Notes under the pieces: model-generated
The model's input: the letters and a program-made list of their open reading frames with translations, nothing else
Databases searched by the model: none
Told to the model about the DNA's origin: nothing
NCBI RefSeq assembly: GCF_000142905.1
Contig: NW_013657642.1
Location: 65,688 to 129,687, forward strand
Length of the DNA: 64,000 nt
From: Thecamonas trahens ATCC 50062
Lineage: Eukaryota > Protista > Apusomonadida
Direction: 5' to 3'
Shown here: one piece after another, positions 1-64,000 of the stretch
Numbering within the stretch: position 1 is the stretch's first letter
How the letters are laid out: the number at the start of each line of letters is the position of its first letter
Position numbers and translations under genes: made by a program

Positions 1-1
1 C

Positions 2-712
2 CTCGAGACCGGCTTCATCCCCAAGTACGGCGATGACCTCCTGGCCCCGCGGCCTATCGCGCCGACCGCGCACGCCATGGCTGCCCTTGCCTCGGCCCTC
101 GCCGCAGACCCCGGTCTGGCCCACGGCGCCACCTCGGTCCTCGGCGCCTCCTCGCCCTGGGCCACCGAGGCCGGCTTCCGCCCCAACCACGACCGCACCG
201 CCTCGCTCGCCCTCGGCGACGTCGACGTTCACATCACCACCAACACCGTCGGCGGCGTCCCGCGCCACTTTACCATCACCGTCGGCGACGAGGTCTTCGA
301 GAACGTCACCGGCGAGTACGACGTTGAGACAGGCGCCCTCGTCGCCCGCATGGGCAACAACACCCTCAAGGCCAAGGTCGTCTTTGAAGCCGCAGGCACG
401 GCTGTTCACCTCTTTTCCGGACCCACACGCGTCGCCTTTGACCTGCCGCGGCCCGAGTTCCTCGACGCCACCCTCGCCGGCTCAGCAGGCTCGCTCAACG
501 CGCCCATGCCTGGCAAGATCCTGCAGGTCCTCGTCAAGCCCGGCGACGCTGTCGTTGCCGACCAGCCGCTCGTCGTCATGGAGGCCATGAAGATGGAGCA
601 CACCATCTGCGCCACCCGCGACGGCGTAGTCTCGGCTGTCTCGTTCTCGCCGAACGACATTGTCGACAAGGACGCCATCCTTGTCGAGCTCGAGGCCGAG
701 GATGAGGAGTAA
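2..712 (+). CDS. MCCC1: 3' part of a biotin carboxylase alpha subunit (methylcrotonoyl-CoA carboxylase alpha-like); 5' end lies outside the window
   Basis: Frame is open from nt 2 (LETGFIPKY...). The C-terminal biotinyl domain has APMPGKI and the EAMKMEH biotin-lysine motif. Confidence 0.8.
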   Translation, partial: LETGFIPKYGDDLLAPRPIAPTAHAMAALASALAADPGLAHGATSVLGASSPWATEAGFRPNHDRTASLALGDVDVHITTNTVGGVPRHFTITVGDEVFENVTGEYDVETGALVARMGNNTLKAKVVFEAAGTAVHLFSGPTRVAFDLPRPEFLDATLAGSAGSLNAPMPGKILQVLVKPGDAVVADQPLVVMEAMKMEHTICATRDGVVSAVSFSPNDIVDKDAILVELEAEDEE

Positions 713-728
713 ATGCGCCTCCCGCCAC

Positions 729-1721
729 TCACTCGAGCCCGCCAGTGTCAATCAGCCAAGGCTCGTGGTCAAAGTCAAGCCCGAGCACGTCGCGGAGCTG
801 GACGTGGATGCGGTAGGTGGTGACCAGATCAAGCGGGCCGTCCACCACAAACGCAAACGTGCCGGTTGCCGCCACAAAGTACCCATGTCCGTCCACAACG
901 TATGTCGTGTCACCAAGCGAGACCACGCTCCATAGCGCCGTAAAGATCCACGGCACTGACTCGATGCCCGCCGCCAGCAGCTCCACCACCACCTCCATCG
1001 CCAGCGAGAACTGAAAGACAGCATGCTTCCGTGGAAAGTTGAGCGCAAACTTGATCGGTGCGAGCGCAGCCATCGGCGCCTGCAGCATGTGCAGCCGCCA
1101 CGGATCGTCTGCCGCCCACGGAAGCGGTGCCATTCCGTCACGAAAGCCTCGCATTGCCGCCGGCAGGCTCTCTACGCTGTACAGCTGCGCTGTCGCTAGC
1201 TCGTCTCTGCTGTTCCCAAACCCGAGCCGCATCTTGGCCATCACCACAGCGTCGGGCACCACGCCTGCCCGCCAAAGCGATGCCGTCGGATGCAGCAGCC
1301 CCCACCCAAGCACCATTCCGCCCAGCTCGAGCCGCATCTCTTCGGCCGGCCAGCCGAGCGCTTCGGCCACCACCTCGCGAGCATCGGCGATGGCAGCCGA
1401 GAGTGGGAGGACGACCACAACAGTCGTGCTTGGCGCCGAGATCACAATCTCGACGGGGCGCCTTGTCAGGAACGAGTCAAGCGCCATGATCATCCCTCGC
1501 CAGTCGGTATCCGCCACTCGTCCACCTTCAGGTGGCGCATGGATGGGCGCAATGGCGGTGTGTGCCAGGCGGATGCGGTAGATGCGGCGAAGAAGGAACG
1601 GATCGCGTGCTATGGAAGCCAGCCGGGTGCAGGTACATGCCACAGCCGCCAGGGAGGCTGGCGATGACACACCGAGTTGGACGAGGATGTGGTGGACGAG
1701 TTCTGTTGGAAGGCTCTCCAT
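729..1721 (-). CDS. F-box protein with an internal ubiquitin-like domain
   Basis: N-terminal F-box (LPTELVHHIL...LAAVACTCTRLASIARD). A segment VEIVIS...IADAREVVAEALGWPAEEMRLELGGMVL...MRLGFG follows the ubiquitin pattern. Confidence 0.7.
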   Translation of the reverse strand: MESLPTELVHHILVQLGVSSPASLAAVACTCTRLASIARDPFLLRRIYRIRLAHTAIAPIHAPPEGGRVADTDWRGMIMALDSFLTRRPVEIVISAPSTTVVVVLPLSAAIADAREVVAEALGWPAEEMRLELGGMVLGWGLLHPTASLWRAGVVPDAVVMAKMRLGFGNSRDELATAQLYSVESLPAAMRGFRDGMAPLPWAADDPWRLHMLQAPMAALAPIKFALNFPRKHAVFQFSLAMEVVVELLAAGIESVPWIFTALWSVVSLGDTTYVVDGHGYFVAATGTFAFVVDGPLDLVTTYRIHVQLRDVLGLDFDHEPWLIDTGGLE

Positions 1722-1913
1722 GTAGAAAGATGGTGCCGCAGTTGGGCGGGGTGCGGTGCTGCTTGCCTGCGGCCTCGCCCACCTGGCGGCTGCCGGCTGC
1801 TGTCGGCTGCCCGGTCGATGGTGCGAGTCATCGCCAGATCCAAGGCGGGAGCGCTATGCTGATGGTAGAGATGGTGATGTTGTTAATGATGAAAGTAGAG
1901 AGGACAATCGCTG

Positions 1914-4900
1914 CTACTTTGCGGCGGCGCTCGAGCCGAGGCCGAGTCCTCGGCGGAGGAGGGCGACGTTAACGACGGCGAGAATGCCGGTGACCAAGAA
2001 CATAGCAAGGCTGAAGACGACGATGCGAGCCACTGCGCTGCCGCGCTTGTGGTTGGGTACACAAAAGCCCAGCGGGCTGCCGATTGCGCTGCAAATAGCC
2101 ACGACTGCCATCGAGGCGATCGGCGCAGCGAGCTCCCGAACCGGGAGCGGGCGCGCGGAGAGCAGGGTTGTGCCTCCGAGCGTGGTGCCGAGCGTAAGCC
2201 CGCACATGGCAGCCACAGATGCGGTCACCGTGACGAGCGAGCTATGGCAGACCGCCTCAGAGTCAAACCTGGTGAGGCAATCGGTGCATCCGGCCACCTT
2301 GGCCTCGGTCGCCGCCCAGTATGTCGTGATGACGGCGAGGATGCAGCCTACCGCAAACGCCGCGACCTTCCGAGCCCATCCCGTGCGTCCAAAGCCCATC
2401 AGCTCGCGCGACACGTTGGTAACACTTTCAAGATCCGTTGAAGCCAGCCACGTCGAGAGGGCGATGAGATTGCCCGAGACAAGTAGACCAGCGACGTACG
2501 CCGGAGTTGGAAGGAGAAGGAGCGAGCCGCTGGCACCAAAGAAGACTAGAGGCGCAAGGACAAACGGGAGGAGTGCGAGCCAGTGCTGGAGAACCACATC
2601 GAGGAAGACGTAGAAAAGACGGGCTCGGACAATGGCCGGTGCCACCGTTGCGAGCACAGGCTGCGTCAGCGAGACAGAGTCAATGTGAGTCGAGTTCTCT
2701 GGGTTGTTGGACATCAGCAGCTGGCCGCGATCAAAGGCGCGGCCGTCGTCGCCATCAAACACCAGGCAGCCGACGGTCTCGCCCCGGGACTCGAGACCCA
2801 AAATGAGCTCACGGCCAGCGCGCGTATTGCCGTGGGCAAGGTTGCGCTTGGCGAGCCCGACTTCGTTTGCCCCGGAGCGGAGCTGCCGCTCGGGAACATC
2901 CCAGCCAAAGACAGCGATGTCAACGCCAGCCTCGCGGATGTCGCGGATGCTGTCGCAGATGCTGCTGCGGGCGTGCGGGACAACGTGCCAGCCATCAAGC
3001 GCGACAAAGCCGACGAGCGCAAATCGAGTGTGGCTGAGCTCGGAGGATGCGATTGATCCGTCCTTAGCAACACTACTTGGCACCGCGGCAACAGCGATAG
3101 CCCAAACCTTGCGGCCACTCGCCTCTGCGGCTCGTGCTGCTGTTCCAGCGGACTGCCTAGCGGCGCTGGTGTGTCTGATGACAGCATCCGGTGCTCCGAG
3201 CAGGACCAGGTACGTCCCGCGATTTGGCTTGCCAAACAACGCCGAGACTTCAGCCGACGGGCCGACGGCAAAGTCGGGAAAAGCCGCCAAATACGAGCCG
3301 GAGAACGACGCATCGGTCGCCTGTAGGTGGGCAGCTGCCGCCACCGCGCCGGCGTCGAACGCAGTGCGCTGCTCGACGCTGCGCATCCACGACAACGAGA
3401 CGGGCTCCACATCCATGTCGCTCATGTGACTCCCTGCCAGTGAGGCCAGGAGCCTAAACAACACATCTTGCCCAGGCGTCAGCTCCTCATCCGACGACGA
3501 CGACGAGCCGCACTCGGTGATCTCAATCCAGGAAGGCCGCTGCTACTTTCCTCTGCCGATGCCGCCGCCGCCAGCTCCTCCGAGTAGGCCCTTGATGACG
3601 AGTTCGTCGAGCATCCATCCAAGAGCTCGGTGGAGTAGTAGCTAGCGGTATCGTCAGCGGCTGCAAGACGGGTCAGCAGGTCATGAGCCGATGGCCGCGG
3701 GCGAGTCAGCTCATCGCGCACTGCACGTTCAAACTCGAGATCGACAGCAAAGGCAGTAACGTCGGTGCCCTCCTCGCCGAGGTGCCGGTGTGACATGACA
3801 AGCGTGGTCATCGAAGCCAGTGAGCCAAGCGTATCACGCTCGAGATGGCGACAGGCGACCATGTTCTTGCGGTTGAGGAAGGTCAAGACCGTTCGCGCGT
3901 AGCCAATGTCGCACAAGATGGTAAACGAGGTCGAGGCGATGATGGCAAGCGCGATAGCCACCGTGATGGCCACCAGCTCGGCGACACGGCTCGATCCAGC
4001 TGACGCCTCGTCTGCTGCGCGGATGGCGGCGACAACGACGCCAACAAAGCATATGAGGACGCAAAGTGCAAACCATGACTTGACAGGCCGGTGTGTACCG
4101 GGCGGGAGACGCGACTGTGGCGCGCCATCGTTGCTCGACGCCGCATAGCTGCCCTCGTCCAGCAGCATCCGCAGTTGCGCCGGCACCTTGCCACCGTGGG
4201 CAAGGACAACCCCGGTCCCACCGCCGGCCAAAACAGCGGTGCCCGGAAGGAGCACATTAGAGACGCTCGTCCCGAGATCGGGGCAGATGATGGTAGAGCC
4301 TGTGTCGACCTTGAACTCGCGGCTTGCGCCGGCGAGCCGGACTGCGGCTCGGATGAAGGTGCCTTGCTCGAGCGCGATGATGTCGCCGGGCACGAGGTCC
4401 TTGACCTCGACGGCGCAGCGTTTGCTGTTGCGCGTCGCAAAAGTCATAGCGTGGCCATCAACAACAGTTACTTGCAATTCATCCACCCCGCGGGCCTGTA
4501 CGAGCCCGTAGCCGATGCGCCCGAGCTTCAACAGGATGTGGAGAGCGAGGAGAACAGCGAGAGCGATGGCGGACTCGGCACCGCCATCTGCAAGCAAGAG
4601 CCATGCGATGGTAGCAAGAAGCACAAGTATAGACGCGAGCGGGAGCTGGCGGATGAGCCCGGGGACGGTCGGCATCGAGTTGAACACGCTGGCCACAATT
4701 CTGTTCTTCCATTGGCAACAGGCGCCACCGCCGGAGATCTGGCCGTCAACGGTCGAGCCCGTGACACTGCTGGCCCCAGCCTCGGCAGCACGGCGAGCAA
4801 CCTGAGATGACGAGAGTCCATGCTCAATGTTGGTCTTGAGCGAAGCCACAACCTCCTCGAGTGGGCGAAGAGCTCCTCGGCTCTTTGCGCGCTTTCCCAA
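1914..4900 (-). CDS. Degenerate P2-type ATPase-like membrane protein (two ORFs joined across a probable frameshift near 3530); catalytic motifs lost
   Basis: Cation-ATPase N motif (LKTNIEHGLSSSQVARR), actuator (KDLVPGDIIALEQG, PGTAVLAGGGTGVV), P-domain remnants (DSIRDIREAGVDIAVFGWD; LESRGETVGCLVFDGDD) and C-terminal TM helices. ORFs 3479-4900 and 1914-3464 are colinear halves of one ATPase. Confidence 0.65.
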
Positions 4901-5169
4901 GGCGAGCTACGCGCGGTCGTCTCTCCGGTGCAACTACTGCGGAACTACCGCTGACCATTCGTTTTAGGCACGAAGGAACACGCGTGGGTTTGCCGCCGGC
5001 ATGGGTTGCGGGGGTTGGACGCGTGCAGTCACCTTCGATGAAGTGCCCGTTTCGATGGAAGCGCGGAGGGGCGGGCTCTGTCTTCTGCCCGACGTCTCGC
5101 GACCGGGGCACCAGCATCGAGGGGCTAGGCGCGAGCGATAAGGGTGGCAACGCAAGCCAAACTCGACCA

Positions 5170-6246
5170 CTACTCGGCCTTGGGCTTGGAGCCGCCAAAC
5201 CACCGGGCCTTTAGGGCGGCCAAGTACGAGAGGCCGCCTGGCTGGTGGGTGGCGATGAGGGCGCGGAGCTGGTCCTTGGTGACGGCAACCGTGTCGTCGA
5301 CAGATCGGTCGGGATCGTGGACGATGGGCTCGCCGACGTGGATGGTTGCCTTGACCGGGAGCGGGATGGAGATCCATGCGCTGATGAACCAGGCAATGAC
5401 TCCCACAGTGCGGACCGGATGCTTGAGGGCCGGAATGGCAAGGAGCTTGTGGTAGAGGACGCCGCCGCCGAGCTTGGACCAGAGCCAGAAGAGCGGAACA
5501 AACTTCATCTCCTCAGAGTTGGAGGTCACGACCGGAACGATGTCTGCGCCTGCGGCAGCGGCGACGCGTGCAAAGCCCTTGCGGCTCTCGGGCCATTGAA
5601 CCGTGTAGGCGGCGTCGTAGCCGGCCATGGCCTCGTCGGCGCCGCCCGGAATGACAGCCACCCAGTAGCCTGCGCGGAGAAGGTTGACCGCGGTGGCGCG
5701 GTAGCCCGGGACCGAGCCGACAAAGCGGATCCACGGCTGCGATGTGGCGAGCTTGCGGTGGATGAGCGAGCGGGCCGTCCGCCCGGTCTCGTCCTGCACG
5801 ATGAAGATGCAGGCGAGGATGTCGTGGTTGTGCGAGGTGTGGAGGCCGACAAATAGGTATGGCTTGTCGCGCGAGACCTTGGAGAGACCCTCCACTGAGA
5901 GGCCCCAGAACCAGCGCGCAAATGGCAGGTTGAGCGCCTTGGCGAGCTTGAAGATCCAGCTCTGCGAGATGACCTCGTCCGGGAGGAACGAGATCGACTC
6001 ATCGCCCTCGCCACGCGCTGTCTCCATCGGCGCCGTCTTGCCCACGTTGGCCAATTCAGAAACCGGTGCCTCGGCAACCAGCCCAAAGCCCTTTGTCTTG
6101 CGAATGATCCACGTCAGTGCCGCGCCTCCCACCATCGACGCCACCGCCAGCACTGCTGCCCCAGCCACGATCCATCCTGCCCACGTCACCGCCGTCCATG
6201 CCGCCGATGCCACCGCCACGAGAAAAGCCCAAGCAGCCTCGATCAT
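5170..6246 (-). CDS. TMEM68/DGAT2-like glycerolipid acyltransferase
   Basis: N-terminal TM helix, H-x4-5-D type motif (GLHTSHNHD), PGGADEAM and W...RKGFARVA...DIVPV motifs. First ATG is at 6246. Confidence 0.8.
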   Translation of the reverse strand: MIEAAWAFLVAVASAAWTAVTWAGWIVAGAAVLAVASMVGGAALTWIIRKTKGFGLVAEAPVSELANVGKTAPMETARGEGDESISFLPDEVISQSWIFKLAKALNLPFARWFWGLSVEGLSKVSRDKPYLFVGLHTSHNHDILACIFIVQDETGRTARSLIHRKLATSQPWIRFVGSVPGYRATAVNLLRAGYWVAVIPGGADEAMAGYDAAYTVQWPESRKGFARVAAAAGADIVPVVTSNSEEMKFVPLFWLWSKLGGGVLYHKLLAIPALKHPVRTVGVIAWFISAWISIPLPVKATIHVGEPIVHDPDRSVDDTVAVTKDQLRALIATHQPGGLSYLAALKARWFGGSKPKAE

Positions 6247-7026
6247 CCCCACCAGAGAGTGTGGAGATTGTGGAGTAGAGGTGGTGGGGGGGGAGTTGGT
6301 AGAGTGGGTTGAGTGGGTGGCTGGTAGGGTGCGACAGCGGAGCTGGGGAGGGCGGTAAGGTAGAGTCGGTGCGGTGGGGTTGGGCCGAGTACCACATCAA
6401 GGCGGACACACAGCACACTACCACCACCAACATGACCACAACCTGCCCCGACAACAAGACATCAATCTTTCCTGATCAAGCCTTCCATTCGCCCTACAAC
6501 AACAACATGACAAGCCATCTATCTTTCTGATCAAGTGATCAAGCCATCCATACCCCCCCTCACCCCCGCTCACCCTCCCTCACCCTCCCCCCCCCCATCT
6601 GCCACCTCTGACGTCTTCAACCTCCTCTGGTTCGCTGAAGGTGGCCCCGATTCCAGCAGTGTTCCGGCTACAGCATTTGATTGAGTTGCACTACGTGTGT
6701 ACGCAGCGGTGTCGTTCGTTGTGGGTGAAACAGAGATGCCTGTGCTGCAAGCAGGTGGGCGTGGTCAATGTGCAATCCCCAGGTCGTTTCTCGCACCACC
6801 ACCATCCCCCCCCCCCCCCCCCCTCCTGTTCTGCCATTGTTCCCCTTCCCCTCCACCTCTCCCAGTTTTTTCTCCCCCTGTCCCTGTCCCCACTTGTTCC
6901 GCACTCGCTGCAGTACGCCCCTCCCCCTCCCCCCTCCCCCCTCCTCCCGCTCCTCCCTTCTCCCTTCTCCCTTCTCCCTTCCCCTCCACTAACCCACCCA
7001 CCCACCCCCTCCCATGGCTGTAGAGT

Positions 7027-10000
7027 ATGGGGTTCAACCTGGGCAACGAGGCCATTGCCGACCAGTCAGGCTCCTTCTCCAACTGGTCCTTCTTTGAGCT
7101 GTATCTCGAGTTTGGCTTTGTGGCTACTTTGTTTGGTGCGGCTGGCCTCCTGATTCTGCACTATGGTCTGCGGTACAAGGTGACCCGCATCAAGTCCTTC
7201 CTCGCTATGGCTCTACTTCGGGATGATTGGTGGTTTGACAAGTTTGCCACTCTCTTTGCTGCCATTGTTGCTCTCGTCTACATCGGCGTGCCTGTGGCTG
7301 GCATGGTGGCTTGGGGCCTGGCTGCCGCAATCGAGCTTGATCCGTCCATTGTTGGCGTCACCGTCATCCTCCTCTCTCTTGCTCTTGCTTCCGGCTGGTA
7401 TGGGTTTGGTCTCTGGCGCGCTTCGGGCTGGCGACTGACCTACCCGTCTGGCATTGCTGTCGGCGTCTGCGTCGCCATGATCATGGCCTTTCAGCTTGGC
7501 GTCATCACCGCCACCGAGCCGTTCTCGTACATTGGCTTTTCTGCTGTCTTCCTCTCGGTCAACGCTGTGCCCATGGTCATCATTCTCTACCTCAACATGC
7601 CCGGGACGTACATCCACTTTGAGACCTTTGTCGACGCAGTGGTCAAGGGCGCCGCCTCGGATGAGGCGGCGCCCAAGAAGCGGTGCTTTGGCTGCTGCGG
7701 CCCGCGGCTGAGCCAGAACCAGGTCCGCTCGTTTGCCCTCTACTTTGTGGCGCAGGGTATGCTCTGTGCGTACGCCATTCTCGTCCTCACTCTCATCGAC
7801 GACTCGACGGTCAAGTACGTCGGCTTTGCCAACTGGGGAGCTCTCCTCATCATCGACATCATTCTGTTCATGTACTACTACGCCGGCTTTTTCCGCTCCG
7901 CGCTCCGCGCCTCGCTCTTCTTCATTGCCGTCCGCGGCATCATCATCGGCTTTGGCGCGCGGTACTGGTTCATCGCCCACTCGGTTGTCTTTGTCCTTGT
8001 CGCCCTCTTCCTCGGCATCTCCTGGGTCCTCGATCACTACCCGGCCCGCAAGTCGTCGGGCTCGGCCGTCGTCGCGCACGAGTCGCTCGCCCGCGTTGTC
8101 CTCGACAACCTGCCCGCTCCCGACTTTCTCTCGCTCGACGTCCCGTCCGACATCAACTCGTCCGACTTTGGCTCGTCCGATCTCGGCGGCGGCATGGTCC
8201 GCGACGCGAGCGAGAGCTCGTCGGGCGCCGGCTACGACACCGAGTACGAGGACGACGAGTACGACGCTGACGACGATGAGTACGACGCTGACGAGTACGA
8301 CGCCGAGTACTCGGAGGAGCAGGAGGAGGCAAAGGCCAAGGCGCCATCCACCTACTCATCGGACAACACCTACGAGACGTACGACGCCGAGTATTCGAGC
8401 TCGTCCTACGGGTATTCGGCCGCTCCTGCAACTGGCTGCTGCCGGTCGAGCCGCTGCCAGGACATGTCGTGGCGAAACCTCATCCTCACCCGGCCGTTCC
8501 TCATGTTCATGATGTCTGTGGCGTTTGTGGCCGAGGTTGTGTTTGTGGCCAAGAAAGAGGAAGCGACGCGCGACATGAAGTTCCTCGACAAGCGCCGCGA
8601 GCAGTATCTGTTTGGCATCGGCTCGATTGTCATGTCGCTTGTCCTCCCGCTCGCCTTTCTCACCTACCGGCTCTTCCAGCGAGCCAAGTTTTTCATGACG
8701 CCGTCGGTTGCTGCCGCCGCCTTTGCCACCGAGTTTGTGGTTGTCGGCAACGGTGTGTTCTTCTACTACACCACCGATTCGATTGTTGTCCTCGGCTTCC
8801 ACATCTTCACCCCGCTCATCATCATCTTTGCCGCGCTCACCATGGTCCAGTGGATCCGCAACGACTACTTTTTCCTCTCGTCGTCTGACGACCGCGAGGC
8901 CGCCGGCGACGACGCGCTGTGGTTCTGGCTCCTCCCGCGCGACTGGCTCATGATCTTTGGCACTCTCGCCACGCTCCTCATGATTCTGGGCCTCTCACTG
9001 GTGGTTGCCCTCGGGCTTGACGCCCAGATCACCGGGTGGACCATTGGCCTTGTCATCTTTGTCCCGCTCTGCACCTTTATCTCGATCAAGGAGTGGTTCA
9101 ACACCTTTACCTTTTCGTGGACCAACGGCGTCTCGGTTGTGCTTCAGATTGCGGCGCTCCTCGGCTATGCGCTCGGCGTCTTTACCACCACCCTCGACTC
9201 CAAGGTCGACGAGCGGTCGCTTGCGCTCCTCTTCCTCGTGCTTGTCTACCCGACGCTTGTGCTCCTTGTGGTGGGTGTGTGGAAGTGGCATGACGACAAG
9301 TGGCAGTTCCGCCTGCGGAGCCAGTCGGGCGCCTTTATTGCCATCTCGCTCATCAGCTCGTTCCTGCTCATGGTCGGCTTTGGCGTGGTCGTCATGCTGG
9401 TGTACAAGCCGTTTTGGGCTGGCCTTGGCGTCCTTGTCGTCGTGGGCATCTTCTACGCCCTCGTCTGGGTCGGCATCTCGTTTGTCCGCAACTCGTACTA
9501 CCTCACCCGGCCGTACCGGTTGGCTGTGAGCGTGGTTCTCTGCGGCGCGGTTGCGCTGGGCCTCGGCGTTGCCTTCACCGAGGCGGGCTTCCTCGGCTTT
9601 TGCATCTCCTGGGGCTCCATTTTTGTCATGCTCGTACTTGTTGCGGTCCAGGACTGGTTCAACGCCCGCAACACCCCGCGCCAGTTCTCCAAGTTTATTT
9701 TCCCGGTCTACAAGCTCGACGTCGAGACAGGCCGGCTGACCTCGGCGTCCAAAGGCGTGTACTGCGCGTACGGTGCGCTGGTTGTTGCTGCCCTCTGGGG
9801 CGTTGCGGCCGCTCTCTTCTTCCCGCCGCCTTGGGTCGGCCTTCTCGTCACCGCCGCCGCCGTCACCTTTTTCATTCTCCTCACCGTTCATCTGCTGTGG
9901 GATCCGCCGGCCACGTTTGGTGCCCAGCTCCGATTCATCTCGGCCGACACGCTGGAGGCTGCCCGCTCCAAGGCCAAGGGCCTCGAGTTGGTCGACACTG

Positions 10001-12164
10001 TTGGCGAAGCTGACCGCGGAAGTGCTTCCAGCAGCTCTGGTGGCGGCGACGACGAGTACGACGAGTACAATGACGACGACGACGACGACGACGAGAATGA
10101 CGGCGAGGAGTACGGCTCGTACGATGAGGAGCAAGAGGCGCGCTACGGCACCTCGTCCGAGACGTACGACGAGTCAAGCCCGTCGAGCGGCTACCGATAC
10201 GACGCCGAGTCAGCGACGGTGACGATGGACGCGGCAGGGCGCTTCCTGCGCGCTGACGGCAGCGCGGCGAGCTGGCGCGAGATTGTGGCCGAGCGGCGCG
10301 AGTTTGAGGCCAACGAGCTCGGCTCGCGCGACTCGTACCTTGAGTTGCTCCGGTACGACGCGGCGATCAAGGCAGCGTTCAAGTCTGAGCTGCGGTTTGT
10401 GGCGCACATGCAGCAGCTGACGCTGGTGCTTGCGCAGGCAGAGCGGACCAAGGAGGAGGCTATCATCTCGGCCATGATCAAGGAGACCGACGAGTACAAC
10501 GACCCCGAGTACCCGCTCACCGCCAGCGCGATCGAGCGGTGGGGTGACGACGAGTGGGCCGAGTTCCAGGAGCGGCTGACGGCGTACCTGGCCAAGCTTG
10601 AGATGCGGCGGCGGCGCGATGACGACCGGCGCAAGGAGGACTCGGAGGCGCAGAAGAAGCGCGACGAGGCGCGGCGCAAGATGCAGCGCGAGCTCGAGAA
10701 GAAGCGGCGGAAGGGCAAGGACGACGACGAGTACTCGGAGCTCGGCGCTGACGTTGGCCTCTCGTTTGACCCGCGGACAGCGCCGGTCATCGGCTCGTCG
10801 CCGGCCAAGCTGATCAAGAAGGCCAGGCGAGCGGGCGAGCCGTGGTCAGACGATGACTTCCCAGCCGACGACTCGGTGCTGTTCAAGTCCAAGACCAAGT
10901 GCGCCGGGTGGATGCGGCCTGAGGAGATCTACGAGGCGCGCAACGGCGACGAGCCGGGCGACGGCGAGATCGAGGTCTTCCAGGCCGACGGCATCAAGCC
11001 ATCGGACATCCGGCAGGGCTCACTCGGCGACTGCTGGCTTCTCTCGGCTTTTGCCATTGTTGCGCAGTACCCGGAGCGGGTGCAGGAGATTTTCGAGACG
11101 GACGAGCCGAACGAGGAGGGCGTGTATGGGGTCAAGCTGTGGGCTGGCGGCAAGTGGACGCGGGTCATTGTCGACTCACGCTGCCGGTCATGGCCAACAG
11201 CAAGCCGCTGTACGCGCACACCGGCGACGGCGATGCGGCGGAGCTTTGGGTCATGATTCTCGAGAAGGCGTTTGCCAAGATGTACGGCTCGTACAAGGCG
11301 CTCAACGGCGGACTCGTTCACATGGGCCTCGTCGACATGACGGGCGGCCAGTCGGAAATGGTCGAGTTCCGCAAGGAGGAGAACGAGGCCGACGTGCGGT
11401 CCGGCAAGGTGTGGAAGAAGATGCTCAAGTACCGCAAGGCCAAGTACCTCATGGGCTGCGGCTCCAATGCAGGCAAGGATACGCAGACGTCCAAGAACAA
11501 CATTGTCCAGGGCCACGCCTTTGCCATCCTCGATGTGGTCGAGGTCGACGGCCACCGGCTCATCAAGCTCCGCAACCCGTGGGGCAAGGTCGAGTGGACC
11601 GGCGACTGGAGCGACAAGTCGCCGCTGTGGACCCGCCGGCTCAAGGCCAAGCTCGGGTGGGTCGATGCCGACGACGGCGAGTTCTGGATCTGCTACGACG
11701 ACTTTGTCCGCGAGTTCCGCAACCTCTACGTTTGCCGCCTCTTCCCCGACTCGTGGCATGCCACCGGCATCGCCTCGCAGTGGGACGCAGAGACCGCTGG
11801 TGGGTGCGTCAACTACGACACGTGCAAGGACAATCCGCAGTTCCTCCTCAAGGTCTCGGTCCCCACCGAGGCCTTTGTTACCCTCGCCAAGGACATGCTC
11901 AACAACGAGGTCGAGCACATTGCGTTCTCCATCTACCACACCAAGGACGCATCGTCCAAGATCGACCCGCAGTACGCCCGCTCGGGCGACCGTGTCGCCA
12001 CCTCGGGCAAGCTCTCGTCCCTGCGCGAGGTCTCGTGCGAGACCAAGCTCGCTCCGGGCAAGTACATCATCGTGCCCACCACTTACAAGCCCGGCCAGCT
12101 CGGCCGGTTCGTCATCGCCATCCACTCGAACAAGGCGCTTAAGCTGACCGAGATTGAGGCGTAG
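7027..12164 (+). CDS. DEK1-like large transmembrane calpain (about 23 TM + CysPc + C2-like domain III); frameshift near 11180; a short upstream exon via intron 6783-7023 is possible
   Basis: About 23 hydrophobic segments by eye. Catalytic triad QGSLGDCWLL / GHAFAI / LRNPWG; EKAFAKMYGSY; domain III (W...TAGGC, NPQF, REV, GKYIIVPTT). The two ORFs join as VIVDSR-LPVMAN if one C is restored. Confidence 0.9.
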
Positions 12165-12216
12165 TGGCAATGAACACAGTTTTGAACCCTATGAAAGGCT
12201 ACCTTGTGGGCGTCGT

Positions 12217-14466
12217 TCAATCAATGGTCGACGAGACGGTGACTGCGGGTGGCGCCGGCTCTGGCTGACCGTCGGCGGCGTCGGCGTCGGTGGCACGAGA
12301 TGGAGCGGCGGCTTTGGCGGCGTCGGTATCGACATTAGCCGTAGGAGGAGTGTCCGCGGCTGCCGCGCCCTTGCGGCGGCGACGGCGCTTCGACCCCTTG
12401 GTCCCGGCCTTCCCTGCCTTGCTCCCCGCCTTGCTCCCCGGGCTGCGCTTGGGTTTGGGCTTGCCGCCCGCCGAGCTGCGCTTGGTCTTGGACCTGGTCT
12501 TGGGCTTGCCACCGGCAGCAGAGCGCTTGGCCTTTGTCCGACGCTTCTTCTTGGGGCGCGGACCGGCAGCGTCGGCGGCGGCGGCGACGGCGGCGGCGGC
12601 TGGGCCCGAGTCGGTGAGGGTGGCAAGTAGCTGCTCCTGGTACTGCTGCTCCTTGACAGCAAGGCGGAGCTCGGCCTGCTCCTGGGCAAGGACGGCGCGC
12701 CACTCTTCGAGCTGCTCCTCAGAGTCGGCAGCGATGGCGTCGAGCTCGCGGCGGCACTTGTTGATCTTCTTGTCGAGCTTGACGCACGCGTCCTTTTCGC
12801 GCACGAGCCGCGACGTGATGTTGCGGTACCGGGTGTCCTTCTCCAGCTTCTTCTGGTTGATAGCCGAGGTCTTGGTGCGGACGTCGAGCTCGGCGGCCTC
12901 GCGCTCGGCAACCTTGTTGCGGACAGCGAGCTCGAGGTCTGCGATGTGCGCCTCCTGAGCAGCCTGCATGCGGTCGTACTGAGTGCGAAGGAGGGCCACG
13001 TCCGAGGCGGCGGCATCTCGGGCCTTGCCCTCGTCGGCCAGCTCTTCGAGCGTGTCCCACAGCCGCTCCTCCTCCGACTGGAGGGCGTGGATGCGCGAGG
13101 TGAAGCGGTCGACGGTGTGCGCCTTGTAGCGGGCCCGGTTCTCCTCAAGCGCGCGGCGGATCTCGGCAAACGACTTGTAGTCAAAGTCGTTGAGGTTGAC
13201 GTCAAAGGTGAGAAGAGCCGAGTTGAACTTGACGGCTCGCGCCAACTCCTCGCCCGCGGGGTCGTAGAGAAAGTTGCACTTGAGCGAAAGGAACTGCAGG
13301 CGGGTGTTGTTGCGGATGGCGGCAGCAAATGCCTTGCCACCAGGATCAGTGATTGAGTTGTAGCCGACGTCGAGGTGGACGAGCGAGGTATTGGTCTTGA
13401 GCGCGGTCGCCAGCGCCCGCGCGCCGTCGTCGGCGAGCTGGTTGTGCGAGAGCGTGAGCTTGGTCATGGTTGTGTTGCGCCGGATGAGATCGCCAAGTGC
13501 GTGCGCGGCCTCAGGTCCGATGCTGTTGTCAGCCAACAGCAGCGAGCGGAGCTTGGCGTTGCGCTGCGCGGCCTGGGCGATCTTGGTCGCGCCTGCCGCC
13601 CCGAGCCGGTTGTGCTCGAGGTTGAGCGCGGTGAGCGAGCCGTTGTTCTCCACAGCCTCGCCCAGCGCCCGTCCGCCATACTCGCCGATGTTGTTCGACG
13701 AAAGGTCTAGGTCAGTGATGTTGTACGAGACCGAGATGTAGTCGGCGAGCGCCACCGCGCCGGTATCGCCGATGTCGTTCCGCTCGAGATGCAGGAGCGA
13801 GAGGACCGAGTCGCCGTCGCGGAGCGTGGCCGACAGCGCACTCGCGCCGTCCTTGCCGATGTTGTTCGAGCCGAGCTCAAGCTGCGCCAGCGACGAGTTG
13901 AGCGCCAGGCCGTCGGCCAGGGCGGCGACACCTTCGGGCCCGAGCCCGTTCTCCCGCAGCGAGATGCGATGAAGGACCCGGTTCGACCGCAGCGTCTGGC
14001 CAGCCATGCGTGCGCCCTTGATGCCGATGTGGTTCCGGTTCACACCCGAGACGCCGGACAAGTCGAGCGTGGTCACGGTGGCGTTGTGCAGCAGAGCGTC
14101 AAAGATGGCCACGCCGCCGGCCGGACCGATGTCGTTGGACCTCAGATCAACGACCACCAGACCGGTGTTCGACCTCAGCATCTCGGCCAGAGCCTTTGCG
14201 CCGTCATCCTGAACAATGTTGCCCGACAAGTCAAGTCGATAAAACTGGCTGTCGTACAGCAGCGCAGCAGCCACCGCCGCAGCTCCGTTCATGCCCAGAC
14301 CCGAGTTGGCCAAGGAGAAGACGCCGTTGGCACATCGCTTGCGGAGGACGGCCGTGAACCGCGCCTCACGCGCCGCAGACGGCGCAAGCTGAAGGTCGTC
14401 TGCCTTGGCGAGGTAAATATCACGTGCGTCTTCTGCAGAGAGGCTTCCCCCACCTGCTGTCGACAT
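12217..14466 (-). CDS. RI-like leucine-rich repeat protein with C-terminal coiled coil and basic tail
   Basis: About 13 28-aa repeats (LxxLxLxxNxIGxxGAxALAxAL), then heptad-rich and Lys-rich segments. Confidence 0.85.
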   Translation of the reverse strand: MSTAGGGSLSAEDARDIYLAKADDLQLAPSAAREARFTAVLRKRCANGVFSLANSGLGMNGAAAVAAALLYDSQFYRLDLSGNIVQDDGAKALAEMLRSNTGLVVVDLRSNDIGPAGGVAIFDALLHNATVTTLDLSGVSGVNRNHIGIKGARMAGQTLRSNRVLHRISLRENGLGPEGVAALADGLALNSSLAQLELGSNNIGKDGASALSATLRDGDSVLSLLHLERNDIGDTGAVALADYISVSYNITDLDLSSNNIGEYGGRALGEAVENNGSLTALNLEHNRLGAAGATKIAQAAQRNAKLRSLLLADNSIGPEAAHALGDLIRRNTTMTKLTLSHNQLADDGARALATALKTNTSLVHLDVGYNSITDPGGKAFAAAIRNNTRLQFLSLKCNFLYDPAGEELARAVKFNSALLTFDVNLNDFDYKSFAEIRRALEENRARYKAHTVDRFTSRIHALQSEEERLWDTLEELADEGKARDAAASDVALLRTQYDRMQAAQEAHIADLELAVRNKVAEREAAELDVRTKTSAINQKKLEKDTRYRNITSRLVREKDACVKLDKKINKCRRELDAIAADSEEQLEEWRAVLAQEQAELRLAVKEQQYQEQLLATLTDSGPAAAAVAAAADAAGPRPKKKRRTKAKRSAAGGKPKTRSKTKRSSAGGKPKPKRSPGSKAGSKAGKAGTKGSKRRRRRKGAAAADTPPTANVDTDAAKAAAPSRATDADAADGQPEPAPPAVTVSSTID

Positions 14467-14934
14467 GGTGCGGGGTGGGGAGGGGGAGGGGGGGTGGGGG
14501 GGGTGGGGGGGTGAGGGGTGGGGTGTGGCACCATGCGGTGGCTAACGAATAATGAATGGGGGACAATGGTTGAATGGCGGTGAGAAGGAATTGGGTCAGC
14601 TGAGAAGGAATGGGCTGTTGGTGGCAGCCTCGGCTGTAGGTCTGGCCAGACCAGCTCCTCGGCCATTCTGTCAACAATAATGTCAGTCGTTGGTCGTGTA
14701 GCCATGCATCGCCCCCCCGATAGACCAGCGAAGCGCAACCTTGTGGTCCACGATCGGTTCACTTGCAGTGGCTGGACTCTCTCAGAGTCTGGGACGGGGA
14801 CAGTGTCCGATGGCCATCAGTTGGAGTTGGGTCGTGAGGTTGGTTGGTGAGGATGATCGGCTGGTGGTCATGGCTTGGCCCTTCGACCATCAACTGACTG
14901 TGGTGGTTGGCTGCCTGTGAGTTAGGCTTTGCCA

Positions 14935-15367
14935 GCTGATCGGTCACCTGATCGGCCAGCTGATCGGTCACCTGATCCCCCCCCCATCGGTCGCCTTGCC
15001 GGTCTGCTGGGCGGCCAGCTGGTCGGTCACCTGATCCCCCCCCCCCCCCCCATCGGTCGTCTTGCCGGTCTGCTGGTCGGTCACCTGATCGGTCACCTGA
15101 TCGGTCACCTGATCGGTCACCTGATCGGTCGCCTGGACGGTCGCCTGATCGGTCACCTGATCCCCCCCCATCGGTCGCCTTGCCGGTCTGCTGATCGGCC
15201 AGCTGGTCGGTTGCCTGATCGGTCACCTGATCGGTCGCCTGGTCGGTCACCTGATCGGTCGCCTGATCGGTCGCCTGGTCGGTCACCTGGTCGGTCACCT
15301 GGTCGGTCACCTGGTCGGTCGCCTGATCGGTCGCCTGATCGGTCGCCTGATCGGTCGCCTGGTCGGT
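14935..15367. repeat. 12-bp minisatellite (GGTCRCCTGRTC)n with a higher-order unit containing a poly-C tract and ATCGGTCGCCTTGCCGGTCTGCTG
   Basis: Directly visible tandem copies; the longer spacer motif recurs three times (about 14985, 15052, 15170). Confidence 0.95.
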
Positions 15368-15474
15368 CCCTCTATCGGTCGCCTCGTCAGCCGGCTGGGC
15401 GGCCGGCTGGGCGGCACTTGGCGCGCACGGCGAAGGGGCACACACGACTCACCCACACCCCCATACACACACGC

Positions 15475-18400
15475 ATGGAAAGGCACGCGGCACTCATTGC
15501 CGCCACCCGTGGCGATGGTGCGTTTTCTGTTCCTGCGCTGGACGCTGTTGTCCGCGACCTGTTCGAGCCGTCGGCGGCCGAGCCCGAGCTGGCTGCCTCG
15601 GCCAACCAGGCACTGCTGGCCTTCCAGGCCTGGCCGGGCGCATGGCAGACTGTGCCGGACATTGTCGACTCGACCGAGTACAGCCCAACTCGGGCCATTG
15701 CTCTTGCTCTCCTTGACGATGCCATCGCCAACCCGCTCTTTGCCCGCCTCGTCCCGCTCCATCAGTGGGAGGCCATCGCCTCGTGGCTCACCGCCTTTCT
15801 CGCCGCTGCCGTCGCTGCCGCTGATGGCGCAAAGGCGGCCGCTGCAGACGCCACGCGCGCTGCGCTTGCTGCAGACACTGCAGGCTCGGATCCGGCCGGG
15901 GAAGCTGCCGACGCCGCCGACGATGCCCGCGATGCCGCTGCTGAGACCTCTGCCCTGGCCGCCAAGGCTGCTTCCATGGTCGTCACCCTCGCCGTCAACA
16001 AGCTCTGGCCGGCGCACTGGCCGGGCCTGGTCACCGAGCTGGTCCAAGGCGCCGCATCCTCGCGCCTTGCTGCAGTCACCAATCTTGGCATTCTTGCCGA
16101 TCTCGCCTCCGCCGTCGTCGCTGTCCTCGCTCCGGGCTCAGCGCGCATCGGCTCTAAGGCTGCCCCGCCCGTCGTCAACGCCGACCGTCGCGCCGCGCTT
16201 GCCCACCAGCTTGAGCTCGACTTTCCGGTCATTGTCCATCTCGCCATCGAGGCCGCCGCCACGCCCGACGACGAGCTCTCGCTCGCTGCCCTCGCTGCCC
16301 TTGCCTCGTTTGCAGAGTGGATGCCGCCTGCGCTCGCCCTCTCCAGCCAGCTGTTGGACACCCTCATGTCGGCTGCCGCCTGCCCTACACCCCAGCTGGC
16401 CGCTGCCGCTGCGGCCTCGGCCTCGCGCCGTGGCCTCCGGCACGCCTGGCTTGCCCTCGTCGCTCTCGCGCGTCTTGGCGATGCCACCGCAAAGCGTGCG
16501 GCGCAAACCGAGACCGACATTACCCTCGTTCGCGCCGCCTCCGACGGCCTTGAGCCCGAGCTCCAGCCAGCGCTGGTCGAAGCGCTGCTTGCTGCCGTCG
16601 CCAAGGCCCTCCCGCCGGCGGCCGATCTGCCGCAGTGGGTCGAGGCTGCGCCGGCTGTGGTCGTCCACATGGCGAGCCTTGCATCGGCCTTTATTGTGCG
16701 CACCACAGAGTTTGTCGCCGACGCTGCCAGCTGTGACGCAATTGCTCAGCGAGTCACCGCCGTCCACGGCTCGGCTGACGTCCTCACCGATGCCCTTGTC
16801 GCTGCCGCCACGTTCCTGGCTGCTGCCGTCACCGCCGGTCTCACCCTCCTCCGCGACGCGGCCGCCGCTAGCCTCGACGACGACGACACCGCCGCCGTCG
16901 GCTCGCTCGTTGTCGAGGCCGCCGCTGGCCTGCCTCCCGCCATCGCCGGCTGTGCTCCGCTCGGCCTCGACTCGCTGCTCCCGAACCCGCCCGCAGGCCG
17001 CCTCCTTACCGCACTCCTCACCGCTGCGCCGCAGCCCGACGGACCAGCGCTTGCGCCGCCTGCTTCGCACGCAGAGTCGTGGACCCTCCTCTCGCCACCG
17101 CTCTCGGGGAGCTACGAGCTCTCGCTTGCGCCAGCTGTAGCCTCGGTAACGATGGCGCTCGCAGAGAGCCGCAACACCGGCGAGGTGCTTGCGGCAGCGT
17201 CGGTGGCCATAGGCTCTGGCGAGCCGGACGCGGTTGTCCGGCTCGCGTGGGCCTTCACCTCGCTCGCCCCATCGGCGCCGTCGTCGGCTCTTGCCGCCCT
17301 CCTCGGTGTCCTCGCCCAGCTCGAGTGTCCGCCGCTGGACTCGGACTCGCACGCGCGGGTTTACTTTCTCGCCTCGCTCCTTCCAGCGTGGTGCGTCGCG
17401 AGCGAGAGCCTCGGTGCCCCGGGTACGGTAGCTGTCGAGCTTGCTCACTTTGCCACTGATGCGGCGTCATCGGCAGGTGCGGCAGGCCTCGCGCCGCTGA
17501 TTCGCATCGTCGCCTCTGCCGCCGCCAAGCTCAGCCACATCTCGTTCGACGCCGCCAGCCCGGTCCTCGTCGAGGCTTGGCTAACCCTAGCAGGCGCGCT
17601 GGTCCCCGCCACGGCGTCGTGGCCGCCACCCCAGGGCGCGCACATACTGCGCGACGCCTACTTTGACATTGTCGCTGCACTTTGTCGCGCCGCAAGCGAC
17701 GCCGGCGCCGACGAGGTCCGCGACGAGTTTCTAGCCGCCATCGACCACATGCTCCTTCAGCCCATCGATGTTGACGCGCTCACGGCCGCCCTCGCCGACC
17801 GCGAGCTCCCGGGCGTGCTCTCGGCTGTCATGCACCTCGCCGAGCTACATGCAGTGCTGGCGCGCGCGCTCGGCATCCACTACGCCGCGCTCTTTGAAGC
17901 CTACGCCGCTCCACTCACCAACCTCGCCCTCGGCCTCCACGGCCGGGTCGTCGACGCCGCTGCCTCCGGCTCGGTCGACGAAGCCATCGGCTCGGTCATG
18001 GCAGTTCGCTCGCTGCTCCGTGGCCTTGATGCAGGCCTCCGCGTAGTGCCGGCTGGCTTGCTCGCCTCGCCAGACCTGGTCTGGGGCGTGCTCGGCGAGC
18101 TGGTCGCCGTCTTTGCCGACGCCCCGGTCAACGCGCTTCTGCCCGAGCTCCTTGCGCCGATCGCCGCCATTGTCACCCGTGCCGGCGACTCACTCACACC
18201 CGACATGGTGTCCGCTGTTGCCGAGGGTGTCCTCGCCCGCGGCGCGATCCTCATTGGCGAAGACACCAGCTCGCTCCCAGAGCTCCGTCTGCCGCTCTTT
18301 GAGCTCGCTGGTAAGCTTCTGGCTGGCTGCATGGCCGCTCTCGACGATGGCGGCGTAGCCGCCGGCATCGAGCTCGGCCTCTGGGCCACCCGGCACGCTC

Positions 18401-18918
18401 ACCAGCCAGCGCTGATCAAGGTTGGTCTCAAAGGGCTCGCCTCGGGCGTCCGCGCCCTCGCTGGAGACAACGGTGAGGGCATCGGCTCGGAGCGCATGCT
18501 CGCGTTTGCGCAGGCGTTCTGGGATAGGTTGTGGAACGATGGGCTCGTCGTCGTATTTAACGCGCGTAACAGGAGCGAGCTCGCCGCGGCGCTCCCGCTC
18601 CTCGACACGCTCCTTGCTGTCGCCGGCACCGTCGGCTCGGATTGGCCGGCGGTGTCGGCGACTCCGGAGGCCACCAAGCTCGCCGAAGCGCGAACTCTCC
18701 CCGCGGCTGCCGAAGACGGCGCGCTGGTGGACGGCTCGCTCGCCCGCCACATGTATGCCGGCGCCGTCGAGCTTGTGGCATCAACCTTTGACTACCTCGG
18801 CGACGAGGACATGGCGACTGTCGGTCAGCTCGCGCTCGCACTCTTTGACGCCGACACGGCGCTAGAGACTACGCTGCGAGCGCTGCACGAGGGCGTCAAG
18901 CTCAAAGCGCTTGCGTGA
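15475..18918 (+). CDS. Highly divergent exportin-1 (CRM1/XPO1)-like HEAT-repeat protein
   Basis: N-terminus resembles CRM1 (LDAVVRDLF...ANQALLAFQAWPGAWQTVPDIVD; LWPAHWPGLVTELVQGAASS...NLGILADL). LPELRLPLFEL resembles the CRM1 C-terminal YPEHRxxFFxLL. The ORF upstream of 15475 is only translated minisatellite. Confidence 0.7.
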   Translation: MERHAALIAATRGDGAFSVPALDAVVRDLFEPSAAEPELAASANQALLAFQAWPGAWQTVPDIVDSTEYSPTRAIALALLDDAIANPLFARLVPLHQWEAIASWLTAFLAAAVAAADGAKAAAADATRAALAADTAGSDPAGEAADAADDARDAAAETSALAAKAASMVVTLAVNKLWPAHWPGLVTELVQGAASSRLAAVTNLGILADLASAVVAVLAPGSARIGSKAAPPVVNADRRAALAHQLELDFPVIVHLAIEAAATPDDELSLAALAALASFAEWMPPALALSSQLLDTLMSAAACPTPQLAAAAAASASRRGLRHAWLALVALARLGDATAKRAAQTETDITLVRAASDGLEPELQPALVEALLAAVAKALPPAADLPQWVEAAPAVVVHMASLASAFIVRTTEFVADAASCDAIAQRVTAVHGSADVLTDALVAAATFLAAAVTAGLTLLRDAAAASLDDDDTAAVGSLVVEAAAGLPPAIAGCAPLGLDSLLPNPPAGRLLTALLTAAPQPDGPALAPPASHAESWTLLSPPLSGSYELSLAPAVASVTMALAESRNTGEVLAAASVAIGSGEPDAVVRLAWAFTSLAPSAPSSALAALLGVLAQLECPPLDSDSHARVYFLASLLPAWCVASESLGAPGTVAVELAHFATDAASSAGAAGLAPLIRIVASAAAKLSHISFDAASPVLVEAWLTLAGALVPATASWPPPQGAHILRDAYFDIVAALCRAASDAGADEVRDEFLAAIDHMLLQPIDVDALTAALADRELPGVLSAVMHLAELHAVLARALGIHYAALFEAYAAPLTNLALGLHGRVVDAAASGSVDEAIGSVMAVRSLLRGLDAGLRVVPAGLLASPDLVWGVLGELVAVFADAPVNALLPELLAPIAAIVTRAGDSLTPDMVSAVAEGVLARGAILIGEDTSSLPELRLPLFELAGKLLAGCMAALDDGGVAAGIELGLWATRHAHQPALIKVGLKGLASGVRALAGDNGEGIGSERMLAFAQAFWDRLWNDGLVVVFNARNRSELAAALPLLDTLLAVAGTVGSDWPAVSATPEATKLAEARTLPAAAEDGALVDGSLARHMYAGAVELVASTFDYLGDEDMATVGQLALALFDADTALETTLRALHEGVKLKALA

Positions 18919-18924
18919 GGTGCG

Positions 18925-21489
18925 TTACGACGAAATCGATGAGTCTGAGACAGAGTCGTAGGTGTAGTACGCCTCGATGCCCGAGTCCTCGTCCGAGGCC
19001 GCAGCGGGGACAAGCGCACCAGCGCGCCGCAGACGGGTCTCGTTGTGCTCGCCGTAGCGTGGGCCGCGCCAGAGCGGAAGGACCTGATGGCCCTTGTGCG
19101 AGCGGAACTGCCTGCGGAAGACGCCGTCGGCACCCGAGTCCGAGGTAAATGATGAGTACGACGACTTGTCGGCCGGAGACTGGAAGATCTCGGCCGTGGT
19201 GTCGTCGAGGACGCCAAGAAGAGTGGCAAAGAACGCGAGGCCGACCATGATGTACAGGCAGACAAAGATCTTGGACGGCGTCGAGTTGGGCACAATCTCG
19301 CCGTAGCCAATGGTCGAGAGAGTGACTACCGAAAAGTATACCGCAGTCCCATACTCACCCGACTGCTGGATCGGTGGATCCTGCAGCTCCATGAAGATGG
19401 CGGCACCAACAAGATTGAGGATGACAAAGGCGAGCGTCATGACCAGAACCTTGGTGGCAAGCCGCGCGACCTTGCGCCGCCACACTGCCCGCACCGCGGC
19501 CTTTTCCTCGTCCTCGGCCCGCTGGATGGCACGGATGGCGGCGATGGCGCCGGCAGCCGCCTTGCTGGACTTAAATCTTGGCGCCGCGGCGCTCGATCCA
19601 CTCTCACCCGCTTCCCCGCTTTCCGATGTCGGCGTAAAGCCTGACGCCGACGACAGACACGGGCTTCTCGAGCCCGAGTCAGAGTACGATTCGTGCTGCT
19701 CGTCATAGGTAGAATCGGGCGGGGCCTCCGAGTCGGCGACCTTGAGCGAGCGCTCAAAGTCGCGGATGCGGGCGTCGCGCTTCTCCTGCAGCTCAAACTG
19801 GGCCTCGTCGACCTTGGACTTGGAGATGATGGCGATGGTAATGGAGACAATGAAGGTGCCGAGGACCGAGTAAACAATGACAAAGCCCTTGGTCCCGTCG
19901 TTGGTCGGCACAAAGTCGCCGTAGCCGACTTGCGAGAGGGTGATGAAGCAAAAGTACACGCCGTCACCCCAGGTCCACTCAGGCTCGTTGAGGTAAATGA
20001 GCGAGCCGAGGAGGACTGAGACGGCGAGGACGGCGACGGCGGCCATCATGTGGCGAAAGAATATGCCCGATGGGCCATACCAACACGCGCAGCACGGCCG
20101 TGAAGCGGCGCGGTTGTTGGCCGCGTCGATGTCGTCCTGGGTCAGCTTGCCGTGCAGCGCGTCGGCCGACGTCACGTACGAGGCTGCCGTCCGGGTGAGG
20201 ATGGCGTTGGAGACGACGCCGATGGCGTAACCGCGCGCGGCAAGGCCAAGAACGGTAAAGGGGATGAAGAGTAGCCGCGAGTTGTCCTTGGTGGGTGCAA
20301 AGTCGCCAAAGCCAACGGCGTTGACGGTGACAAACGCCCAATAGATGCCGTCAAAGTAGCGCCAGTCCTCGATGAAAGAAAAGATGGCGCCGCCGATGAG
20401 GACCGAAGCTGCCGAGAAGAGGACTGCCATGGTCGGCTCGAGCGCGTTGGAGACGAGTGAAGAGAGCAGTTGGCGGCCGGCATAATCGTCCATGACCGGC
20501 AAGTTGACCGCGCCGATGACCACGACCTCGATGCACGAGGTGCCCGGTAGGCAGCGGGCCGAGAGGTGAAGGGTGGGCGGTCCGGTAGTGAGCGGCTCGA
20601 TGTCATCATCAAGCACAATGCGAGCCTCAAAGTCGCGCCACTCGGGCGCAACGTCGGCGACGGCGAGAAAGGCAAAGCCGATGCGGTCGTCGGCGTTGGC
20701 CACGTCGTAGTCGAGCACTTCAAACTCAAGGATCAGCCCCGCATCGTCAAAGGCTGGTGCCGCCTCGTGCTGCTGGACGGCTAGAGCGTCGGTGTCGACG
20801 ACCCACACCTGATTCCACAGCGGATGGAGCGAGCGCGGGACGACGGGTGTTTTGTATGCGTGGCGGGCGCAGGGCGAGCACCACTCGAACCGCGGCAGGC
20901 AGCACGGGCCACCAGGCATGGCACAGCCATTGCGGCCTGCACATGCCACAGGCTCGTTCCGCAGCTGGACATAAGGATCGGCGGTGCCTGCCTCGGCGAG
21001 GCGGGCAACAACATTGTTGACGCGACGAGCAGAGGCATCGGCAATGATGGTGATGAGTAGCGAGAGAATAGCCAGGCCAAGCATGCCTACAAAGACGACT
21101 GTGGCCTGGCCACCAGCAGAGGTGGGGAAGATATCACCGTAGCCAACCGTGGTAAGTGTGGCCCAGGTAAAGTAGATGGCATCGAGAGTGGAGAGGTCCT
21201 CAAAGTTGGCGACGAGTGCGGCGGCAATGACGACGACAGCGACGAGTGTGACGACAAAGATGATACGCTTGCGGTAGAAGGGTGTATGACGAGCATCATG
21301 ATGGCGATGTACACCATGGATGTGTCTGTGATGGAAGTGGAACTCTCCATCAGCATCCACATACTCATCGTAGGCTGACGAGTACGAGCACGAGAACGAC
21401 GACACTCCGCCCAGCCTGCTCTGCTGTCGGCTCTTGTGACCGCCCTGCATCAGCGCCTTGGCTGCTCCGTAGTTCTGGTACCACGCCAT
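18925..21489 (-). CDS. Potassium channel with four tandem TM-pore-TM domains and a permuted C2 domain
   Basis: Four filter motifs (TTVGYGD, NAVGFGD, SQVGYGD, STIGYGE), each flanked by TM helices. C2 motifs lie between pores 1 and 2. ATG at 21489. Confidence 0.9.
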   Translation of the reverse strand: MAWYQNYGAAKALMQGGHKSRQQSRLGGVSSFSCSYSSAYDEYVDADGEFHFHHRHIHGVHRHHDARHTPFYRKRIIFVVTLVAVVVIAAALVANFEDLSTLDAIYFTWATLTTVGYGDIFPTSAGGQATVVFVGMLGLAILSLLITIIADASARRVNNVVARLAEAGTADPYVQLRNEPVACAGRNGCAMPGGPCCLPRFEWCSPCARHAYKTPVVPRSLHPLWNQVWVVDTDALAVQQHEAAPAFDDAGLILEFEVLDYDVANADDRIGFAFLAVADVAPEWRDFEARIVLDDDIEPLTTGPPTLHLSARCLPGTSCIEVVVIGAVNLPVMDDYAGRQLLSSLVSNALEPTMAVLFSAASVLIGGAIFSFIEDWRYFDGIYWAFVTVNAVGFGDFAPTKDNSRLLFIPFTVLGLAARGYAIGVVSNAILTRTAASYVTSADALHGKLTQDDIDAANNRAASRPCCACWYGPSGIFFRHMMAAVAVLAVSVLLGSLIYLNEPEWTWGDGVYFCFITLSQVGYGDFVPTNDGTKGFVIVYSVLGTFIVSITIAIISKSKVDEAQFELQEKRDARIRDFERSLKVADSEAPPDSTYDEQHESYSDSGSRSPCLSSASGFTPTSESGEAGESGSSAAAPRFKSSKAAAGAIAAIRAIQRAEDEEKAAVRAVWRRKVARLATKVLVMTLAFVILNLVGAAIFMELQDPPIQQSGEYGTAVYFSVVTLSTIGYGEIVPNSTPSKIFVCLYIMVGLAFFATLLGVLDDTTAEIFQSPADKSSYSSFTSDSGADGVFRRQFRSHKGHQVLPLWRGPRYGEHNETRLRRAGALVPAAASDEDSGIEAYYTYDSVSDSSISS

Positions 21490-21717
21490 GGTGGTGGTGG
21501 GGTGGGTAAGGTGGGTGTGGGTGGGTGTGGGTGGGTGGGGGTAGCCCCGGAGGGGGGGGGGGGGGGGCGGACAAGCGACGATGGTGTCTGTCTGGCAAAG
21601 TGCCAAGTGCCGATCCCGTCCCAGCCGTCCGTTGCCTGGCAGCCCACAACCACAGCCTCCTCCTCCCCCTTCTATACAACATACCATCTGACTCTGCAGT
21701 AGGTGGCCTCTACGAGC

Positions 21718-23664
21718 ATGGTGATGTCTGCTGCACGACGAGCAAGCACCAATTCGGCCTCGGCCTCGGCCTCGGCCTCGGCCTCAGCCAGCACCGCCTC
21801 CTCGGTCGGCCGCAGGCGGGAAGAGGACAGGCAGCCGCGGCGCCAGCGACGGGGGACGGGACAGAGTGGGCGGGAGGATGGGAGCACATGCGGGAGCGTC
21901 GTTGGGAGCACGGGTGGGATGGCGACCGAGGGCAGCGAGGCCGAGGAGGAGCTGCTGCGGCTGCTGAAGATGCTGCAGCGCGAGCGGGATGAGGCTGCCG
22001 CCGCTGGAGGCTATCGGCGAGCTGGCGAGCTGCAGAAGGAGATCAACTACGTGCTGGCATCGGAGCAGGCTGTGGTGCTGGAGAGCATGGCCGACGCCGC
22101 AGAGACTGCCGCCCGCAATCTGACTGAGGCTGCTCGCGAGGCGTACAAGGCCAAGGCCCGTCTCTGGGACCGCCGCATCGCCCGGTTCAAGGAGCATGCC
22201 GTAGCGGTGCTCGACGATGTGACCCGTGAGCACGAGAACGAGCTCGTCGCCGAGTGGGCCCGGCTGCGGGCGATGCCGTTCCGCCCGCGGTTTTCGGCCC
22301 GACTGCACCATCTGCGCAAGCGTGAGGCGACACTGGCCCGGCTGCAGCGGTACGACGAGGCCGAGGCCGTCCAGGCCAATGCCGACGAGCTAGAACGGGC
22401 CGAGCTGGCGGTGCTGAAGCAAAAGCGCGAGGACTCGCATGCCCGCAAGGTGGCAAAAGTCATCCGTGCGCAGCGAATTCGGATCGCCGCGCTGGAGAAC
22501 CGCATGCAGCGGTTAGAGGCCGAGGCGGTCCGGCGGCGCGAGGACGAGCTGCTCACGCTGATGCAGCGCGACTTTGCGGCCCGGTACGAGTTTGGCGTGC
22601 GAGCGGCGGCCGACCAGGCCAAGACTGCCCGCTTCTTCCACAACATCGACTCGCTCGATGAGCGCAAGCGCGGTAAGGCCACCATTGTCCAGCGCCGCGC
22701 CTACGACCCGCGGGTCTCCGCCCGCAACCGCGGCTCCTGGGGCTCGGCCAAGCGGGCTCGCCGCAAGAAGAGCCCGCCTCCGCCGGCGCAGCTGCCCGCT
22801 GGAGACTCGGCCGCCGCCGCCATGCTCCCGGACACCGAGTTTGAGCGGCTCATGGATGCGGACGACGACGACTTTGCGTCTCCCAGCACTGCTGCTGGTG
22901 GCTCGTCTGATCGTGGCTCGCTGGCGGATGTACCCACCTCGGACGATGGATCGTTGAGCGCGGTGACGGGCGAGAGTGAAGATGATGACGAGGGCGAGGA
23001 GAGCGCCGGCGCTGGTGCTGACGCTGGTGCTGCCGCCGGCGCTGGTGCTGACGACACCGAGGTTGACTTTGATCTCGACATGGACGACTTTGAGTCCGAA
23101 TCGGGTTCGGCCTCCGCCTCGGTCTCGGCCTCGGTCTCGGTCTCAGCCTCGGCCTCGGCCTCCGCCTCGGTCTCCGCAGTCGCTGCGACAACCGAGACAC
23201 AGAATGTGGCCGTCGAGGACTACGCGGGCTTCTCCGATGCAACCGATCTGTCATCCCCTGCAGCGACTGCAAATCCTGGCGTTACGGCATACGCGAGCTC
23301 GTCGACTGCCTCGTGTGACGTCGATGCCGCTGAAACCGCCATCTCAAGCGCCGACGCTGACGTGGCTGCAGGCACCACCGCAAGCATCGACCTGGTCGCC
23401 CTCGCCGCAGATGCAGACGCAGACGCCACGTCAAGCACAGAGCGCACAGTAGACCCGGGTCTGACTGCTGATCCCAGCGGAGCACCTCCGTCTCCGCCGC
23501 ACAACTACACGATGGACTCGGCTGCGTTTGAGAACTTCTCGCTCTCGGACGACGACCCGTCTCTTGAGTCCGACGCGAGCTTCCCGGACCTGGCAGCGTT
23601 GGCCAACAACGACGACAAGCGCAGGTTCTCGCTCTCGTCGTCCACGCAGAGCATCGACGTGTAG
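21718..23664 (+). CDS. Coiled-coil protein with long acidic Ser/Ala-rich tail (uncharacterised; start could be 21919)
   Basis: Long ORF with coding-like codon use and a helical region RPRFSARLHHLRKREATLARLQRYDEAE. Confidence 0.7.
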   Translation: MVMSAARRASTNSASASASASASASTASSVGRRREEDRQPRRQRRGTGQSGREDGSTCGSVVGSTGGMATEGSEAEEELLRLLKMLQRERDEAAAAGGYRRAGELQKEINYVLASEQAVVLESMADAAETAARNLTEAAREAYKAKARLWDRRIARFKEHAVAVLDDVTREHENELVAEWARLRAMPFRPRFSARLHHLRKREATLARLQRYDEAEAVQANADELERAELAVLKQKREDSHARKVAKVIRAQRIRIAALENRMQRLEAEAVRRREDELLTLMQRDFAARYEFGVRAAADQAKTARFFHNIDSLDERKRGKATIVQRRAYDPRVSARNRGSWGSAKRARRKKSPPPPAQLPAGDSAAAAMLPDTEFERLMDADDDDFASPSTAAGGSSDRGSLADVPTSDDGSLSAVTGESEDDDEGEESAGAGADAGAAAGAGADDTEVDFDLDMDDFESESGSASASVSASVSVSASASASASVSAVAATTETQNVAVEDYAGFSDATDLSSPAATANPGVTAYASSSTASCDVDAAETAISSADADVAAGTTASIDLVALAADADADATSSTERTVDPGLTADPSGAPPSPPHNYTMDSAAFENFSLSDDDPSLESDASFPDLAALANNDDKRRFSLSSSTQSIDV

Positions 23665-23772
23665 CGTGCGGTTCCATCAAACACCACTTTGGCTGGGCCG
23701 CATCGTGGCGAGTTTATGACATGAGCATGTTCGGCACGAGAGGAAAATGCGAGTCGAGGCAGAGCATCCTAC

Positions 23773-25119
23773 TTACTTGAGGGGAGCAAAGCCGACGCGC
23801 GAGTTGCCGTTGTCAAAGGCGGTGTAGACGGTGCCGAGGAAGACGTCGCCAAGGATGACGAGCTCGCCGATCTGGGGCGGGAGAGCAATGCCCATGATGC
23901 CGGAGATGCACTCAGTCTTGCCCTCGGCGGAGATCTGGAGGACGTACTGCTCGGCAGTGAGGGTGAAGACCTGGCCGTTGAGGGTGACCTCCATCTTGGG
24001 CATGGTCGGGATCTTGGAGCACTGGACGATGGCCTCGCCGGTCGGGAGCGGGGTGGCGCCGATGGCAGAGTTGAACTCGGCAGCCATGGCCATGGGCATG
24101 GCGATGAGCGAGGTACCGGTGTCGGCAATGCCGTGGACGTTGGTGGCGATGGTCTTGCCGTTGACGGTAATCTTGGGCAGGGCAAACTCCCAGTAGGTCT
24201 GGTTGGTGAGCGGGACCCAGTGGAAGTCACCGGCCTGGTACTTGGAGTCGTAGCCGCCAAAGGTGATCTCACCGCCGACAGTCGCGTTGACGTCGCGCGA
24301 GAGGTACACGCCAAAGACCGGCTCGTCGATGAGCTTCTGCGAGACCATGTTCTGGAACGGCGGGACGACGCCGTCGACAGCAATGGTCGGCCAGGCGAGG
24401 CCGAGGATGCCGTCGGCCTTGGCCACGATAAAGGTGATGCCCGGGAAGTGGGTGGCCTCGGCGAAGGTCTGGCCCTTGACGGTGAGCCCGGCAATGCCAA
24501 GGTCATCCTCAGAGAGGAAGCCCGAGAGCGAACCCTTGCCGTACTGGATGGCAAACGACTCGCCGTTGGCCTTGTACGTCGACGACTTGCCCGAGTTGTA
24601 CTTGTGGTGCAGGTCGCACGCGAGCTCGGTGATCTTGCACTTGGACGACGGAACCCAGAGGTTCGACGAGCCAGTGTCGAGGATGACGGTAAAGTCCTGC
24701 GCCGGCGTGCCGAGAGAGATCGGGCCGTAGTACTGCGCGTCCTTGTAGTCGGTGAGCGGCTCGTTGGCGCCGGTCAGCCGGGCGGTGTACCGCTGCGAGA
24801 GGTATGCCTGCGCCTCAGAGAGCACGCTCCGCTCCAGCTCGTGGCGCGGGAACAGCGGCATCTTGTGCACAGCCTATCTCCCCGCCTTCTGTGTGAGTCT
24901 TCTCCGCCATGACAGGTCTCACTCCACTCAGGTCGCCTACGTCACGTGACATGCCGTCGATCCCTCCGAAAAATAGAGGCAGGACAAAAAAGGGCGGCGG
25001 GGGGCAGAGTGGGGGAAGGGGAAAGGGGGGAGCGGGGGTGGGGTGGGGTGGATGGTGGTGCATACCGAGGCCGAGGCCACGAGGGCAACAGCAACAAACA
25101 CGAGAACAGCAAGCTTCAT
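23773..25119 (-). CDS. Cathepsin D-like aspartic protease (pepsin A1 family); exons 25119-25066 and 24873-23773
   Basis: Signal-peptide exon MKLAVLVFVAVALVASAS, then an in-phase GT..AG intron 25065-24874. DAQYYG, two DTG motifs (DTGSSNLWVPS, ADTGTS) and ILGDVF. Confidence 0.95.
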
Positions 25120-25458
25120 GTTGTGTGGGGGTTAAGTGTGTCACACTAGCCCTTGACGGTACGGTCGTTCGGACGCGTTGTCGCCCGCCTCAGAGTGAAC
25201 AACCCGACGACGCTTGACTTGCAGGTCACCGGCCGACGCTGCGCGACGCCTGCTTGGCCTGCGGCTTGAGGTGGGAGGCGCGCCCGCACGTGGTTGCTCT
25301 CGCGGTGACGGACGCCTGGAAGCATCGAGGTGCCGTACGGCGCCGATCCGGCGATGTGGGTAGGGAAGGGGTGGGGGGACGCATCGGGTGCGGCAAGAGG
25401 TGGTGTCGTCGATTGCGGTTATTTCAGAACGGGGAGAGCGGAGAGAGGGCAAGGGCAA

Positions 25459-25785
25459 TCAGTCGAGCTCGGCTCGGGCACAGACGCCATCGAGGGCGGC
25501 GGTGTCGTGGAAGATGGCGGCCATGGCCACCGCGAGGGTGTTGAGCACAGCCGGCGGGCCGTAGACACACATCATGCCAGCCTCAGGATCGTAGTCCAGC
25601 TCGTCAGCCTGGCCAGCGGCCAGCACATCACCTGCCACCACCTCGGCCACCGCCGCCCAGTCGTAGCCGTTCCCCAGCGCGCCGTGGCCCTCGAATACAG
25701 GTGTGCGGACCATAAACTGGCTATCAGTCAGCATGAGGCACGTTGTCCCCTCAAACTCGTTCATGACAAAAGGTGCGATGCTCAT
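25459..25785 (-). CDS. Immunity protein 51 (Imm51)-like, bacterial type
   Basis: 108 aa, intronless. IAPF, GNGYDW, DYDPEAGMMCVY and terminal RAELD match my recollection of the Imm51 consensus. Confidence 0.8.
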   Translation of the reverse strand: MSIAPFVMNEFEGTTCLMLTDSQFMVRTPVFEGHGALGNGYDWAAVAEVVAGDVLAAGQADELDYDPEAGMMCVYGPPAVLNTLAVAMAAIFHDTAALDGVCARAELD

Positions 25786-26099
25786 GTGGGGCTGTGCACG
25801 ACAAGAGATGTATGCCCAACCCTATTGCGGTCGTACCAATGGAAGGTCCCCCCCCTTTCCCCCGCACTCCCTCCCCCGTCAACCAGATCCCGGCCATCAA
25901 GCCACCATCGCCCCCGATCATACACACACACAAATATATATATATACATAAGCACATACCTGTAGTAACCCTGCAGTCGATCAATCCATCCAGACAGCGA
26001 CCGATGACCAACGAGCCGACCCACGAGCCGAACGATGACAAGCCGACAGAGAGACGGAAGGAGCGGGTACTTGTCGTCGTCAACTGAGCGGAGGGCAAG

Positions 26100-27101
26100 A
26101 TGTTTCGGACAATGTTCGACTCTGACGTGACGACGTTCTCGCCCATGGGACGTCTCCACCAGATCGAGTATGCACAGGAGGCAGTGAAGCAGGGCGGTGC
26201 TACCCTCGGGCTGCGGTCGGACGAGCATGTGGTCATTGCCGGTCTTCTGCGGCAGACCAAGAAGCTCTCTGGCCACCAGCCGAAGCTGTTTGTCATTGAC
26301 GACCACATGGCGGTCTCCATTGCCGGCCTCACCGCCGATGCCCGTCTGCTCATCAAGTACATGCGCACAGAGTGCCTCAACAACAAGTATGTCTTCGACT
26401 CGCCGCTCCAGGTCGCCACCCTCGTCGCCGACCTCGCCGACAAGGCCCAGTCACACACCCAGGACTATTCCTCACGCCCCTACGGCGTCGGCCTCCTGGT
26501 CGCCGGCTACGACGTACGTTCTCTCCCTCCTCTTCATCCCTCCCCTCCCCTCCACTCCACCCCCTTCCCTTCCCCTTCCTCCCACTTGCCCTCCCCTCCC
26601 GCTGCCTTGGTCGCCCGGCCCAAAAACAGGTCGCCTTGCACCCGCCACACACCACACACCGCCACCACCACTGCCACTCACCCCCACTACCCCCACCCCC
26701 CACCCCCCACCCACCCCCTCCTCTCGTACGAGTAGAAGTCGGGCCCGCATCTGTTTGAGACCTCGCCATCTGGTTCGGCGTACGACTTTCGGGCTCAGGC
26801 CATCGGTGCCCGCTCCCAGTCTGCTCGGACCTACCTTGAGCGCCACTATGAGACGTTTGCTGATGCCTCGCTCGAGGAGCTCATCACCCATGCCCTCACT
26901 GCCCTGCGCGAGACGGCGGGTGACACCGAGCTCACTGCTGAGAACGCATCCATCATGATTGTTGGCAAGGACACGCCGGCCCACGAGCTCGCCGCCGACG
27001 ACATCGCCGCCCGTCTGGCGGCCCTCGGTGGCGGTGCTGCTGCAGAGGACGACGCCGCTAACGACGACGACGAGGGCACCAACGAGAACCCGAACGCCTA
27101 G
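26100..27101 (+). CDS. PSMA1: 20S proteasome subunit alpha type-1 (alpha6); exons 26100-26513 and 26736-27101
   Basis: MFR..DSDVTTFSPMGRLHQIEYA, RPYGVGLLVAGYD | KSGPHLFETSPSG...AIGARSQSARTYLER. Phase-0 GTACGT..TAG intron. Confidence 0.95.
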
Positions 27102-27153
27102 TCTGCTGGCTCGACCTTGAAGATAAAGCTCAGCGCCCTCCGGTCTCGCCGGC

Positions 27154-28647
27154 CTACAGCTTAAAGATGAAGCCGAGTCCCATGGCAAGCTCGTGGCTCG
27201 GCCGCGCCAGCGAGCCCGACGCCACCGCCGCCACAGTCACCGCCGGCGAGAGCTTGGCCCACACCGCCACCGCAGCCTTGCCGTCGGTGTCGACCCGTGC
27301 CTTGAGCTTGGCATCGCGCGAGACTGACAGCTCGGCGCCGATCTGAAGCAGACCCATCGGGAGGACCGGAAACTGGCTCGCCAGCCACGACGGCGTCGCT
27401 GGCTGGGCTGCCTCTCGCTGTGGCTTGCCACCTCCGCCAGCCTTGTTGCTCGCCGGTCGCGCCTTGCCGCCTCCGGCTTGCCGCGGCTTCTCGACCACAA
27501 ACTGCGAAAAAAGCTTGAGCCGCGGCATCGGTGTCGCCACCGTCCGGAACCCGCCTTGCACCACCTCGCCGTTGGCCAGCGCCACAAAGGTGTAGTGCTC
27601 CGCTCGCTTGTCAAGCCAGCCAAGCGAGACCTCGGCCTTGGCCGGGAACCACGATGCCGACGCCGCCACCGCCGGCGCGCCGGATCCGCCCGTTGCGCCC
27701 TCGCCGCCTGTTGCCGCCCGCCACACATCGGCGTGGCCCGCCACGCCAAGGACCAGCGAGTGCGAGTCAACTGAAACGTGGTCGTGCGCCATCGCCGTGC
27801 CGTCGGCCGCCCGCCGCGCCACCAGCCCCACAAGGCCCTCGGCAAAGACCGAGGCTCTTCTTCCGCTCTCAACCTTGGCCGTGATTGAGCCGTTGGCATC
27901 AGCGCCGTGGGCTGTCATCGTCGCCTGGGCCTTGAGCTGACCCTTGGCGCCCGGCGCCTTGGTCGCAGCAAACGGCAGCGACGACAGCGCCATCGTCGTC
28001 GCAACCGAGACCGTCACGCCCTTGGCCAGCTCCGACCGGTACTTGGCCTCGAGCCGCAGGCCGTGCGACTCGTGCCCGGCCTTCATGTCGCGCGCAAGCA
28101 CAAAGGTTGCGCCCGAGCCGGCGTGGTAGAGGCTACTGGATCCGCTCCACCACCTCGCCGGCTGGCCCGGCTTGGCGCTGCCGTCGTAGTGCAAGCCACC
28201 AATCGAGACAAGGCCCGATGGCCGCGGTGGCTTGCCGCTCCTCTCCTCGTCGCTCTCGCTGCTCTCATTACCCGCCGCTTTGTACGTGTGCTTGACCTTG
28301 AGATCGGTCTTGAGCGCCGGCTTGCGCGCTGCAATCGAGGACGTCAGCGCCACGTCCGCCGTCGGCCCTGCCTTGCCGGTCACCGTCGCCTTGACCATGC
28401 CTGATCCCGCAAACCCCTTCTTGAAGAACTCCTTCACCGAGTTTGCCAGCTTGCTCGCCATCAGCGCAGGCCGCGGCCGAGGACCCTTCTTCCCATCGCC
28501 GCCGCCCTTCTTTCCCCGGCTCTCCGGCTGTCCACCGCCTCCCGCCCCACCGTCACCAGCTGGCACACCACCGTCACCAGCTGGCACACCACCGTCCGCC
28601 GCCTCGCGAACACTGTCAATCTTGATGCGCTCCCGTAGTGTCTCCAT
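27154..28647 (-). CDS. Divergent VDAC/porin_3-family beta-barrel protein with long insertions
   Basis: LANSVKEFFKKGF resembles the VDAC N-terminal helix. The C-terminus DAKLKARVDTDG...KLSPAVTV...HELAMGLGFIFKL resembles the last VDAC strands and beta-signal. Confidence 0.65.
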   Translation of the reverse strand: METLRERIKIDSVREAADGGVPAGDGGVPAGDGGAGGGGQPESRGKKGGGDGKKGPRPRPALMASKLANSVKEFFKKGFAGSGMVKATVTGKAGPTADVALTSSIAARKPALKTDLKVKHTYKAAGNESSESDEERSGKPPRPSGLVSIGGLHYDGSAKPGQPARWWSGSSSLYHAGSGATFVLARDMKAGHESHGLRLEAKYRSELAKGVTVSVATTMALSSLPFAATKAPGAKGQLKAQATMTAHGADANGSITAKVESGRRASVFAEGLVGLVARRAADGTAMAHDHVSVDSHSLVLGVAGHADVWRAATGGEGATGGSGAPAVAASASWFPAKAEVSLGWLDKRAEHYTFVALANGEVVQGGFRTVATPMPRLKLFSQFVVEKPRQAGGGKARPASNKAGGGGKPQREAAQPATPSWLASQFPVLPMGLLQIGAELSVSRDAKLKARVDTDGKAAVAVWAKLSPAVTVAAVASGSLARPSHELAMGLGFIFKL

Positions 28648-28787
28648 CCCGCTTGCCGTCGTCTGTCGCCTGCTCGTCGTCGACAGTCGAGTGTCGCCGC
28701 CCAGCCACCCCCCCCCCACACACACACACACACACCCTCCCGCCCACACACACGCTCTCACGACATTTATCACGCTCGCTCTTCCCA

Positions 28788-29739
28788 TCAATGAACCAGC
28801 GAGGTGTACGTCAGCCGCAGATGGATCGAGCCGGACTTGGTGTTGTTGAGATCGACCCAGACAGAGTGCCCGCCTTCGGTCTCCATCTCCTCGGTGATGG
28901 CCACGCTGGCAGAGCCCATCGAGTCGTCGGCAGAGAGCTTGTCCCAGTCCATGACGTCGAGATGGAGCTCGGCGCCAAAGTGCGGGACGCAAAACATAAA
29001 GGTCTCGCCCCACACCGGGTTAAGGCTCTTCTTCTTGATCTTCGACTTGAGCTGCTGCGCCCCGAGCGAGAACTTGACGTACGGATCAGACTTGCCGCTC
29101 ACGTCGCACGCCACCAGATCCTTGCCCTCGAGCAGCTCGACAGCCACCGTCCCGATGTACTCTTGCATGGCCGTGAGTCCGCCGGCGGCAGTCTCCTCAC
29201 TCGCTCCACGCGCTGCAAGCTCGGCGTTCTCGGCCTCGGTCCGTGGCAGCGTTTCGTTGCCTGGCACAAACGCCTTGTTGGCGTACTTGGCTGAGATCCA
29301 ATCGGTCCGCGCTGCCCGCGACGCGTCCGGGCCGGGCTTGATCCACCCCTCGGGCACCTCGGCCTCGTACTCGGCATTGACCACCGCATTACCCTTGGCC
29401 AGAAACGCCTCGAGCATCTCGCTCTCCCAATCATCCAGCACCACCGATCGCATCTTGGTGATGTGGACCCCGAGGTTGCGATGGACGCCCGAGCACTCGA
29501 TACAGACCACAGCGCCCAGATTCGTCGACGCCCACCTCGGATCTGTCGCCCGCAACCCGATATTTACCATACCCTCCCAGTCAGTCGCCCGTCTCCCCCC
29601 ACACACGCCCTGCTCAGCCTCGCTCGGCCTCGCTTGGTCCAGCTCGTTGTTCCGTACCGGCCGCGCCACAATCGGCACACACACAGTTGGCCTCGTCCTG
29701 GAAGAAGCCCTCGAACTCGGGCAAGTATGACTCGGCCAT
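28788..29739 (-). CDS. ArfGAP with C-terminal C2 domain; exons 29739-29658 and 29542-28788
   Basis: Splicing the GTACGG..CAG intron (29657-29543, CTGAC branch site) restores [29 protein letters not shown]. C2 motifs SDPYV, LNPVWGE and DWDKLSADD. Confidence 0.92.
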
Positions 29740-29992
29740 GGAGAGACGCTCGGTAGAGTTTGGTTGCTGCAATGGGGCGGGTCAAGTATCGCCTCCTATC
29801 CCCGTACCCCACAACCAGAACCAGTACCAGGCCCAGCCCCCCTCCTCCACGCATCTGCGACTGCCGACTTGCTTGACATGCAGCCATTGCGCCGGCCGGT
29901 CTGCTCGCATCGCAAGCCACGACAGACCAGCTCACCCATAGTGACACGTCGACATCTGTCAACCGTACCTCCATTCCGGCGCATTGCCACCG

Positions 29993-30029
<37 letters not shown>

Positions 30030-30380
30030 GTCGTCATCGTCGCCATCATCATCAAGACAAACGAGCTGCCGTCACAGTTACGGCCATACACATGCCGACC
30101 CTCCCGCTACCAGTACCAATACCCATACCAATACCCATACCCATACCAATACCAATACCAATACCAATACCAAGCAAACAGAACATCGATCCCCACATCC
30201 ATACCATGGCCCGAAAACCTGCAACTGTGCCTGGCCTGGCTCCCCTGCCCGGCGACTTGCCCAGCCAGCCACAAGTGACCTGGCAAGGGAGGCACGAGGC
30301 AAGACGGTCGAGACCACCACCACCTCACTCCCTCTCACCACCACCACCACCACCACCACCACCACCACCACCACCACCAC
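29993..30380. repeat. Microsatellite cluster (CAT)n, (ATACCM)n, (CCA)n
   Basis: Directly visible between divergently oriented genes. Confidence 0.9.
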
Positions 30381-31336
30381 TCGCCTACCCACGTTCCGCC
30401 TTTGCCTCCCTTGACTGCCTCGGACGGGACATGGACCTCGGTGACGGCACGCCGACGGTAGCCTGCGGCCGGCCAGCCGTCCTCACCAGCGCCACCTCCA
30501 ACACTCCGACCAGCGCCACTGTCACTGCCACTTCTTCGCCTACGCCCACGGCTTTATCGTCGTCTACCGCCGCTGGACTCAATGATGCAGACATGGTTGC
30601 TTTGAAGGCTGACATGGCTGCCCTGGAGGCTGCAGAGAGCCAGGGCGTCCGACTGGTCCCGGCTGGGAACGCTGCTGGCCGCTCCGGAAGGCTGCTGTTC
30701 TCGCTAGATGATCTGGTTGTAGGTGAGGTATACCGCGCAGATGCTGGCTCGCTGGTGGTACGGGTGACAGACACCGACATCAACGTTATTGCTGGTGGGC
30801 TCTCGGATCGCATCAGGCTTCCCTCGCCGCCGAGCTCTCCGTCGTCGTTCGGCGAGCCGCCTACCATCTCGGTCACCGACGGTGGCGGCAGCGGTGGCAC
30901 CGAGGTTTGTGATCTCATCGTGGACATGGACGGCGATCCCGGTGAGCGATCCGACACGTCGGCACGGTCCGAGCCGCGTTCGCCGCGGATGCGGACCACA
31001 TCGAGCCTCTTCCAGTCGGCCATGGTCCAGGACCTTAACCCCTTTGCGCACTCGGCCCCAGAGCTCACTGAGAGCCTCGCGAGTTCGCCCAAGGTGTCAG
31101 GAGGCGAGGCCGACGCTGTCGCCCTCCTCGAGGCCGCCGTGGGCGCACCGCTGGCCGACGGCATTCCGCTCTGCGAGCTCCATCACCCTGATCGTGGCCG
31201 AGTTCTCTTTGCCCTCGCCGACCTCCCGCCCGAGCTCGCGCTCATGTCGCTCGATGGTAGCACCCGCCTCGAACGGCTCTCCTCCGACCTCGTCGTGCTC
31301 AACGGAAAGCTCTTTGACGTGCCATCAGCAACATAA
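30206..31336 (+). CDS. Hypothetical protein (start uncertain, could be 30431)
   Basis: Long ORF with coding-like codon use after about 30430; no family recognised. Confidence 0.55.
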   Translation: MARKPATVPGLAPLPGDLPSQPQVTWQGRHEARRSRPPPPHSLSPPPPPPPPPPPPPPLAYPRSAFASLDCLGRDMDLGDGTPTVACGRPAVLTSATSNTPTSATVTATSSPTPTALSSSTAAGLNDADMVALKADMAALEAAESQGVRLVPAGNAAGRSGRLLFSLDDLVVGEVYRADAGSLVVRVTDTDINVIAGGLSDRIRLPSPPSSPSSFGEPPTISVTDGGGSGGTEVCDLIVDMDGDPGERSDTSARSEPRSPRMRTTSSLFQSAMVQDLNPFAHSAPELTESLASSPKVSGGEADAVALLEAAVGAPLADGIPLCELHHPDRGRVLFALADLPPELALMSLDGSTRLERLSSDLVVLNGKLFDVPSAT

Positions 31337-31521
31337 CAGCTGCCCCAAACACACACGCCGCCCTAGTTGGCGTGCCACTGCATTTGGACTCCTGCTGCAC
31401 GCGTGCAAACAGGCACGACCCACGCCGACACTCCGCTCCCGCTCCTTCAGCACCTCACCTCCCGTGCTCGTTCACGCACACACACACACACGCTCACACA
31501 CACTCACTCTCTCGCATCGAC

Positions 31522-34500
31522 ATGTCACATACACTCCTTCGCCACTCATGTGCCCGTCTTTCCCTCGCACTCGTCGTCATTGTCGTCCTCGCTGCTGCTT
31601 TGCCTCTGGCCCATGGGCAGACGCCACCGCGGCCGCCGTCGACGGTGGTGGACGACCCGTCGCAGGGCTCATGGGCCCTAGATGGTACAGCCATTGGATA
31701 TGTGTTAATGCCGGATGATGGCGATGGCTCACCCAACATGCCTCTGCCCCGTTACGTCGGGTTGCCCATGAACAGCCTCGTCAACTCGGCGGCGTCGCTC
31801 TGGTCCACCGCCATCGCTGGCAGCGGTGGCGCACTCCTCACTGTCGTCAGACAGCAGTCAGGCACCGATATCAACGCCATCGTGATGCAGGCCGGTGCGA
31901 TCGATTCTTTGGAGCATCCGCTCACTCAGTTTGCCAAGGACATGGCAACCACCGTCGATCCCTGCACCTCCTCCACGGCGCCGCCCGAGCAATACGCCTC
32001 GGTCTTCCTCGCCCAGGCCAACCGGAACAACTCGGTGATGGTTCCGGCCGCAGGCGACATACTCGCTTTTGGCTACGTTGTTGATGGCACAACTGCTCGC
32101 GTGGCACTGGCGTACGGCGAAGATCTCATCGAGTACAGCCCGACTGCGCCGCCAGTCTGCGGCATCAATAGGCCGTCGTGGGATGCATCGGACACCGTGC
32201 CGCCGCCACCGGCGCCGCCACTTGACATTGCAGCAGTCGTCCGCGATCCGGCCCGGGGCAGCGCCGGCTGGTTCGTCTTTTCATCGCATGGCATGACCTA
32301 CTGCGAGACGAGGACGCCCTGTACCCTGGTCACCTCCTCCATGCTCCCGGCCAGCGTGACCGGCTCGGTCCGGCTCTTAGATGCGACCATCGTCATGGCA
32401 CCGGGCACTTTGAAGCGGCTGGCTGTCCTTCTGCTGGCGATAGAAGATCCCAGTTCTTCGCCGAGGAGAATTACAACCGATGCCTTTGTCTGCACTGGCA
32501 TCGAGCCCTTCACCGCTGCCAGTGTGACTTGCGCCGCTGCGGGGCTGGACCTTACCCTCCAAGTCGACCCACACTTGACCACTCTCCCGTCGGGCGACGT
32601 CATCCTTCTCCACCGCGACGAGTTTGGTCCAGGATTCATCTCGCTCTTTCTCGTTCATATCTCGTCCACAAGCGACCACAGCCAGCCGTCGACATTCACC
32701 CGGCGCATCGATGCCTTTCCATGGTTCGAGGGCTACGACGAGGGCACTGATTCCGCTTTTCGGCTGCTCTACGATGGCCTACGCGACCGGCTGGTCCTCA
32801 TCTACTTTGTCCAACCGGGCATCAACGGTCTTCCGCCAAGCGACTCAATTGTGGTCCAGGACTGCTCATTTGCGCGCTCGCTTGACGTCTTCAACTGCCT
32901 AGTTTCAATCTTCGAGATTCCGTCCCACGGGCACGAGGGTGCGGTCTCGCGCGCGTTTGAGGCCGAGATCCGCGCCGACAGCACCGGGCGCTCACTCCTC
33001 ACCATCTATGTTGCCGGTTACCTGGATGCAAACCCGCCGGCGACGCCGTACACCGAGAGCGGACTGTATGCGCTCAACTACAACCTCGAGTTTGGGTGTC
33101 GCGAAGGTTTTCTGCCAGGTTCGTCACCGGCCTGCCTCGGTTGCGGGCCGGGCAACTCATCGGTGGTGGTCGGGAGCGAGCTGGTGTGCAGCCCTTGCGA
33201 TCAAGGCACCTTTGCGCGTCGAATCGGAACGCCTCAGTGCGCGACGTGCGACCCGAATGCGTTTACACTCGGGCCTGGCTCAGAGTTCTGCCTCTCGCAA
33301 CCGGGTTTTGTGCCGTCGAGTCGCAATCCAGACTTTATGCTGCGGTGCGCGTCGCTCCGGGCGTGTCCGGGCAACAACGTGTGCGGGACCGGATACGAGG
33401 GCGAGGCGTGCTCGCAGTGCGCCAAGGGCTACTATCGCAAGTCCGGCGAGTGCGAGGGCTGCCCCAGCAGCGGAACGCAAGCGTTCAAGCTCCTTTTGCT
33501 GGTAATCTTTGTCCTTGTTATGGTCGCAGTCCTTGTTAGCTTTGCGTACATCGACATTAAGCTTGATCTCAAGGGTCAAGCGCGCCTGATGTTTGCACGG
33601 CTGCGATCGCACCTGACGCTTGGCGCGGTGTTCCTCGCATACGCGCAGCTGGTGGCTATTCTCCGCAGCCTCGACGTCCGGTGGTCGTCGGCCAACCTGC
33701 TCCTCTTTGACCTGCTGGGCATTGCCAACTTTAACCTTGATCTCATGGCGGCAGAGTGCTCGTCGGATGCCTTTGACTACACCACCAAGTGGATGCTGGG
33801 TGTGGCTGGGCGGCTGTCGCTCATCGGCATGCTGTGGGTGGCGTACGGCGCGACCCGGCTGGCGCGGACCCGGACAATGGCGGTGACGAGCACGCTCTTT
33901 ATGTACGCTGGCCTGCTCGCACGAACGCTGGAAATCTTCGACTGCACTCGGCAGCTCGATGGATCGTACCACCTCGATGCCGAACCGTCGCGGGTCTGCT
34001 TCTCCGGAGGGTGGTGGGTAGCGATGGCGCTGGTGGCCCTGGTTGTGGCCGTCGGGTTTGGTCTCGGTGTCCCGGTCGCGATCTTCTGGTTCCGCAAGAC
34101 GTCTGCTTTTGACGAGCTTGGCCTGTACAAGTTCCACCGGCGGTTTGCGGTGTGGGAGGTAGTCATCACCGCGCGCAAGTTCACCTTTGTCGGGGCCATT
34201 ATGTTTTTCTCCTCGCGGCCGATGGTGGCGGCAGTGCTGGCACTCACAGTAGTCCTCGTCTCGCTCGTGGCGCAGTTGTGGAAGCGGCCATTCATGTACA
34301 AGCAGCACAACGTGCTGGAGTCAATCCTGCTTTGCGTGGCGGCGGTGATCCTCATCGGTGTCATGTTCCTTGCTCGTGGCGGGAGGAGCATCTCTGATGG
34401 CCAATGGATGGCCATCCAGGTGCTTGTCGGCCTCTGCTTTGCCTTTGCGCTCCTCGCCACCATCACCACCCTCATCTGGTCGCTCACTTCTCTCGAGGTC

Positions 34501-34638
34501 CTTGATGTGGAAGAGGACAACGCCCTCCACGCCATCGAAAATGCCGAGGAGATCGAGCTCGACTCGGCAGCGCTCGCCGTCTGCCCCGGTCCCGCCACCG
34601 ACGTTCCCCCCCGGCCGACAACAGCAGCACTACCTTGA
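31522..34638 (+). CDS. Signal-peptide protein with large ectodomain, Cys-rich (ephrin-receptor/TNFR-like) repeats and a multi-TM C-terminal domain
   Basis: Signal peptide ending PLAHG/Q; CSPCDQGTF and CGTGYEGEACSQCAKGYY repeats; about 9 hydrophobic helices (AYAQLVAIL, WEVVITARKF, KRPF...HNVLE). Confidence 0.8.
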   Translation: MSHTLLRHSCARLSLALVVIVVLAAALPLAHGQTPPRPPSTVVDDPSQGSWALDGTAIGYVLMPDDGDGSPNMPLPRYVGLPMNSLVNSAASLWSTAIAGSGGALLTVVRQQSGTDINAIVMQAGAIDSLEHPLTQFAKDMATTVDPCTSSTAPPEQYASVFLAQANRNNSVMVPAAGDILAFGYVVDGTTARVALAYGEDLIEYSPTAPPVCGINRPSWDASDTVPPPPAPPLDIAAVVRDPARGSAGWFVFSSHGMTYCETRTPCTLVTSSMLPASVTGSVRLLDATIVMAPGTLKRLAVLLLAIEDPSSSPRRITTDAFVCTGIEPFTAASVTCAAAGLDLTLQVDPHLTTLPSGDVILLHRDEFGPGFISLFLVHISSTSDHSQPSTFTRRIDAFPWFEGYDEGTDSAFRLLYDGLRDRLVLIYFVQPGINGLPPSDSIVVQDCSFARSLDVFNCLVSIFEIPSHGHEGAVSRAFEAEIRADSTGRSLLTIYVAGYLDANPPATPYTESGLYALNYNLEFGCREGFLPGSSPACLGCGPGNSSVVVGSELVCSPCDQGTFARRIGTPQCATCDPNAFTLGPGSEFCLSQPGFVPSSRNPDFMLRCASLRACPGNNVCGTGYEGEACSQCAKGYYRKSGECEGCPSSGTQAFKLLLLVIFVLVMVAVLVSFAYIDIKLDLKGQARLMFARLRSHLTLGAVFLAYAQLVAILRSLDVRWSSANLLLFDLLGIANFNLDLMAAECSSDAFDYTTKWMLGVAGRLSLIGMLWVAYGATRLARTRTMAVTSTLFMYAGLLARTLEIFDCTRQLDGSYHLDAEPSRVCFSGGWWVAMALVALVVAVGFGLGVPVAIFWFRKTSAFDELGLYKFHRRFAVWEVVITARKFTFVGAIMFFSSRPMVAAVLALTVVLVSLVAQLWKRPFMYKQHNVLESILLCVAAVILIGVMFLARGGRSISDGQWMAIQVLVGLCFAFALLATITTLIWSLTSLEVLDVEEDNALHAIENAEEIELDSAALAVCPGPATDVPPRPTTAALP

Positions 34639-35220
34639 GCTAAACTGTGATCCACATACTTGTCGCCAGCCGCGCCTCCGGTTCATTATGGCGGACAGCC
34701 TCGCTCGAGCTTATCCACACACGATCGTCGAGCGGTTCCCGATGGACGCCAACGACCACGAGACGGCGACAAAGGATTTGATCGCTCGCACGACAAAGGC
34801 GCTAGGTAGCGCTGATCTGAACGAGCGATGAAAGTGGGCCGGCCCGGTGGAGGCCAACCCGTCGGGATGTGTGCTCAAGCTCGTGAGGACAGCGATGGGC
34901 GAGCCGTACCACGTAGTCTAGCCCCGCCCGTCCGAACAAGCACCCGATCGCCTCCACATCAAGCCGCAATGCGAGCGGGAGGAGCGGTCGAGCAGGCGAG
35001 CGAGTGCGAGCCAATTCGGCCAAGCCAATTCCTTCGCGCCAAGCGCATCAACTTTTGGACGAAACGGCGAGCGGGAAGAGGCAGCAGACAGCAGAGCAGT
35101 GGACCACCCCACGCCAGCCACTGCCACTGCCAGCGATAGCCAGACAGCCAGACAGCCAGACAGCCAGGAAGCCAACTACATACACGGCCCACTTGCTTGT
35201 GGGTAGTCCCTCTCTGCTGC

Positions 35221-38200
35221 ATGTCGTACTACTCCCCGGCACACAGGGTGGCTCTCCCGCCGGCACGGACACAGGCGGCGGTCTCCCCACCGGCGGCGCC
35301 TGACCACCCGCGGTCGCTCAAGCTCGGCGACGAGGTGCTCTGGCAGGGCGCGCGGGGCTACATCCGGTTCATTGGAAAGACCCTGTTTGGAGCTGGGGTG
35401 TATCTGGGTCTGGAGCTGGTCGAGCCGAGGGGCATGTGCAACGGGTCGTGGGCCGGCAAGACGTACTTCAAGACCCGCCCCGATTGCGCCGTCTTTGTCC
35501 GCAAGGGCGACGTCGAGCTCACCTACGATCCGAAGCGCTCCTTCCGCCGCAGGACGCTCCGGCAGGCGCAGGAGTTTGAGAAGAGCCTGCGGGCAGAAAC
35601 GGAGCTGGTTGTCGGTGCACGGGTCATTGTTGCCCACCGCATCGGCACGCTCGAGTACATCGGCACGCTCAAGGGCGCGCCCGAGTCAGAGACCTGGTAT
35701 GGCATCCGCCTCGATTTTCGCGTCGCCGACATCCTCTCGGTCTGCTCCACAGACGCCAACCTGTACCGTACAGTCGGCCCGGCCGACGGCTCGATCATGG
35801 GTGAGCAGTACTTTAGCTGCGAGGTCGGCCACGCGCTTTTTGCCCGCCGCGACGCCATCACCCTCGCCACCCGCGAAGCGCTCATGAAGCACTACTCGGA
35901 AAAGGCCGAGCGCAACACCCGTCAGCCGCACCACATTGTCGGCTCGCCCAAGTCGACGCCGCGGTCGCGGCCGCAAACCGCGCCGCCGTCGGCGTCCAAG
36001 CAGGCGAGCCCGATTGCGCCGCCCGCGCCGCGCGAGGTCGACTCGCGCCCGCCGATGGTCCGCGCTCTCGCGCGCCGCAAGGCCAAGAAGGCGTACTACT
36101 CGTCGATGATTGGCAAGCACGTGGTTGCCAACGGCCGCCGCGGCACCATCCGCTTTATGGGCAAGACTCACTTTGCGCCGGGCGTGTGGGTCGGCCTCGA
36201 GCTCGACACGCGCGACGGCATGCACGACGGCACCTTTCAGGGCCGCACCTACTTTGAGTGCCCTTCCGAGCGCGGTATCTTTGTCCGCGAGTCTGCGCTT
36301 TCGCTCCCCAAGCCGGCGACGGACATGGTTGTGGATGGCGAGACGCCGCCGACGTCGCGGCCGACGACCTCGGCGGGCTCGTCGTCGCGCTCGCTCCGTC
36401 TCCCACTGTTGGCTACCTCGTCGCTTGCGGTGGCGCGGGCTGACACTGCGCTCTCGCCGTCATACTGCCCGAGCGGCCTTCCCAACGCGGCGACCGCGGC
36501 GACGCCGGCAGCCACATTTGTGGCCGAAGAAGTGGTGGCCTGGCCGAGCGAGCTTCGCGAGGCCAGCACCGACCTCGCCTCGCTGGCCAGCGGCCTTGTT
36601 GGCGTCGCACGCACCATAGCAGCGCCGCTTGCGCCAACCCAGCGCTCGCTTGCCTGGGTCGTCTTTTGCTGGGTCTCCCGCAATATTGCCTTTGACGAAG
36701 ACGGTTTTCTGTCGAGTGATCCCGGCGGGCTGGAGGCGTCGCCGTCGGCGGCGGCGATGCAGGCCGCGGCGAACTCGGCGCTCTCAAGCCGCAAGGCAAC
36801 GTCGCTCGGCCTCGCCTCGCTAGTGGCACTGCTTCTCGGCGCGGCGCCCAAGGAGCTGCGGCCGGCGGTAGGGCTCAACTTTGGCTTTGCAAAGCAGTAC
36901 GGATTTGAGGCCGGTGCGTCGTTTGAGGACACCGCGCCCGACCACTATTGGCTGAGTATGGCGCTGAGCGACGAAGACAGGGGAGTTCTGTCGATGGATC
37001 CGACGTGGGCGGCAGCGGCGCGGACCGGGCTCAAGCCTGCGGCGCAGTCGCCGCCTGCGGCGCTGTTCTACTTTGACATGCCGCCGCGAGCGGTGGCAGC
37101 CTCGCACTATGCACTCGCCGGTCCGCAGGTTGCGGACAAGGAGCGCAACGTGCGTGCGCTGGACGAGTTTGATGCCGCACTCTGCGCCACGCCGCTGTTG
37201 TGGCTGTACGGACTGGATCCGCCACGACAGCAGGGCTGCGTCCTCCGGCCGGCCGAGACGCTGTTCTCGTTTGATCTCCGGTTCGACGCAGCGTCGGGCC
37301 TTTCGGGCTTTGACATTGCGCTGGCGGGGCGGCTGCGGCTAGCGGGTGCGTACCGGATGATGGCACTCGGCGACTCGTTTGCCGAGGCCTTTGCCGACTC
37401 GTCGTGGGTCCTTGTCCAGTCGGCGAGCCACGACCTGTGGACGGTCCAGGTGCGGCTGCCGTCGCTAGATCGTGAGTACATGCTTGAGCTGTACGGACGC
37501 GACTTGGCCGGACGCGAGGCAGCGCCGCGCAACGCCGCGCTTCCGGACGACGCCACGCGTGTGCTGCAATACCGGATCCAGCCGACACGGCCTGTCCCGC
37601 CGATGCTGGGCGCATCGTCGTCAGCGTCGCTCCTGGGCTCGGCGCGGAGCCTGGCACGGGCACCGGCACGTGTCCGCGAGCTCACGCCGGCGTTCTGTGG
37701 CTTCCCCAAGCTAGCACTGACCCGGCTTGCGCCGGGATGTGTCCTCTACTCGCCGCTCGCCGAGTATCTCGAGCTCGGAGCGGCGGTCACGTTCTCGATC
37801 CGGCTTCCGTACGCCGCCAAGATGGAGCTGCTGGGCAAGGGTTTCGTCCACGTTCTCCGGCGGTCGCTCAAGCACTCGAATGACATTGCGACGAGCGGGC
37901 CGAAGCAGCTGTCGGCGCTAGAGCGCGCGTCCCGGCCGAGCCCGCCGTCTTCCCGCGGACCAGCTACGCCTGCACGGAGAAAAGGGCGGCGGAGCCGGAG
38001 CCTGCTGGCGTCCCAAATCTCGCCGGTGCGGCGGCACGGCCGGCTCGACACGCCGTCCAAGTTCATGGTGCTTCCGCCGGCTGTCCTCGGCGCGTCGATC
38101 GAGCAGGGCGAGCTTCCGGACGAGGCCCACGCCATGTTCACCGGCAAGTTCACCCTCTCTGCGCCCGGCATGGTCACCCTTGTTGCCACCAACCTCCTCG

Positions 38201-38247
38201 GCAAGCGCGTCACCGTCTTCCGCTTCAAGGTCACGCAATCGTCGTAG
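35221..38247 (+). CDS. Triple CAP-Gly protein fused to a KY/hillarin/Cyk3-type transglutaminase-like domain
   Basis: Three CAP-Gly motifs (GLELVEPRGMCNG, WYGIRLD..DGSIMGEQYFSC, GLELDTRDGMHDG). TGase-like motifs FCWVSRNIAFD, GFAK, DHYW, MDPTWAA and FYFDMPP. Confidence 0.8.
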   Translation: MSYYSPAHRVALPPARTQAAVSPPAAPDHPRSLKLGDEVLWQGARGYIRFIGKTLFGAGVYLGLELVEPRGMCNGSWAGKTYFKTRPDCAVFVRKGDVELTYDPKRSFRRRTLRQAQEFEKSLRAETELVVGARVIVAHRIGTLEYIGTLKGAPESETWYGIRLDFRVADILSVCSTDANLYRTVGPADGSIMGEQYFSCEVGHALFARRDAITLATREALMKHYSEKAERNTRQPHHIVGSPKSTPRSRPQTAPPSASKQASPIAPPAPREVDSRPPMVRALARRKAKKAYYSSMIGKHVVANGRRGTIRFMGKTHFAPGVWVGLELDTRDGMHDGTFQGRTYFECPSERGIFVRESALSLPKPATDMVVDGETPPTSRPTTSAGSSSRSLRLPLLATSSLAVARADTALSPSYCPSGLPNAATAATPAATFVAEEVVAWPSELREASTDLASLASGLVGVARTIAAPLAPTQRSLAWVVFCWVSRNIAFDEDGFLSSDPGGLEASPSAAAMQAAANSALSSRKATSLGLASLVALLLGAAPKELRPAVGLNFGFAKQYGFEAGASFEDTAPDHYWLSMALSDEDRGVLSMDPTWAAAARTGLKPAAQSPPAALFYFDMPPRAVAASHYALAGPQVADKERNVRALDEFDAALCATPLLWLYGLDPPRQQGCVLRPAETLFSFDLRFDAASGLSGFDIALAGRLRLAGAYRMMALGDSFAEAFADSSWVLVQSASHDLWTVQVRLPSLDREYMLELYGRDLAGREAAPRNAALPDDATRVLQYRIQPTRPVPPMLGASSSASLLGSARSLARAPARVRELTPAFCGFPKLALTRLAPGCVLYSPLAEYLELGAAVTFSIRLPYAAKMELLGKGFVHVLRRSLKHSNDIATSGPKQLSALERASRPSPPSSRGPATPARRKGRRSRSLLASQISPVRRHGRLDTPSKFMVLPPAVLGASIEQGELPDEAHAMFTGKFTLSAPGMVTLVATNLLGKRVTVFRFKVTQSS

Positions 38248-38731
38248 CCAGCCTACCTCATGGCCAGCTCTAAACCCGAGCGGGGCTGCGGCGCAGAGCC
38301 ATAGCCATGACCATGACCACAGCCACCACACCACTTGGCCCGAGTGGGCCGAGTTGGTACATCTGCCTCGGTCATGGCAAGGTCAGAGCCGACGAATGCT
38401 CTCCTGGACCACCTGTGCTCGCTACGTCCTCATCCCCCCCGTCCGCGAGACTGGAGGGCTCGGATCGCTCACGATTGCCCGCGACTCGGATGCCGAAGAC
38501 ACGCGGACAATCGGATCTCTCGTCGCCATTCCGCTCACCACTAGCGAGTGGAATGCCAAGCGAACGAGCGGCTTTGCCGCCCTCGTTCCGCTTCTCGACT
38601 CGGGCGCCATCCCCGCCGTTGCCGACGTCGGCCGCCCCAGCGCCATCCGTGGGCCCAGCACCGATGCAAGTGAGGGAGGAGACGGAGAAGAGTAGATCGC
38701 TTGGGGAACAGTTTAACACACACCCGCCCGC

Positions 38732-39183
38732 CTACGACGACGTGCTCGTAGTCGGAGCCTCTGCTGCTGCTGCCTTTGCGGCATCGGACGCCGCGTACTT
38801 TTCCAGCACCGCCGCCACGTCTGCGCCCATCCGTTCCCAAAACCAGCATCACTGTGAGTTCCACAGCCACTACATATCATGACCATCATCCGACTGAGAC
38901 GACCGATACCACCGATACCACCGATACCACCGATACCAACGATGCGAGCACGCGCCCATCATGATCACCCCGCCCACCCCACGAGATGTATGATCACTCC
39001 TTCGACAAACATGACTATTCCCTCCCGTCCACCATAATCATACTCATCTCCTCCCCCCCCAACATGCTCATCACCCTCCTCCCCTCCTCCCCTTCCCCGC
39101 TCCTCCCCCCTCGATCCCTTGCCCTCTCCGACTGACGGAGCGATCCCATCTCGCGACAGCCCCACACCGCCACAGCCACACAC

Positions 39184-39245
<62 letters not shown>

Positions 39246-39516
39246 TACCGGGGTTGTCACGCTTGAGGTTGTACACGTAGTGAGGGTTACGGCGGTGCAT
39301 CTTGCGCGGGCGCTTGGGCACCCGCGGGAGAACCTTACGGGTCTTGGTGGTGAGGCCCATAGCCGTGGCGGGCTCAAGCGCCTCAGCGCGCAGGGAGGCC
39401 CGGGTGGGGAAGACAGACCGCGGAAGGACCTTGAACAGGTTGTTGGCCGTCTGTGGCTTGCCCAGAGACGCAAGCGCCCGGATGACAAGCACGGTCCGTT
39501 GCGGGAGCGATGCCAT
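38732..39516 (-). CDS. Small basic hypothetical protein (about 118 aa); exons 39516-39249 and 38820-38732
   Basis: GTACGT donor at 39248, AACTCAC branch-like site and CAG acceptor at 38821 give in-phase ...RDNP-DVAAVLEKY...SS*. The intron holds a (GT)n tract. Confidence 0.65.
39186..39241. repeat. (CA)n microsatellite inside an intron
   Basis: Directly visible. Confidence 0.95.
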
Positions 39517-39982
39517 CGGTTGGAGACGAGTGCTCCGCCGCCCAGTCCGTCTAGTCTGCCCAGTCCGCCCGCTGCCCGCCGCCCGCCGCTCGCCGCCCGC
39601 CGCCCGCCGCCACACTCATCTTGCCTGCTGCGCTACTCCGCCCCGCCCGCACCGATCACCGCCCACCATCCCGCGCGGCGGGGGGGGGGGGGGGGGGCAG
39701 GTTACATCCCACGGCAGTCAGTTGCGGCGGGCGGGGGGGGGGGGGAGGTCGGTCTCAACTACGCCACTCCTGCCCCTTGCATCGCATATTACTTCATCTC
39801 GGCGCAGGCATACTAGTGATGGCGCCGCGTCATCGCCGCCACAGCACCCTGCCCCTTCCCTCCTCCTCGAGCATCCTCCTGCAGGCACAATATCGCAGTA
39901 GCCTTGAGTGCAGTCATCCCTTGCGCGCGCGCGCGCACGCTTGCCCAGATTAGATCGCTTGCTCCCGTGCTTGTGCTGCTCG

Positions 39983-40639
39983 TCAGCCGGACCACGCTGC
40001 GAGCTGCGCGAGGAAACCCGGGTTCGGCGCAGCGTGCGGTACGGCGGCGATGACGGTGGCGAGGCCAACCTCGCCGGACACGCCACGGAGACGAGCAATG
40101 AGTGCAGCAGCGAGAGTGGGCGAGCGCGAGACGGCCCGCTTGCAGTGGACCAAGACGCGATCGCCGCGTGCGAGGGCGTCGAGGACAAAGTCAAAGACAC
40201 CCGCTGCAGCAGCATCCTCCAGCAGCGCCACATCTGGCTCGTCGGCCAAGGGCAGGTGGAGATAGCGGATTCCGAGTCCAGCATGGACAGGTCCTTGCGA
40301 CGAGAGGCTGACAATGTGCGAGATGCGGAGCGATCGGAGCAGCGCGGCATCACGGGCATGCCGTGCCGTCCCCACCAGCAAGCCGTCAGCCACGCTCCAC
40401 GGCCCAGGCCCGAGCCCAGCCCCAAGCCACTTCAATCCTTGACCTGCGCCCATGGCCGCCATGGCTGCATCGTCCTCGTCCTCGTCCCATCCCGGATCGA
40501 GCCCATCGTGGTCGGCAGCGGCGTCACCGCCGCCCGCATCGCTCCCCGCCCACCCGGGCCACATGCTTGCCAGCCATCGCACCCACGCGCCCGTCACCGC
40601 TCCCACGACGTCTGTGAGGGTAGCAACCATGGCAAGCAT
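39983..40639 (-). CDS. Atypical dual-specificity protein phosphatase
   Basis: VLVHCKRAVSRS (CX5R), general-acid loop LPLADEPD and PNPGFLAQL. Confidence 0.88.
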   Translation of the reverse strand: MLAMVATLTDVVGAVTGAWVRWLASMWPGWAGSDAGGGDAAADHDGLDPGWDEDEDDAAMAAMGAGQGLKWLGAGLGPGPWSVADGLLVGTARHARDAALLRSLRISHIVSLSSQGPVHAGLGIRYLHLPLADEPDVALLEDAAAAGVFDFVLDALARGDRVLVHCKRAVSRSPTLAAALIARLRGVSGEVGLATVIAAVPHAAPNPGFLAQLAAWSG

Positions 40640-40794
40640 GGTGAGAGTCTGCCCCGAGGCGTCGGCGACCCGTCGCAGCGAGTCGGGTGCAGGGAAGGTT
40701 GGACAGGTCGGGCCGGGCTAAAGCCGCAACGTGAATCGGCCGCACACAGAGACACGCCACAGACCGCCAGCGCTACGGGCTCGCTCTCATTCAT

Positions 40795-41697
40795 TCATGA
40801 TGACGACGATGACGACGACTCGCTCGTGTCCGATGTACTCGAAGGGTCGTTGGAATGGCTACTGCTGCTGCTGCTGCTGCTACTGGAACTACTGCTGGCA
40901 GAGCGATCATCCACAACACCGGCAGCGGCCATGACCGCAGCGGGGTAGCCGTGGATGAGGCCGTCGAAGGCGAGGTGGGCAACGTCGGCGGCCGCAGCGG
41001 CGACCGGATCGAGCTCGGCACCCTCGAGGGCAAAGGTGGCCCACTGGAGCGGGTCGCTCGTGGCGGTGGGAGGCGAGAGACCGAGGAGCGCGGCCAGCGC
41101 CGGATCGGGGCCGAGGGCAAGCGCCGCACGGCCGACCTTGCGGACACCGTCGACGGTCGGCTCGCCCTGGATGCGGTTCTTGGAGATGCGGACCCACGGC
41201 GAGGCGTCGAGGTCGAGGCTGGCGAGCAGGTCAAGCAGGACTGCACGAGCAGGCTCCTTCTTGGGCAAGCGTTTGCGGATGCGCTTGGCGAGTGCGTTGG
41301 GCGAGCCAGCTTTGCCGAGTTTGAACGGGCCGAGCTTGAACTTCTCCCACAGCTCGGCACCCGAGACCTCGTCGCGCTCGCGGCGGATCTTGAGCTCGAG
41401 CTCCAGCTTGTATCCGCGTGCTTTGGTCAACTTCTTGCGCTTTACCGACTCGCCGGCGGCGAGTTTGCGCAACGTCTTGCTCACTTTGCGGGCGCGCTTG
41501 CGAGCACGCTTCGAGCCAGCCTCGACGTCTACGCCCCGGAGCTTGAGCCCAAGCATCGCGCCGAGCGGCAGATACCAGTCCGAGCGCGACTCAGCGTCGA
41601 CGCTCCACTGGACTTCAAACGGCCACCCGGTGACCGGCGGCGCACCGCCGGGCACAAACGCGCGCCACTCCCATGCAGACTTGGTCTTTGGTGCCAT
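40795..41697 (-). CDS. Hypothetical protein, possibly CYTH/triphosphate-tunnel-like
   Basis: Motifs WEWRAF, RSDWYL, GLKLRG, LELKIR, ELWEK and VRISKNR resemble the charged beta-strands of CYTH-like proteins. Confidence 0.55.
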   Translation of the reverse strand: MAPKTKSAWEWRAFVPGGAPPVTGWPFEVQWSVDAESRSDWYLPLGAMLGLKLRGVDVEAGSKRARKRARKVSKTLRKLAAGESVKRKKLTKARGYKLELELKIRRERDEVSGAELWEKFKLGPFKLGKAGSPNALAKRIRKRLPKKEPARAVLLDLLASLDLDASPWVRISKNRIQGEPTVDGVRKVGRAALALGPDPALAALLGLSPPTATSDPLQWATFALEGAELDPVAAAAADVAHLAFDGLIHGYPAAVMAAAGVVDDRSASSSSSSSSSSSSSHSNDPSSTSDTSESSSSSSS

Positions 41698-42814
41698 TTT
41701 GCTGCTCCCTATTCTCATTCCCGCCTGCATGTGAGTCTCCACCGCCCGCGGCGCGCTTTGGCTGCGCTTTCTGCATGAAGCAGAGCATGGTCAGAGAGAT
41801 GTGTCTCGTCAAAGATATCAGATGTCCTCGTGTGTACTAGAGATAATATGATAGTCATCATCCCATGCTCTGCTCCGGGCCACCGCCGTCATCATGTCAT
41901 GCCGGCGCTGTTCACGTACACTTTGCCGATCCTGTTCTCGCCACATGTCATCCGCATGCAAAGTGAGTCGTGCGTCGCACTGCTGCGTCTGCCGCCGCTG
42001 CCGCTCGCGAGGGCGAGAATGGACATAGGTCAGACAGTACCGTGTGTTCTTCTTAAACAGCGGTGCTCAATATTTTTTGTTCCGCGTTTCAGATGGAAAC
42101 CTCTCAATGGTTATATTCCCTTTTGTGTAATCATTCCGATGTGCACGTCCTCGCCCGAGGACTGGTGGTGTGTGGGGGTGGGGGTGGGGGTGGGGGTGGG
42201 GTGGGCAGAGAAAGAAAAAACGTGCTGTGCTGTGCGCCAGTGGGTTGGCCACAAACACAAACAAATTGCTGCCCTCAATTGTAAACATACCTTATTGGAC
42301 GGTCTTTGGACGCAGCAACAAGCGCACCACAAAGGGCTGCGTTGTCAGGAGCTGGATATTCAAACACGTAGTAGTGGGAGAGGTGGTGAGTGGGTTGCGC
42401 TGATGGGTGAAGAGGAGGGGGGAGGGGGGGAGGGGGGAGGGGGAGAGGGGGAGGGTGGGGAGGGTGGATGTGACCAAAGTTAAAAATCTTCGGTCGCCGC
42501 CAGAGGCGAGCCCACCCCCTCGCACCCCCCCCCCCTATCAAGCTCCCCCGTGGGCGGGAGAGGTGGCTAGATCAGAATACTCGGTCAAAGGTGTAATCAT
42601 ATGGTCACGCCTGTTAACTCGTGCCGTTGTCAGAAACACAGGTGAGTTTTGAGAGTTCATCATCTCAAGCCAAGAGCCCGCAAAGCGGGCCAAGGATATT
42701 GAGAATGATGCAAAAATGATTGACATACCGAATTGAAGGAATTGACCACCGAATCCAGTGAAGGAGTCGAGTGGTGGCAAAACAAAAGTCAAACAGAAGC
42801 ACAAACCGTACCCG

Positions 42815-43040
42815 AAACCCGTTCGTTCGTCCAAACCCGTTCGTTCGTCCACGCGAAACCCGTTCCTTCAACCCGTTCCTTCAACCCCATCCCGTTCGAT
42901 CAACCCGTTCGATCAACCCGCTCCTTCATCCCGTTTGATCAACCCGCTCCTTCAACCCGCTCCTTCATCCCGTCTGATCATCCCTTTCGTCCATACCGCT
43001 CCTTCATCCCACTCGTCCCACTCGTTCATCCCGTTCCCTG
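42815..43040. repeat. Degenerate tandem repeats (AAACCCGTTCGTTCGTCC x2; TCAACCCGCTCCTTCA-type units)
   Basis: Directly visible next to the TA tract. Confidence 0.75.
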
Positions 43041-43076
43041 TTCGGTGAGTCCGCCCGCCCACCACAACCCGCCCGC

Positions 43077-43078
<2 letters not shown>

Positions 43079-43164
<86 letters not shown>

Positions 43165-43362
43165 CTATATATATATATATCTATATATATATATGTACAT
43201 ATCTATATGTATATATATGTATCTATATATATATATATATGTATATACGTGTATATATATGTCTATATATATATATGTATGTGTATATGTGTATATATGT
43301 ATTTTTATATATGTATATATGTATGTATATATATATGTGTGTATATTTGTATATATCTATAT
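43079..43362. repeat. Long degenerate (TA)n microsatellite running into an assembly gap
   Basis: Directly visible. Confidence 0.95.
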
Positions 43363-43462
43363 NNNNNNNNNNNNNNNNNNNNNNNNNNNNNNNNNNNNNN
43401 NNNNNNNNNNNNNNNNNNNNNNNNNNNNNNNNNNNNNNNNNNNNNNNNNNNNNNNNNNNNNN
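43363..43462. other. Assembly gap (100 N)
   Basis: Run of Ns; the true gap size is unknown. Confidence 0.99.
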
Positions 43463-43606
43463 CCCCCCCCAGCCCCGTCACCTTCCCGCCAGCCGCTCTC
43501 CCGCCGGGCGCCTGCCACTCACCACAGACCAACCTTCGGTGAACGTTCTTCCACGCACGCAGACGGCGGCACCCTCGACTCGAGCGCGCCGGCACTGGAC
43601 CTGGAG

Positions 43607-46600
43607 ATGCCGCGGAGAAGCGGGCGACCGCCGCGACCAAGGGGTGCGGGAGGGCGCGGAGGTGGGAGCCGAGGCGGAGGCGCCGGCGGAGGAGGGCGGA
43701 CCGACCGGCTGGCGGTGTACGCGATGAAGGGCGTGATCGGCAAGGGCTCGTTCGGCAAGGCCATGCTGTGCAAGCACGGCGGCGACGGGCGGCTGTATGT
43801 GGTCAAGGAGATCCAGGTCTCGAACCTCGACCGCAAGGAACGGCGCGAGGCCAAGAAAGAGGTGGCTGTCCTGGCGCAGATGAAGCACCCCAACATCATC
43901 GCCTACCGCGAGTCGTTCATTCAGGCCGGCTCGCTGTACATTGTCATGGACTACGCAGACGGCGGCGACCTGTACAAGCGAATCAAGGCCCAGCGCGGCG
44001 TCCACTTTGCCGAGTCGCAGGTCCTCGACTGGTTTGTCCAGATCTGCCTCGCCATGAAGCACGTCCACGACCGCAAGGTCTTCCACCGCGACCTCAAGAC
44101 CGCCAACATCTTCCTCACCTCGAACAACATGGTCAAGCTCGGTGACTTTGGCATCGCAAAGGTGCTCGACTCGACCCAGGAGCTCGCCTCCACAGCCATC
44201 GGCACTCCGTACTACCTCTCGCCCGAGATTTGCGAGAACAAGCCGTATGACAACAAGTCGGACGTGTGGTCCATGGGTGTTGTCCTCTACGAGATGCTCA
44301 CCCTCAAGCACCCGTTTGACTCGAAGAACATGCACGGTCTCGTCCTCAAGATCATGCGCGGCATCTACCCGCCCATCCCCTCATACTACTCGACCGACAT
44401 GGTCGACCTGGTCGACGCCTGCCTCCAGCGAAACCCGCGGAAGCGCCCATCGGTCGAGGAGATTCTGCAGCGGCCCTTTGTCCGCCGCCGCATTGACTCG
44501 TTCCTCTCAGAGACCATCAAGCGCTCCGAGTTCTCCCACACTGTCCTCCACGGCGCCAAGCTCCACGACGGTCCAGCCGCCGCCCGCGCCATCGACGCTC
44601 CGCCGCCGCAGCCCGCACCCGCCGCCTATGTCAACAAAGCTGCCGCAGACCGCGGCCGCAGCGCCGACTCGGCCCGCCAGCGCGAGGTCCAGCGCAAGGC
44701 CGACATGCTCTCGGCCCTCGCCCAGCAGCGCCAGAACGAGGCCCGCATGCACGAGTACCACGAGCGCATGCGCAAGGCCCAGGCCAACCGCCAGCGCATC
44801 GAGGCCCAGCTCCGCTCAGAGCCGCAGGCCAAGCGCAAGCCGCGCAAGTCCTCTGCGCCTGCAGCCCCGGGCGAGCCGCGTCGCCCGCCGCCAAAGTCGC
44901 GCGTGGCTTCGGCCGCCGACGCCGACGCCGCCGCTGCTGCTGCTGCTCGTGCCGCCGCCCGCCGCGAGTCAGAGCGCCGCGCCAAGCTCCGCGCCATCCG
45001 CCGCCGCAAGTACCTCGAGCAGAAGCGTGCCTCGGAGCGCAACCGTAAGATGGCCGAGGTCCAGCTCGGCCGCTCGCACGGCTCGCCAGGCGGCTCGCCG
45101 TCAGCCACCTCGATTGTTGCACCTCCAGCTCGGGCTTCAGACTCCGAATCGGAACCGCCGTCAGAGTCTGAGGCGTCGGCCGACACCAACGACGACAACG
45201 ACAACCACGCCTCTCCGAGTCCGAGCCCAAGCCCGCGCCTTGACGACAACGCACCCGCGTACGAGCTCGAGCCTGGGCCCGGCCCGGGCACTATATGGCG
45301 GAACGAGATGGAGGCCGAGATGGACGCGCTCATGGCCGCCAACCGCGAGCGCATGGCTGAACGCAGGCCAACTGCGCCACCCGCCCGCCAGCACCTCAAC
45401 CGCAAGCGGAGCGGGCACGACTCGGGCTCCGGCTCGGCCTCGTCGCGCAGGTCGTCAGCCGACCGCGCCCACCGCGAGGAGAAGCTCCGCCGGATGCGCG
45501 CCCAAGCCGAGCGGGCCAACGCTGCACACGCCCGTGACAAGCGCCGGGTCGAGGCTGCGCCGCGCTCCAAGCGCGCCCAGCTCAAGGCAGAAAAGATGCG
45601 CATTGCCGAGGAGCGCGCCATTGCCAACCGCCAGCGCAAGGAAGAGTTTGAGCGGAAGCGCGCCGAGAAGCTCGCTGCCCGCCAGCGCGAGCAGCGCGAG
45701 CACAAGGAGCGGTTGCGACGGATCAAGGCCAAGAAGAACGCCGCCGCGCCCATCCGCAAGTTTCTTCCGCCCAAGTCGCAGCGCGTGAGCTCGGACACGT
45801 CGTCGGCCGACGTCGTCGTCGCCGCACGCAGGCCTTCAGCTCGTGCCCGCGGTGCAGGCCCGCTCCCGCAGCGCGATGCCGATGCCGCCGCACGCGCCTC
45901 GGCCGCAGCAGCCGACAAGAAGAAGAAGCAGGCCGACGTCCGCGCCTTTGTCCGCGAGCAGCGTCGCAAGGCAATGCTTGCCAAGAAGAAGGAGGCTGCC
46001 GCTGCAGCAGCCGGCGGCGGCAGCGGCCTCGACATTGTCTGGATGTCGCCGACCCAGCACTCGCTCGCAGAAAACGGCGAGTCAGATGACGACCGTAACT
46101 CGCCGCCGCCTACCCTGCCGCCGTCGCGCGTCGCTGCCCTGAAGATCCCGGACGACGGCGACGAGAGCACAGACTCGGAGCTCCTTACCCCGACCGCCAT
46201 CGCCGCTGCTGACGACGACGACGCCAAGCATGAGCGTGAGGAGCGCGACAACGCCGACTTGGTCGCCCTCATGGGCATTCTCCAGGGCAACGAGCCCGAG
46301 CCGGCCGCCGACGATGTGGTTGTTGTCATTGATGACGACGACGACGACGACGATGATGATGATGATGACGACGATGCTCCAGCATTCGAGGTCGAGCCCG
46401 ATGACGACGACGTCAGTGCCGGGTCGGGCGACGGGTTGTACGATGGCCCGGCACAGCCGGTCACTGCCACAACGTCGGTCATCAAAGCGCGCAAGTCGCA
46501 GCGGAAGCAGTCTCAGCGGCGCGTCTCGCAGGCGGCGCTGGCGTCGGCAGACGCGGCTCTGCCGTCGGTGCCGCGGGCACCGAGCCTCGGCAAGACCGGA

Positions 46601-47188
46601 GAGCTCGACGCCACCGATCGAGCCTCGATTTACTCGCGGGTCGAGTCGCTCCGGGTGTTTCTGGAGAAGGAGCTGGGCGTGGACCTCTTTGTCTCGGTCT
46701 ACTGCCTCCTTCGCGGCGTCAACGAGCGGACCGATGACGTGGCGCTTGCCCAGACGCTCGGCAAGCAGCTCGGCCCGTCCAAGATGCACTTTCTCACCGT
46801 CATTAACCAGCTCATCCACTGCGAGGATGTGTACTTTGAGCCGCTGACCGGCGAGACTGGCGCCGCGCCTGCTCCTATCGACGACTCGGTCGACCACCCC
46901 AGCACTGCTTCTGCCGGCTCACTCTCATCGTCACAGGCCTCGATTGCCACCGATGCCACCGCCACCGATGCCACCGATGCCACCGCCACCGATGCCACTG
47001 ATGCCACCTCGGTCTCAAGCGCCGACTCGGCTGTCCGTCGCCGCCGCCGCCGCCGTCGCAAGGACAAGGACAAGGACAAGGACAAGGGGAAGAGGAAGAG
47101 GAAGGACAAAGACAAGGGGAAAGACAAGGACAAGGACAAGGACAAGGACAAGCGCAAGCGCAAGCGCAAGGACAAGGACAAGGAGTAG
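43607..47188 (+). CDS. NEK1: NIMA-related kinase, NEK1-like
   Basis: [27 protein letters not shown] and GTPYYLSPE. Coiled coils and a NEK1-type C-terminal motif ([19 protein letters not shown]), then a KD-repeat tail. Confidence 0.9.
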
Positions 47189-47435
47189 CCCTCCCCTCTC
47201 CCCTCTCCTCTATCCATCCATCCATCCATCACCTCCCCCCCCCCCCCCCAACCACCAAATCCACCTAAACCCCGGTCAGTGTTGCCCCTCTCCCTGCAAC
47301 TCACCTCAGCCACAGGCAACCACCGCACCCACTGCAGACAGACACCACCACACCACCACACGCCATACCACCACACCACAGCCACCCATACACACACACC
47401 ACAACCACACACACAACCGCACATATACGCGCCTC

Positions 47436-48371
47436 ATGACCAGCGCACGCGCAGTCGAGGTCTTCGGGTACGCGGCGGTGTCGACGGTGGCCACCGGCCT
47501 GGGCGCCGTCCCCTTCTTCCTCCTCGATAGCTCACGCAGCCTGCCGCGTCTGGCCACCGCATCGGCCAATGCCGCCGCCGCAGGCCTCATGCTTGGTGCT
47601 TCAGCTCTCATGGCTGTCGAGGCCTGGGACGTCTCGCCGCTCGCCCTGCTGCTCGGTCTCGTCGCAGGCATCGCCTTTGTCGCCGCATCGCGCGCCGTCC
47701 TCGACTGGATCGGCCTTGGCGATCCGCTCGATCTCGCTGCGCCGCCGCCCGCTGCGCCGGCTGCCGCCGCTGGCTCGGCTGAGACCCGCCAGAGTGGTGG
47801 TGCCCGGGAAGGCGGGGCGGGGCTGCGGGCACGCAAGGGCGGCGAACCTGTGGCGGCCGGCCAGCCAAAGACGGCGAGCGAGGCAGGCACCGGGCAGAGG
47901 GGCAACAGATCGCGGATGCTGCTGTTTGTCCTTGTCTTTACCCTCCACTCGTTCACCGAGGGCGTGGGCCTCGGCGTCTCGTTTGGCGGCTCGGTCGGAC
48001 TCGGCCCGTTCATGTCGCTCGCCATCGCCCTGCACAACGTGCCCGAGGGCCTGGCCATTGCGCTCGTCATGGTCCAACAGGGCAAGAGCGCGCTTGAGGC
48101 CATGGCATGGGCCATCTTTTCTTCCGTTCCTCAAGCGGTAATGGCTCTGCCGGCCTTTGTCTTTGTTGACGCCTTTGCGCCGGTGCTGCCGGTTGGCCTC
48201 GGCCTCGCCGCCGGCGCCATGGTCATGATGTGCTGGACCGAGCTCCTGCCCGAAGCCTGGGACGAGGTGCGTGGGCGGGGCGAGCAGGCCCTGCTGCTAG
48301 CCATCATCGTGGTCGCGCTCGGGGCGACATCGGGCTTTGAGGTCATGCTCCACCCGCCGCCGCCGCCGTAA
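47436..48371 (+). CDS. ZIP family (ZupT/ZIP11-like) metal transporter
   Basis: ATGLGAVPF, AAGLMLGAS, LHSFTEG, LHNVPEGLA, AAGAM..ELLPEA. Confidence 0.92.
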   Translation: MTSARAVEVFGYAAVSTVATGLGAVPFFLLDSSRSLPRLATASANAAAAGLMLGASALMAVEAWDVSPLALLLGLVAGIAFVAASRAVLDWIGLGDPLDLAAPPPAAPAAAAGSAETRQSGGAREGGAGLRARKGGEPVAAGQPKTASEAGTGQRGNRSRMLLFVLVFTLHSFTEGVGLGVSFGGSVGLGPFMSLAIALHNVPEGLAIALVMVQQGKSALEAMAWAIFSSVPQAVMALPAFVFVDAFAPVLPVGLGLAAGAMVMMCWTELLPEAWDEVRGRGEQALLLAIIVVALGATSGFEVMLHPPPPP

Positions 48372-48375
48372 CCGG

Positions 48376-49833
48376 CTACAACCGCTCGAGCAGCGAGGCC
48401 GGTGGCGGAGCCGGGCCGGTCGGCGGCGGCAGCGCCGGCGACGCGTGCTGGGCCGACGACGTCGTCGACGAGTACGGCGACGGCGGCGGTGTCATGATCT
48501 TGACCTTGACGTCTTCGGCAAACTTGACCTTGCGGTCGGGGCCTGAGTTGGCACGCGGCCGCGGCGGTGCAAAGTAGTTTTCGGCGTTGTACCGCGTGTT
48601 GACCTCGGTGGCCCGCTCGCGGATGGCGAGCCGCATGAACTCGTCCTTGGATGGCGAGACGAGGCCTGGCGCCGACCCGGGCCGCTCAGTGCGGTCCGGG
48701 CGCGGGAGCCGGACATACTCGCGCGGACGCAGCGGCGTCTCACGCCGAAGCCGGAGTACAATGAACAGCGTGCCAAAGCCGAGGAGGAGCGCCGCAAAGG
48801 TGACCGCAAGCACTGCATACAGCACGTCGCTGAGATGGTGCGACGTCCGGAGCCGGGTCGGCGTCCGCCCCGACGGCGGCGGTGGCGGCGCGGGCACGTG
48901 CGGAACGACAGGCGTCGGCGGCGGATGCAGCGGCGGCGCCGGCGGCGAGACACTCGGCGGTGGCGGCGGCGGGAACAGACTGCGCCCGCACACGCCCTGC
49001 GGGAGGCACTCAAAGCACCCGGCCAGATTGCCCGCACAGTCATCCGACGACTGGCACGGCGTCGAGCACTCGCATCCGCGCACCGCGCACGCGTTTCCGC
49101 CGCACCCACTCTGGCACAGCAACGCCGGGTTGTGCGATGCGTCGCACGCCAAGGCCCCGCCTGAGCATGCCATCCAATCGGGCGTCTCGCCGTCGAGCTT
49201 GTTATAGGCCACATCAAGGTCGACAAGTGGAAGCTGCGAGAGATCTGGCACTGAGCCGGTAAGCTTGTTGTGAGCGAGCCAGAGCTTGGAGAGGCTGACC
49301 AGGCCAGCAAAGGCCTGTGGAATGGGCCCGGCCAGCGCGTTGTCCGACAAGTCTAGCACGTTGAGCGCCTCGAGCGATCCGCCGATGCCCGGGGGAATGC
49401 TTCCATCCAGCGCATTGCTCGACAGATTGAGTGTGACCAGCGACTGAAGAGCGCCGAGTTTGCTCGGCAGCTGACCCACCAGGTTGTTCCCCGCCAACTC
49501 GAGCGCCACCACGTTCTCGTTCCCGTCACACACCACGCCCGTCCACCCGTCACAGAACTTGACCGCCAGCGGTTTGGACCATCCGTCCGCCACCCGCCAC
49601 TTCTTCCCTCCTGTTGCATCGTACAGTGCCTTGAGCGCATCCAGCTGTGCGGGGGGGGGGGTGAGTAGGTGGGGAGGGGATGGCGGGGGGGGAGGTGGTC
49701 GGAAAAGGGTCGTAGATGGCGCCGGGCGTACCTGCACGTTTCCGGCCGAGGGGAGGGCGAGGGCAAGGAGAAGGAAACAGATGAGAGCAAGGTAGTGGTA
49801 GCGGGGGCACCAGTACGTGAGTTGTCTCCCCAT
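48376..49833 (-). CDS. Plant-type LRR receptor-like single-pass membrane protein; probable 87-nt intron 49731-49645
   Basis: Signal peptide, LRRNT (ALKALYDATGG..W..C..WTGVVC), LxxLxLSxNxLxGxIP repeats, Cys-rich and Pro-rich stalk, TM helix and a tail without a kinase domain. Confidence 0.85.
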   Translation of the reverse strand: MGRQLTYWCPRYHYLALICFLLLALALPSAGNVQVRPAPSTTLFRPPPPPPSPPHLLTPPPAQLDALKALYDATGGKKWRVADGWSKPLAVKFCDGWTGVVCDGNENVVALELAGNNLVGQLPSKLGALQSLVTLNLSSNALDGSIPPGIGGSLEALNVLDLSDNALAGPIPQAFAGLVSLSKLWLAHNKLTGSVPDLSQLPLVDLDVAYNKLDGETPDWMACSGGALACDASHNPALLCQSGCGGNACAVRGCECSTPCQSSDDCAGNLAGCFECLPQGVCGRSLFPPPPPPSVSPPAPPLHPPPTPVVPHVPAPPPPPSGRTPTRLRTSHHLSDVLYAVLAVTFAALLLGFGTLFIVLRLRRETPLRPREYVRLPRPDRTERPGSAPGLVSPSKDEFMRLAIRERATEVNTRYNAENYFAPPRPRANSGPDRKVKFAEDVKVKIMTPPPSPYSSTTSSAQHASPALPPPTGPAPPPASLLERL

Positions 49834-50243
49834 GTTGGGGTGTTTGGATGAGAGAGGGGTGGGGGGTGGGTGGGGTTGTTGTGGTGGCCGTGGTGGTGGT
49901 GGTGGCTATGGGCAGAGGGGGGGGGGAAGGGGGGCATGGCGTGTGATCCGTCCTGCACGTGTGACTTGTGGACTTGTGTTGTGGGCGAGTGGGGCTGACC
50001 CCGGGGGAGGAGGGAGGGGGGAGGGGGAGGGGGGGGGGGAATCGGCTTGCAGAGGCAGTAGACGGGTGATCCGAGGTCATGTCTTTATATCTGATCTTCT
50101 TGGTTGGCACGTAGGTAAGGGGATGAGGGAAGGAGGGTAAGGACATGGGAGAAAAGGTGCGAGCATGATCTCGCATGATCGCCAAAATGGTGCCTCGTGC
50201 TTAGTATGGCACAGTCTAACGGATGAGCACAAGGCAGCAAACA

Positions 50244-52116
50244 TCAAGCAAACACACATCGAGGGGTCAACGCTTCAGCAAAACGCATGGGTGAGCAGGA
50301 AGTCAGAGTATTACGAGATCTACGCAACGGATCACGAGTCCGAGTCCGAGTCCGAGTCATCAGACTCGGAGAGGGTCGACTCTGACGTAGAGTCGGAGAT
50401 GGGGTCCGAGTCCGAGCCGAGGCCGAGGCGGTCGCCGACGGTGGAGCGGGCGAGCTTGGAAAAGAGGTGCCGAACGACTTGACCAGTAGCTTGTTGAGCT
50501 CGATGTAGTAGTCCATGATGAGACCGAGGCCACGGAGCCTGCCGGTGTCGAGGGTGTCGACACGGCGGAAGGCCTGGATGGAGAGGGCGCGACGAAAGTC
50601 GGTGTTGGGCGTCTGCGGGCCGTAGTCGTAGTACGCCAGCATCTCAGTGAACGAGATGGCGCCGTCGCGGTTGGTGTCCATGCGCTTGAGCATCTTACGG
50701 AACTTGGGGTCGTGGATCTCGAGGATGGCGCGCGGGAGCAGGAGGCGGCGCTTGGCGCGGAGGTAGGTGAGGTAGTCAACAGCCTGCTGGACGGCGTCCT
50801 GGATCTTGCGCGCGGCCTTTTTGATGAGGCGTGCCTCGTCGGCCTGCGAGTGCTCGCCGGCGAGCGAGAGCTTGCCGGTTAGCAAGGCCTCCAGCTTGAC
50901 CATGAGCTTGTCGCGGTGGCGGTTGAGCCGGGCGATGAACCCGTCGAGCATTGCGATCTTGTCCTTGTTCACGCCCTGCGGATGCAGCGAGTGCCGTGCG
51001 TAGAACGAGTCGACTTCCTTGCGGTAGAACGTCTCAGACTTGACCGCGCCGCGCGGCACCTTGACGGCCTCGATATAGAACGGCGGGATGGGCTCGGTGT
51101 CACGCACTGCGGTCTTGGCCTCCTTACGGCGGCGCTTGACTGCGGCTGCGCGCTCGGCCGCGTCAGCGCCGTCAACACCGTCGTCGGTCGACACAGACAC
51201 TTCCTCGGCCTTGCGCTTGTCCTTGGATGACTTTTTGCCCTTGGACGACTTCTTGGACTTGAACTCGGGATCAGCCGACGACGATGTTGGCTCGTCCGCA
51301 TCGGAAGTATCCTTGTGCTTCTTGTGCTTCTTCTTGCCCTTGTCCTTGGATGACTTCTTGCCCTTGGACGACTTCTTGGACTTGAACTCGGGATCCACCG
51401 ACGACGATGTCGGCTCGTCCGCATCGGAAGTATCCTTGTGCTTCTTGTGCTTCTTGTGCTTCTTCTTGCCCTTGTCCTTGGATGACTTCTTGCCCTTGGA
51501 CGACTTCTTGGACTTGAACTCGGGATCCGCCGACGACGATGTTGGCTCGTCCGCATCGGAAGTATCCTTGTGCTTCTTGTGCTTCTTCTTGCCCTTGTCC
51601 TTGGATGACTTCTTGCCCTTGGACGACTTCTTGGACTTGAACTCGGGATCCACCGACGACGATGTCGGCTCGTCCGCATCGGAAGTATCCTTGTGCTTCT
51701 TGTGCTTCTTGTGCTTCTTCTTGCCCTTGTCCTTGGATGACTTCTTGTCCTTGGACGATTTCTTCTTGTCCTTGGACTTCTTCTTGCCCTTGGACGACTT
51801 CTTGGCCTTAAACTCGGGTTCGTCCGACGACGACGTCGGCCCATCGGCATCAGATGCATCCTTCCCCTTGTGCTTCTTGCCCTTGCCCTTGTGCTTCTTC
51901 CCCTTGTCCTTCTCCCCCTTCCCCCCCTTGTGCTCCTTCCCCTTTTCCTTGTTCCCCTTGTCCTCGTCCTACATCCCCTCCTCCCGTCAGTCTAACGGAC
52001 ACCACCACACCACCACCACCACCACCACCACCACCACCACCACCACCACCACCACCACTGCCCCATACCCCCACCCCTTTCCATACCTTGCTCTTCTTCT
52101 TGCTCTTCTTCGCCAT
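50244..52116 (-). CDS. Lys-rich tandem-repeat protein with an EF-hand pair; exon 52116-52087, then exon from 51968; true stop may be 50332 after a frameshift near 50468
   Basis: MAKKSKKKSK, then a GTATGG..TAG phase-0 intron in frame with the 469-aa ORF. EF loop DTNRDGAISFTE and a degenerate second loop DTLDTGRL. Confidence 0.75.
51215..51860. repeat. Coding tandem repeat, about 5 units of roughly 117-126 bp
   Basis: Near-identical units encoding DPEFKSKKSSKGKKSSKDKGKKKHKKHK(KHK)DTSDADEPTSSS. Confidence 0.95.
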
Positions 52117-52331
52117 GACTACCCAGGTCAAAGTCAAGTACCCCCCCTTCCTACCCCCCCCCCCCCCCCCCCCTCCCCCTCCCCTCACTGCCCCTCCCCT
52201 CACTGCCCCCTCTAACTCAACCCGTAACGGCCACTCTGCCGCAGCCACCCCACACCACCCACCCACCACCCACCCACCCCACCCCACCCCACCCCACCCC
52301 ACCCCACCCCACCCCACCCCATCCATTAGTC

Positions 52332-53450
52332 ATGCCGGATCCGGAGAGATTGCTCCGTTGGCGCAATGATGAGATTGCTAGGTTGAGGGCTGAGAATGGT
52401 CGGTTGGAGGCCTTGGTGGCAGACTCGAGGAGGGCTCTCATCAAGGCAGAGCTCGCTGCTAAGCATCGTCATCGTCATCATCGTCATTCATCAGATCAGA
52501 TCGAGCTGCTTGAGATGAAGGACTCGCTGGCTGTCGTCGCTGCCGAGCGGGATCGTGCAAGAGCCGAGCACGATGATGCAAAGGCTCGGGAAGATGCTGC
52601 CCGCCGTGACGCAAAGGCTCTTTACGCTGCCCTCGCTGCCAAGATCAAGCTGCTCCCGCGTGGGACGTCCGATCGTGACGCCATGGAGATGATGCAGGCG
52701 TTGGGTGCTGCTGCGGCTGCGGCGGCTGATGCAGAAGCGAGGGCAGAGGCTGCAGAGCGCGAGCTGGCCGAGCTGGCCGCGGCTGCCGGCGATCTGCACG
52801 ACTCGGCCGCCGAGCTCGCTGCCCGCAACTCGGAGCTGGAAGCCGAGATGGTGGTCTTGCGCTCGCGCGATGCCGCCCATGACAACGAACTCGCCGCCGC
52901 CCAGACCGAGGCCGAGGCGCTTCGCAACTATGCACAGGCTCGTCACTCCGAGTCGGCCCTCCTTGCTGACCAGCTCCACTCGCTCACTGCCGAGCATGCC
53001 GATCTGGAGGCCTCGTTTGCTGACGACGAAATGACCCTTGAGCTCATCACTACACGCTACGCTGCCGCTCTCGAGATTAATCAGGCACTCGAAAACGAGG
53101 TTTCAAAGCTCACCCAGCTCTCCGACGCCGCCGCCGCCGCCGAGCGCATTGCCGCTCTTGAGGCCGAGCTTGCCGCCGCCCGCCAGGCCGCCGCCGATGC
53201 CGAGGAGCGCACCGCTGCCGCCATTCCACCGGCTCAGCTGGTCGCCGAGCGCGATGCCGCGGTGCGCAAGGCCGCCGCGGCTTCGACCTCGCTCGCCAAG
53301 CTGCAGACCGCATACCTGGCCTCACGCCGCGACCTCGGCGCTGCCCGCGACGAGCTCACCCAGCTCAAGCGGACAGTCCAAATGCTCGAGGTGGACGCTT
53401 CGCGCTCGCTCCGCCTCTCACGGCGCGACGAGCCGCAGGCTCAGAGCTGA
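52332..53450 (+). CDS. Ala-rich coiled-coil protein
   Basis: 372-aa ORF with heptad pattern; its last 10 nt overlap the end of the TrpRS gene. Confidence 0.7.
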   Translation: MPDPERLLRWRNDEIARLRAENGRLEALVADSRRALIKAELAAKHRHRHHRHSSDQIELLEMKDSLAVVAAERDRARAEHDDAKAREDAARRDAKALYAALAAKIKLLPRGTSDRDAMEMMQALGAAAAAAADAEARAEAAERELAELAAAAGDLHDSAAELAARNSELEAEMVVLRSRDAAHDNELAAAQTEAEALRNYAQARHSESALLADQLHSLTAEHADLEASFADDEMTLELITTRYAAALEINQALENEVSKLTQLSDAAAAAERIAALEAELAAARQAAADAEERTAAAIPPAQLVAERDAAVRKAAAASTSLAKLQTAYLASRRDLGAARDELTQLKRTVQMLEVDASRSLRLSRRDEPQAQS

Positions 53451-54634
53451 AGCATGGCCTGCCGGAGCGCATCGAGCCGCGGCTGCGCCATGCTCCGGGC
53501 CCGCGCCGCGCCGTCGGCCAGCACCTTGTCGATGTGGGCAGGATCGGCCAGCAGCCGCTCGCGCTCGAGCGCAATGGGCTCGACAACCTCGATGGCTGCA
53601 GCCGTGAGCGCCTCCTTAAACTGCGACGCGTTGAAGTCTGCCACTTTGCCCACCGCATCCTCGAGCTCGTCACCGGTGAGCGCGGCGTAGAGCCGGAGCA
53701 GAGCCGAAACGTTGGGTCGGGCCTCCTCGTCGTACGACATGCCGACGATCGAGTCGGTGGCGGCGCGACGGATCTTGGCTGCGATCGAGTCGCGGGTGTC
53801 CTCCAGAGTGATGCGCGACCGCTCGAGCGGGTGCGACTTGGACATCTTGACTGTGCCATCGTGGAGCGACATGATGCGCGGCGCGCGCGGGTTGAGCAGG
53901 ACCCGCGGCGGCGCAAGCTTGGTCCCAAACGCAGCGTTGAACTTGGCCGCGATGTCGCGGGCGAGCTCGATGTGCTGGACCTGGTCGTGCCCGACAGGCA
54001 CCAGGTTGGCACCGTACAGAAGAATGTCCGCAGCTTGGAGAACCGGGTAGGAGAAGAGGCCGAGCGCCGATGCTGCCCCGGCCGCCGTCTTGTCCTTGTA
54101 CTGCGTCATTCGCCGCAGCCAGGCCTCGGGCGTCACCGCACCGAGCATCCACGCGAGCGTGGTGTGCTCCTGAACCTCCGACTGGACGTACAGCACGGTG
54201 CGGTCCGGATCAATACCAGCGGCAAGGAGCGATGCTGCCGTCGCCCTCGAGCACTCGGCCAGCGCCACTCCCGAGCCCGCCAGCGTCGTCATGGCGTGCG
54301 AGTCGACAACAGAGACCACCATCGGCGCCTGGACCCCGGCCTTCACCCCCACAGCTGCCTCGGCGCCGATCTGCTCCTGCAGCCGGAGCCACGTCGCCAC
54401 CGCCCCAAGATAATTGCCCAGATGCAGCACGCCCGTCGGCTGAATGCCCGAAAACACCACATCGGCCTTGTCCAGCACATATCGCGGCGTTTGGATGATG
54501 TGCGCACCCACAGCGTCACCCACTCCCGCTGCCTTGCCCGCCTTTCCGGCGCTCATACCACGCACCCTCCCTGCACCCGCGCCCACAAGCCTCCCCATCG
54601 CCGCCCCTCCACCAACAGCCAGTCCCCGAAGCAT
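53441..54634 (-). CDS. WARS2: Mitochondrial (bacterial-type) tryptophanyl-tRNA synthetase
   Basis: FSGIQPTGVLHLGNYLGA (HIGH), YPVLQAADILLY, VPVGHDQ, KMSKS; Arg/Gly-rich presequence. Confidence 0.95.
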   Translation of the reverse strand: MLRGLAVGGGAAMGRLVGAGAGRVRGMSAGKAGKAAGVGDAVGAHIIQTPRYVLDKADVVFSGIQPTGVLHLGNYLGAVATWLRLQEQIGAEAAVGVKAGVQAPMVVSVVDSHAMTTLAGSGVALAECSRATAASLLAAGIDPDRTVLYVQSEVQEHTTLAWMLGAVTPEAWLRRMTQYKDKTAAGAASALGLFSYPVLQAADILLYGANLVPVGHDQVQHIELARDIAAKFNAAFGTKLAPPRVLLNPRAPRIMSLHDGTVKMSKSHPLERSRITLEDTRDSIAAKIRRAATDSIVGMSYDEEARPNVSALLRLYAALTGDELEDAVGKVADFNASQFKEALTAAAIEVVEPIALERERLLADPAHIDKVLADGAARARSMAQPRLDALRQAMLQL

Positions 54635-55045
54635 CCTTCCGCACCTCTTTGTCTGCGAGATGACTGTCTCCGTCCACCCCTCCCCCCCTCCCCCCCCCCC
54701 CCCTCGCTCCCCGTCCCAGACGCGTCACAGGGCAGGCCAGGCCGGCCCGGCCATGGCACCAGGGCGGCAGGGACGATGGCGTGGATGGTCGATCGGAAGC
54801 GATGAGACGATGGAGGGAGAGTGGATGAAGACTGGCACTGGTTGGCCTGCTGGACGTCCTGAGCCTACCGGGCTTGCTTGGTCTGCCTTGTGCCGCTGTG
54901 GCGGTGTGACCGTCGACCAAACTCGACGCCACCACCGCCCGCTTGCCCACACTGCTCTCGGCCGGGGCGACAGATTGCGGGTGCGGGTGCGGGTGCTTGG
55001 ACGATAGCTGGATAGTTGGTGGTGTAGGCTCTGGCTGGTGTGTGT

Positions 55046-55897
55046 ATGGTTGGACTGCTGCGGTGCATGCGACTGTGCTCGGTGTTGGCGTGGGTGGGGC
55101 TGGCCGTGGCTGCGCTGGTGGTAGCGGGTGCCGCGGGCGGTGTTAGTGGCGGGGATGGTGGCCGATGCGACGGCGTGGACGGGCTTGGCGGGCGAGTCGC
55201 TGTGGTTGATGGCGTGGAAGACATGCTGGGTGCTGGATTGCCTGGGGCTGGCTTTGCGCTGTTGTATGCGCCGGGGTGCCCGCACTCGGCCCGGGCCTGG
55301 CCGCGCTTCCTGGGTGCGGCGGCAGCGGTGGAGGCGCAGCTGGGGCGGATGCGGGCGCATTGTGTTTCTGGGACAGCGTCTACGGCAGCTACGGTGCCGA
55401 ATACAAGGTATGTGGCGAGCGACGCGTCGCGGAAGCCCGAGATCGCCCTGAGCGTCCGCATCTGGGCCGTCCCGCTCATGGTGGCGGTGGTCAACGGGAG
55501 CGTGGCGGCGACCCGGGTCCCACCGGTCGACGACGATCCGACGGCAATGGCGGCGTGGATGGCCAGACAGCTGGAGCGCAGATGGCCGATGCTGCGGGAG
55601 ACGCAGCTTGTGGAGCTTGTTCGCGGCGGCGAGCGTGGCGTCTGTCCAGCCGTGGTCCTCGATCGCCACCCAGAGTGCAGTGCGGCGGCTGGCGCGCCCG
55701 TGGAGCTGCTGCCACCATGGCCCGAGGTCCGCATTGCCTTTCGCCCGTCCCGGCCTTTTACACCGGGTACACTTGCCGCAAGCATCGTGGTGATGGTTGC
55801 GGTGGTGGTGTGGGCGGCGTCACCGGGCACAGTGAGTCTGTGGTGGCGGCACATCTTCGAGCCGCCGCTTGTGGTCCAGCATCTGCACAGAGAATAA
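55046..55897 (+). CDS. Membrane-anchored thioredoxin-like protein (TXNDC15/APRL-like, CxxS)
   Basis: Signal peptide, LLYAPGCPHSARAWPRF, the cis-Pro motif WAVP and a C-terminal TM helix. Confidence 0.55.
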   Translation: MVGLLRCMRLCSVLAWVGLAVAALVVAGAAGGVSGGDGGRCDGVDGLGGRVAVVDGVEDMLGAGLPGAGFALLYAPGCPHSARAWPRFLGAAAAVEAQLGRMRAHCVSGTASTAATVPNTRYVASDASRKPEIALSVRIWAVPLMVAVVNGSVAATRVPPVDDDPTAMAAWMARQLERRWPMLRETQLVELVRGGERGVCPAVVLDRHPECSAAAGAPVELLPPWPEVRIAFRPSRPFTPGTLAASIVVMVAVVVWAASPGTVSLWWRHIFEPPLVVQHLHRE

Positions 55898-55906
55898 CAA
55901 TCGTGA

Positions 55907-56530
55907 TCATGTGTCCTCGGCCGATGCGATCGCAGCCTCTTCCCCAGCTTCAGCACCAGCCACGACAGCAACATCGTCTTCCCCAGCCGCGACAGCAGCA
56001 TCCCCGTTCCCAGCTTCAGCACCAGCTTCAGCACCAGCCTCAACCCCACCATCCCCTTCCCCAGCTGCAACATCACCACCCACGGCCTCGCCCGGCTCGC
56101 CACTCAGGTCGCCCTCATCATCGTCGTCGGGATCTAGGATGAGGGCGTTGGGGTCGGCGGCGACGACCAGCGGGAACTTGTCGTCGAGCTTGCTTCTCAG
56201 TGAGCGGCAGCGCTTGAAGATGTTGTCCAAGTCCTTTTTCATCTCCCGTAGAAGCTTGGTGTAGCTCTCGAGGGCCTTGACCTGCTTTCCCTGTGCCGCC
56301 GCCACCTCTGCGTTGAACTGCTCCAGCACCGCGTTGGTCGCCCGGTACCGCTCAAGCGACGCCTCCTGCGCCGCAAGCACCCCGTCCACTTCGTCCTTGT
56401 CCACCAGCCGTCCCAGCGCACACCCCAGCTTCTCCCCGGCCGACTTTGTCTCTGTCCCTGCTCCTGTTCCTGTCGCTGTCACTGCCGTTGGCCCTGCTGC
56501 GGTCCCTGCCCGCGCCGCCTCGTCGCCCAT
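55907..56530 (-). CDS. KXD1: KxDL motif protein (BORC subunit)
   Basis: YTKLLREMKKDLDNIFKRCRSLRSKL with an upstream Q...L.RY..TN..L..FN helix. Confidence 0.85.
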   Translation of the reverse strand: MGDEAARAGTAAGPTAVTATGTGAGTETKSAGEKLGCALGRLVDKDEVDGVLAAQEASLERYRATNAVLEQFNAEVAAAQGKQVKALESYTKLLREMKKDLDNIFKRCRSLRSKLDDKFPLVVAADPNALILDPDDDDEGDLSGEPGEAVGGDVAAGEGDGGVEAGAEAGAEAGNGDAAVAAGEDDVAVVAGAEAGEEAAIASAEDT

Positions 56531-56614
56531 GTTGCCCTCCTCGCTCGACCACAGCTAGACGAGTGTAGCCACTTTCCCTTCTCCCCCCCCTCCCCACACG
56601 ACTCGCTGTTGGTG

Positions 56615-59600
56615 TTACTCGTCTTCGGAGCGCAGGGCATCGGTGACCCATGCGGTGAGCTTCTGCAGCTGCGGCGACTGCGCGATCTCTGGGAGGAGCG
56701 CCTTGAGCAGGCTGCGCCCGTCGAGATCGGCTCGGGTGGTGGAGAGGAGGTTGATGGCCACATTGCGGAGCTTGGCCTCGGCCGCGTCGCGGACCAGCCG
56801 CCGGACGTACTCACGCATCCAGTGCTCAAACTCGCTGCTCGAGCCCATGGCGAGCGCGGCAGAGACCTGGTGCTCCAGGTAGCCGACGGTGACCAGGCGC
56901 TGCTGGCTGAGCGAGAGCGCTGCCAGGAACGGCGCAACTTGGTGTGCGAGCCGAGGGACCAGCCGAAGCTGCGCCGCCGCGAGCTCGCCCGACGGCAGCG
57001 ACGCCCGCGCAAAGCCGAGTGACGACGCAAAGTACTGCGAGCCGACGTACGAGCCGTCGGCCACCCGCATCCACGCGTCCGCCGCAGCGTTGTGCAGGTA
57101 CACATACCCATTCGAGAGCTCGACCACCACGTCGCTCTCCGGGCCGACGCTGCGCACGTCCGCCACGCGCACCTCAGCCGCGCTCGCCTCGCCGGCAACA
57201 ACAGAGTTGAGCAGCGGCGCGACAGTGAGCGTCTTGCGCGCCACCATGCTCGCCGCGGCCCGGCCGCCTCCGTGCCCATGCCCGAGCGGTGCGCCAAGCC
57301 GCGCCAGCGGACCGACCACCTCCCACACCCGGAGCGAGCCCGACGCGCTAAGCGCCACAATCCGCGGCAAATCTGCACTCACCCGGACCATCACCAGCGG
57401 CAGCCCGAGGACCAATGCTGGCGAGAGCAGCGCGCCGTTGGCCGCAGAGAACACATGCAGCCCGCCGTCGTCAAACGTCGCCGCCACCGCAAGCAGCTCT
57501 GACGCCGCCACGGCGTTGACCCGCCCCGGCACATAAGCCTCCCACACCAGCTCGCCACTCTGGCTCAGCGAGAGGCTCGATCCTCGCGCAGGCCCGGCTT
57601 CTGCCGGCCCGCTCAACTTCCATCCCCGCGCCTCAAGCGCGTACTCGATCGCCTCGTCGCCTCCGCTCGGACTGCTCGGCCCGGCCCCGAGCAGGACCGG
57701 CGCCGGCGCCACCCGGAAGCTGACAGCCTTGACCGGCGTCACCGCCGGCGGGTCCAGGTACAAGTCCTCCGCGCTCACCACCAGCCGTGCCACAGGCTCG
57801 GCTGGCTCCACCTCGCCCATCGTCAGCGTCCGCTGGCGCTTCGCCCGCGACACCCCGCCGGCTGCCGGCGCCATGCTAGCTCCAGGCGGATCGCTGGCGC
57901 CGGCTCCGCCCAGCGACGCCCGCGTGGCCGTTCGCTTGCGCGGAATGAGCGTGTTGACCACCGGCGGGTTCATCGACGGCCGTGCAAAGCCCGTCTGCGA
58001 CGTCGACCGCGGCGCGAGGACTGCCGGCGCCGCTGCGCCTGGCAGCGTCGACAGCAGCTGGGGCTGGACCCGCCGCTTGCCGCTTTTGGTGATCGACTCC
58101 TTCTGCTCCACTGGCGGAAGCGCTACCGGCTCCGACACCGCCAGCTGCTGCATCTTGCCCGCTATGCCGTGGGCGCCCTTCACTGCGTCCAGCCCAGACC
58201 GCAGCGCCTCGGTCTCCGCCCGCACCGCAGACACCGTTCGCGGCGTGAGCGTCATCGACGGCGCCGAAATCGACTGCAGGCTCACCGTCTCGGCGTACTC
58301 CTGCAGGTGCACCGTCTTGCCCAGGAACTCGCCGTACTCGTCCGCCAGAATCCGCTGGTGCTCGCGCTCAGAGACGGGCTGTGAGAGCACGTGCTCTGAC
58401 TCAATGTCAAAGACAAAGCATCCGACCGTCCCGTCGTACGAGCACGCCATCAGAACTGTCCCGTCGTCTGACCACGACAGATCCATTACAGAGTGCTCAA
58501 ACATCGCCGTAGCAATCAGTAGCGGCCGGTCTTGGAATGACGCCCAGATCGAAATCGAGTTGTCCTGCGACCCAATGGCGCAGCAGACAAAGTATTCGTC
58601 GTCATTGCCTCCTGCCGACGGAGACCCCGGGCTGGCACTGCTGCTGCCGCTCTTCTTCTTCCGCCGCTTCTTGTCCTTGGTCGGCGTGGCAGCCTCGCTT
58701 GCCTCGTCCTCATCATCGCCTTCGGCCGAGTTCGCGCCTTTGCTCTCATCTGCGACCGCACCCGCGCCCGGTGCTTGTGCCTGGGCCTGCGTCTCTCCCT
58801 CTGACGCCGGTGGTGCTGCCGCTGTCGCCCGAAAGTGCTCCGGAATGCGAAAGAGCCGCGGGTTGTACCGCGCAACCACCACAGGCTCAGAATGACCGAC
58901 AAACTCGACGGCAGTCTCCCACGTGTCGCGCGCGAGCACAGTGGCAACAGGATTGGTGTTGTTGTACGCGTACGCCGAGGTCAGCCACTTGCCATCAGGT
59001 GACCACGAGCAGCGGCGGAAGAACGAGTGCGGCGGCGAGCCCTCAAAGGGCGCGGCCACCGAGGCCACCTGCCGCCACTCGGTAGTTGACCAGATCTTGA
59101 GCGAGCGGTCGTTCGACTGCGATGCGAGGTACTTGCCGACAGGGTCCCACGCCAGACCCTTGACAAACTCCGAGTGGCCCTTGAGAGTGGCAAGCAGCTC
59201 AAACTCGGTCGTGTCCCACACCAGAATGTCGCCGTCAACTCCGCATGACGCCAAGTATGAGTCATCACACGACCACGCCAGGTCAGTCACGTCGGCAGTA
59301 TGCCCACGGAGCGCCCGGTAAAAGCCCCACCCCTCGTGGTTAACCTTGGCCGAGCCAAAGACCTGCGTTGGCGAGTCGGACTGCGCCCAGATGATGATGA
59401 CTTTGTCGTCGGCTCCCGACGCCAGAAACTCACCCGACGCACACCACCGGACCGCGTTAATGGCGCCCTGATGCCGCGGCAGCGTCGCCAGACACCGGTG
59501 CTGCCGCTCCACCGCACTGGCAGCCCGCGGCGGCGAGCCCTGGCTCGCCGCGCTACCGAATCCAGTCGCGCCCGAGCCCATGAGCAGGTCCATCCGCGAC

Positions 59601-59970
59601 GCCTTGCCGGCCTTGCCCGCCGCTTTCTTGCTCGACCCTTTCTTGCCCGACCCCTTGCTCTTCCCGTCATCATCGTATCCAGCGTCATCATCATCGTCAT
59701 CATCGTCTTCCGACGTTGTGTACACGCCACTATCGTCCGACTCGTCGTCCGAGTCTGATGTCGCCGAGCCAGTCAGCTTTGCCGCCGCATCCACAAACGG
59801 CACCATGGACCAGATCTTGACGTTGCGGTCCGAGCCCCCGGTGGCAAAGCGAGTAGCCGACGGATGGATATCGATGGAGAAGATCGGATTCCCTCCATGG
59901 TTCACCCATTTGGCCTTGCACAAGTCCACCTATCCATTTCCACCCCAACACTCTCTCTGTGAGTGCTGTG

Positions 59971-60021
<51 letters not shown>

Positions 60022-60262
60022 GGTGTGTGTGTGTGGTGTCTGGTGGTGGTGGCGGTGGTGCAGAATCAAACCGCCCCGCCACCACCAAGGCTGTCCTGGT
60101 AGCCACTACAGCCATGGCCCAGTGCGCGGGAAGGGGACAAATGGGGAATGTGGCGGTGGCAACAGTGTGGTGGAGGGAGGGTGTATGGTGGGGGGGAGGG
60201 GGGGAGGGGCTGTTACCTACATTCTCCTCGTGTTCAGGTCGCGGTGACGGTGACCTGGACAT
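56615..60262 (-). CDS. HIRA: Histone chaperone HIRA; predicted exons 60262-60221 and 59929-56615
   Basis: WVNH..PIFSIDIHP..RFATGG WD40 start, FFRRCSWSPDG, B-domain KSGKRRVQP and C-terminal LEHQVSAAL. A phase-0 GTAGGT..TAG intron supplies the ATG (first exon less certain). Confidence 0.93.
59971..60034. repeat. (TG)n microsatellite in the HIRA intron
   Basis: Directly visible. Confidence 0.95.
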
Positions 60263-60504
60263 GCCCCCTCGGTTGTCTGCTGAGGTGGGCGAGGGAGTGT
60301 GCGGGGAAGTGGGGTGAGGTGGTGTTGCTGCTGGCCGTCACGCGCCTCTTTGCCGACGCGCACAATTACACACGCACCACTTTCGGACAATCGATGGCAT
60401 GCGGTGGACAAGCGAGCAGCAAATCAATAAAGAGCTTCACCATCGGTGCCAATCGGTGCCAATCGGCTTACATGCGGTAGGGTGCACGGCTGGGTTTAAA
60501 TCGG

Positions 60505-61743
60505 TCACAGCTTTCTCCGCTTGCTCGGAGGGAGGGCGGCGTTCTTGGCTTGCCGCAGGCGGGCCTCGGCGTCGTCGTCCGAGTCGCTGAAGAGGTCGTC
60601 GTCGTCGAGCTGGTCGTCATCGAAGCCAGCGAGCTGCGAGTTGGGCTTGCGCTTCCGCTTGTTGCGCCAGGCCTCAACGCCGGCGTCATCGTACTCGTGG
60701 TGCTCGGGCATGACACCCGAGCGTGAGTCCTCGAGGTAGCCGGCGGCATTGTAGTTTGCGGCGGTGCGGCGGCGCTCGTTCTCGGCGATGCGGCGGGCGC
60801 GGATGACCTCTGCTGCGGCCTTGGACGCGGTCTCATGGGCGGCGGCGTCGATAGGCGTTGTCACGGTGGTCTTGATCTTGGACTGGGCGGCAGCCTGCGA
60901 GCGCGATGCGACGGCGCGGGTCATCAGCTTGTGGGCCTTGGAGTTGATGTCGACGGGCCGGAACGAGATGCGCCCGCCAACGGTTGCGCCCAGCGTCTCG
61001 ATAGAGTCGAGCTGGCGGATGCCAATCTCGCGGTACTGGGTCTCGCGGACCACCTGGGCTTCAAACGCCTCCGAGCCGACAAACAGGTGCCACGAGCCGT
61101 CCTCCCACTCGACGAGCCGGGTGTTGGACTCAGGCTTGCCCTCGGCGTTGGTCCGCCAGCGGACGTAGTACTCGCACGGGATGACGAGCTTGTCGTCGTC
61201 CTCGGCCTTCCGCGCGTCGTTCGGGTCGACGTAATCCTCACGGGTGTACGGCTCGGGCTCGACAGCCAGAAAGTTGGGCATCTTGACCGAGTACACCTCC
61301 TTGCCCACCTTGGGCACCGGCCCGAGCACCACTTCCATTGCCGGCCCGTCCTCGGTGTACGTCTTGTACACCACATCGTCGTCCTCGGCGTCGTCGTCGC
61401 TGGCCACCAGTCCGAGCGCCGCGGCGCCGCCGTCGTCGTCGTCGTTGTCACCATCACCTTGAGGATCCGGCAGGGCGTCGGCCTCTGCGGCGGCAGCTGC
61501 CAGATCAACATCCGCCAGCGAGTTGGAGTTGTTGGCGGTGGAGTCCTCGTCCGCCCCGGGCCCAGCGCCAGCCTCGACGGCGTCGTCATCGGCACTACCG
61601 GCATCGTCGTCAGAAATAGCGCCAAACAGGTCCTCCTCATCGCCAGACATGTTCTCCTCCTCCGCTGCCGCAGCCACCGGGCTCTCAGCAGGCGCTCCCG
61701 TCTCTGCAGCAGTCGTCGTCTCCATGGGCTCCGGCTCTGCCAT
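60505..61743 (-). CDS. LEO1: PAF1 complex subunit Leo1
   Basis: Acidic N-terminus, VKMPNFLAVEPEPY, VRWR, ESNTRLVEWEDGSWHLFVG and FRP..NSKAHK. Confidence 0.9.
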   Translation of the reverse strand: MAEPEPMETTTAAETGAPAESPVAAAAEEENMSGDEEDLFGAISDDDAGSADDDAVEAGAGPGADEDSTANNSNSLADVDLAAAAAEADALPDPQGDGDNDDDDGGAAALGLVASDDDAEDDDVVYKTYTEDGPAMEVVLGPVPKVGKEVYSVKMPNFLAVEPEPYTREDYVDPNDARKAEDDDKLVIPCEYYVRWRTNAEGKPESNTRLVEWEDGSWHLFVGSEAFEAQVVRETQYREIGIRQLDSIETLGATVGGRISFRPVDINSKAHKLMTRAVASRSQAAAQSKIKTTVTTPIDAAAHETASKAAAEVIRARRIAENERRRTAANYNAAGYLEDSRSGVMPEHHEYDDAGVEAWRNKRKRKPNSQLAGFDDDQLDDDDLFSDSDDDAEARLRQAKNAALPPSKRRKL

Positions 61744-62167
61744 GGTATGTGTGTGCGGGGAGTGTGGTGTGGGTGCTACAGGGGGACGGGCCAGGAGGGG
61801 GGGGAGGGAGAGGGGGGTGAGTGTGTGTGGGGGTCGCTGGGGGGGGGGGGGAAGGAGAGGGGAGGGAAGGGAGTGGGTACCTGTGCGGGGAGTGGTGTAA
61901 GTGGTGAGTGGTGAGTGGTGTGGAGTGTGGAGTGTGGAGTGTGGAGTGTGGAGTGTTGGAGTGTGTATGTGCTGGGTCTCCCTCTGTCGGCTGGAGGTGG
62001 CGGATCAGGGGCAAGTGGCCACAGCCACAGCCAGTGAATGGTGTGGCCTTTTTGGCGGATGGTCATGGGCCACTCCTGCCACAGGAACAGGCACACGGTC
62101 TGTTGCCGAGGCTGTGGCGGTTGGAATGGGTACACATACATTTGACTGTTGCTAGCAGACAAGACAC

Positions 62168-62383
62168 ATGGCAGTGTCTGCAGACTCTGTCTTTGCACCT
62201 ATTGACCTCATCGAGGTGGGGGATGCTCTTGCAGAGCTTCCTGAGGACCTGGCTGCCCAGGCGCTGGCGGTACGGAATGAGGGGAAGGAGAGGGACGAGG
62301 AGGGGGGAGGGTGGAGAGGGAAGGAGGGGGGGAAGGGGAGGGGAGGGGAGGGGAGGGGAGGGGAGAGGTATGTAGTTTGCGTG

Positions 62384-62415
<32 letters not shown>

Positions 62416-62482
62416 GTGAGGTTGCGGGGGGACTCATGTATGGCCAGGGGGGCGTGTGTGCGTGTGCCCGCCCACCACCACC

Positions 62483-62556
<74 letters not shown>

Positions 62557-63941
62557 TATCATTATCATCATCGCCTCTCTGCTCCTCGGCTCGCGGGATG
62601 TAGGAGCTGAACGAAGACCCGGCGACTCGGCTGCAGTTCCTGGAAGAGCTGCGCAACCTGCTGCAGAGTCACGAGCTGTACGAGGAGCTCCAGGTGCGGA
62701 CAGACTTTCGGTTCCTGCTGCCGTTTGCACGGGCGCGCAAGTTCCGGATGGAGGAGGCTGCCGCCAACGTGATCAATTACTACACTTTTGCCCGCAAGAT
62801 GGGCTGGGACAAGGCTGTTCACGTCGACGCCTTCCGCACCGCGCTGGAGACTGGGGCCATGTGGGTGCTCGGGCAGGACGACGAGGGCCGGACGATGGTC
62901 TCGCTGCAGGGCGCGTTCTTTGAGACGTCACGAGCGAGCCTCGCCGACTTTCAGCGCGCGCTGTACTTTCTGCTTCATCTGTGCATCCGTGACGACGCCA
63001 CCCAGATCCGCGGCTTTGTCATCCTGGAGGACATGCGCGGCATGGGGCTCGACGCTGCGTCATTTGAGCGCAACGGCGCCAAGGTCTGCTTTGAGATGAT
63101 GTCCAAGAACTTTCCGGCGCGGATGAAGGGCTTCTACGTGGTCAACCAGCCTTGGTTCATCTCAGGCCTGTTCAAGGTCGCCAAACCGTTTGTCTCGTCC
63201 AAGATCTCGTCGCGGGTTCACATGCTCGGCTCGGACCTGTCCAAGCTGCACGAGATCTTTGGCGCCGATAAGCTGCCGCGTCAGTACTACGGCGGCGAGG
63301 TCGAGTTTGACTGGCCCTCGCATGTTGCCGCCATCTACGACGAGGTCGGTGCCGTCTACGAGCCACCGCAGCGCCTCGTCCTCACCTCGACCCTCTCCCC
63401 GCTGCCCAAGGAGTTTGGCATCGACGTCGTCCAGCTCGACGGACGCATTTCGGTCTCGGGCATCGACGCTGGCTCGCTCGGCGAGCACCTCGGCCTCCAC
63501 CTCGGCGACATTATCGAGACACTCAACGGGCTTCCGGTCCGTTTCATGCGCCACCTCAAGCTCAAGAAGTCCTGGCCTGCCGTCACCGTCGAGCTCATCC
63601 GCCCCTCACCCGAGGAGAAGGCTCGCCGCGACGAGCTCATTGCGAAGACCTTTGGTGTCGGGGTGGACCACGCTGACGCCCAGCCTGTTTTCTCCGGCGA
63701 TGCCGCTGCATCGCCTGCCAGCGATGGTGCCGCTCAGGACGACGCCGCTGCCTACGACAGCGACGGCTACGACTCCGAGGGCGCAACCGATCCGTTTGGC
63801 GAGTATCCCGACGCTGCTCTCGCCGACGATGCCAGTCACGCTGGTAGCATTGCCAGTGCTGGCAGCCACGTCGAGTACTCGGACGTGGGCAGCGACGGCG
63901 ATGATGGCCACGAGCCGGAGCGCTCGGGCAGCGACAACGAT

Positions 63942-63981
<40 letters not shown>

Positions 63982-64000
63982 GCGATGGCGAGGATTCAGA
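62168..64000 (+). CDS. CRAL-TRIO (Sec14/alpha-TTP/clavesin-like) protein with a PDZ-like domain; exon 62168-62269, then 62604 to beyond the window end
   Basis: Phase-0 GTACGG..TAG intron. Hand translation gives ELNED..., DFRFLLPFARARKF, QIRGFVILEDMRG, FPARMKGFYVVNQPW, LPRQYYGG, then EFGIDV..VSGIDAGSLGEHLGLHLGDIIETLNG. No stop before the window end. Confidence 0.85.
62474..62572. repeat. (CAC)n-(CAT)n microsatellite in an intron
   Basis: Directly visible. Confidence 0.95.

What the first reader, a model, noticed from the sequence alone, without database searches (positions are those of the whole stretch)
20485..20990. Circularly permuted C2 domain, opened at its Ca2+-binding loop and wired into the channel: candidate new Ca2+-gating mechanism
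Seen: the C2 elements run GTADPYVQL ... YKTPVVPRSLHPLWNQ ... EVLDYDVANADDRIG ... EWRDF ... TLHLSAR ... IEVVVIGAVNLPVMD. Known: in synaptotagmin-type C2 domains the V.VI.A.NLP.MD strand directly precedes G.SDPYV, and together they form Ca2+ loop 1. Here that strand comes last, so the order is beta3-8 then beta1-2, unlike either classic C2 topology. All five acidic ligands appear retained (VMD, ADPY, DYD x2, DDRIG). The new termini connect to the inner helix of pore 1 and to the first helix of pore 2. Inference: Ca2+ binding could close the split loop and pull on the gate. The domain may derive from the middle of a tandem C2A-C2B gene. A Cys-rich insert follows beta3.
Basis: partly seen in the sequence, partly recalled or inferred. 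Interest (0 to 1): 0.9.

Follow-up and report, generated by a model that had tools for sequence, protein, structure and literature searches.

The report
Permuted C2 domain inside potassium channel
A potassium channel of the protist Thecamonas carries, between its first two pore units, a calcium-binding C2 domain whose chain is cut open exactly at its calcium site and joined to the channel's own helices; this is a third strand order for a very common domain, and it may let calcium act directly on the channel.

Summary
The window is Thecamonas trahens. The gene (18925..21489, minus strand) encodes a single-chain K+ channel with four pore domains. Residues 234-400 (window 20488..20988) form one C2 domain with strand order b3-b8, b1, b2 in synaptotagmin numbering, cut at Ca2+-binding loop 1.

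Evidence:
- Pfam C2 hits never cover profile positions 1-18.
- A family profile aligns colinearly across the C2A->C2B junction of synaptotagmin-1 (E 8e-21, about 30 bits more than C2A alone).
- AlphaFold2 gives pTM 0.75, with pLDDT 95-97 on the terminal hairpin.
- VIA-align superposes seven of eight strands on topology-II C2 domains (Z 9-11). Only the targets' first strand is left unaligned.

The same arrangement is present in at least four Thecamonas paralogues and in marine metagenome and Tara-catalogue relatives at 25-59% identity. All five Asp ligands are invariant. The spacing from the flanking selectivity filters is fixed within 1-2 residues, while the domain's internal length varies from 125 to 221 residues.

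Ca2+ binding and Ca2+ gating are inferred, not shown. I found no paper describing this. Another first-stage note of this scan (s1-746495) flags the same design on another piece of this genome.

Verdict: a real new C2 topology in a new channel architecture; its function is untested.

The parts
18925..21489 (-). Gene for a single-chain K+ channel with four pore domains (about 854 aa from the conserved start MAWYQNY; the raw ORF extends upstream to 21687). Annotated in Thecamonas trahens as a 'calcium-activated outward-rectifying potassium ion channel' (P0001).
   Evidence: ORF list; Pfam Ion_trans_2 E 7e-60 in 4 stretches; 100% match to P0001; N-terminus conserved with P0002.
21025..21267 (-). 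Pore domain 1 (M1, pore helix, filter TVGYGD at 21133-21150, inner helix M2); ORF residues 141-221.
20989..21021 (-). Helix continuing from the pore-1 inner helix (residues 223-233). Only four residues (AGTA) separate it from the Asp of DPYV.
   Evidence: AF2 secondary structure H2-12 of the segment model.
20962..20988 (-). N-terminal half of the split Ca2+ loop 1 plus strand b3 (GTADPYVQL, residues 234-242; ligand D237, equivalent to Syt1 D178).
   Evidence: D-P-Y invariant; strand 17-21; aligned to the Syt1 TSDPYV motif.
20857..20961 (-). Cys-rich insert in the b3-b4 connection (residues 243-277). Predicted with low confidence; length and Cys pattern vary among relatives.
   Evidence: pLDDT <50 for segment residues 35-40 and 44-53; alignment A3.
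20794..20856 (-). Strands b4-b5 (YKTPVV...HPLWNQVWVV, residues 278-298).
   Evidence: Pfam C2 profile from position 33; AF2 strand 69-77.
20662..20733 (-). Strand b6, Ca2+ loop 3, strand b7 (LEFEVLDYDVANADDRIGFAFL, residues 319-342; ligands D326, D328, D334, equivalent to Syt1 D230, D232, D238).
   Evidence: Invariant D105, D107, D112, D113, G116 of the segment; HMM alignment to Syt1; AF2 strands 98-105 and 113-121.
20575..20643 (-). Strand b8 (EWRDFEAR, invariant W350) and the 15-residue connection b8->b1. Topology II C2 domains have this connection; topology I domains lack it.
   Evidence: AF2 strand 130-135.
20488..20574 (-). Hairpin b1-b2 (TLHLSARC...IEVVVIGAVNLPVMD, residues 372-400) ending in the C-terminal half of the split Ca2+ loop 1 (ligand D400, equivalent to Syt1 D172).
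   Evidence: pLDDT 95-97, strands 151-158 and 164-173. Aligned to b1-b2 of Syt1 C2B, adding about 30 bits. Strand 151-158 superposes on the last strand of topology II C2 domains. L396, P397, D400 invariant.
20188..20487 (-). Pre-M1 helix starting right after D400, and pore domain 2 (filter AVGFGD at 20302-20319); residues 401-500.
   Evidence: AF2 H180-188.
19813..20067 (-). Pore domain 3 (filter QVGYGD at 19915-19932).
19198..19479 (-). Pore domain 4 (filter TIGYGE at 19297-19314).

Best explanation
The cytoplasmic link between the inner helix of pore domain 1 and the outer helix of pore domain 2 of this single-chain four-pore K+ channel is one folded C2 beta-sandwich. It is circularly permuted at Ca2+-binding loop 1. 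Its strand order is b3-b8, b1, b2, a third topology beside the two known ones. This much is shown (my odds about 0.9).

Because of the cut, the two halves of loop 1 each carry one Asp ligand: D237 just after the M2 extension helix, and D400 just before the pre-M1 helix. Each half is continuous with a channel helix. The other three ligands (D326, D328, D334) sit on loop 3.

Inferred (odds about 0.5): the domain binds Ca2+ at the membrane-facing tip, probably together with inner-leaflet anionic lipid as in other C2 domains. Ligation bridges the two half-loops and loop 3. That changes the distance or angle between the cytoplasmic ends of M2 (pore 1) and M1 (pore 2), and so biases the channel's gate. 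In effect this is a built-in Ca2+ sensor, one per channel.
For: Permutation, sequence evidence:
- Pfam C2 hits cover profile positions 19/25/33 to 91-92 and never 1-18. In paralogue L003 the hit starts at position 19, exactly at SDPYV.
- The family profile A4 matches tandem C2AB chains of Syt1/3/7 at 67-78 bits through one stretch (profile 50-172). That stretch runs from C2A b4 to C2B b2. Isolated C2A scores about 47 bits and stops at profile position 123.

Permutation, structural evidence:
- AF2 of residues 222-410 gives pTM 0.75 and eight strands. The hairpin has pLDDT 95-97, and helices flank both ends.
- All Foldseek hits are C2 domains at probability about 1.
- VIA-align top hits are topology-II C2 domains (cPLA2, PLC-delta1, PKC-epsilon, dysferlin C2A, Munc13 C2B): Z 9-11, rmsd 2.4-3.0 A, about 105 residues. 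Model residues 10-161 align to chain residue ~18 through the last residue. So seven strands, including model strand 151-158, are in canonical places. Only the target's first strand, which corresponds to the model's last strand, is left over.
- Split-domain test (body 225-366 plus hairpin 367-410): ipSAE 0.59 against a best control of 0.01. The tool's verdict is 'weak support'. The mark was reached by 51 of 78 solved complexes and 2 of 108 mismatched pairs. At 0.60 or under it was reached by only 5 of those 78, and by all 4 mismatches that passed. The runs agree in at least 87% of contacts, and the partner's pLDDT is at least 68.

Conservation and function:
- The same order is present in P0002, P0004, P0005, P0006, P0007, P0008/P0157, P0010 and paralogue L003, at 25-59% identity.
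- D237, D326, D328, D334, D400, G337 and L396-P397 are invariant.
- The pore-1 filter to D(DPYV) spacing is 55-56 residues. The D(xMD) to next-filter spacing is 57-59 residues. The domain itself varies from 125 to 221 residues.
- Both ends of K+-channel M1-P-M2 units are cytoplasmic (established knowledge), so the domain faces the cytosol with its Ca2+ tip at the membrane.
Against: - No Ca2+ binding or electrophysiology exists for any member.
- I had no model coordinates, so the placement of the very last strand (385-394) rests on its pLDDT, its hairpin with the superposed strand, and the weak complementation score. It does not rest on a permutation-aware superposition.
- An open loop 1 could lower Ca2+ affinity.
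- Tandem-pore channels often gate at the filter rather than the helix bundle, so 'pulling on the gate' may be too simple.
- One C2 per four pore domains gives an asymmetric sensor.
- Some four-pore relatives lack the insert (P0009), so it is not needed for channel function.
- Transcription of this exact gene is not shown by stranded RNA reads.
Confidence: 0.55

Rival explanations
1. The permuted C2 binds Ca2+ and/or anionic lipid, but it serves as a membrane-docking, targeting or stabilising module for the M2-M1 connection (for example lipid-dependent localisation or assembly). It would have no direct effect on open probability.
For: Most C2 domains are Ca2+/phospholipid membrane-docking modules (PMC10369986). 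The domain's tip is necessarily held at the inner leaflet by its two short tethers. P0141 carries an ordinary N-terminal C2 on a two-pore channel, so C2-channel fusions need not be wired into the gate.
Against: An inserted C2 of normal topology would also have adjacent termini, so insertion alone does not require a cut at the Ca2+ loop. The cut point and both junction spacings are held fixed while the rest of the domain varies by about 100 residues.
Confidence: 0.25
2. The domain is a Ca2+-independent structural spacer. It would be a C2 fold that has lost metal binding because loop 1 is open, kept only as a rigid linker or protein-interaction surface.
For: Many C2 domains do not bind Ca2+ (PMC10369986). 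Loop 1 is interrupted by the rest of the protein.
Against: All five Asp ligands are invariant across paralogues and relatives down to 25% identity, while surrounding loops diverge freely.
Confidence: 0.12
3. It is not one domain. It would be two leftover C2 fragments (the tail of one C2 and the head of another) that do not fold together, or an artefact of gene prediction or assembly.
For: The sequence aligns colinearly to the C2A-tail/C2B-head of synaptotagmins. That is also what two fragments would do.
Against: - The AF2 model is compact, with pTM 0.75 and the hairpin at pLDDT 95-97.
- Seven strands superpose on single C2 domains.
- The hairpin docks on the body at 0.59 against 0.01 for controls (weak support).
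- The arrangement is conserved in independent contigs and in at least four paralogues.
- Public contigs show no joints.
Confidence: 0.04

Closest known systems
Synaptotagmin-type C2 domains (topology I; Syt1 C2A/C2B, PKC-alpha C2)
   Same: Best sequence relatives (E 8e-21 to 1e-11). Same beta-sandwich. Same five Asp ligands on loops 1 and 3. The contiguous b1-b2 hairpin matches topology I.
   Different: In topology I the strand ...NLP..D directly precedes SDPYV. Here it comes last, and loop 1 is open, with its halves joined to channel helices. A b8->b1 connection exists that topology I lacks.
Topology II C2 domains (PLC-delta1, cPLA2, PKC-epsilon, dysferlin C2A, Munc13 C2B)
   Same: Best structural matches (Z 9-11, about 105 residues). 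They share the b8->b1 connection, so seven strands align in sequence order.
   Different: Topology II starts with the strand that is last here. Its loop 1 is intact.
Ca2+-gated K+ channels with built-in cytosolic sensors (MthK/BK RCK gating ring; plant TPK1/KCO1 EF-hands; SK-calmodulin)
   Same: A cytosolic Ca2+-binding module is attached by a short tether to a pore-lining helix of a K+ channel. This is the same idea at the level of function (established knowledge).
   Different: The sensor fold is a C2 domain, not RCK, EF-hand or calmodulin. Pfam finds none of those in this protein. There is one sensor per channel, inserted between two pore domains and tethered at both ends through the Ca2+ site itself.
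Tandem-pore K+ channels (animal K2P, plant TPK, fungal TOK1)
   Same: Best channel matches in the PDB are TOK and K2P chains (E 1e-29 to 1e-15). Repeated M1-P-M2 units with GYGD-type filters.
   Different: Four pore domains in one chain rather than two per subunit. A folded domain sits in the position of the short M2-M3 loop.
P0141 and P0131 (uncharacterised protist two-pore channels with a C2)
   Same: K+ channel plus C2 in one chain. P0131 reads as the same permutation, and its last Asp sits 59 residues before the next filter, as in the family.
   Different: P0141 has a normally ordered N-terminal C2. In P0131 the module precedes pore 1, so its DPYV end is not tethered to a helix, unless the gene model is truncated. 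Its AF2 model is of low confidence.

Membership tests
C2 domain superfamily (Pfam PF00168) | Significant match to the C2 profile | tested here: met
   E 1.2e-7 (32 bits, cutoff 22) on the segment; 1.9e-12 to 9e-8 on relatives.
C2 domain superfamily (Pfam PF00168) | Eight-stranded antiparallel beta-sandwich | tested here: met
   The AF2 model has eight strands and pTM 0.75. VIA-align gives Z 9-11 and rmsd 2.4-3.0 A to solved C2 domains. The position of the eighth strand is inferred, not superposed.
Ca2+-binding C2 domains | Five acidic ligands on loops 1 and 3 (Syt1 D172, D178, D230, D232, D238) | tested here: met
   D400, D237, D326, D328 and D334 align to them and are invariant in the family. 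Actual Ca2+ binding cannot be tested here.
C2 topology I | Strand order b1-b2-b3...b8, with loop 1 continuous | tested here: not met
   b1-b2 follow b8. Pfam positions 1-18 are absent before DPYV.
C2 topology II | Strand order b2-b3...b8-b1 (Syt numbering), with loop 1 continuous | tested here: not met
   The targets' first strand has no sequential counterpart; chain ranges start at about residue 18. The equivalent strand is the last one here.
K+ channel pore superfamily (Ion_trans_2, PF07885) | M1-P-M2 units with a T/S-x-G-Y/F-G-D/E filter | tested here: met
   Four stretches, E 7e-60. Filters at residues 180, 457, 586 and 792.
K2P/TPK two-pore channels | Two pore domains per subunit, dimeric channel | tested here: not met
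   Four pore domains in one chain.
RCK-, EF-hand- or calmodulin-gated K+ channels | Presence of an RCK/TrkA domain, EF-hands or a CaM-binding domain | tested here: not met
   No such Pfam family at E <= 1. The database name 'calcium-activated' is not based on any of them.
Ca2+-activated K+ channel (functional class) | Open probability raised by cytosolic Ca2+ | not testable with these tools
   Needs electrophysiology.

The most novel reading that the evidence does not exclude
This would be a gating principle not seen in any characterised channel. The Ca2+ site of a C2 domain is split, so that its two half-loops are the direct continuations of an inner and an outer pore helix. Ca2+, with inner-leaflet lipid, re-closes the site and thereby moves the helices. 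Together with that it would be the first 'topology III' C2 domain, possibly older than apusomonads if the Corallochytrium-like P0131 is confirmed.
Probability: 0.4. Interest if true: 0.85.

Novelty: new variant of a known kind. Interest (0 to 1): 0.75.

Why it matters
C2 domains are among the most studied Ca2+/lipid sensors. The literature held here describes two strand orders (PMC10369986). A third, cut at the metal site itself, would show that the fold tolerates an open loop 1. It would also provide a natural 'split sensor' design.

For channel biology it would add a fourth kind of built-in Ca2+ sensor on K+ channels, beside RCK, EF-hand and calmodulin. The coupling geometry is unusually direct, with tethers of only 4-6 residues at both ends. 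That makes it an attractive minimal system for studying how ligand binding is transmitted to pore helices, and a template for engineered Ca2+-gated channels.

It also bears on the early ion-channel repertoire of the sister lineage of animals and fungi.

Tried and rejected
- Pfam on the 40-aa end pieces alone gave no hit; they are too short.
- The word-indexed search scored on the C2 region alone returned only the protein itself and P0002. It gives no view of wider distribution.
- The search for relatives of P0131's N-terminal region found channels without the C2, so no alignment could be built for that lead.
- The first AF2 job for P0131 failed. The second gave pLDDT 46-65 over the C2 region. 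Its strand order fits, but the model is too weak to use, so I did not run a fold search on it.
- Pairwise comparison of the four pore domains, meant to order duplication and insertion, gave 27-37% identity in all pairs. It was uninformative.
- RNA evidence: only contigs were available. Runs of 'organism A' are of unknown library type. One metatranscriptome holds an identical 151-nt contig (20778-20928). There were no joints, but also no proof of transcription or strand.
- Foldseek TM-scores are low (0.3-0.58) with large rmsd, because its alignment follows sequence order. I rejected them as a measure of fold quality and used VIA-align ranges instead.
- I built no re-permuted (b1-b2 moved to the front) sequence for Pfam or AF2, because that string has no reference.
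- I did not fold the full-length protein. The tools return no coordinates or PAE, so the C2-pore geometry could not have been read.
- Five literature searches found no description of a C2-containing K+ channel or of a third C2 topology.
Full report
IDENTITY AND GENE MODEL. The finding lies in a 920-codon minus-strand ORF (18925..21687). The ORF is 100% identical to a Thecamonas trahens ATCC 50062 protein annotated as 'calcium-activated outward-rectifying potassium ion channel' (P0001, 823 aa). The conserved start is M67 (21489): MAWYQNYGAAKA is shared with a 59%-identical relative, P0002. P0002 comes from an intronless gene on a marine metagenome contig (L001). Pfam finds four Ion_trans_2 stretches (E 7e-60) and a partial C2. 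The four filters are TVGYGD, AVGFGD, QVGYGD and TIGYGE. The only intron in the annotated model (21268..21360, 93 nt, in frame) lies upstream of the finding and is probably spurious, because P0002 keeps the His-rich peptide it would remove.

THE OBSERVATION.

IS IT A PERMUTED C2? SEQUENCE EVIDENCE. The Pfam C2 hit covers profile positions 33-92 of 104 in the window protein. In paralogue L003 it covers 19-91, starting exactly at SDPYV. No member covers positions 1-18, which model the strand L.V.V..A.NL...D. A single-sequence search of the PDB already aligned the segment colinearly over synaptotagmin-7 and -1 from C2A b4 to C2B b2, though weakly (E 0.16-0.4). With a five-member family profile (A4) the result is strong. 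Tandem C2AB chains of Syt1, Syt7 and Syt3 score 67-78 bits (E 8e-21 to 1e-17) through one stretch spanning profile 50-172. Isolated C2A chains score about 47 bits and end at profile position 123. The terminal 'PtlrlelrvlpatsvlevrvigasdLPvmD' consensus aligns to the b1-b2 hairpin of Syt1 C2B. The same alignments place D400, D237, D326, D328 and D334 on the Syt1 C2A ligands D172, D178, D230, D232 and D238. The Syt1 residue numbers are from established knowledge.

STRUCTURAL EVIDENCE. I folded residues 222-410 with AlphaFold2 using a nine-row family alignment (A3). The result was mean pLDDT 78 and pTM 0.75. The elements, in order, are:
- helix 2-12;
- strands 17-21, (58), 69-77, 98-105, 113-121, 130-135, 151-158 and 164-173;
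- helix 180-188.
The hairpin blocks have pLDDT 97 and 95. Only the Cys-rich insert (35-53) is below 50. Foldseek returns only C2 domains (probability about 1), at modest TM-scores, as expected for a sequence-order aligner on a permuted fold. Alignments to topology-I targets are about 112 columns, against 157-172 for topology-II targets. VIA-align gives the decisive ranges. The best 50 hits are dominated by topology-II domains (cPLA2 1rlw, PLC-delta1 1djh, PKC-epsilon 1gmi, dysferlin C2A, Munc13 C2B, Trichomonas C2). They give Z 9-11, rmsd 2.4-3.0 A and 98-108 aligned residues, with model residues 10-161 aligned to chain residue ~18 through the final residue. Model strand 151-158 therefore occupies the place of the last strand of topology II, which is b1 in Syt numbering. 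The only unaligned target strand is the first one, whose counterpart here is the last strand (164-173). This is the pattern expected for order b3-b8, b1, b2. I had no coordinates, so the eighth strand's position is inferred from its pLDDT and its hairpin partner. As an independent check I ran a split-domain test of body 225-366 against hairpin 367-410. It scored ipSAE 0.59 against a best control of 0.01. The tool rates this 'weak support': the mark was reached by 51 of 78 solved complexes and 2 of 108 mismatches, but at 0.60 or under by only 5 of those 78 and by all 4 mismatches that passed. The runs agree in at least 87% of contacts, and the partner's pLDDT is at least 68.

A FAMILY, NOT A ONE-OFF. 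An exhaustive phmmer search of 1.84 billion representatives with pore1-C2-pore2 gave 7995 hits, but only six below 1e-30. The same insert is present in P0002, P0004 (AMSG_07212), P0005, P0006, P0007, P0008/P0157 and P0010, at 25-37% identity (59% for P0002). P0009 is a four-pore channel without it. A six-frame search of the window's own genome added a further paralogue on contig C29 (L003). It also showed that P0007's model is truncated: pore 1 and an STDAYVKI strand lie upstream in another frame of L004. Thecamonas therefore has at least four copies. The other members come from marine metagenomes and from a Tara-derived catalogue. Invariant positions in ORF numbering are D237-P238-Y239, P281, P289, W295, D326, D328, D333, D334, G337, W350, P371, L396, P397 and D400. 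The spacing from the pore-1 filter to D237 is 55-56 residues in all members, and from D400 to the next filter it is 57-59. The C2 itself ranges from 125 to 221 residues, through inserts after b3 and between b7 and b8.

HOW IT PROBABLY WORKS. Both ends of an M1-P-M2 unit are cytoplasmic (established knowledge), so the domain is cytosolic. Its new termini are the two halves of loop 1 at the Ca2+-binding tip. Each half is 4-6 residues from a helix that continues into the membrane, so the tip must sit at the inner leaflet under the M2/M1 ends. An ordinary C2 also has adjacent termini and could have been inserted unpermuted. The cut lies in the metal site, the ligands are invariant, and the tether lengths are fixed. 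Together these argue that metal (and lipid) binding at the junction is the point of the design. I therefore favour a built-in Ca2+ sensor that changes the relative position of the pore-1 inner helix and the pore-2 outer helix. All of this paragraph is inference.

ORIGIN. The arrangement is what the duplication-then-truncation route to circular permutation would give from a tandem of topology-I C2 domains, and the nearest sequences are synaptotagmin-like. The colinear alignment cannot distinguish that route from others. The pore domains give no timing signal.

WIDER LEADS. P0141 is a two-pore channel with a normally ordered N-terminal C2. P0131 carries the EukProt name Clim_evm22s156; I read the prefix as Corallochytrium limacisporum, which is my own expansion of it. 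It is a two-pore channel with EF-hands. Its C2 hit also starts at profile position 19. MAFFT places its MDPYV, YDQDAFSTDD and ...ILEGIDMQD motifs in the family's columns. Its last Asp is 59 residues from the next filter. Its AF2 model shows eight strands in the same order, but at pLDDT 46-65, so this remains a lead.

COMPARISON WITH WHAT IS KNOWN, AND NOVELTY. The literature held here describes two C2 topologies and five Asp ligands (PMC10369986). Five searches found no C2-bearing K+ channel and no third topology. By fold and ligands the domain belongs to the C2 superfamily, but it fails the strand-order criterion of both topologies. The channel belongs to the K+ pore superfamily but is not a two-pore channel. 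It has none of the known Ca2+ sensor domains of K+ channels. I rate it a new variant of known kinds, with a substantial chance of a new coupling mechanism. Another first-stage note of this scan (s1-746495) describes the same design on another piece of this genome, which fits the paralogues found here.

LIMITS. The following were not available or not done: coordinates or PAE; a permutation-aware aligner; stranded RNA reads; any experiment. I built no re-permuted sequence, because such a string has no reference.

Noticed in passing
window 21268-21360 (minus strand): The annotated model P0001 removes a 93-nt in-frame GT...AG 'intron' encoding a His-rich peptide (VDADGEFHFHHRHIHG...). The 59%-identical relative P0002 keeps the homologous peptide, so the intron is probably a prediction artefact. 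The His-rich N-terminal stretch may be a conserved metal-binding feature.
   Followed up: partly
L004:827-1351 and 1351-3300 (G000 contig C14): The Thecamonas 'potassium channel' P0007 (KNC47251.1) is N-terminally truncated in its model. Pore 1 and the STDAYVKI strand lie upstream in another frame, which implies a missed intron or a frameshift.
   Followed up: partly
L003:1321-3357 (G000 contig C29): A further Thecamonas paralogue with a compact version of the permuted C2 (no long inserts; C2 Pfam E 1.9e-12). It was not among the proteins returned by the protein searches. Its pore 1 appears split by an intron.
   Followed up: partly
P0131 (EukProt Clim_evm22s156), residues 124-270: A two-pore, EF-hand K+ channel whose N-terminal C2 reads as the same permutation, placed directly before M1 of pore 1. 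Its DPYV end is apparently not tethered to a helix. The AF2 model is of low confidence, and the gene model could be truncated.
   Followed up: partly
P0141, residues 36-165: A two-pore K+ channel of unknown organism with a normally ordered N-terminal C2 domain. This shows that C2-K+ channel fusions exist in more than one form.
   Followed up: no
window 20857-20961 (residues 243-277): The Cys-rich insert after b3 has six Cys here. Most relatives keep a CC pair, but P0006 has a single Cys, so the pattern is not conserved. It sits at the end of the domain away from the membrane. Its function is unknown (Zn site, acylation or neither).
   Followed up: partly
window 20778-20928: A subsurface metatranscriptome run (X1) holds a 151-nt contig identical to this stretch of the Thecamonas gene. 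That is odd for the habitat and could reflect contamination or a very close relative.
   Followed up: no
P0009 (676 aa, Logan contig): A single-chain four-pore K+ channel related to the family but without the C2 insert. It would be useful as a natural control.
   Followed up: no

What the first reader, a model, noticed from the sequence alone, without database searches (positions are those of the whole stretch)
18925..21489. Single-chain K+ channel with four pore domains (4P/8TM)
Seen: four complete TM-pore helix-filter-TM units in one intronless ORF (filters near 21140, 20310, 19925 and 19305). Known: K+ pores need four P-loops and are normally tetramers of 1P subunits or dimers of 2P subunits (K2P, TPK, TOK); four-domain single chains are typical of Nav/Cav, not GYG channels. 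Inference: this protein can form a complete, intrinsically asymmetric K+ pore as a monomer.
Basis: partly seen in the sequence, partly recalled or inferred. Interest (0 to 1): 0.85.

Follow-up and report, generated by a model that had tools for sequence, protein, structure and literature searches.

The report
Single-chain four-pore potassium channel gene
This Thecamonas trahens gene encodes one protein carrying all four pore-forming units of a potassium channel, plus a rearranged calcium-sensor domain. It should therefore build a whole, lopsided K+ pore from a single chain, a layout common in protist data but apparently never described or tested.

Summary
ORF 18925-21489 (-) encodes 854 aa. 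It has eight hydrophobic helices and four Ion_trans_2 units (Pfam E 7e-60). A C2 domain lies between units 1 and 2.

The window is Thecamonas trahens. The public annotation already calls this one K+ channel gene. Its 93-nt in-frame intron is probably wrong, so the ORF is intronless.

The monomer reading is supported by prediction only. In the AlphaFold2 model the four units form one ring. That ring superposes over residues 72-771 on the pore of four-domain Nav and Cav channels (Z 18.4 on Nav1.7).

The architecture is not a one-off:
- Seven loci in this genome carry four units each, and none carries two.
- Two Tara Oceans contigs encode the same layout.
- Dinoflagellates have compact four-pore proteins that model the same way.
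- A tree of single units suggests independent origins.

Nine searches found no paper on a natural 8TM/4P channel with canonical filters.

Expression as one transcript, K+ selectivity, Ca2+ gating and monomeric state are untested. Another first-stage note (s1-746484) flagged a four-pore channel elsewhere in this genome.

The parts
18925..21489 (-). Complete coding sequence, 854 aa plus a stop codon at 18925-18927. It encodes the 8TM/4P channel with an inserted C2 domain.
   Evidence: It is identical to the annotated Thecamonas trahens protein P0001 except for 31 aa that the annotators removed as an intron.
21283..21489 (-). N-terminal cytosolic tail (aa 1-69). It is predicted to be disordered and has a His-rich stretch at about aa 50-67.
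   Evidence: pLDDT is 30-47. The residues are conserved in P0002.
21268..21360 (-). A 93-nt stretch that the public gene model treats as an in-frame GT..AG intron (aa 44-74). It is most likely coding.
   Evidence: One search shows the gap in P0001. One search gives 71% aa identity to P0002 and codon-position identities of 77/81/32%. One search shows RNA-library contig X1 covering 21289-21506 without a joint.
21022..21282 (-). Pore unit 1 (aa 70-156): TM1, pore helix, filter T-V-G-Y-G-D (GYG at 21136-21144), TM2.
   Evidence: hit at window 21034-21249; helices 70-97, 101-112, 125-166.
20449..21021 (-). Cytosolic C2 domain (aa 157-347) between TM2 and TM3. It is circularly permuted. It starts at the 'DPYV' strand right after the TM2 helix. 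It ends with the strand 'IEVVVIGAVNLPVMD' right before the TM3 helix. It also contains a Cys-rich, low-confidence insert at aa 181-207.
   Evidence: Pfam C2 at 25.1 bits, profile positions 33-92 only. C2 folds at Z 9-10.4 over residues 166-317; the end of this region aligns to the beginning of the next C2 domain of synaptotagmin-7; the motifs are conserved in P0002, P0003 and P0091.
20194..20448 (-). Pore unit 2 (aa 348-432). The filter is A-V-G-F-G-D (GFG at 20305-20313), and the S4-site Thr is replaced by Ala.
   Evidence: (hit at 20200-20406).
20071..20193 (-). Short cytosolic helical linker between units 2 and 3 (aa 433-473).
   Evidence: helices. One search gives codon-position identities of 61/61/37%, a coding pattern.
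19810..20070 (-). Pore unit 3 (aa 474-560). The filter is Q-V-G-Y-G-D (GYG at 19918-19926), and the S4-site Thr is replaced by Gln.
   Evidence: (hit at 19819-20025). In one search four of seven relatives also lack a hydroxyl residue at this position in unit 3 (Q in P0002, G in P0003, M in P0091, A in L017); S, T and T occur in L013, L015 and L018.
19474..19809 (-). Long cytosolic linker between units 3 and 4 (aa 561-672). It is helical at both ends, with a Ser/Glu-rich disordered middle.
   Evidence: pLDDT is below 50 for aa 593-640; codon-position identities are 51/66/33%.
19195..19473 (-). Pore unit 4 (aa 673-765). The filter is T-I-G-Y-G-E (GYG at 19300-19308).
   Evidence: (hit at 19201-19425). 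In one search this unit alone matches the pores of SthK, Slo2.2 and MloK1 at Z 11-13.
18928..19194 (-). C-terminal cytosolic tail (aa 766-854), mostly disordered.
   Evidence: pLDDT is below 50 from aa 775.

Best explanation
The gene encodes a K2P/TPK-type potassium channel in which all four TM-pore-TM units lie on one polypeptide (8TM/4P). The chain folds back on itself so that units 1 to 4 sit in order around one central axis. This gives a pseudo-tetrameric pore without any partner subunit. Because the four units are only 29-37% identical, the pore is intrinsically asymmetric. Units 1 and 4, which are neighbours in the ring, keep the filter threonine that forms the innermost K+ site. Units 2 and 3 carry Ala and Gln there. 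All inter-unit connections are cytosolic. The first connection is a C2 domain opened in its first Ca2+-binding loop. One half of that loop continues directly from the inner helix of unit 1, and the other half runs into the outer helix of unit 2. The acidic Ca2+ ligands are retained. I infer that Ca2+ and/or acidic lipid binding at this loop pulls on those two helices and gates the pore. Shown here: the four units, the single ORF, the conservation, and the C2 fold with its permutation. Predicted here: the ring arrangement. Inferred only: K+ selectivity, Ca2+ gating and the monomeric state.
For: Four Ion_trans_2 stretches and a C2 hit. Eight TM segments and four canonical filters. The AF2 model is confident in all four units. 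Its best structural matches are four-domain Nav and Cav chains, aligned over residues 72-771 (Z 18.4 to 13.1, 354-386 residues aligned). The same result holds for an unrelated compact four-pore protein from Durusdinium: pTM 0.82, Nav1.7 Z 18.6 and NALCN Z 16.5 over residues 34-418. The layout is conserved in two Tara Oceans metagenome ORFs and in a paralog. This genome has seven loci with four units each and none with two. The linkers and the supposed intron evolve like coding sequence. The C2 fold scores Z about 10. The permutation shows up as an alignment of the domain's end to the start of the next synaptotagmin C2. The Asp motifs 'DPYV', 'DYD..DD' and 'NLPVMD' are conserved.
Against: There is no experimental evidence of any kind. 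AlphaFold2 has learned tetrameric K+ pores and may pack any four such units into a ring. I had no coordinates, so the pore geometry, the handedness and the position of the C2 domain were not inspected directly. RNA evidence is three short contigs from RNA libraries, not one transcript, and DNA carry-over in those libraries cannot be excluded. Two of the four S4-site threonines are missing, so selectivity may be weaker than in canonical channels. The long linkers would also allow inter-chain assemblies.
Confidence: 0.72

Rival explanations
1. The chain does not work as a monomer. Two or more chains assemble, for example each giving units 1-2 to one pore and units 3-4 to a second. Alternatively, a dimer uses only some units, as concatenated channel constructs sometimes do.
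For: Two of the three inter-unit connections are long (191 and 112 aa). The unit 2-3 pair with its 41-aa linker resembles an ordinary two-pore subunit, and many two-pore relatives align best to aa 354-573. Nothing tested here excludes such assemblies.
Against: The monomer model closes a full ring with good confidence. Compact relatives with linkers of about 10-30 aa between all units cannot easily swap units, yet they model the same way. This genome has four-unit loci only and no two-unit loci, which suggests that four is the functional number.
Confidence: 0.15
2. It is a pseudo-tetramer but not a K+-selective channel. It could be a weakly selective cation channel, or a Trk/HKT-like transporter, because the S4 site is incomplete and the pore is asymmetric.
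For: Thr is replaced by Ala in unit 2 and by Gln in unit 3. Unit 3 also lacks Thr in several relatives. Single-chain four-MPM proteins of the Trk/Ktr/HKT type act as transporters or low-selectivity channels (my own knowledge; review hits).
Against: All four units keep the full x-V/I-G-Y/F-G-D/E signature, whose backbone carbonyls form sites S1-S3. There was no Pfam TrkH hit even at E up to 1. The nearest sequence relatives are TPK/K2P-type channels.
Confidence: 0.1
3. It is a gene-model or assembly artefact, in which two adjacent two-pore genes are read as one.
For: In a genome with 64% G+C, long open frames arise more easily by chance. No single RNA contig spans the gene.
Against: There is no stop codon in 2,562 nt. 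The linkers show third-position-biased divergence from the Tara homolog. The same collinear ORF occurs in two independent metagenome assemblies and in a paralog. The public annotation also makes one gene.
Confidence: 0.03

Closest known systems
Two-pore-domain K+ channels (animal K2P/KCNK, plant TPK/KCO, protist two-pore channels with EF-hands)
   Same: They share the same pore module (Pfam Ion_trans_2) and the same 2TM-P units with TxGYGD-type filters. They are the nearest sequence relatives. Foldseek's best hits are K2P chains, but these cover only two units. Some protist two-pore relatives (P0009, P0012, P0025) carry the same permuted C2 domain directly before their first TM helix.
   Different: This protein has four units per chain instead of two, so no dimer is needed. 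It has no extracellular cap helix, because the TM1 to pore-helix loop is only about 3 residues. It has no EF-hand hit. The C2 domain lies between units rather than at a terminus.
CNGK, the K+-selective cyclic-nucleotide-gated channel of sperm and choanoflagellates
   Same: One polypeptide carries four homologous repeats, each with a GYG or GFG filter, and forms a pseudo-tetrameric K+ pore (PMC4749565).
   Different: CNGK repeats are 6TM with S1-S4 and a CNBD each, 24TM in all. Here each repeat is a bare 2TM-P unit, 8TM in all. There is no voltage-sensor-like domain and no CNBD, and there is one C2 domain. It belongs to a different branch of the superfamily.
Trk/Ktr/HKT superfamily of K+ transporters
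   Same: A single chain has four M1-P-M2 units (8TM) around one pore. This is the only established natural 8TM/4P layout (my own knowledge; review hits).
   Different: Those P-loops are degenerate, usually with one Gly per loop. They match Pfam TrkH, not Ion_trans_2, and they have an intramembrane gate loop. Here there was no TrkH hit at E up to 1, and all four filters are canonical.
Four-domain Nav/Cav/NALCN channels
   Same: They are the best structural matches to the whole pore module, aligned unit by unit in the same order.
   Different: Sequence identity is only 10-12%. They have 24TM with voltage sensors and non-K+ filters (DEKA or EEEE type). The resemblance is one of architecture, not of family membership.
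Fungal TOK1 (8TM/2P)
   Same: It has eight TM helices and tandem pore units of the same Pfam family. Fungal TOK proteins appear among the hits (P0021, P0022).
   Different: TOK has only two pore units and four extra N-terminal helices, and it dimerises.

Membership tests
Ion_trans_2 pore-module superfamily (PF07885) | Match to the Pfam model above the gathering score | tested here: met
   199.3 bits against a cut-off of 22.5, in four stretches. Four separate six-frame hits of 50-66 bits.
Ion_trans_2 pore-module superfamily (PF07885) | An outer helix, pore helix, T/S-x-G-Y/F-G filter and inner helix in each unit | tested here: met
   The filter Thr is replaced in units 2 (Ala) and 3 (Gln).
K2P / TPK two-pore-domain channels | Exactly two pore units per subunit, with the channel forming as a dimer | tested here: not met
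   There are four units per chain. The monomer model closes the ring. The oligomeric state itself cannot be tested here.
K2P (animal KCNK) | Extracellular cap helices between M1 and P1 | tested here: not met
   In the model, helix 70-97 is followed by the pore helix 101-112, which leaves no room for a cap.
Plant TPK/KCO ('calcium-activated outward-rectifying', the public name of this protein) | C-terminal EF-hands and a 14-3-3 site | tested here: not met
   No EF-hand family appears in the Pfam scan at E up to 1. The 14-3-3 motif was not searched for.
Trk/Ktr/HKT (SKT) transporters | One chain with four M-P-M units | tested here: met
   This is a shared architecture only.
Trk/Ktr/HKT (SKT) transporters | Sequence membership (Pfam TrkH) and degenerate single-Gly P-loops | tested here: not met
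   No TrkH hit at E up to 1. All four units carry the full GYG or GFG signature.
CNGK / four-repeat 6TM channels | Four repeats with GYG-type filters on one chain | tested here: met
   The family definition is taken from PMC4749565.
CNGK / four-repeat 6TM channels | S1-S4 segments and a CNBD in each repeat | tested here: not met
   There are only eight hydrophobic helices and no cNMP-binding hit.
C2 domain (PF00168) | Pfam match above the cut-off and the eight-stranded beta-sandwich fold | tested here: met
   25.1 bits against a cut-off of 22. VIA Z values of 9-10.4 to E-Syt1, Itch, Munc13 and cPLA2 C2 domains over residues 166-317.
C2 domain (PF00168) | Canonical strand order (topology I or II), in which the 'LxVxVxxAxNLP..D' strand directly precedes 'DPYV' | tested here: not met
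   'DPYV' is at aa 171-174, at the domain's start. The 'IEVVVIGAVNLPVMD' strand is at aa 320-334, at its end. That end aligns to the start of the next C2 domain in synaptotagmin-7. The Pfam hit covers profile positions 33-92 only.
C2 domain (PF00168) | Acidic Ca2+ ligands in loops 1 and 3 | tested here: inconclusive
   Asp residues are present in the expected motifs: 'DPYV' (aa 171), 'LDYD..ADD' (aa 259-271) and 'PVMD(D)' (aa 334-335). They are conserved in P0002, P0003 and P0091. Binding itself was not tested.

The most novel reading that the evidence does not exclude
Natural 8TM/4P potassium channels with canonical filters form an unrecognised, recurrent class that arose several times from two-pore ancestors (apusomonads, dinoflagellates, other protists). 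In Thecamonas they replace two-pore channels altogether. The apusomonad branch adds a gating device not seen before: a C2 domain cut open in its first Ca2+-binding loop, with the two half-loops fused to the inner helix of unit 1 and the outer helix of unit 2. Ca2+ or lipid binding would then close the loop and act mechanically on one side of an intrinsically asymmetric pore.
Probability: 0.35. Interest if true: 0.78.

Novelty: new variant of a known kind. Interest (0 to 1): 0.62.

Why it matters
Textbooks describe K+ pores as tetramers of one-pore subunits or dimers of two-pore subunits. A natural single chain with four 2TM-P units completes the 1P, 2P, 4P series that is usually shown only for Nav and Cav channels.

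It also offers a genetically encoded asymmetric K+ pore. Each of the four filter strands, inner helices and linkers can be changed independently without building artificial concatemers. That is useful for questions of filter symmetry, C-type inactivation and subunit cooperativity.

Repeated independent origins would indicate selection for fixed stoichiometry and asymmetry. The permuted C2 domain, wired into two pore helices, is a candidate new way of coupling Ca2+ or lipid to a gate.

On the practical side, public annotations name these proteins 'TPK' or 'calcium-activated outward-rectifying channel', which hides the architecture.

Tried and rejected
- **ESM Atlas.** No usable hit.
- **Profile word search with alignment A1.** The candidate list was swamped by prokaryotic one-pore channels and added nothing.
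- **Foldseek against PDB.** Only K2P chains covering two units, at E 4e-3 or worse, so it could not test the ring. VIA-align against all representative chains was needed.
- **RNA evidence.** Only two metatranscriptome runs hold small parts: window 21062-21216, 21289-21506 and 19039-19246. Runs X3 and X4 are of unknown library type, and one contig from each (records 4 and 7) runs off the laid stretch toward the neighbouring gene, so they are probably DNA. No contig spans the gene, and no joint was seen. One continuous transcript is therefore not shown.
- **Unit pairing within this protein.** I looked for a 1~3 / 2~4 pattern that would show a simple duplication of a two-pore gene. The units are about equally distant (29-37%), so this gene's own history stays unresolved.
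- **Upstream ATG at 21687.** Rejected. The extra 66 aa are low-complexity, are absent from P0001 and P0002, and overlap the divergent promoter region.
- **Type-II C2 topology as an explanation for the permutation.** Rejected. Both known topologies keep 'LxVxV..NLP..D' directly before 'DPYV', whereas here the two are at opposite ends of the domain. The statement about the two known topologies is my own knowledge.
- **Complex prediction.** Not used. Two full chains exceed its size limit, and no binding claim between separate proteins is made.
- **Spliced models.** The spliced form P0001 came from the database.
Full report
**What is there**

Window 18925-21687 (-) is a single open frame. The in-frame ATG at 21489 sits in a good context (caccATGg). 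It is also the start used by the public protein and by the closest homolog. I therefore take 18925-21489 as the gene, encoding 854 aa.

- Pfam finds Ion_trans_2 at 199 bits (E 7e-60) in four stretches, and a C2 domain at 25.1 bits against a cut-off of 22.
- A hydropathy scan finds eight strong hydrophobic segments that bracket four filter motifs.
- The filters are TVGYGD (aa 114-119, GYG at window 21144), AVGFGD (GFG at 20313), QVGYGD (GYG at 19926) and TIGYGE (GYG at 19308).
- The four units are 29-37% identical to one another, so the repeats are old.
- Each unit has two helices, so every connector is on the same side of the membrane. That side is cytosolic, as expected for a C2 domain.

**Whose gene it is**

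The ORF is identical to 'calcium-activated outward-rectifying potassium ion channel [Thecamonas trahens ATCC 50062]' (P0001, 823 aa), except that the annotators removed 31 aa. The removed stretch, 21268-21360, begins with GT and ends with AG. I think this intron is wrong, for two reasons.

- Against the homologous gene on a Tara Oceans contig (P0002, locus L019), these 31 codons are 71% identical in protein. Their identities at codon positions 1, 2 and 3 are 77, 81 and 32%. That is the pattern of a constrained coding sequence.
- A contig from a marine metatranscriptome covers 21289-21506 without a joint.

**One gene or two**

- There is no stop codon in 2,562 nt.
- The two linkers where a split could lie also show third-position-biased divergence. 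The values are 61/61/37% for aa 433-473 and 51/66/33% for aa 561-672.
- The same order, unit 1, C2, unit 2, unit 3, unit 4, is found in four places: P0002 (827 aa, a complete ORF on a 2.9-kb Tara contig), P0091 (793 aa, another Tara sample), the Thecamonas paralog P0003 (AMSG_07212), and, N-terminally truncated, P0004.
- RNA evidence is thin. Three short contigs from two RNA libraries match at 99% or better, at both ends of the gene, but none spans it.
- A continuous transcript is therefore inferred, not shown.

**Can one chain make a pore**

AlphaFold2 was run on an alignment of 26 four-pore proteins. The model has mean pLDDT 71 and pTM 0.60. The four units score 80-95, and the low-confidence parts are the tails, a Cys-rich insert and the middle of the long linker. 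I could not read coordinates, so I tested the arrangement by structure search.

- Against 48,161 representative PDB chains, the six best whole-model matches are all single-chain four-domain channels.
- These are Nav1.7 (Z 18.4, rmsd 4.0 A, 371 residues), Nav1.5, Cav3.1, Cav2.2, Cav1.2 and Cav1.1 (Z 14.9 to 13.1).
- Each aligns from model residue 71 or 72 to 771-777.
- A sequential alignment of about 370 residues is only possible if units 1-4 occupy the places of domains I-IV around one axis.
- K2P chains match only two units, mainly units 2-3.

AlphaFold has learned tetrameric pores and may favour that packing.

**Is it a one-off**

No.

- A six-frame scan of the whole assembly with PF07885 gives 45 hits. 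Twenty-eight of them fall in seven loci with four units each: this gene, C31 (P0003), two on C14, C29, C27 and C126. The other 17 are single.
- One C14 locus shows a fifth unit. It lies in a direct repeat at 775-nt spacing, 100% identical over the 300 nt reported, so it is probably an assembly artefact or a very recent event.
- No locus has two units. In this organism the two-pore class appears to be replaced by four-pore genes.
- Another first-stage note (s1-746484) had flagged one of these loci.

Among the 237 proteins fetched at that point, 40 have four or more units by an HMM built from this protein's units. This sample is biased by the four-pore query.

- Named examples are dinoflagellate proteins of 421-512 aa, from Symbiodinium natans and sp. 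CCMP2456, Effrenium voratum, Durusdinium trenchii, Breviolum (symbB, EukProt) and Polarella glacialis. They are labelled 'TPKA', 'TPK4' or unnamed.
- The Durusdinium protein (421 aa) models at pLDDT 82.6 and pTM 0.82. It again matches Nav1.7 (Z 18.6), NALCN (Z 16.5) and Cav2.2 (Z 13.1) across residues 34-418.

**Origins**

I built a quick maximum-likelihood tree of 150 single units (SH-aLRT support; units of about 85 aa, so resolution is limited).

- It groups dinoflagellate units 1 with 3 (support 92) and 2 with 4 (87). The same pairing holds in two environmental groups. This is the pattern expected when a two-pore gene duplicates in tandem.
- In the apusomonad family the units group by position across paralogs. 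The unit-2 clade and the unit-4 clade each have support 86, and neither sits inside a dinoflagellate clade.
- Unit 2 lies in a wider clade (85) with the first unit of protist two-pore channels that carry the same C2 domain in front (P0009, P0012).
- I read this as several independent origins, with the Thecamonas architecture older than its paralogs. The exact route for this family is unresolved.

**The C2 insert**

Residues 166-317 match C2 domains at Z 9-10.4 (E-Syt1 C2A, Itch, Munc13, cPLA2). The order of strands is unusual.

- The domain opens with 'DPYV' (aa 171-174) directly after the long TM2 helix (125-166).
- It closes with 'IEVVVIGAVNLPVMD' (aa 320-334) directly before the TM3 helix (338-374).
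- In ordinary C2 domains, these two elements are adjacent and are joined by Ca2+-binding loop 1.
- phmmer shows this independently. The end of the region aligns to the first strands of the following C2 domain of synaptotagmin-7. The Pfam hit covers only profile positions 33-92.
- The Asp residues expected in loops 1 and 3 are present, and they are conserved in P0002, P0003 and P0091.

This agrees with first-stage note s1-747546. That Ca2+ or lipid binding here gates the pore is my inference.

**Filter asymmetry**

The threonine that forms the innermost site is kept in units 1 and 4 but is Ala in unit 2 and Gln in unit 3. In unit 3 four of seven relatives also lack a hydroxyl residue at that position: Q in P0002, G in P0003, M in P0091 and A in L017. 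S or T occurs in L013, L015 and L018. This agrees with note s1-747652. The carbonyl-forming residues are canonical in all four units, so I expect K+ selectivity, possibly reduced.

**Compared with what is known**

The pore module is that of the K2P/TPK family, but the defining two-units-per-chain feature is not met. There is also no cap and no EF-hand.

- CNGK channels are four-repeat pseudo-tetramers with GYG or GFG filters, but with 6TM repeats and CNBDs (PMC4749565).
- Trk/Ktr/HKT proteins are 8TM chains with four degenerate P-loops (my own knowledge; review hits). This protein has no TrkH signature.

Nine full-text searches and five papers read gave no description of a natural 8TM/4P channel with canonical filters. 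Recent work on K2P and TPK evolution speaks only of one and two pore domains (PMC13715775, PMC8619664). The library lacks most subscription journals, so a prior description cannot be excluded.

**Verdict**

- It is a new variant of a known kind rather than a new kind of system.
- The gene is already in public databases under a misleading name.
- Its interest lies in three things: the recurrent but unremarked four-pore class, the built-in asymmetry, and the permuted C2 domain wired into the pore helices.

Noticed in passing
window 21268-21360 (-): The public gene model removes this 93-nt in-frame stretch as an intron. Conservation (71% aa identity; codon-position identities 77/81/32% against a Tara homolog) and an unspliced RNA-library contig indicate that it is coding. 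It encodes a conserved His-rich motif.
   Followed up: yes
window 20449-21021 (-): The C2 domain is circularly permuted, with the cut in Ca2+-binding loop 1. It starts at 'DPYV' and ends with the strand that normally comes first. The same permuted C2 sits directly before TM1 in protist two-pore channels with EF-hands (P0009, P0012, P0025).
   Followed up: partly
window 18918-18925: The large plus-strand ORF 14929..18918 ends 6 nt before the stop codon of the channel gene on the other strand. The two convergent genes must therefore have overlapping 3' untranslated regions.
   Followed up: no
window 21490-21760: A short divergent intergenic region lies between the channel gene and the plus-strand ORF that starts near 21703. 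It holds a poly-C run and CCCAC-type repeats (21507-21578) that the read tool skipped as repeats.
   Followed up: no
L014:1385-2459 (G000 contig C14, about 316.4-317.5 kb): A direct repeat at 775-nt spacing, 100% identical over at least 300 nt, lies inside another four-pore channel locus. It gives an apparent fifth pore unit. This is either an assembly artefact or a very recent duplication.
   Followed up: partly
G000 contigs C14 (two loci), C27, C29, C31, C126: Six further loci carry four Ion_trans_2 units each, and no locus carries two. In three of them (L013, L015, L017) one unit lies in a different reading frame, which implies introns or frameshifts.
   Followed up: partly
P0106 (L021:1519-2667, L022:58-1206; JGI metagenomes): A minimal four-pore protein of only 382 aa has about 10-17 residues between the unit envelopes. 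IMG labels it 'Kch'. Its organism of origin is unknown.
   Followed up: no
P0269 (EukProt g12985.t1, 826 aa): This relative of the dinoflagellate four-pore channels has three detected pore units fused behind AMP-binding enzyme domains (PF00501, PF13193). It may be a gene-model fusion or a real chimera.
   Followed up: no
window 19915-20325 (-): The filter Thr of the innermost K+ site is replaced by Ala (unit 2) and Gln (unit 3). In unit 3 four of seven relatives also lack a hydroxyl residue at that position (Q, G, M, A); the other three have S or T.
   Followed up: partly

What the first reader, a model, noticed from the sequence alone, without database searches (positions are those of the whole stretch)
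25459..25785. Bacterial polymorphic-toxin immunity gene (Imm51-like) in a eukaryotic chromosome
Seen: a compact intronless 108-aa ORF between two intron-containing eukaryotic genes (cathepsin D-like and PSMA1), with host-like GC-rich codons and no neighbouring toxin. Known: the motifs IAPF, GNGYDW, DPEAGM.C.Y and terminal AELD match Imm51 as I recall it, a family described from bacterial toxin-immunity loci. Inference: a horizontally acquired, domesticated orphan antitoxin that may protect a bacterivorous protist against toxins from its prey. It is co-oriented with and just upstream of a lysosomal protease gene, which may be coincidence.
Basis: partly seen in the sequence, partly recalled or inferred. 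Interest (0 to 1): 0.8.

Follow-up and report, generated by a model that had tools for sequence, protein, structure and literature searches.

The report
Bacterial antitoxin-family gene in a protist
A small gene of the bacterial Imm51 toxin-immunity family sits among ordinary spliced genes of a single-celled eukaryote, likely picked up from bacteria long ago and possibly kept as a decoy against bacterial toxins, a kind of transfer already reported in gut fungi and amoebae.

Summary
25459-25785 (-) encodes 108 aa that match Pfam Imm51 over nearly the whole model (56.8 bits, cut-off 29.8). It lies between a cathepsin D gene and a proteasome alpha gene, both shown spliced. Contigs from three environmental DNA studies carry it, and overlapping pieces link it to the proteasome gene and to a host repeat, so contamination is unlikely. 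Every homolog with an organism name is bacterial (best about 45% identity). Codon use is host-like and the family's core residues are kept, which points to an old, retained transfer; no donor is resolved. A spliceosomal intron in the 5' UTR is a candidate only. There is precedent: Imm51 in the gut fungus Caecomyces, PoNi in gut fungi, and at least 13 immunity families moved to eukaryotes. Verdict: a real horizontally acquired gene, a new member of a known kind, function open. Interest 0.38.

The parts
25459..25785 (-). Imm51-family coding sequence, 108 aa, no intron in the CDS, acidic (net charge -13 per 100 aa)
25792..25959 (-). Candidate 168-nt spliceosomal intron in the 5' UTR (CAG|GTATGT donor; acceptor AG 6 nt before the ATG). 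Predicted only; a plus-strand intron of the neighbouring gene is a rival reading
25786..26099 (.). 314-nt head-to-head spacer between the Imm51 ATG and the proteasome alpha ATG; inferred shared promoter region
   Evidence: covered by overlapping contigs of X8, X6, X1, X7
25150..25330 (.). Dispersed multi-copy host repeat between Imm51 and cathepsin D; other copies join at TTAA, this one at CTAG; right end approximate; no sign that it carries the ORF
   Evidence: (depth tables and loose ends)
23773..25119 (-). Cathepsin D-like aspartyl protease gene, intron 24874-25065 seen spliced (flanking host gene)
26100..27101 (+). Proteasome alpha subunit gene, intron 26514-26735 seen spliced (flanking host gene)

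Best explanation
This is an intact Imm51-family gene lying among spliced host genes of a microbial eukaryote, likely acquired long ago from a bacterium as a stand-alone gene, and predicted to make a small acidic cytosolic protein that would bind and block a bacterial nuclease- or RES-type toxin reaching the cell. Shown: family, location, intact frame, host-like codons, kept core residues. Inferred: bacterial donor, old age, selection to keep it. Untested: expression, toxin binding, protection. If it protects, it would do so as orphan immunity genes do in bacteria, against toxins made by other cells.
For: Family; ESM Atlas 29 of 30 feature hits Imm51, structure TM 0.88 to an Imm51 model; confident compact alpha+beta model, pLDDT 96.7. 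In the genome: X6, X7, X8 (three studies) hold the ORF with 0-2 differences inside it; X8 piece 25747-25916 overlaps X1 25880-26178 and X6 25885-26046, and X7 25960-26258 reaches into the proteasome gene; X6 25319-25635 and X1 25263-25606 cross the 3' end. Bacterial origin. Amelioration: codon score 0.084 bits/codon, at the host median 0.087 (115 segments); reached by 2 of 87 bacterial segments, 0 of 19 GC3-matched and 2 of all 59 bacterial Imm51 genes. Kept residues: 28 of 37 conserved columns (median 30 among 159 homologs), all 7 columns at 94% or more. Weak sign of constraint: 5 differences in 140 nt of spacer against 0 in 177 nt of ORF on one X6 contig, p 0.016, two of them recurring in X10. 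Imm51 is predicted to pair with Tox-RES and Tox-URI1 and occurs in polyimmunity loci (PMC3482391). 4 of 51 related loci have other immunity domains beside or fused (Imm26, SUKH twice, Imm-NTF2-2), and 2 of 12 further loci sit in RHS toxin tails. Orphan immunity proteins can protect against non-cognate toxins (bioRxiv 2023.06.18.545353), and bacteria use T6SS effectors against amoebae (PMC8632748).
Against: No tested function for any Imm51 in the papers found; the preprint calls it a predicted family. No cognate toxin for the query-like group: 0 of 51 loci have a polymorphic-toxin domain next door; neighbours are mostly housekeeping genes such as lepA, asd, homoserine dehydrogenase, sulfatase. 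In the two RHS loci another ORF stands between toxin and Imm51. At about 45% identity to its nearest relatives a specific binding surface may have drifted (inference). In V. cholerae the anti-amoeba effector is distinct from the antibacterial ones, so antibacterial immunity may be of little use to a predator. Other transferred immunity domains (SuFu, SUKH, myosin VI cargo-binding domain) took host roles. Expression is not shown. One gene in one species gives no dN/dS.
Confidence: 0.4

Rival explanations
1. The gene was acquired from bacteria and is kept, but it binds a host or other non-toxin partner. The stand-alone Imm51 group it came from may itself not act in toxin immunity.
For: Relatives mostly stand alone beside housekeeping genes. 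SuFu, SUKH and the myosin VI cargo-binding domain are published cases of immunity domains co-opted by eukaryotes (PMC3482391). Long end branch in both careful trees (0.95 and 1.89).
Against: The family core, including the acidic DPE and GYDW motifs, is kept and the protein has gained no eukaryotic domain or extension. No host partner is suggested by the data.
Confidence: 0.33
2. It is a silent or nearly neutral passenger: a real insertion that has not yet decayed.
For: No supported eukaryotic orthologue was found. Expression is not shown. -3 position before the ATG is C, where both neighbours have A.
Against: Host-like codons imply long residence, over which an unselected 327-nt frame would be expected to break (inference). 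Core residues are kept. Environmental copies are intact, with fewer changes than the adjacent spacer on one contig. A GC-rich unsampled donor could mimic part of the codon signal.
Confidence: 0.2
3. The family is old in eukaryotes and was inherited vertically, then lost in most lineages.
For: Identity to bacteria is under the 70% that the PoNi preprint cites as excluding differential loss. The tree resolves no donor. The protein collections are prokaryote-heavy and do not hold the full-length protein itself.
Against: All organism-named homologs are bacterial. PMC3482391 lists only bacteria for Imm51. The one other eukaryotic report is a single gut-fungus genus.
Confidence: 0.04
4. It is bacterial DNA joined into the assembly by mistake.
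For: No single piece spans from the ORF into either neighbouring coding region; the link to cathepsin D passes through a multi-copy repeat.
Against: Contigs of three separate environmental studies cover the ORF together with both flanking genes, and cross both ends of the ORF into the host-type spacers. Codons are host-like. No bacterial near-match exists among 1.84 billion representatives (best non-self 42-43%).
Confidence: 0.03

Closest known systems
Imm51 (Pfam PF15595), predicted immunity family of bacterial polymorphic toxin systems (Zhang et al. 2012, PMC3482391)
   Same: Full-length match above the curated cut-off; alpha+beta fold; W and Dx[DE] signature kept (W43, D66-P-E68).
   Different: Eukaryotic host, no toxin and no other immunity gene in the 64-kb window; that paper's table lists no eukaryote for Imm51.
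Imm51 homolog AWI67025.1 of the gut fungus Caecomyces
   Same: Same family reported in a eukaryote as a bacterial acquisition.
   Different: Gut fungus, one genus, known from transcriptome data; here a marine microbial eukaryote with the genomic setting shown. I did not retrieve that sequence, so whether the two transfers are independent is untested.
PoNi (DUF1911) in Neocallimastigomycota (bioRxiv 2020.10.15.341461)
   Same: Orphan bacterial toxin-immunity gene on native eukaryotic DNA, proposed to protect against bacterial toxins.
   Different: PoNi has a tested bacterial function, over 70% identity to a Ruminococcus donor, four genera and polyA transcripts; this gene has none of these.
SUKH, SuFu, Imm-MyosinVICBD, Imm13 (Naegleria), barstar-like domains in dictyostelids and Naegleria
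   Same: Immunity domains moved from bacteria to eukaryotes; at least 13 types, mostly to fungi and amoeboid cells.
   Different: Different families; several are known to have taken host roles unrelated to toxins.
Orphan immunity genes of bacteria
   Same: Immunity gene without a cognate toxin; cross-protection is shown for RdnI and Tdi1.
   Different: Those are bacterial and were tested; this one is eukaryotic and untested.

Membership tests
Imm51 (PF15595) | Profile match above the curated cut-off over most of the model | tested here: met
   56.8 bits against 29.8; positions 9-103 of 104
Imm51 (PF15595) | Conserved W, Dx[DE] and hydrophobic core in an alpha+beta fold | tested here: met
   W43, D66-P67-E68, F31, G40, Y41 kept; model with three main strands and four helices; TM 0.88 to an Imm51 model
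Polymorphic toxin-immunity pair | Immunity gene directly downstream of a cognate toxin gene | tested here: not met
   Neighbours are cathepsin D and a proteasome subunit; no toxin domain in 38 window ORFs. The rest of the genome is not held.
Polymorphic toxin-immunity pair | Binds and neutralises a toxin domain | not testable with these tools
   No cognate toxin found to model; needs a bench assay
Bacteria-to-eukaryote horizontal transfer | Gene lies on native eukaryotic DNA in independent data | tested here: met
   Overlapping contigs from X6, X7, X8 (three studies) and X1; spliced flanking genes. No single spanning piece.
Bacteria-to-eukaryote horizontal transfer | Nested with support inside a bacterial clade | tested here: inconclusive
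   All named relatives are bacterial, but no starred clade holds the query in trees of 111, 69 and 45 rows
Bacteria-to-eukaryote horizontal transfer | Absent from most eukaryotes | tested here: inconclusive
Domesticated gene | Host-like codon use | tested here: met
Domesticated gene | Expressed as a host transcript; gained introns | tested here: inconclusive
   Only contigs were available; candidate 5' UTR intron has a rival reading
Domesticated gene | Purifying selection across species | not testable with these tools
   No orthologue DNA; only a weak within-species hint

The most novel reading that the evidence does not exclude
A free-living marine protist has fully domesticated a bacterial orphan immunity gene, giving it host codons and a spliceosomal 5' UTR intron under a promoter shared with a proteasome gene, and uses it as a cytosolic trap for toxins that prey bacteria inject. 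That would be predator-side immunity borrowed from interbacterial warfare. A second marine copy (P0006 cluster, one member from a eukaryotic metatranscriptome catalogue) would make it recurrent.
Probability: 0.2. Interest if true: 0.72.

Novelty: new member of a known kind. Interest (0 to 1): 0.38.

Why it matters
Transfers of toxin-immunity genes to eukaryotes are known from comparative genomics, but the papers found here give no test of whether such genes still protect. This gene is short, intact and easy to express, so it is a convenient test case, and it would also give the Imm51 family its first tested function. If it protects, it shows that predators of bacteria can borrow defences from bacterial warfare. 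If it does not, it is one more case of an immunity domain kept or re-used by a eukaryote.

Tried and rejected
Expression. Four runs with RNA-like content were laid as contigs. X3 (spliced; cathepsin contig depth 349, proteasome contig 47) has no cover over 25338-26039. X5, X10 and X11 do not cover the ORF either; X10 has one unspliced piece 25286-25447 just past the stop, which may be DNA. Contigs show presence, not absence, so this is not counted against the gene. 8 of the 24 listed runs were laid.

Fold search. No PDB match by sequence profile at E under 0.01, none by Foldseek at E 0.001, best VIA-align Z 6.3 (rmsd 3.0, 75 aligned) to ACT-like domains, within the usual background. No mechanism can be drawn from this.

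Second eukaryotic copy. The P0006 cluster has a member labelled 'merc', the marine eukaryotic metatranscriptome catalogue. It grouped with the query at SH-aLRT 83 in a quick tree, at 94/45 with a long bacterial branch in a careful tree, and not as a pair once long rows were removed. Its nearest matches are other unnamed or bacterial proteins at 49-51%. The AU test did not finish. Its DNA could not be fetched. Left as a lead.

Donor. Not resolved in any tree; rows left out are given in the full report.

Cognate toxin. None found; no complex was modelled because there was no candidate partner.

Transposon cargo. No inverted repeat pairs the repeat's left end with the far side of the ORF among the 25 longest of 40 pairs shown, and only the repeat shows raised depth.

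Intron finder for the whole window missed both known introns and was discarded, so the base skew of host introns could not decide between the two splice readings.

No Rfam match in 24900-26200; no NCBIfam or PADLOC match for the protein; no phage match; one weak viral-contig hit; 17 Streptomyces plasmid records at 30-37%; no longer fused homolog passed the cut-off (weak test). Three look-ups of earlier findings returned nothing. No whole genome is held, so copy number of the gene family and toxins elsewhere in the genome are unchecked.

Full report
Observation. The minus-strand ORF at 25459-25785 encodes 108 aa. It matches Pfam Imm51 at E 2.3e-15, 56.8 bits against a cut-off of 29.8, over model positions 9-103 of 104. 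The ESM Atlas agrees: 29 of 30 feature hits are Imm51 clusters and the best structural match has TM 0.88. AlphaFold2 on a 30-row alignment gives a compact alpha+beta model, pLDDT 96.7. The N-terminus shows no hydrophobic signal peptide by eye, so a cytosolic location is inferred.

Setting. The window is GC-rich (most 1-kb bins 0.6-0.7) and gene-dense. The 38 ORFs scanned against Pfam give mostly eukaryote-type families (calpain, exportin, CAP-Gly, kinase, Leo1, ArfGAP and others) or nothing; none is a toxin domain. The neighbours are a cathepsin D-like protease, whose ATG is 339 nt past the Imm51 stop on the same strand, and a proteasome alpha subunit 314 nt upstream, head to head. Both have GT-AG introns seen removed in public runs (X3 for both, X5 for cathepsin). 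The host lineage was not determined. Runs that hold the stretch are mostly marine, estuary or subsurface. My guess of an apusomonad-like flagellate is recalled and untested, so 'bacterivorous' is an assumption.

Is it really there? X6, X7 and X8, DNA-like runs from three studies, cover the ORF along with both flanking genes. X7 25482-25807 and X8 25569-25741 and 25747-25916 have no differences; X6 has two pieces, one with 2 unlocated differences. X8 25747-25916 overlaps X6 25885-26046 and X1 25880-26178, and X7 25960-26258 and X1 reach into the proteasome coding region. X6 25319-25635 and X1 25263-25606 cross the 3' end. X1 may be the source sample and is not counted as independent. No single piece spans the locus, and the path to cathepsin D runs through a multi-copy repeat. 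That repeat is host DNA: its depth is tens of times that of the flanks in all four DNA-like runs. A chimera is unlikely.

Origin. Among 1.84 billion representatives, 94 score E up to 0.001; apart from a 101-aa copy of the gene itself, the top hits are 42-43% identical. A profile search gave 403 hits, 120 listed; 21 of these 120 carry an organism name and all 21 are bacterial. Named cluster members are Lysobacter, Pseudomonas, Collimonas and Methylomonas. The best BLAST identities are about 45%. Trees of 111 rows (quick), 69 rows (careful; the 62 best-ranked of 153 dereplicated rows plus chosen outgroups) and 45 rows (two long rows and the lower-ranked rows left out) place the query on a long branch in no starred clade. 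The donor is unresolved. The collections are prokaryote-heavy and lack the full-length protein, so absence from other eukaryotes is weakly tested.

Signs of domestication. A codon model from 24 long window ORFs (not all verified) was set against one from 23 Pfam-matched bacterial neighbours. The gene scores 0.084 bits/codon, at the host median of 0.087 (115 segments). Only 2 of 87 bacterial segments, 0 of 19 bacterial Imm51 genes of similar GC3 and 2 of all 59 reach that score. It keeps 28 of 37 columns conserved in at least 60% of 159 homologs (median 30), including all 7 at 94% or more; F72 is replaced by M. One X6 contig has 5 differences in 140 nt of downstream spacer and 0 in 177 nt of ORF (Fisher p 0.016; 0.028 if the 2 unlocated differences are put in the ORF). 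Its depth is low, but two of the five recur in X10. The upstream spacer is also nearly invariant, so this is a weak hint. Host-like codons with an intact frame and core suggest long retention under selection; that is inference.

Candidate intron. On the gene's own strand, CAG|GTATGT at 25959 and an AG 6 nt before the ATG bound a 168-nt G-rich, microsatellite-bearing stretch. AG|GTAYGY occurs 9 times on both strands of the window. Against it: the site lies at the edge of a GT/AT microsatellite, where such words arise by chance; both verified introns are C-rich on their own strand; and the plus strand has a donor-like GTATGC at 25810 before a C-rich tract, which could be a 5' UTR intron of the proteasome gene. 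I rate the minus-strand intron at about even odds. Expression is not shown; the RNA results are under Tried and rejected.

What the bacterial relatives say. Pattern scans gave 30 genome and 42 metagenome loci. I called ORFs in 59 of these 72 and scanned 96 ORFs from 51 loci against Pfam, then 16 more co-oriented upstream ORFs and 12 unassigned ones against NCBIfam. None of the 51 has a polymorphic-toxin domain next door. One has a PIN ORF on the opposite strand and one an AbiU2 HEPN gene upstream. Four have other immunity domains beside or fused (L009, L012, L025, L029). Most stand next to housekeeping genes such as lepA, asd, sulfatase or TelA; many neighbours have no family, so unknown toxins are not excluded. 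In even samples of two phyla, Imm51 was found in 8 of 401 and 6 of 401 genomes. Of the 12 new loci, 2 lie in RHS toxin tails, each with another ORF between toxin and Imm51, and 1 is near a SUKH gene. So the family does belong to the toxin-immunity world, but the query-like members are mostly orphans.

Mechanism. Best reading (0.40): an old acquisition kept as a cytosolic decoy for nuclease- or RES-type toxins. PMC3482391 predicts Tox-RES and Tox-URI1 as partners. Orphan immunity proteins can cross-protect, and T6SS effectors act on amoebae, although there the V. cholerae anti-amoeba effector is distinct from the antibacterial ones. Co-option for a non-toxin partner is nearly as likely (0.33), as for SuFu, SUKH and the myosin VI cargo-binding domain. 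A silent passenger gets 0.20, vertical descent 0.04, artefact 0.03. Real gene of bacterial origin, whatever its role: about 0.93.

What is known. PMC3482391 (passages, and part 1 of 2 of section 47; supplements not opened) says at least 13 immunity types moved to eukaryotes, mostly fungi and amoeboid cells, and lists only bacteria for Imm51. bioRxiv 2020.10.15.341461 (parts 1-2 of 3) describes PoNi in gut fungi and cites an Imm51 homolog in Caecomyces; PMC7142291 (one passage) notes the same. Passages only: PMC8120803 and PMC6397177 (Imm51 beside a Fusobacterium ADP-ribosylhydrolase), bioRxiv 2023.06.18.545353, bioRxiv 386110, PMC4053784 (nothing relevant), PMC8632748. Searches for 'Imm51' (4 papers), 'immunity protein 51' (6), a guessed host name with transfer and immunity terms, orphan immunity with protist, and domesticated antitoxin terms showed no report of this gene and no functional test of Imm51. 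The library lacks most subscription papers.

Verdict. The gene is real and of bacterial origin by the evidence at hand; it belongs to Imm51 but is not part of a toxin-immunity pair. It is a new member of a known kind of transfer, with an open and testable function. Interest 0.38; 0.72 if protection against prey toxins were shown.

Noticed in passing
window 25150-25330: Dispersed host repeat, depth tens of times the flanks in DNA-like runs. Other copies join flanking DNA at TTAA followed by CCCT, which recalls piggyBac-type elements (recalled, not tested); this copy follows CTAG. The spliced cathepsin D contig in X3 runs 34 nt into it, so that transcript may start inside the repeat.
   Followed up: partly
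P0006 cluster (P0097-P0100): A divergent Imm51 cluster with variable N-terminal extensions and one member from a marine eukaryotic metatranscriptome catalogue; may be another eukaryotic copy, not supported as sister to this gene.
   Followed up: partly
L003, L005, L035, L042 (also L033): Stand-alone Imm51 sits 58-66 nt downstream of lepA in several loci, two titled Hyphomicrobiales or Rhodomicrobiaceae; in L084 and L085 it follows dnaK. Suggests orphan Imm51 genes settle at housekeeping loci.
   Followed up: partly
window 7024-12164 (+): A calpain protease domain is split between two overlapping reading frames at profile position 111: frameshift, short intron or sequence error.
   Followed up: no
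window 18925-21687 (-): Potassium-channel-like protein with four Ion_trans_2 stretches and an internal C2 domain, an unusual architecture.
   Followed up: no
window 27154-28590 (-): Divergent ORF with a weak eukaryotic porin (Porin_3) match at its C-terminus, below the cut-off.
   Followed up: no
window about 42900-43500: Long AT microsatellite next to a 100-N assembly gap, with short tandem repeats upstream.
   Followed up: no
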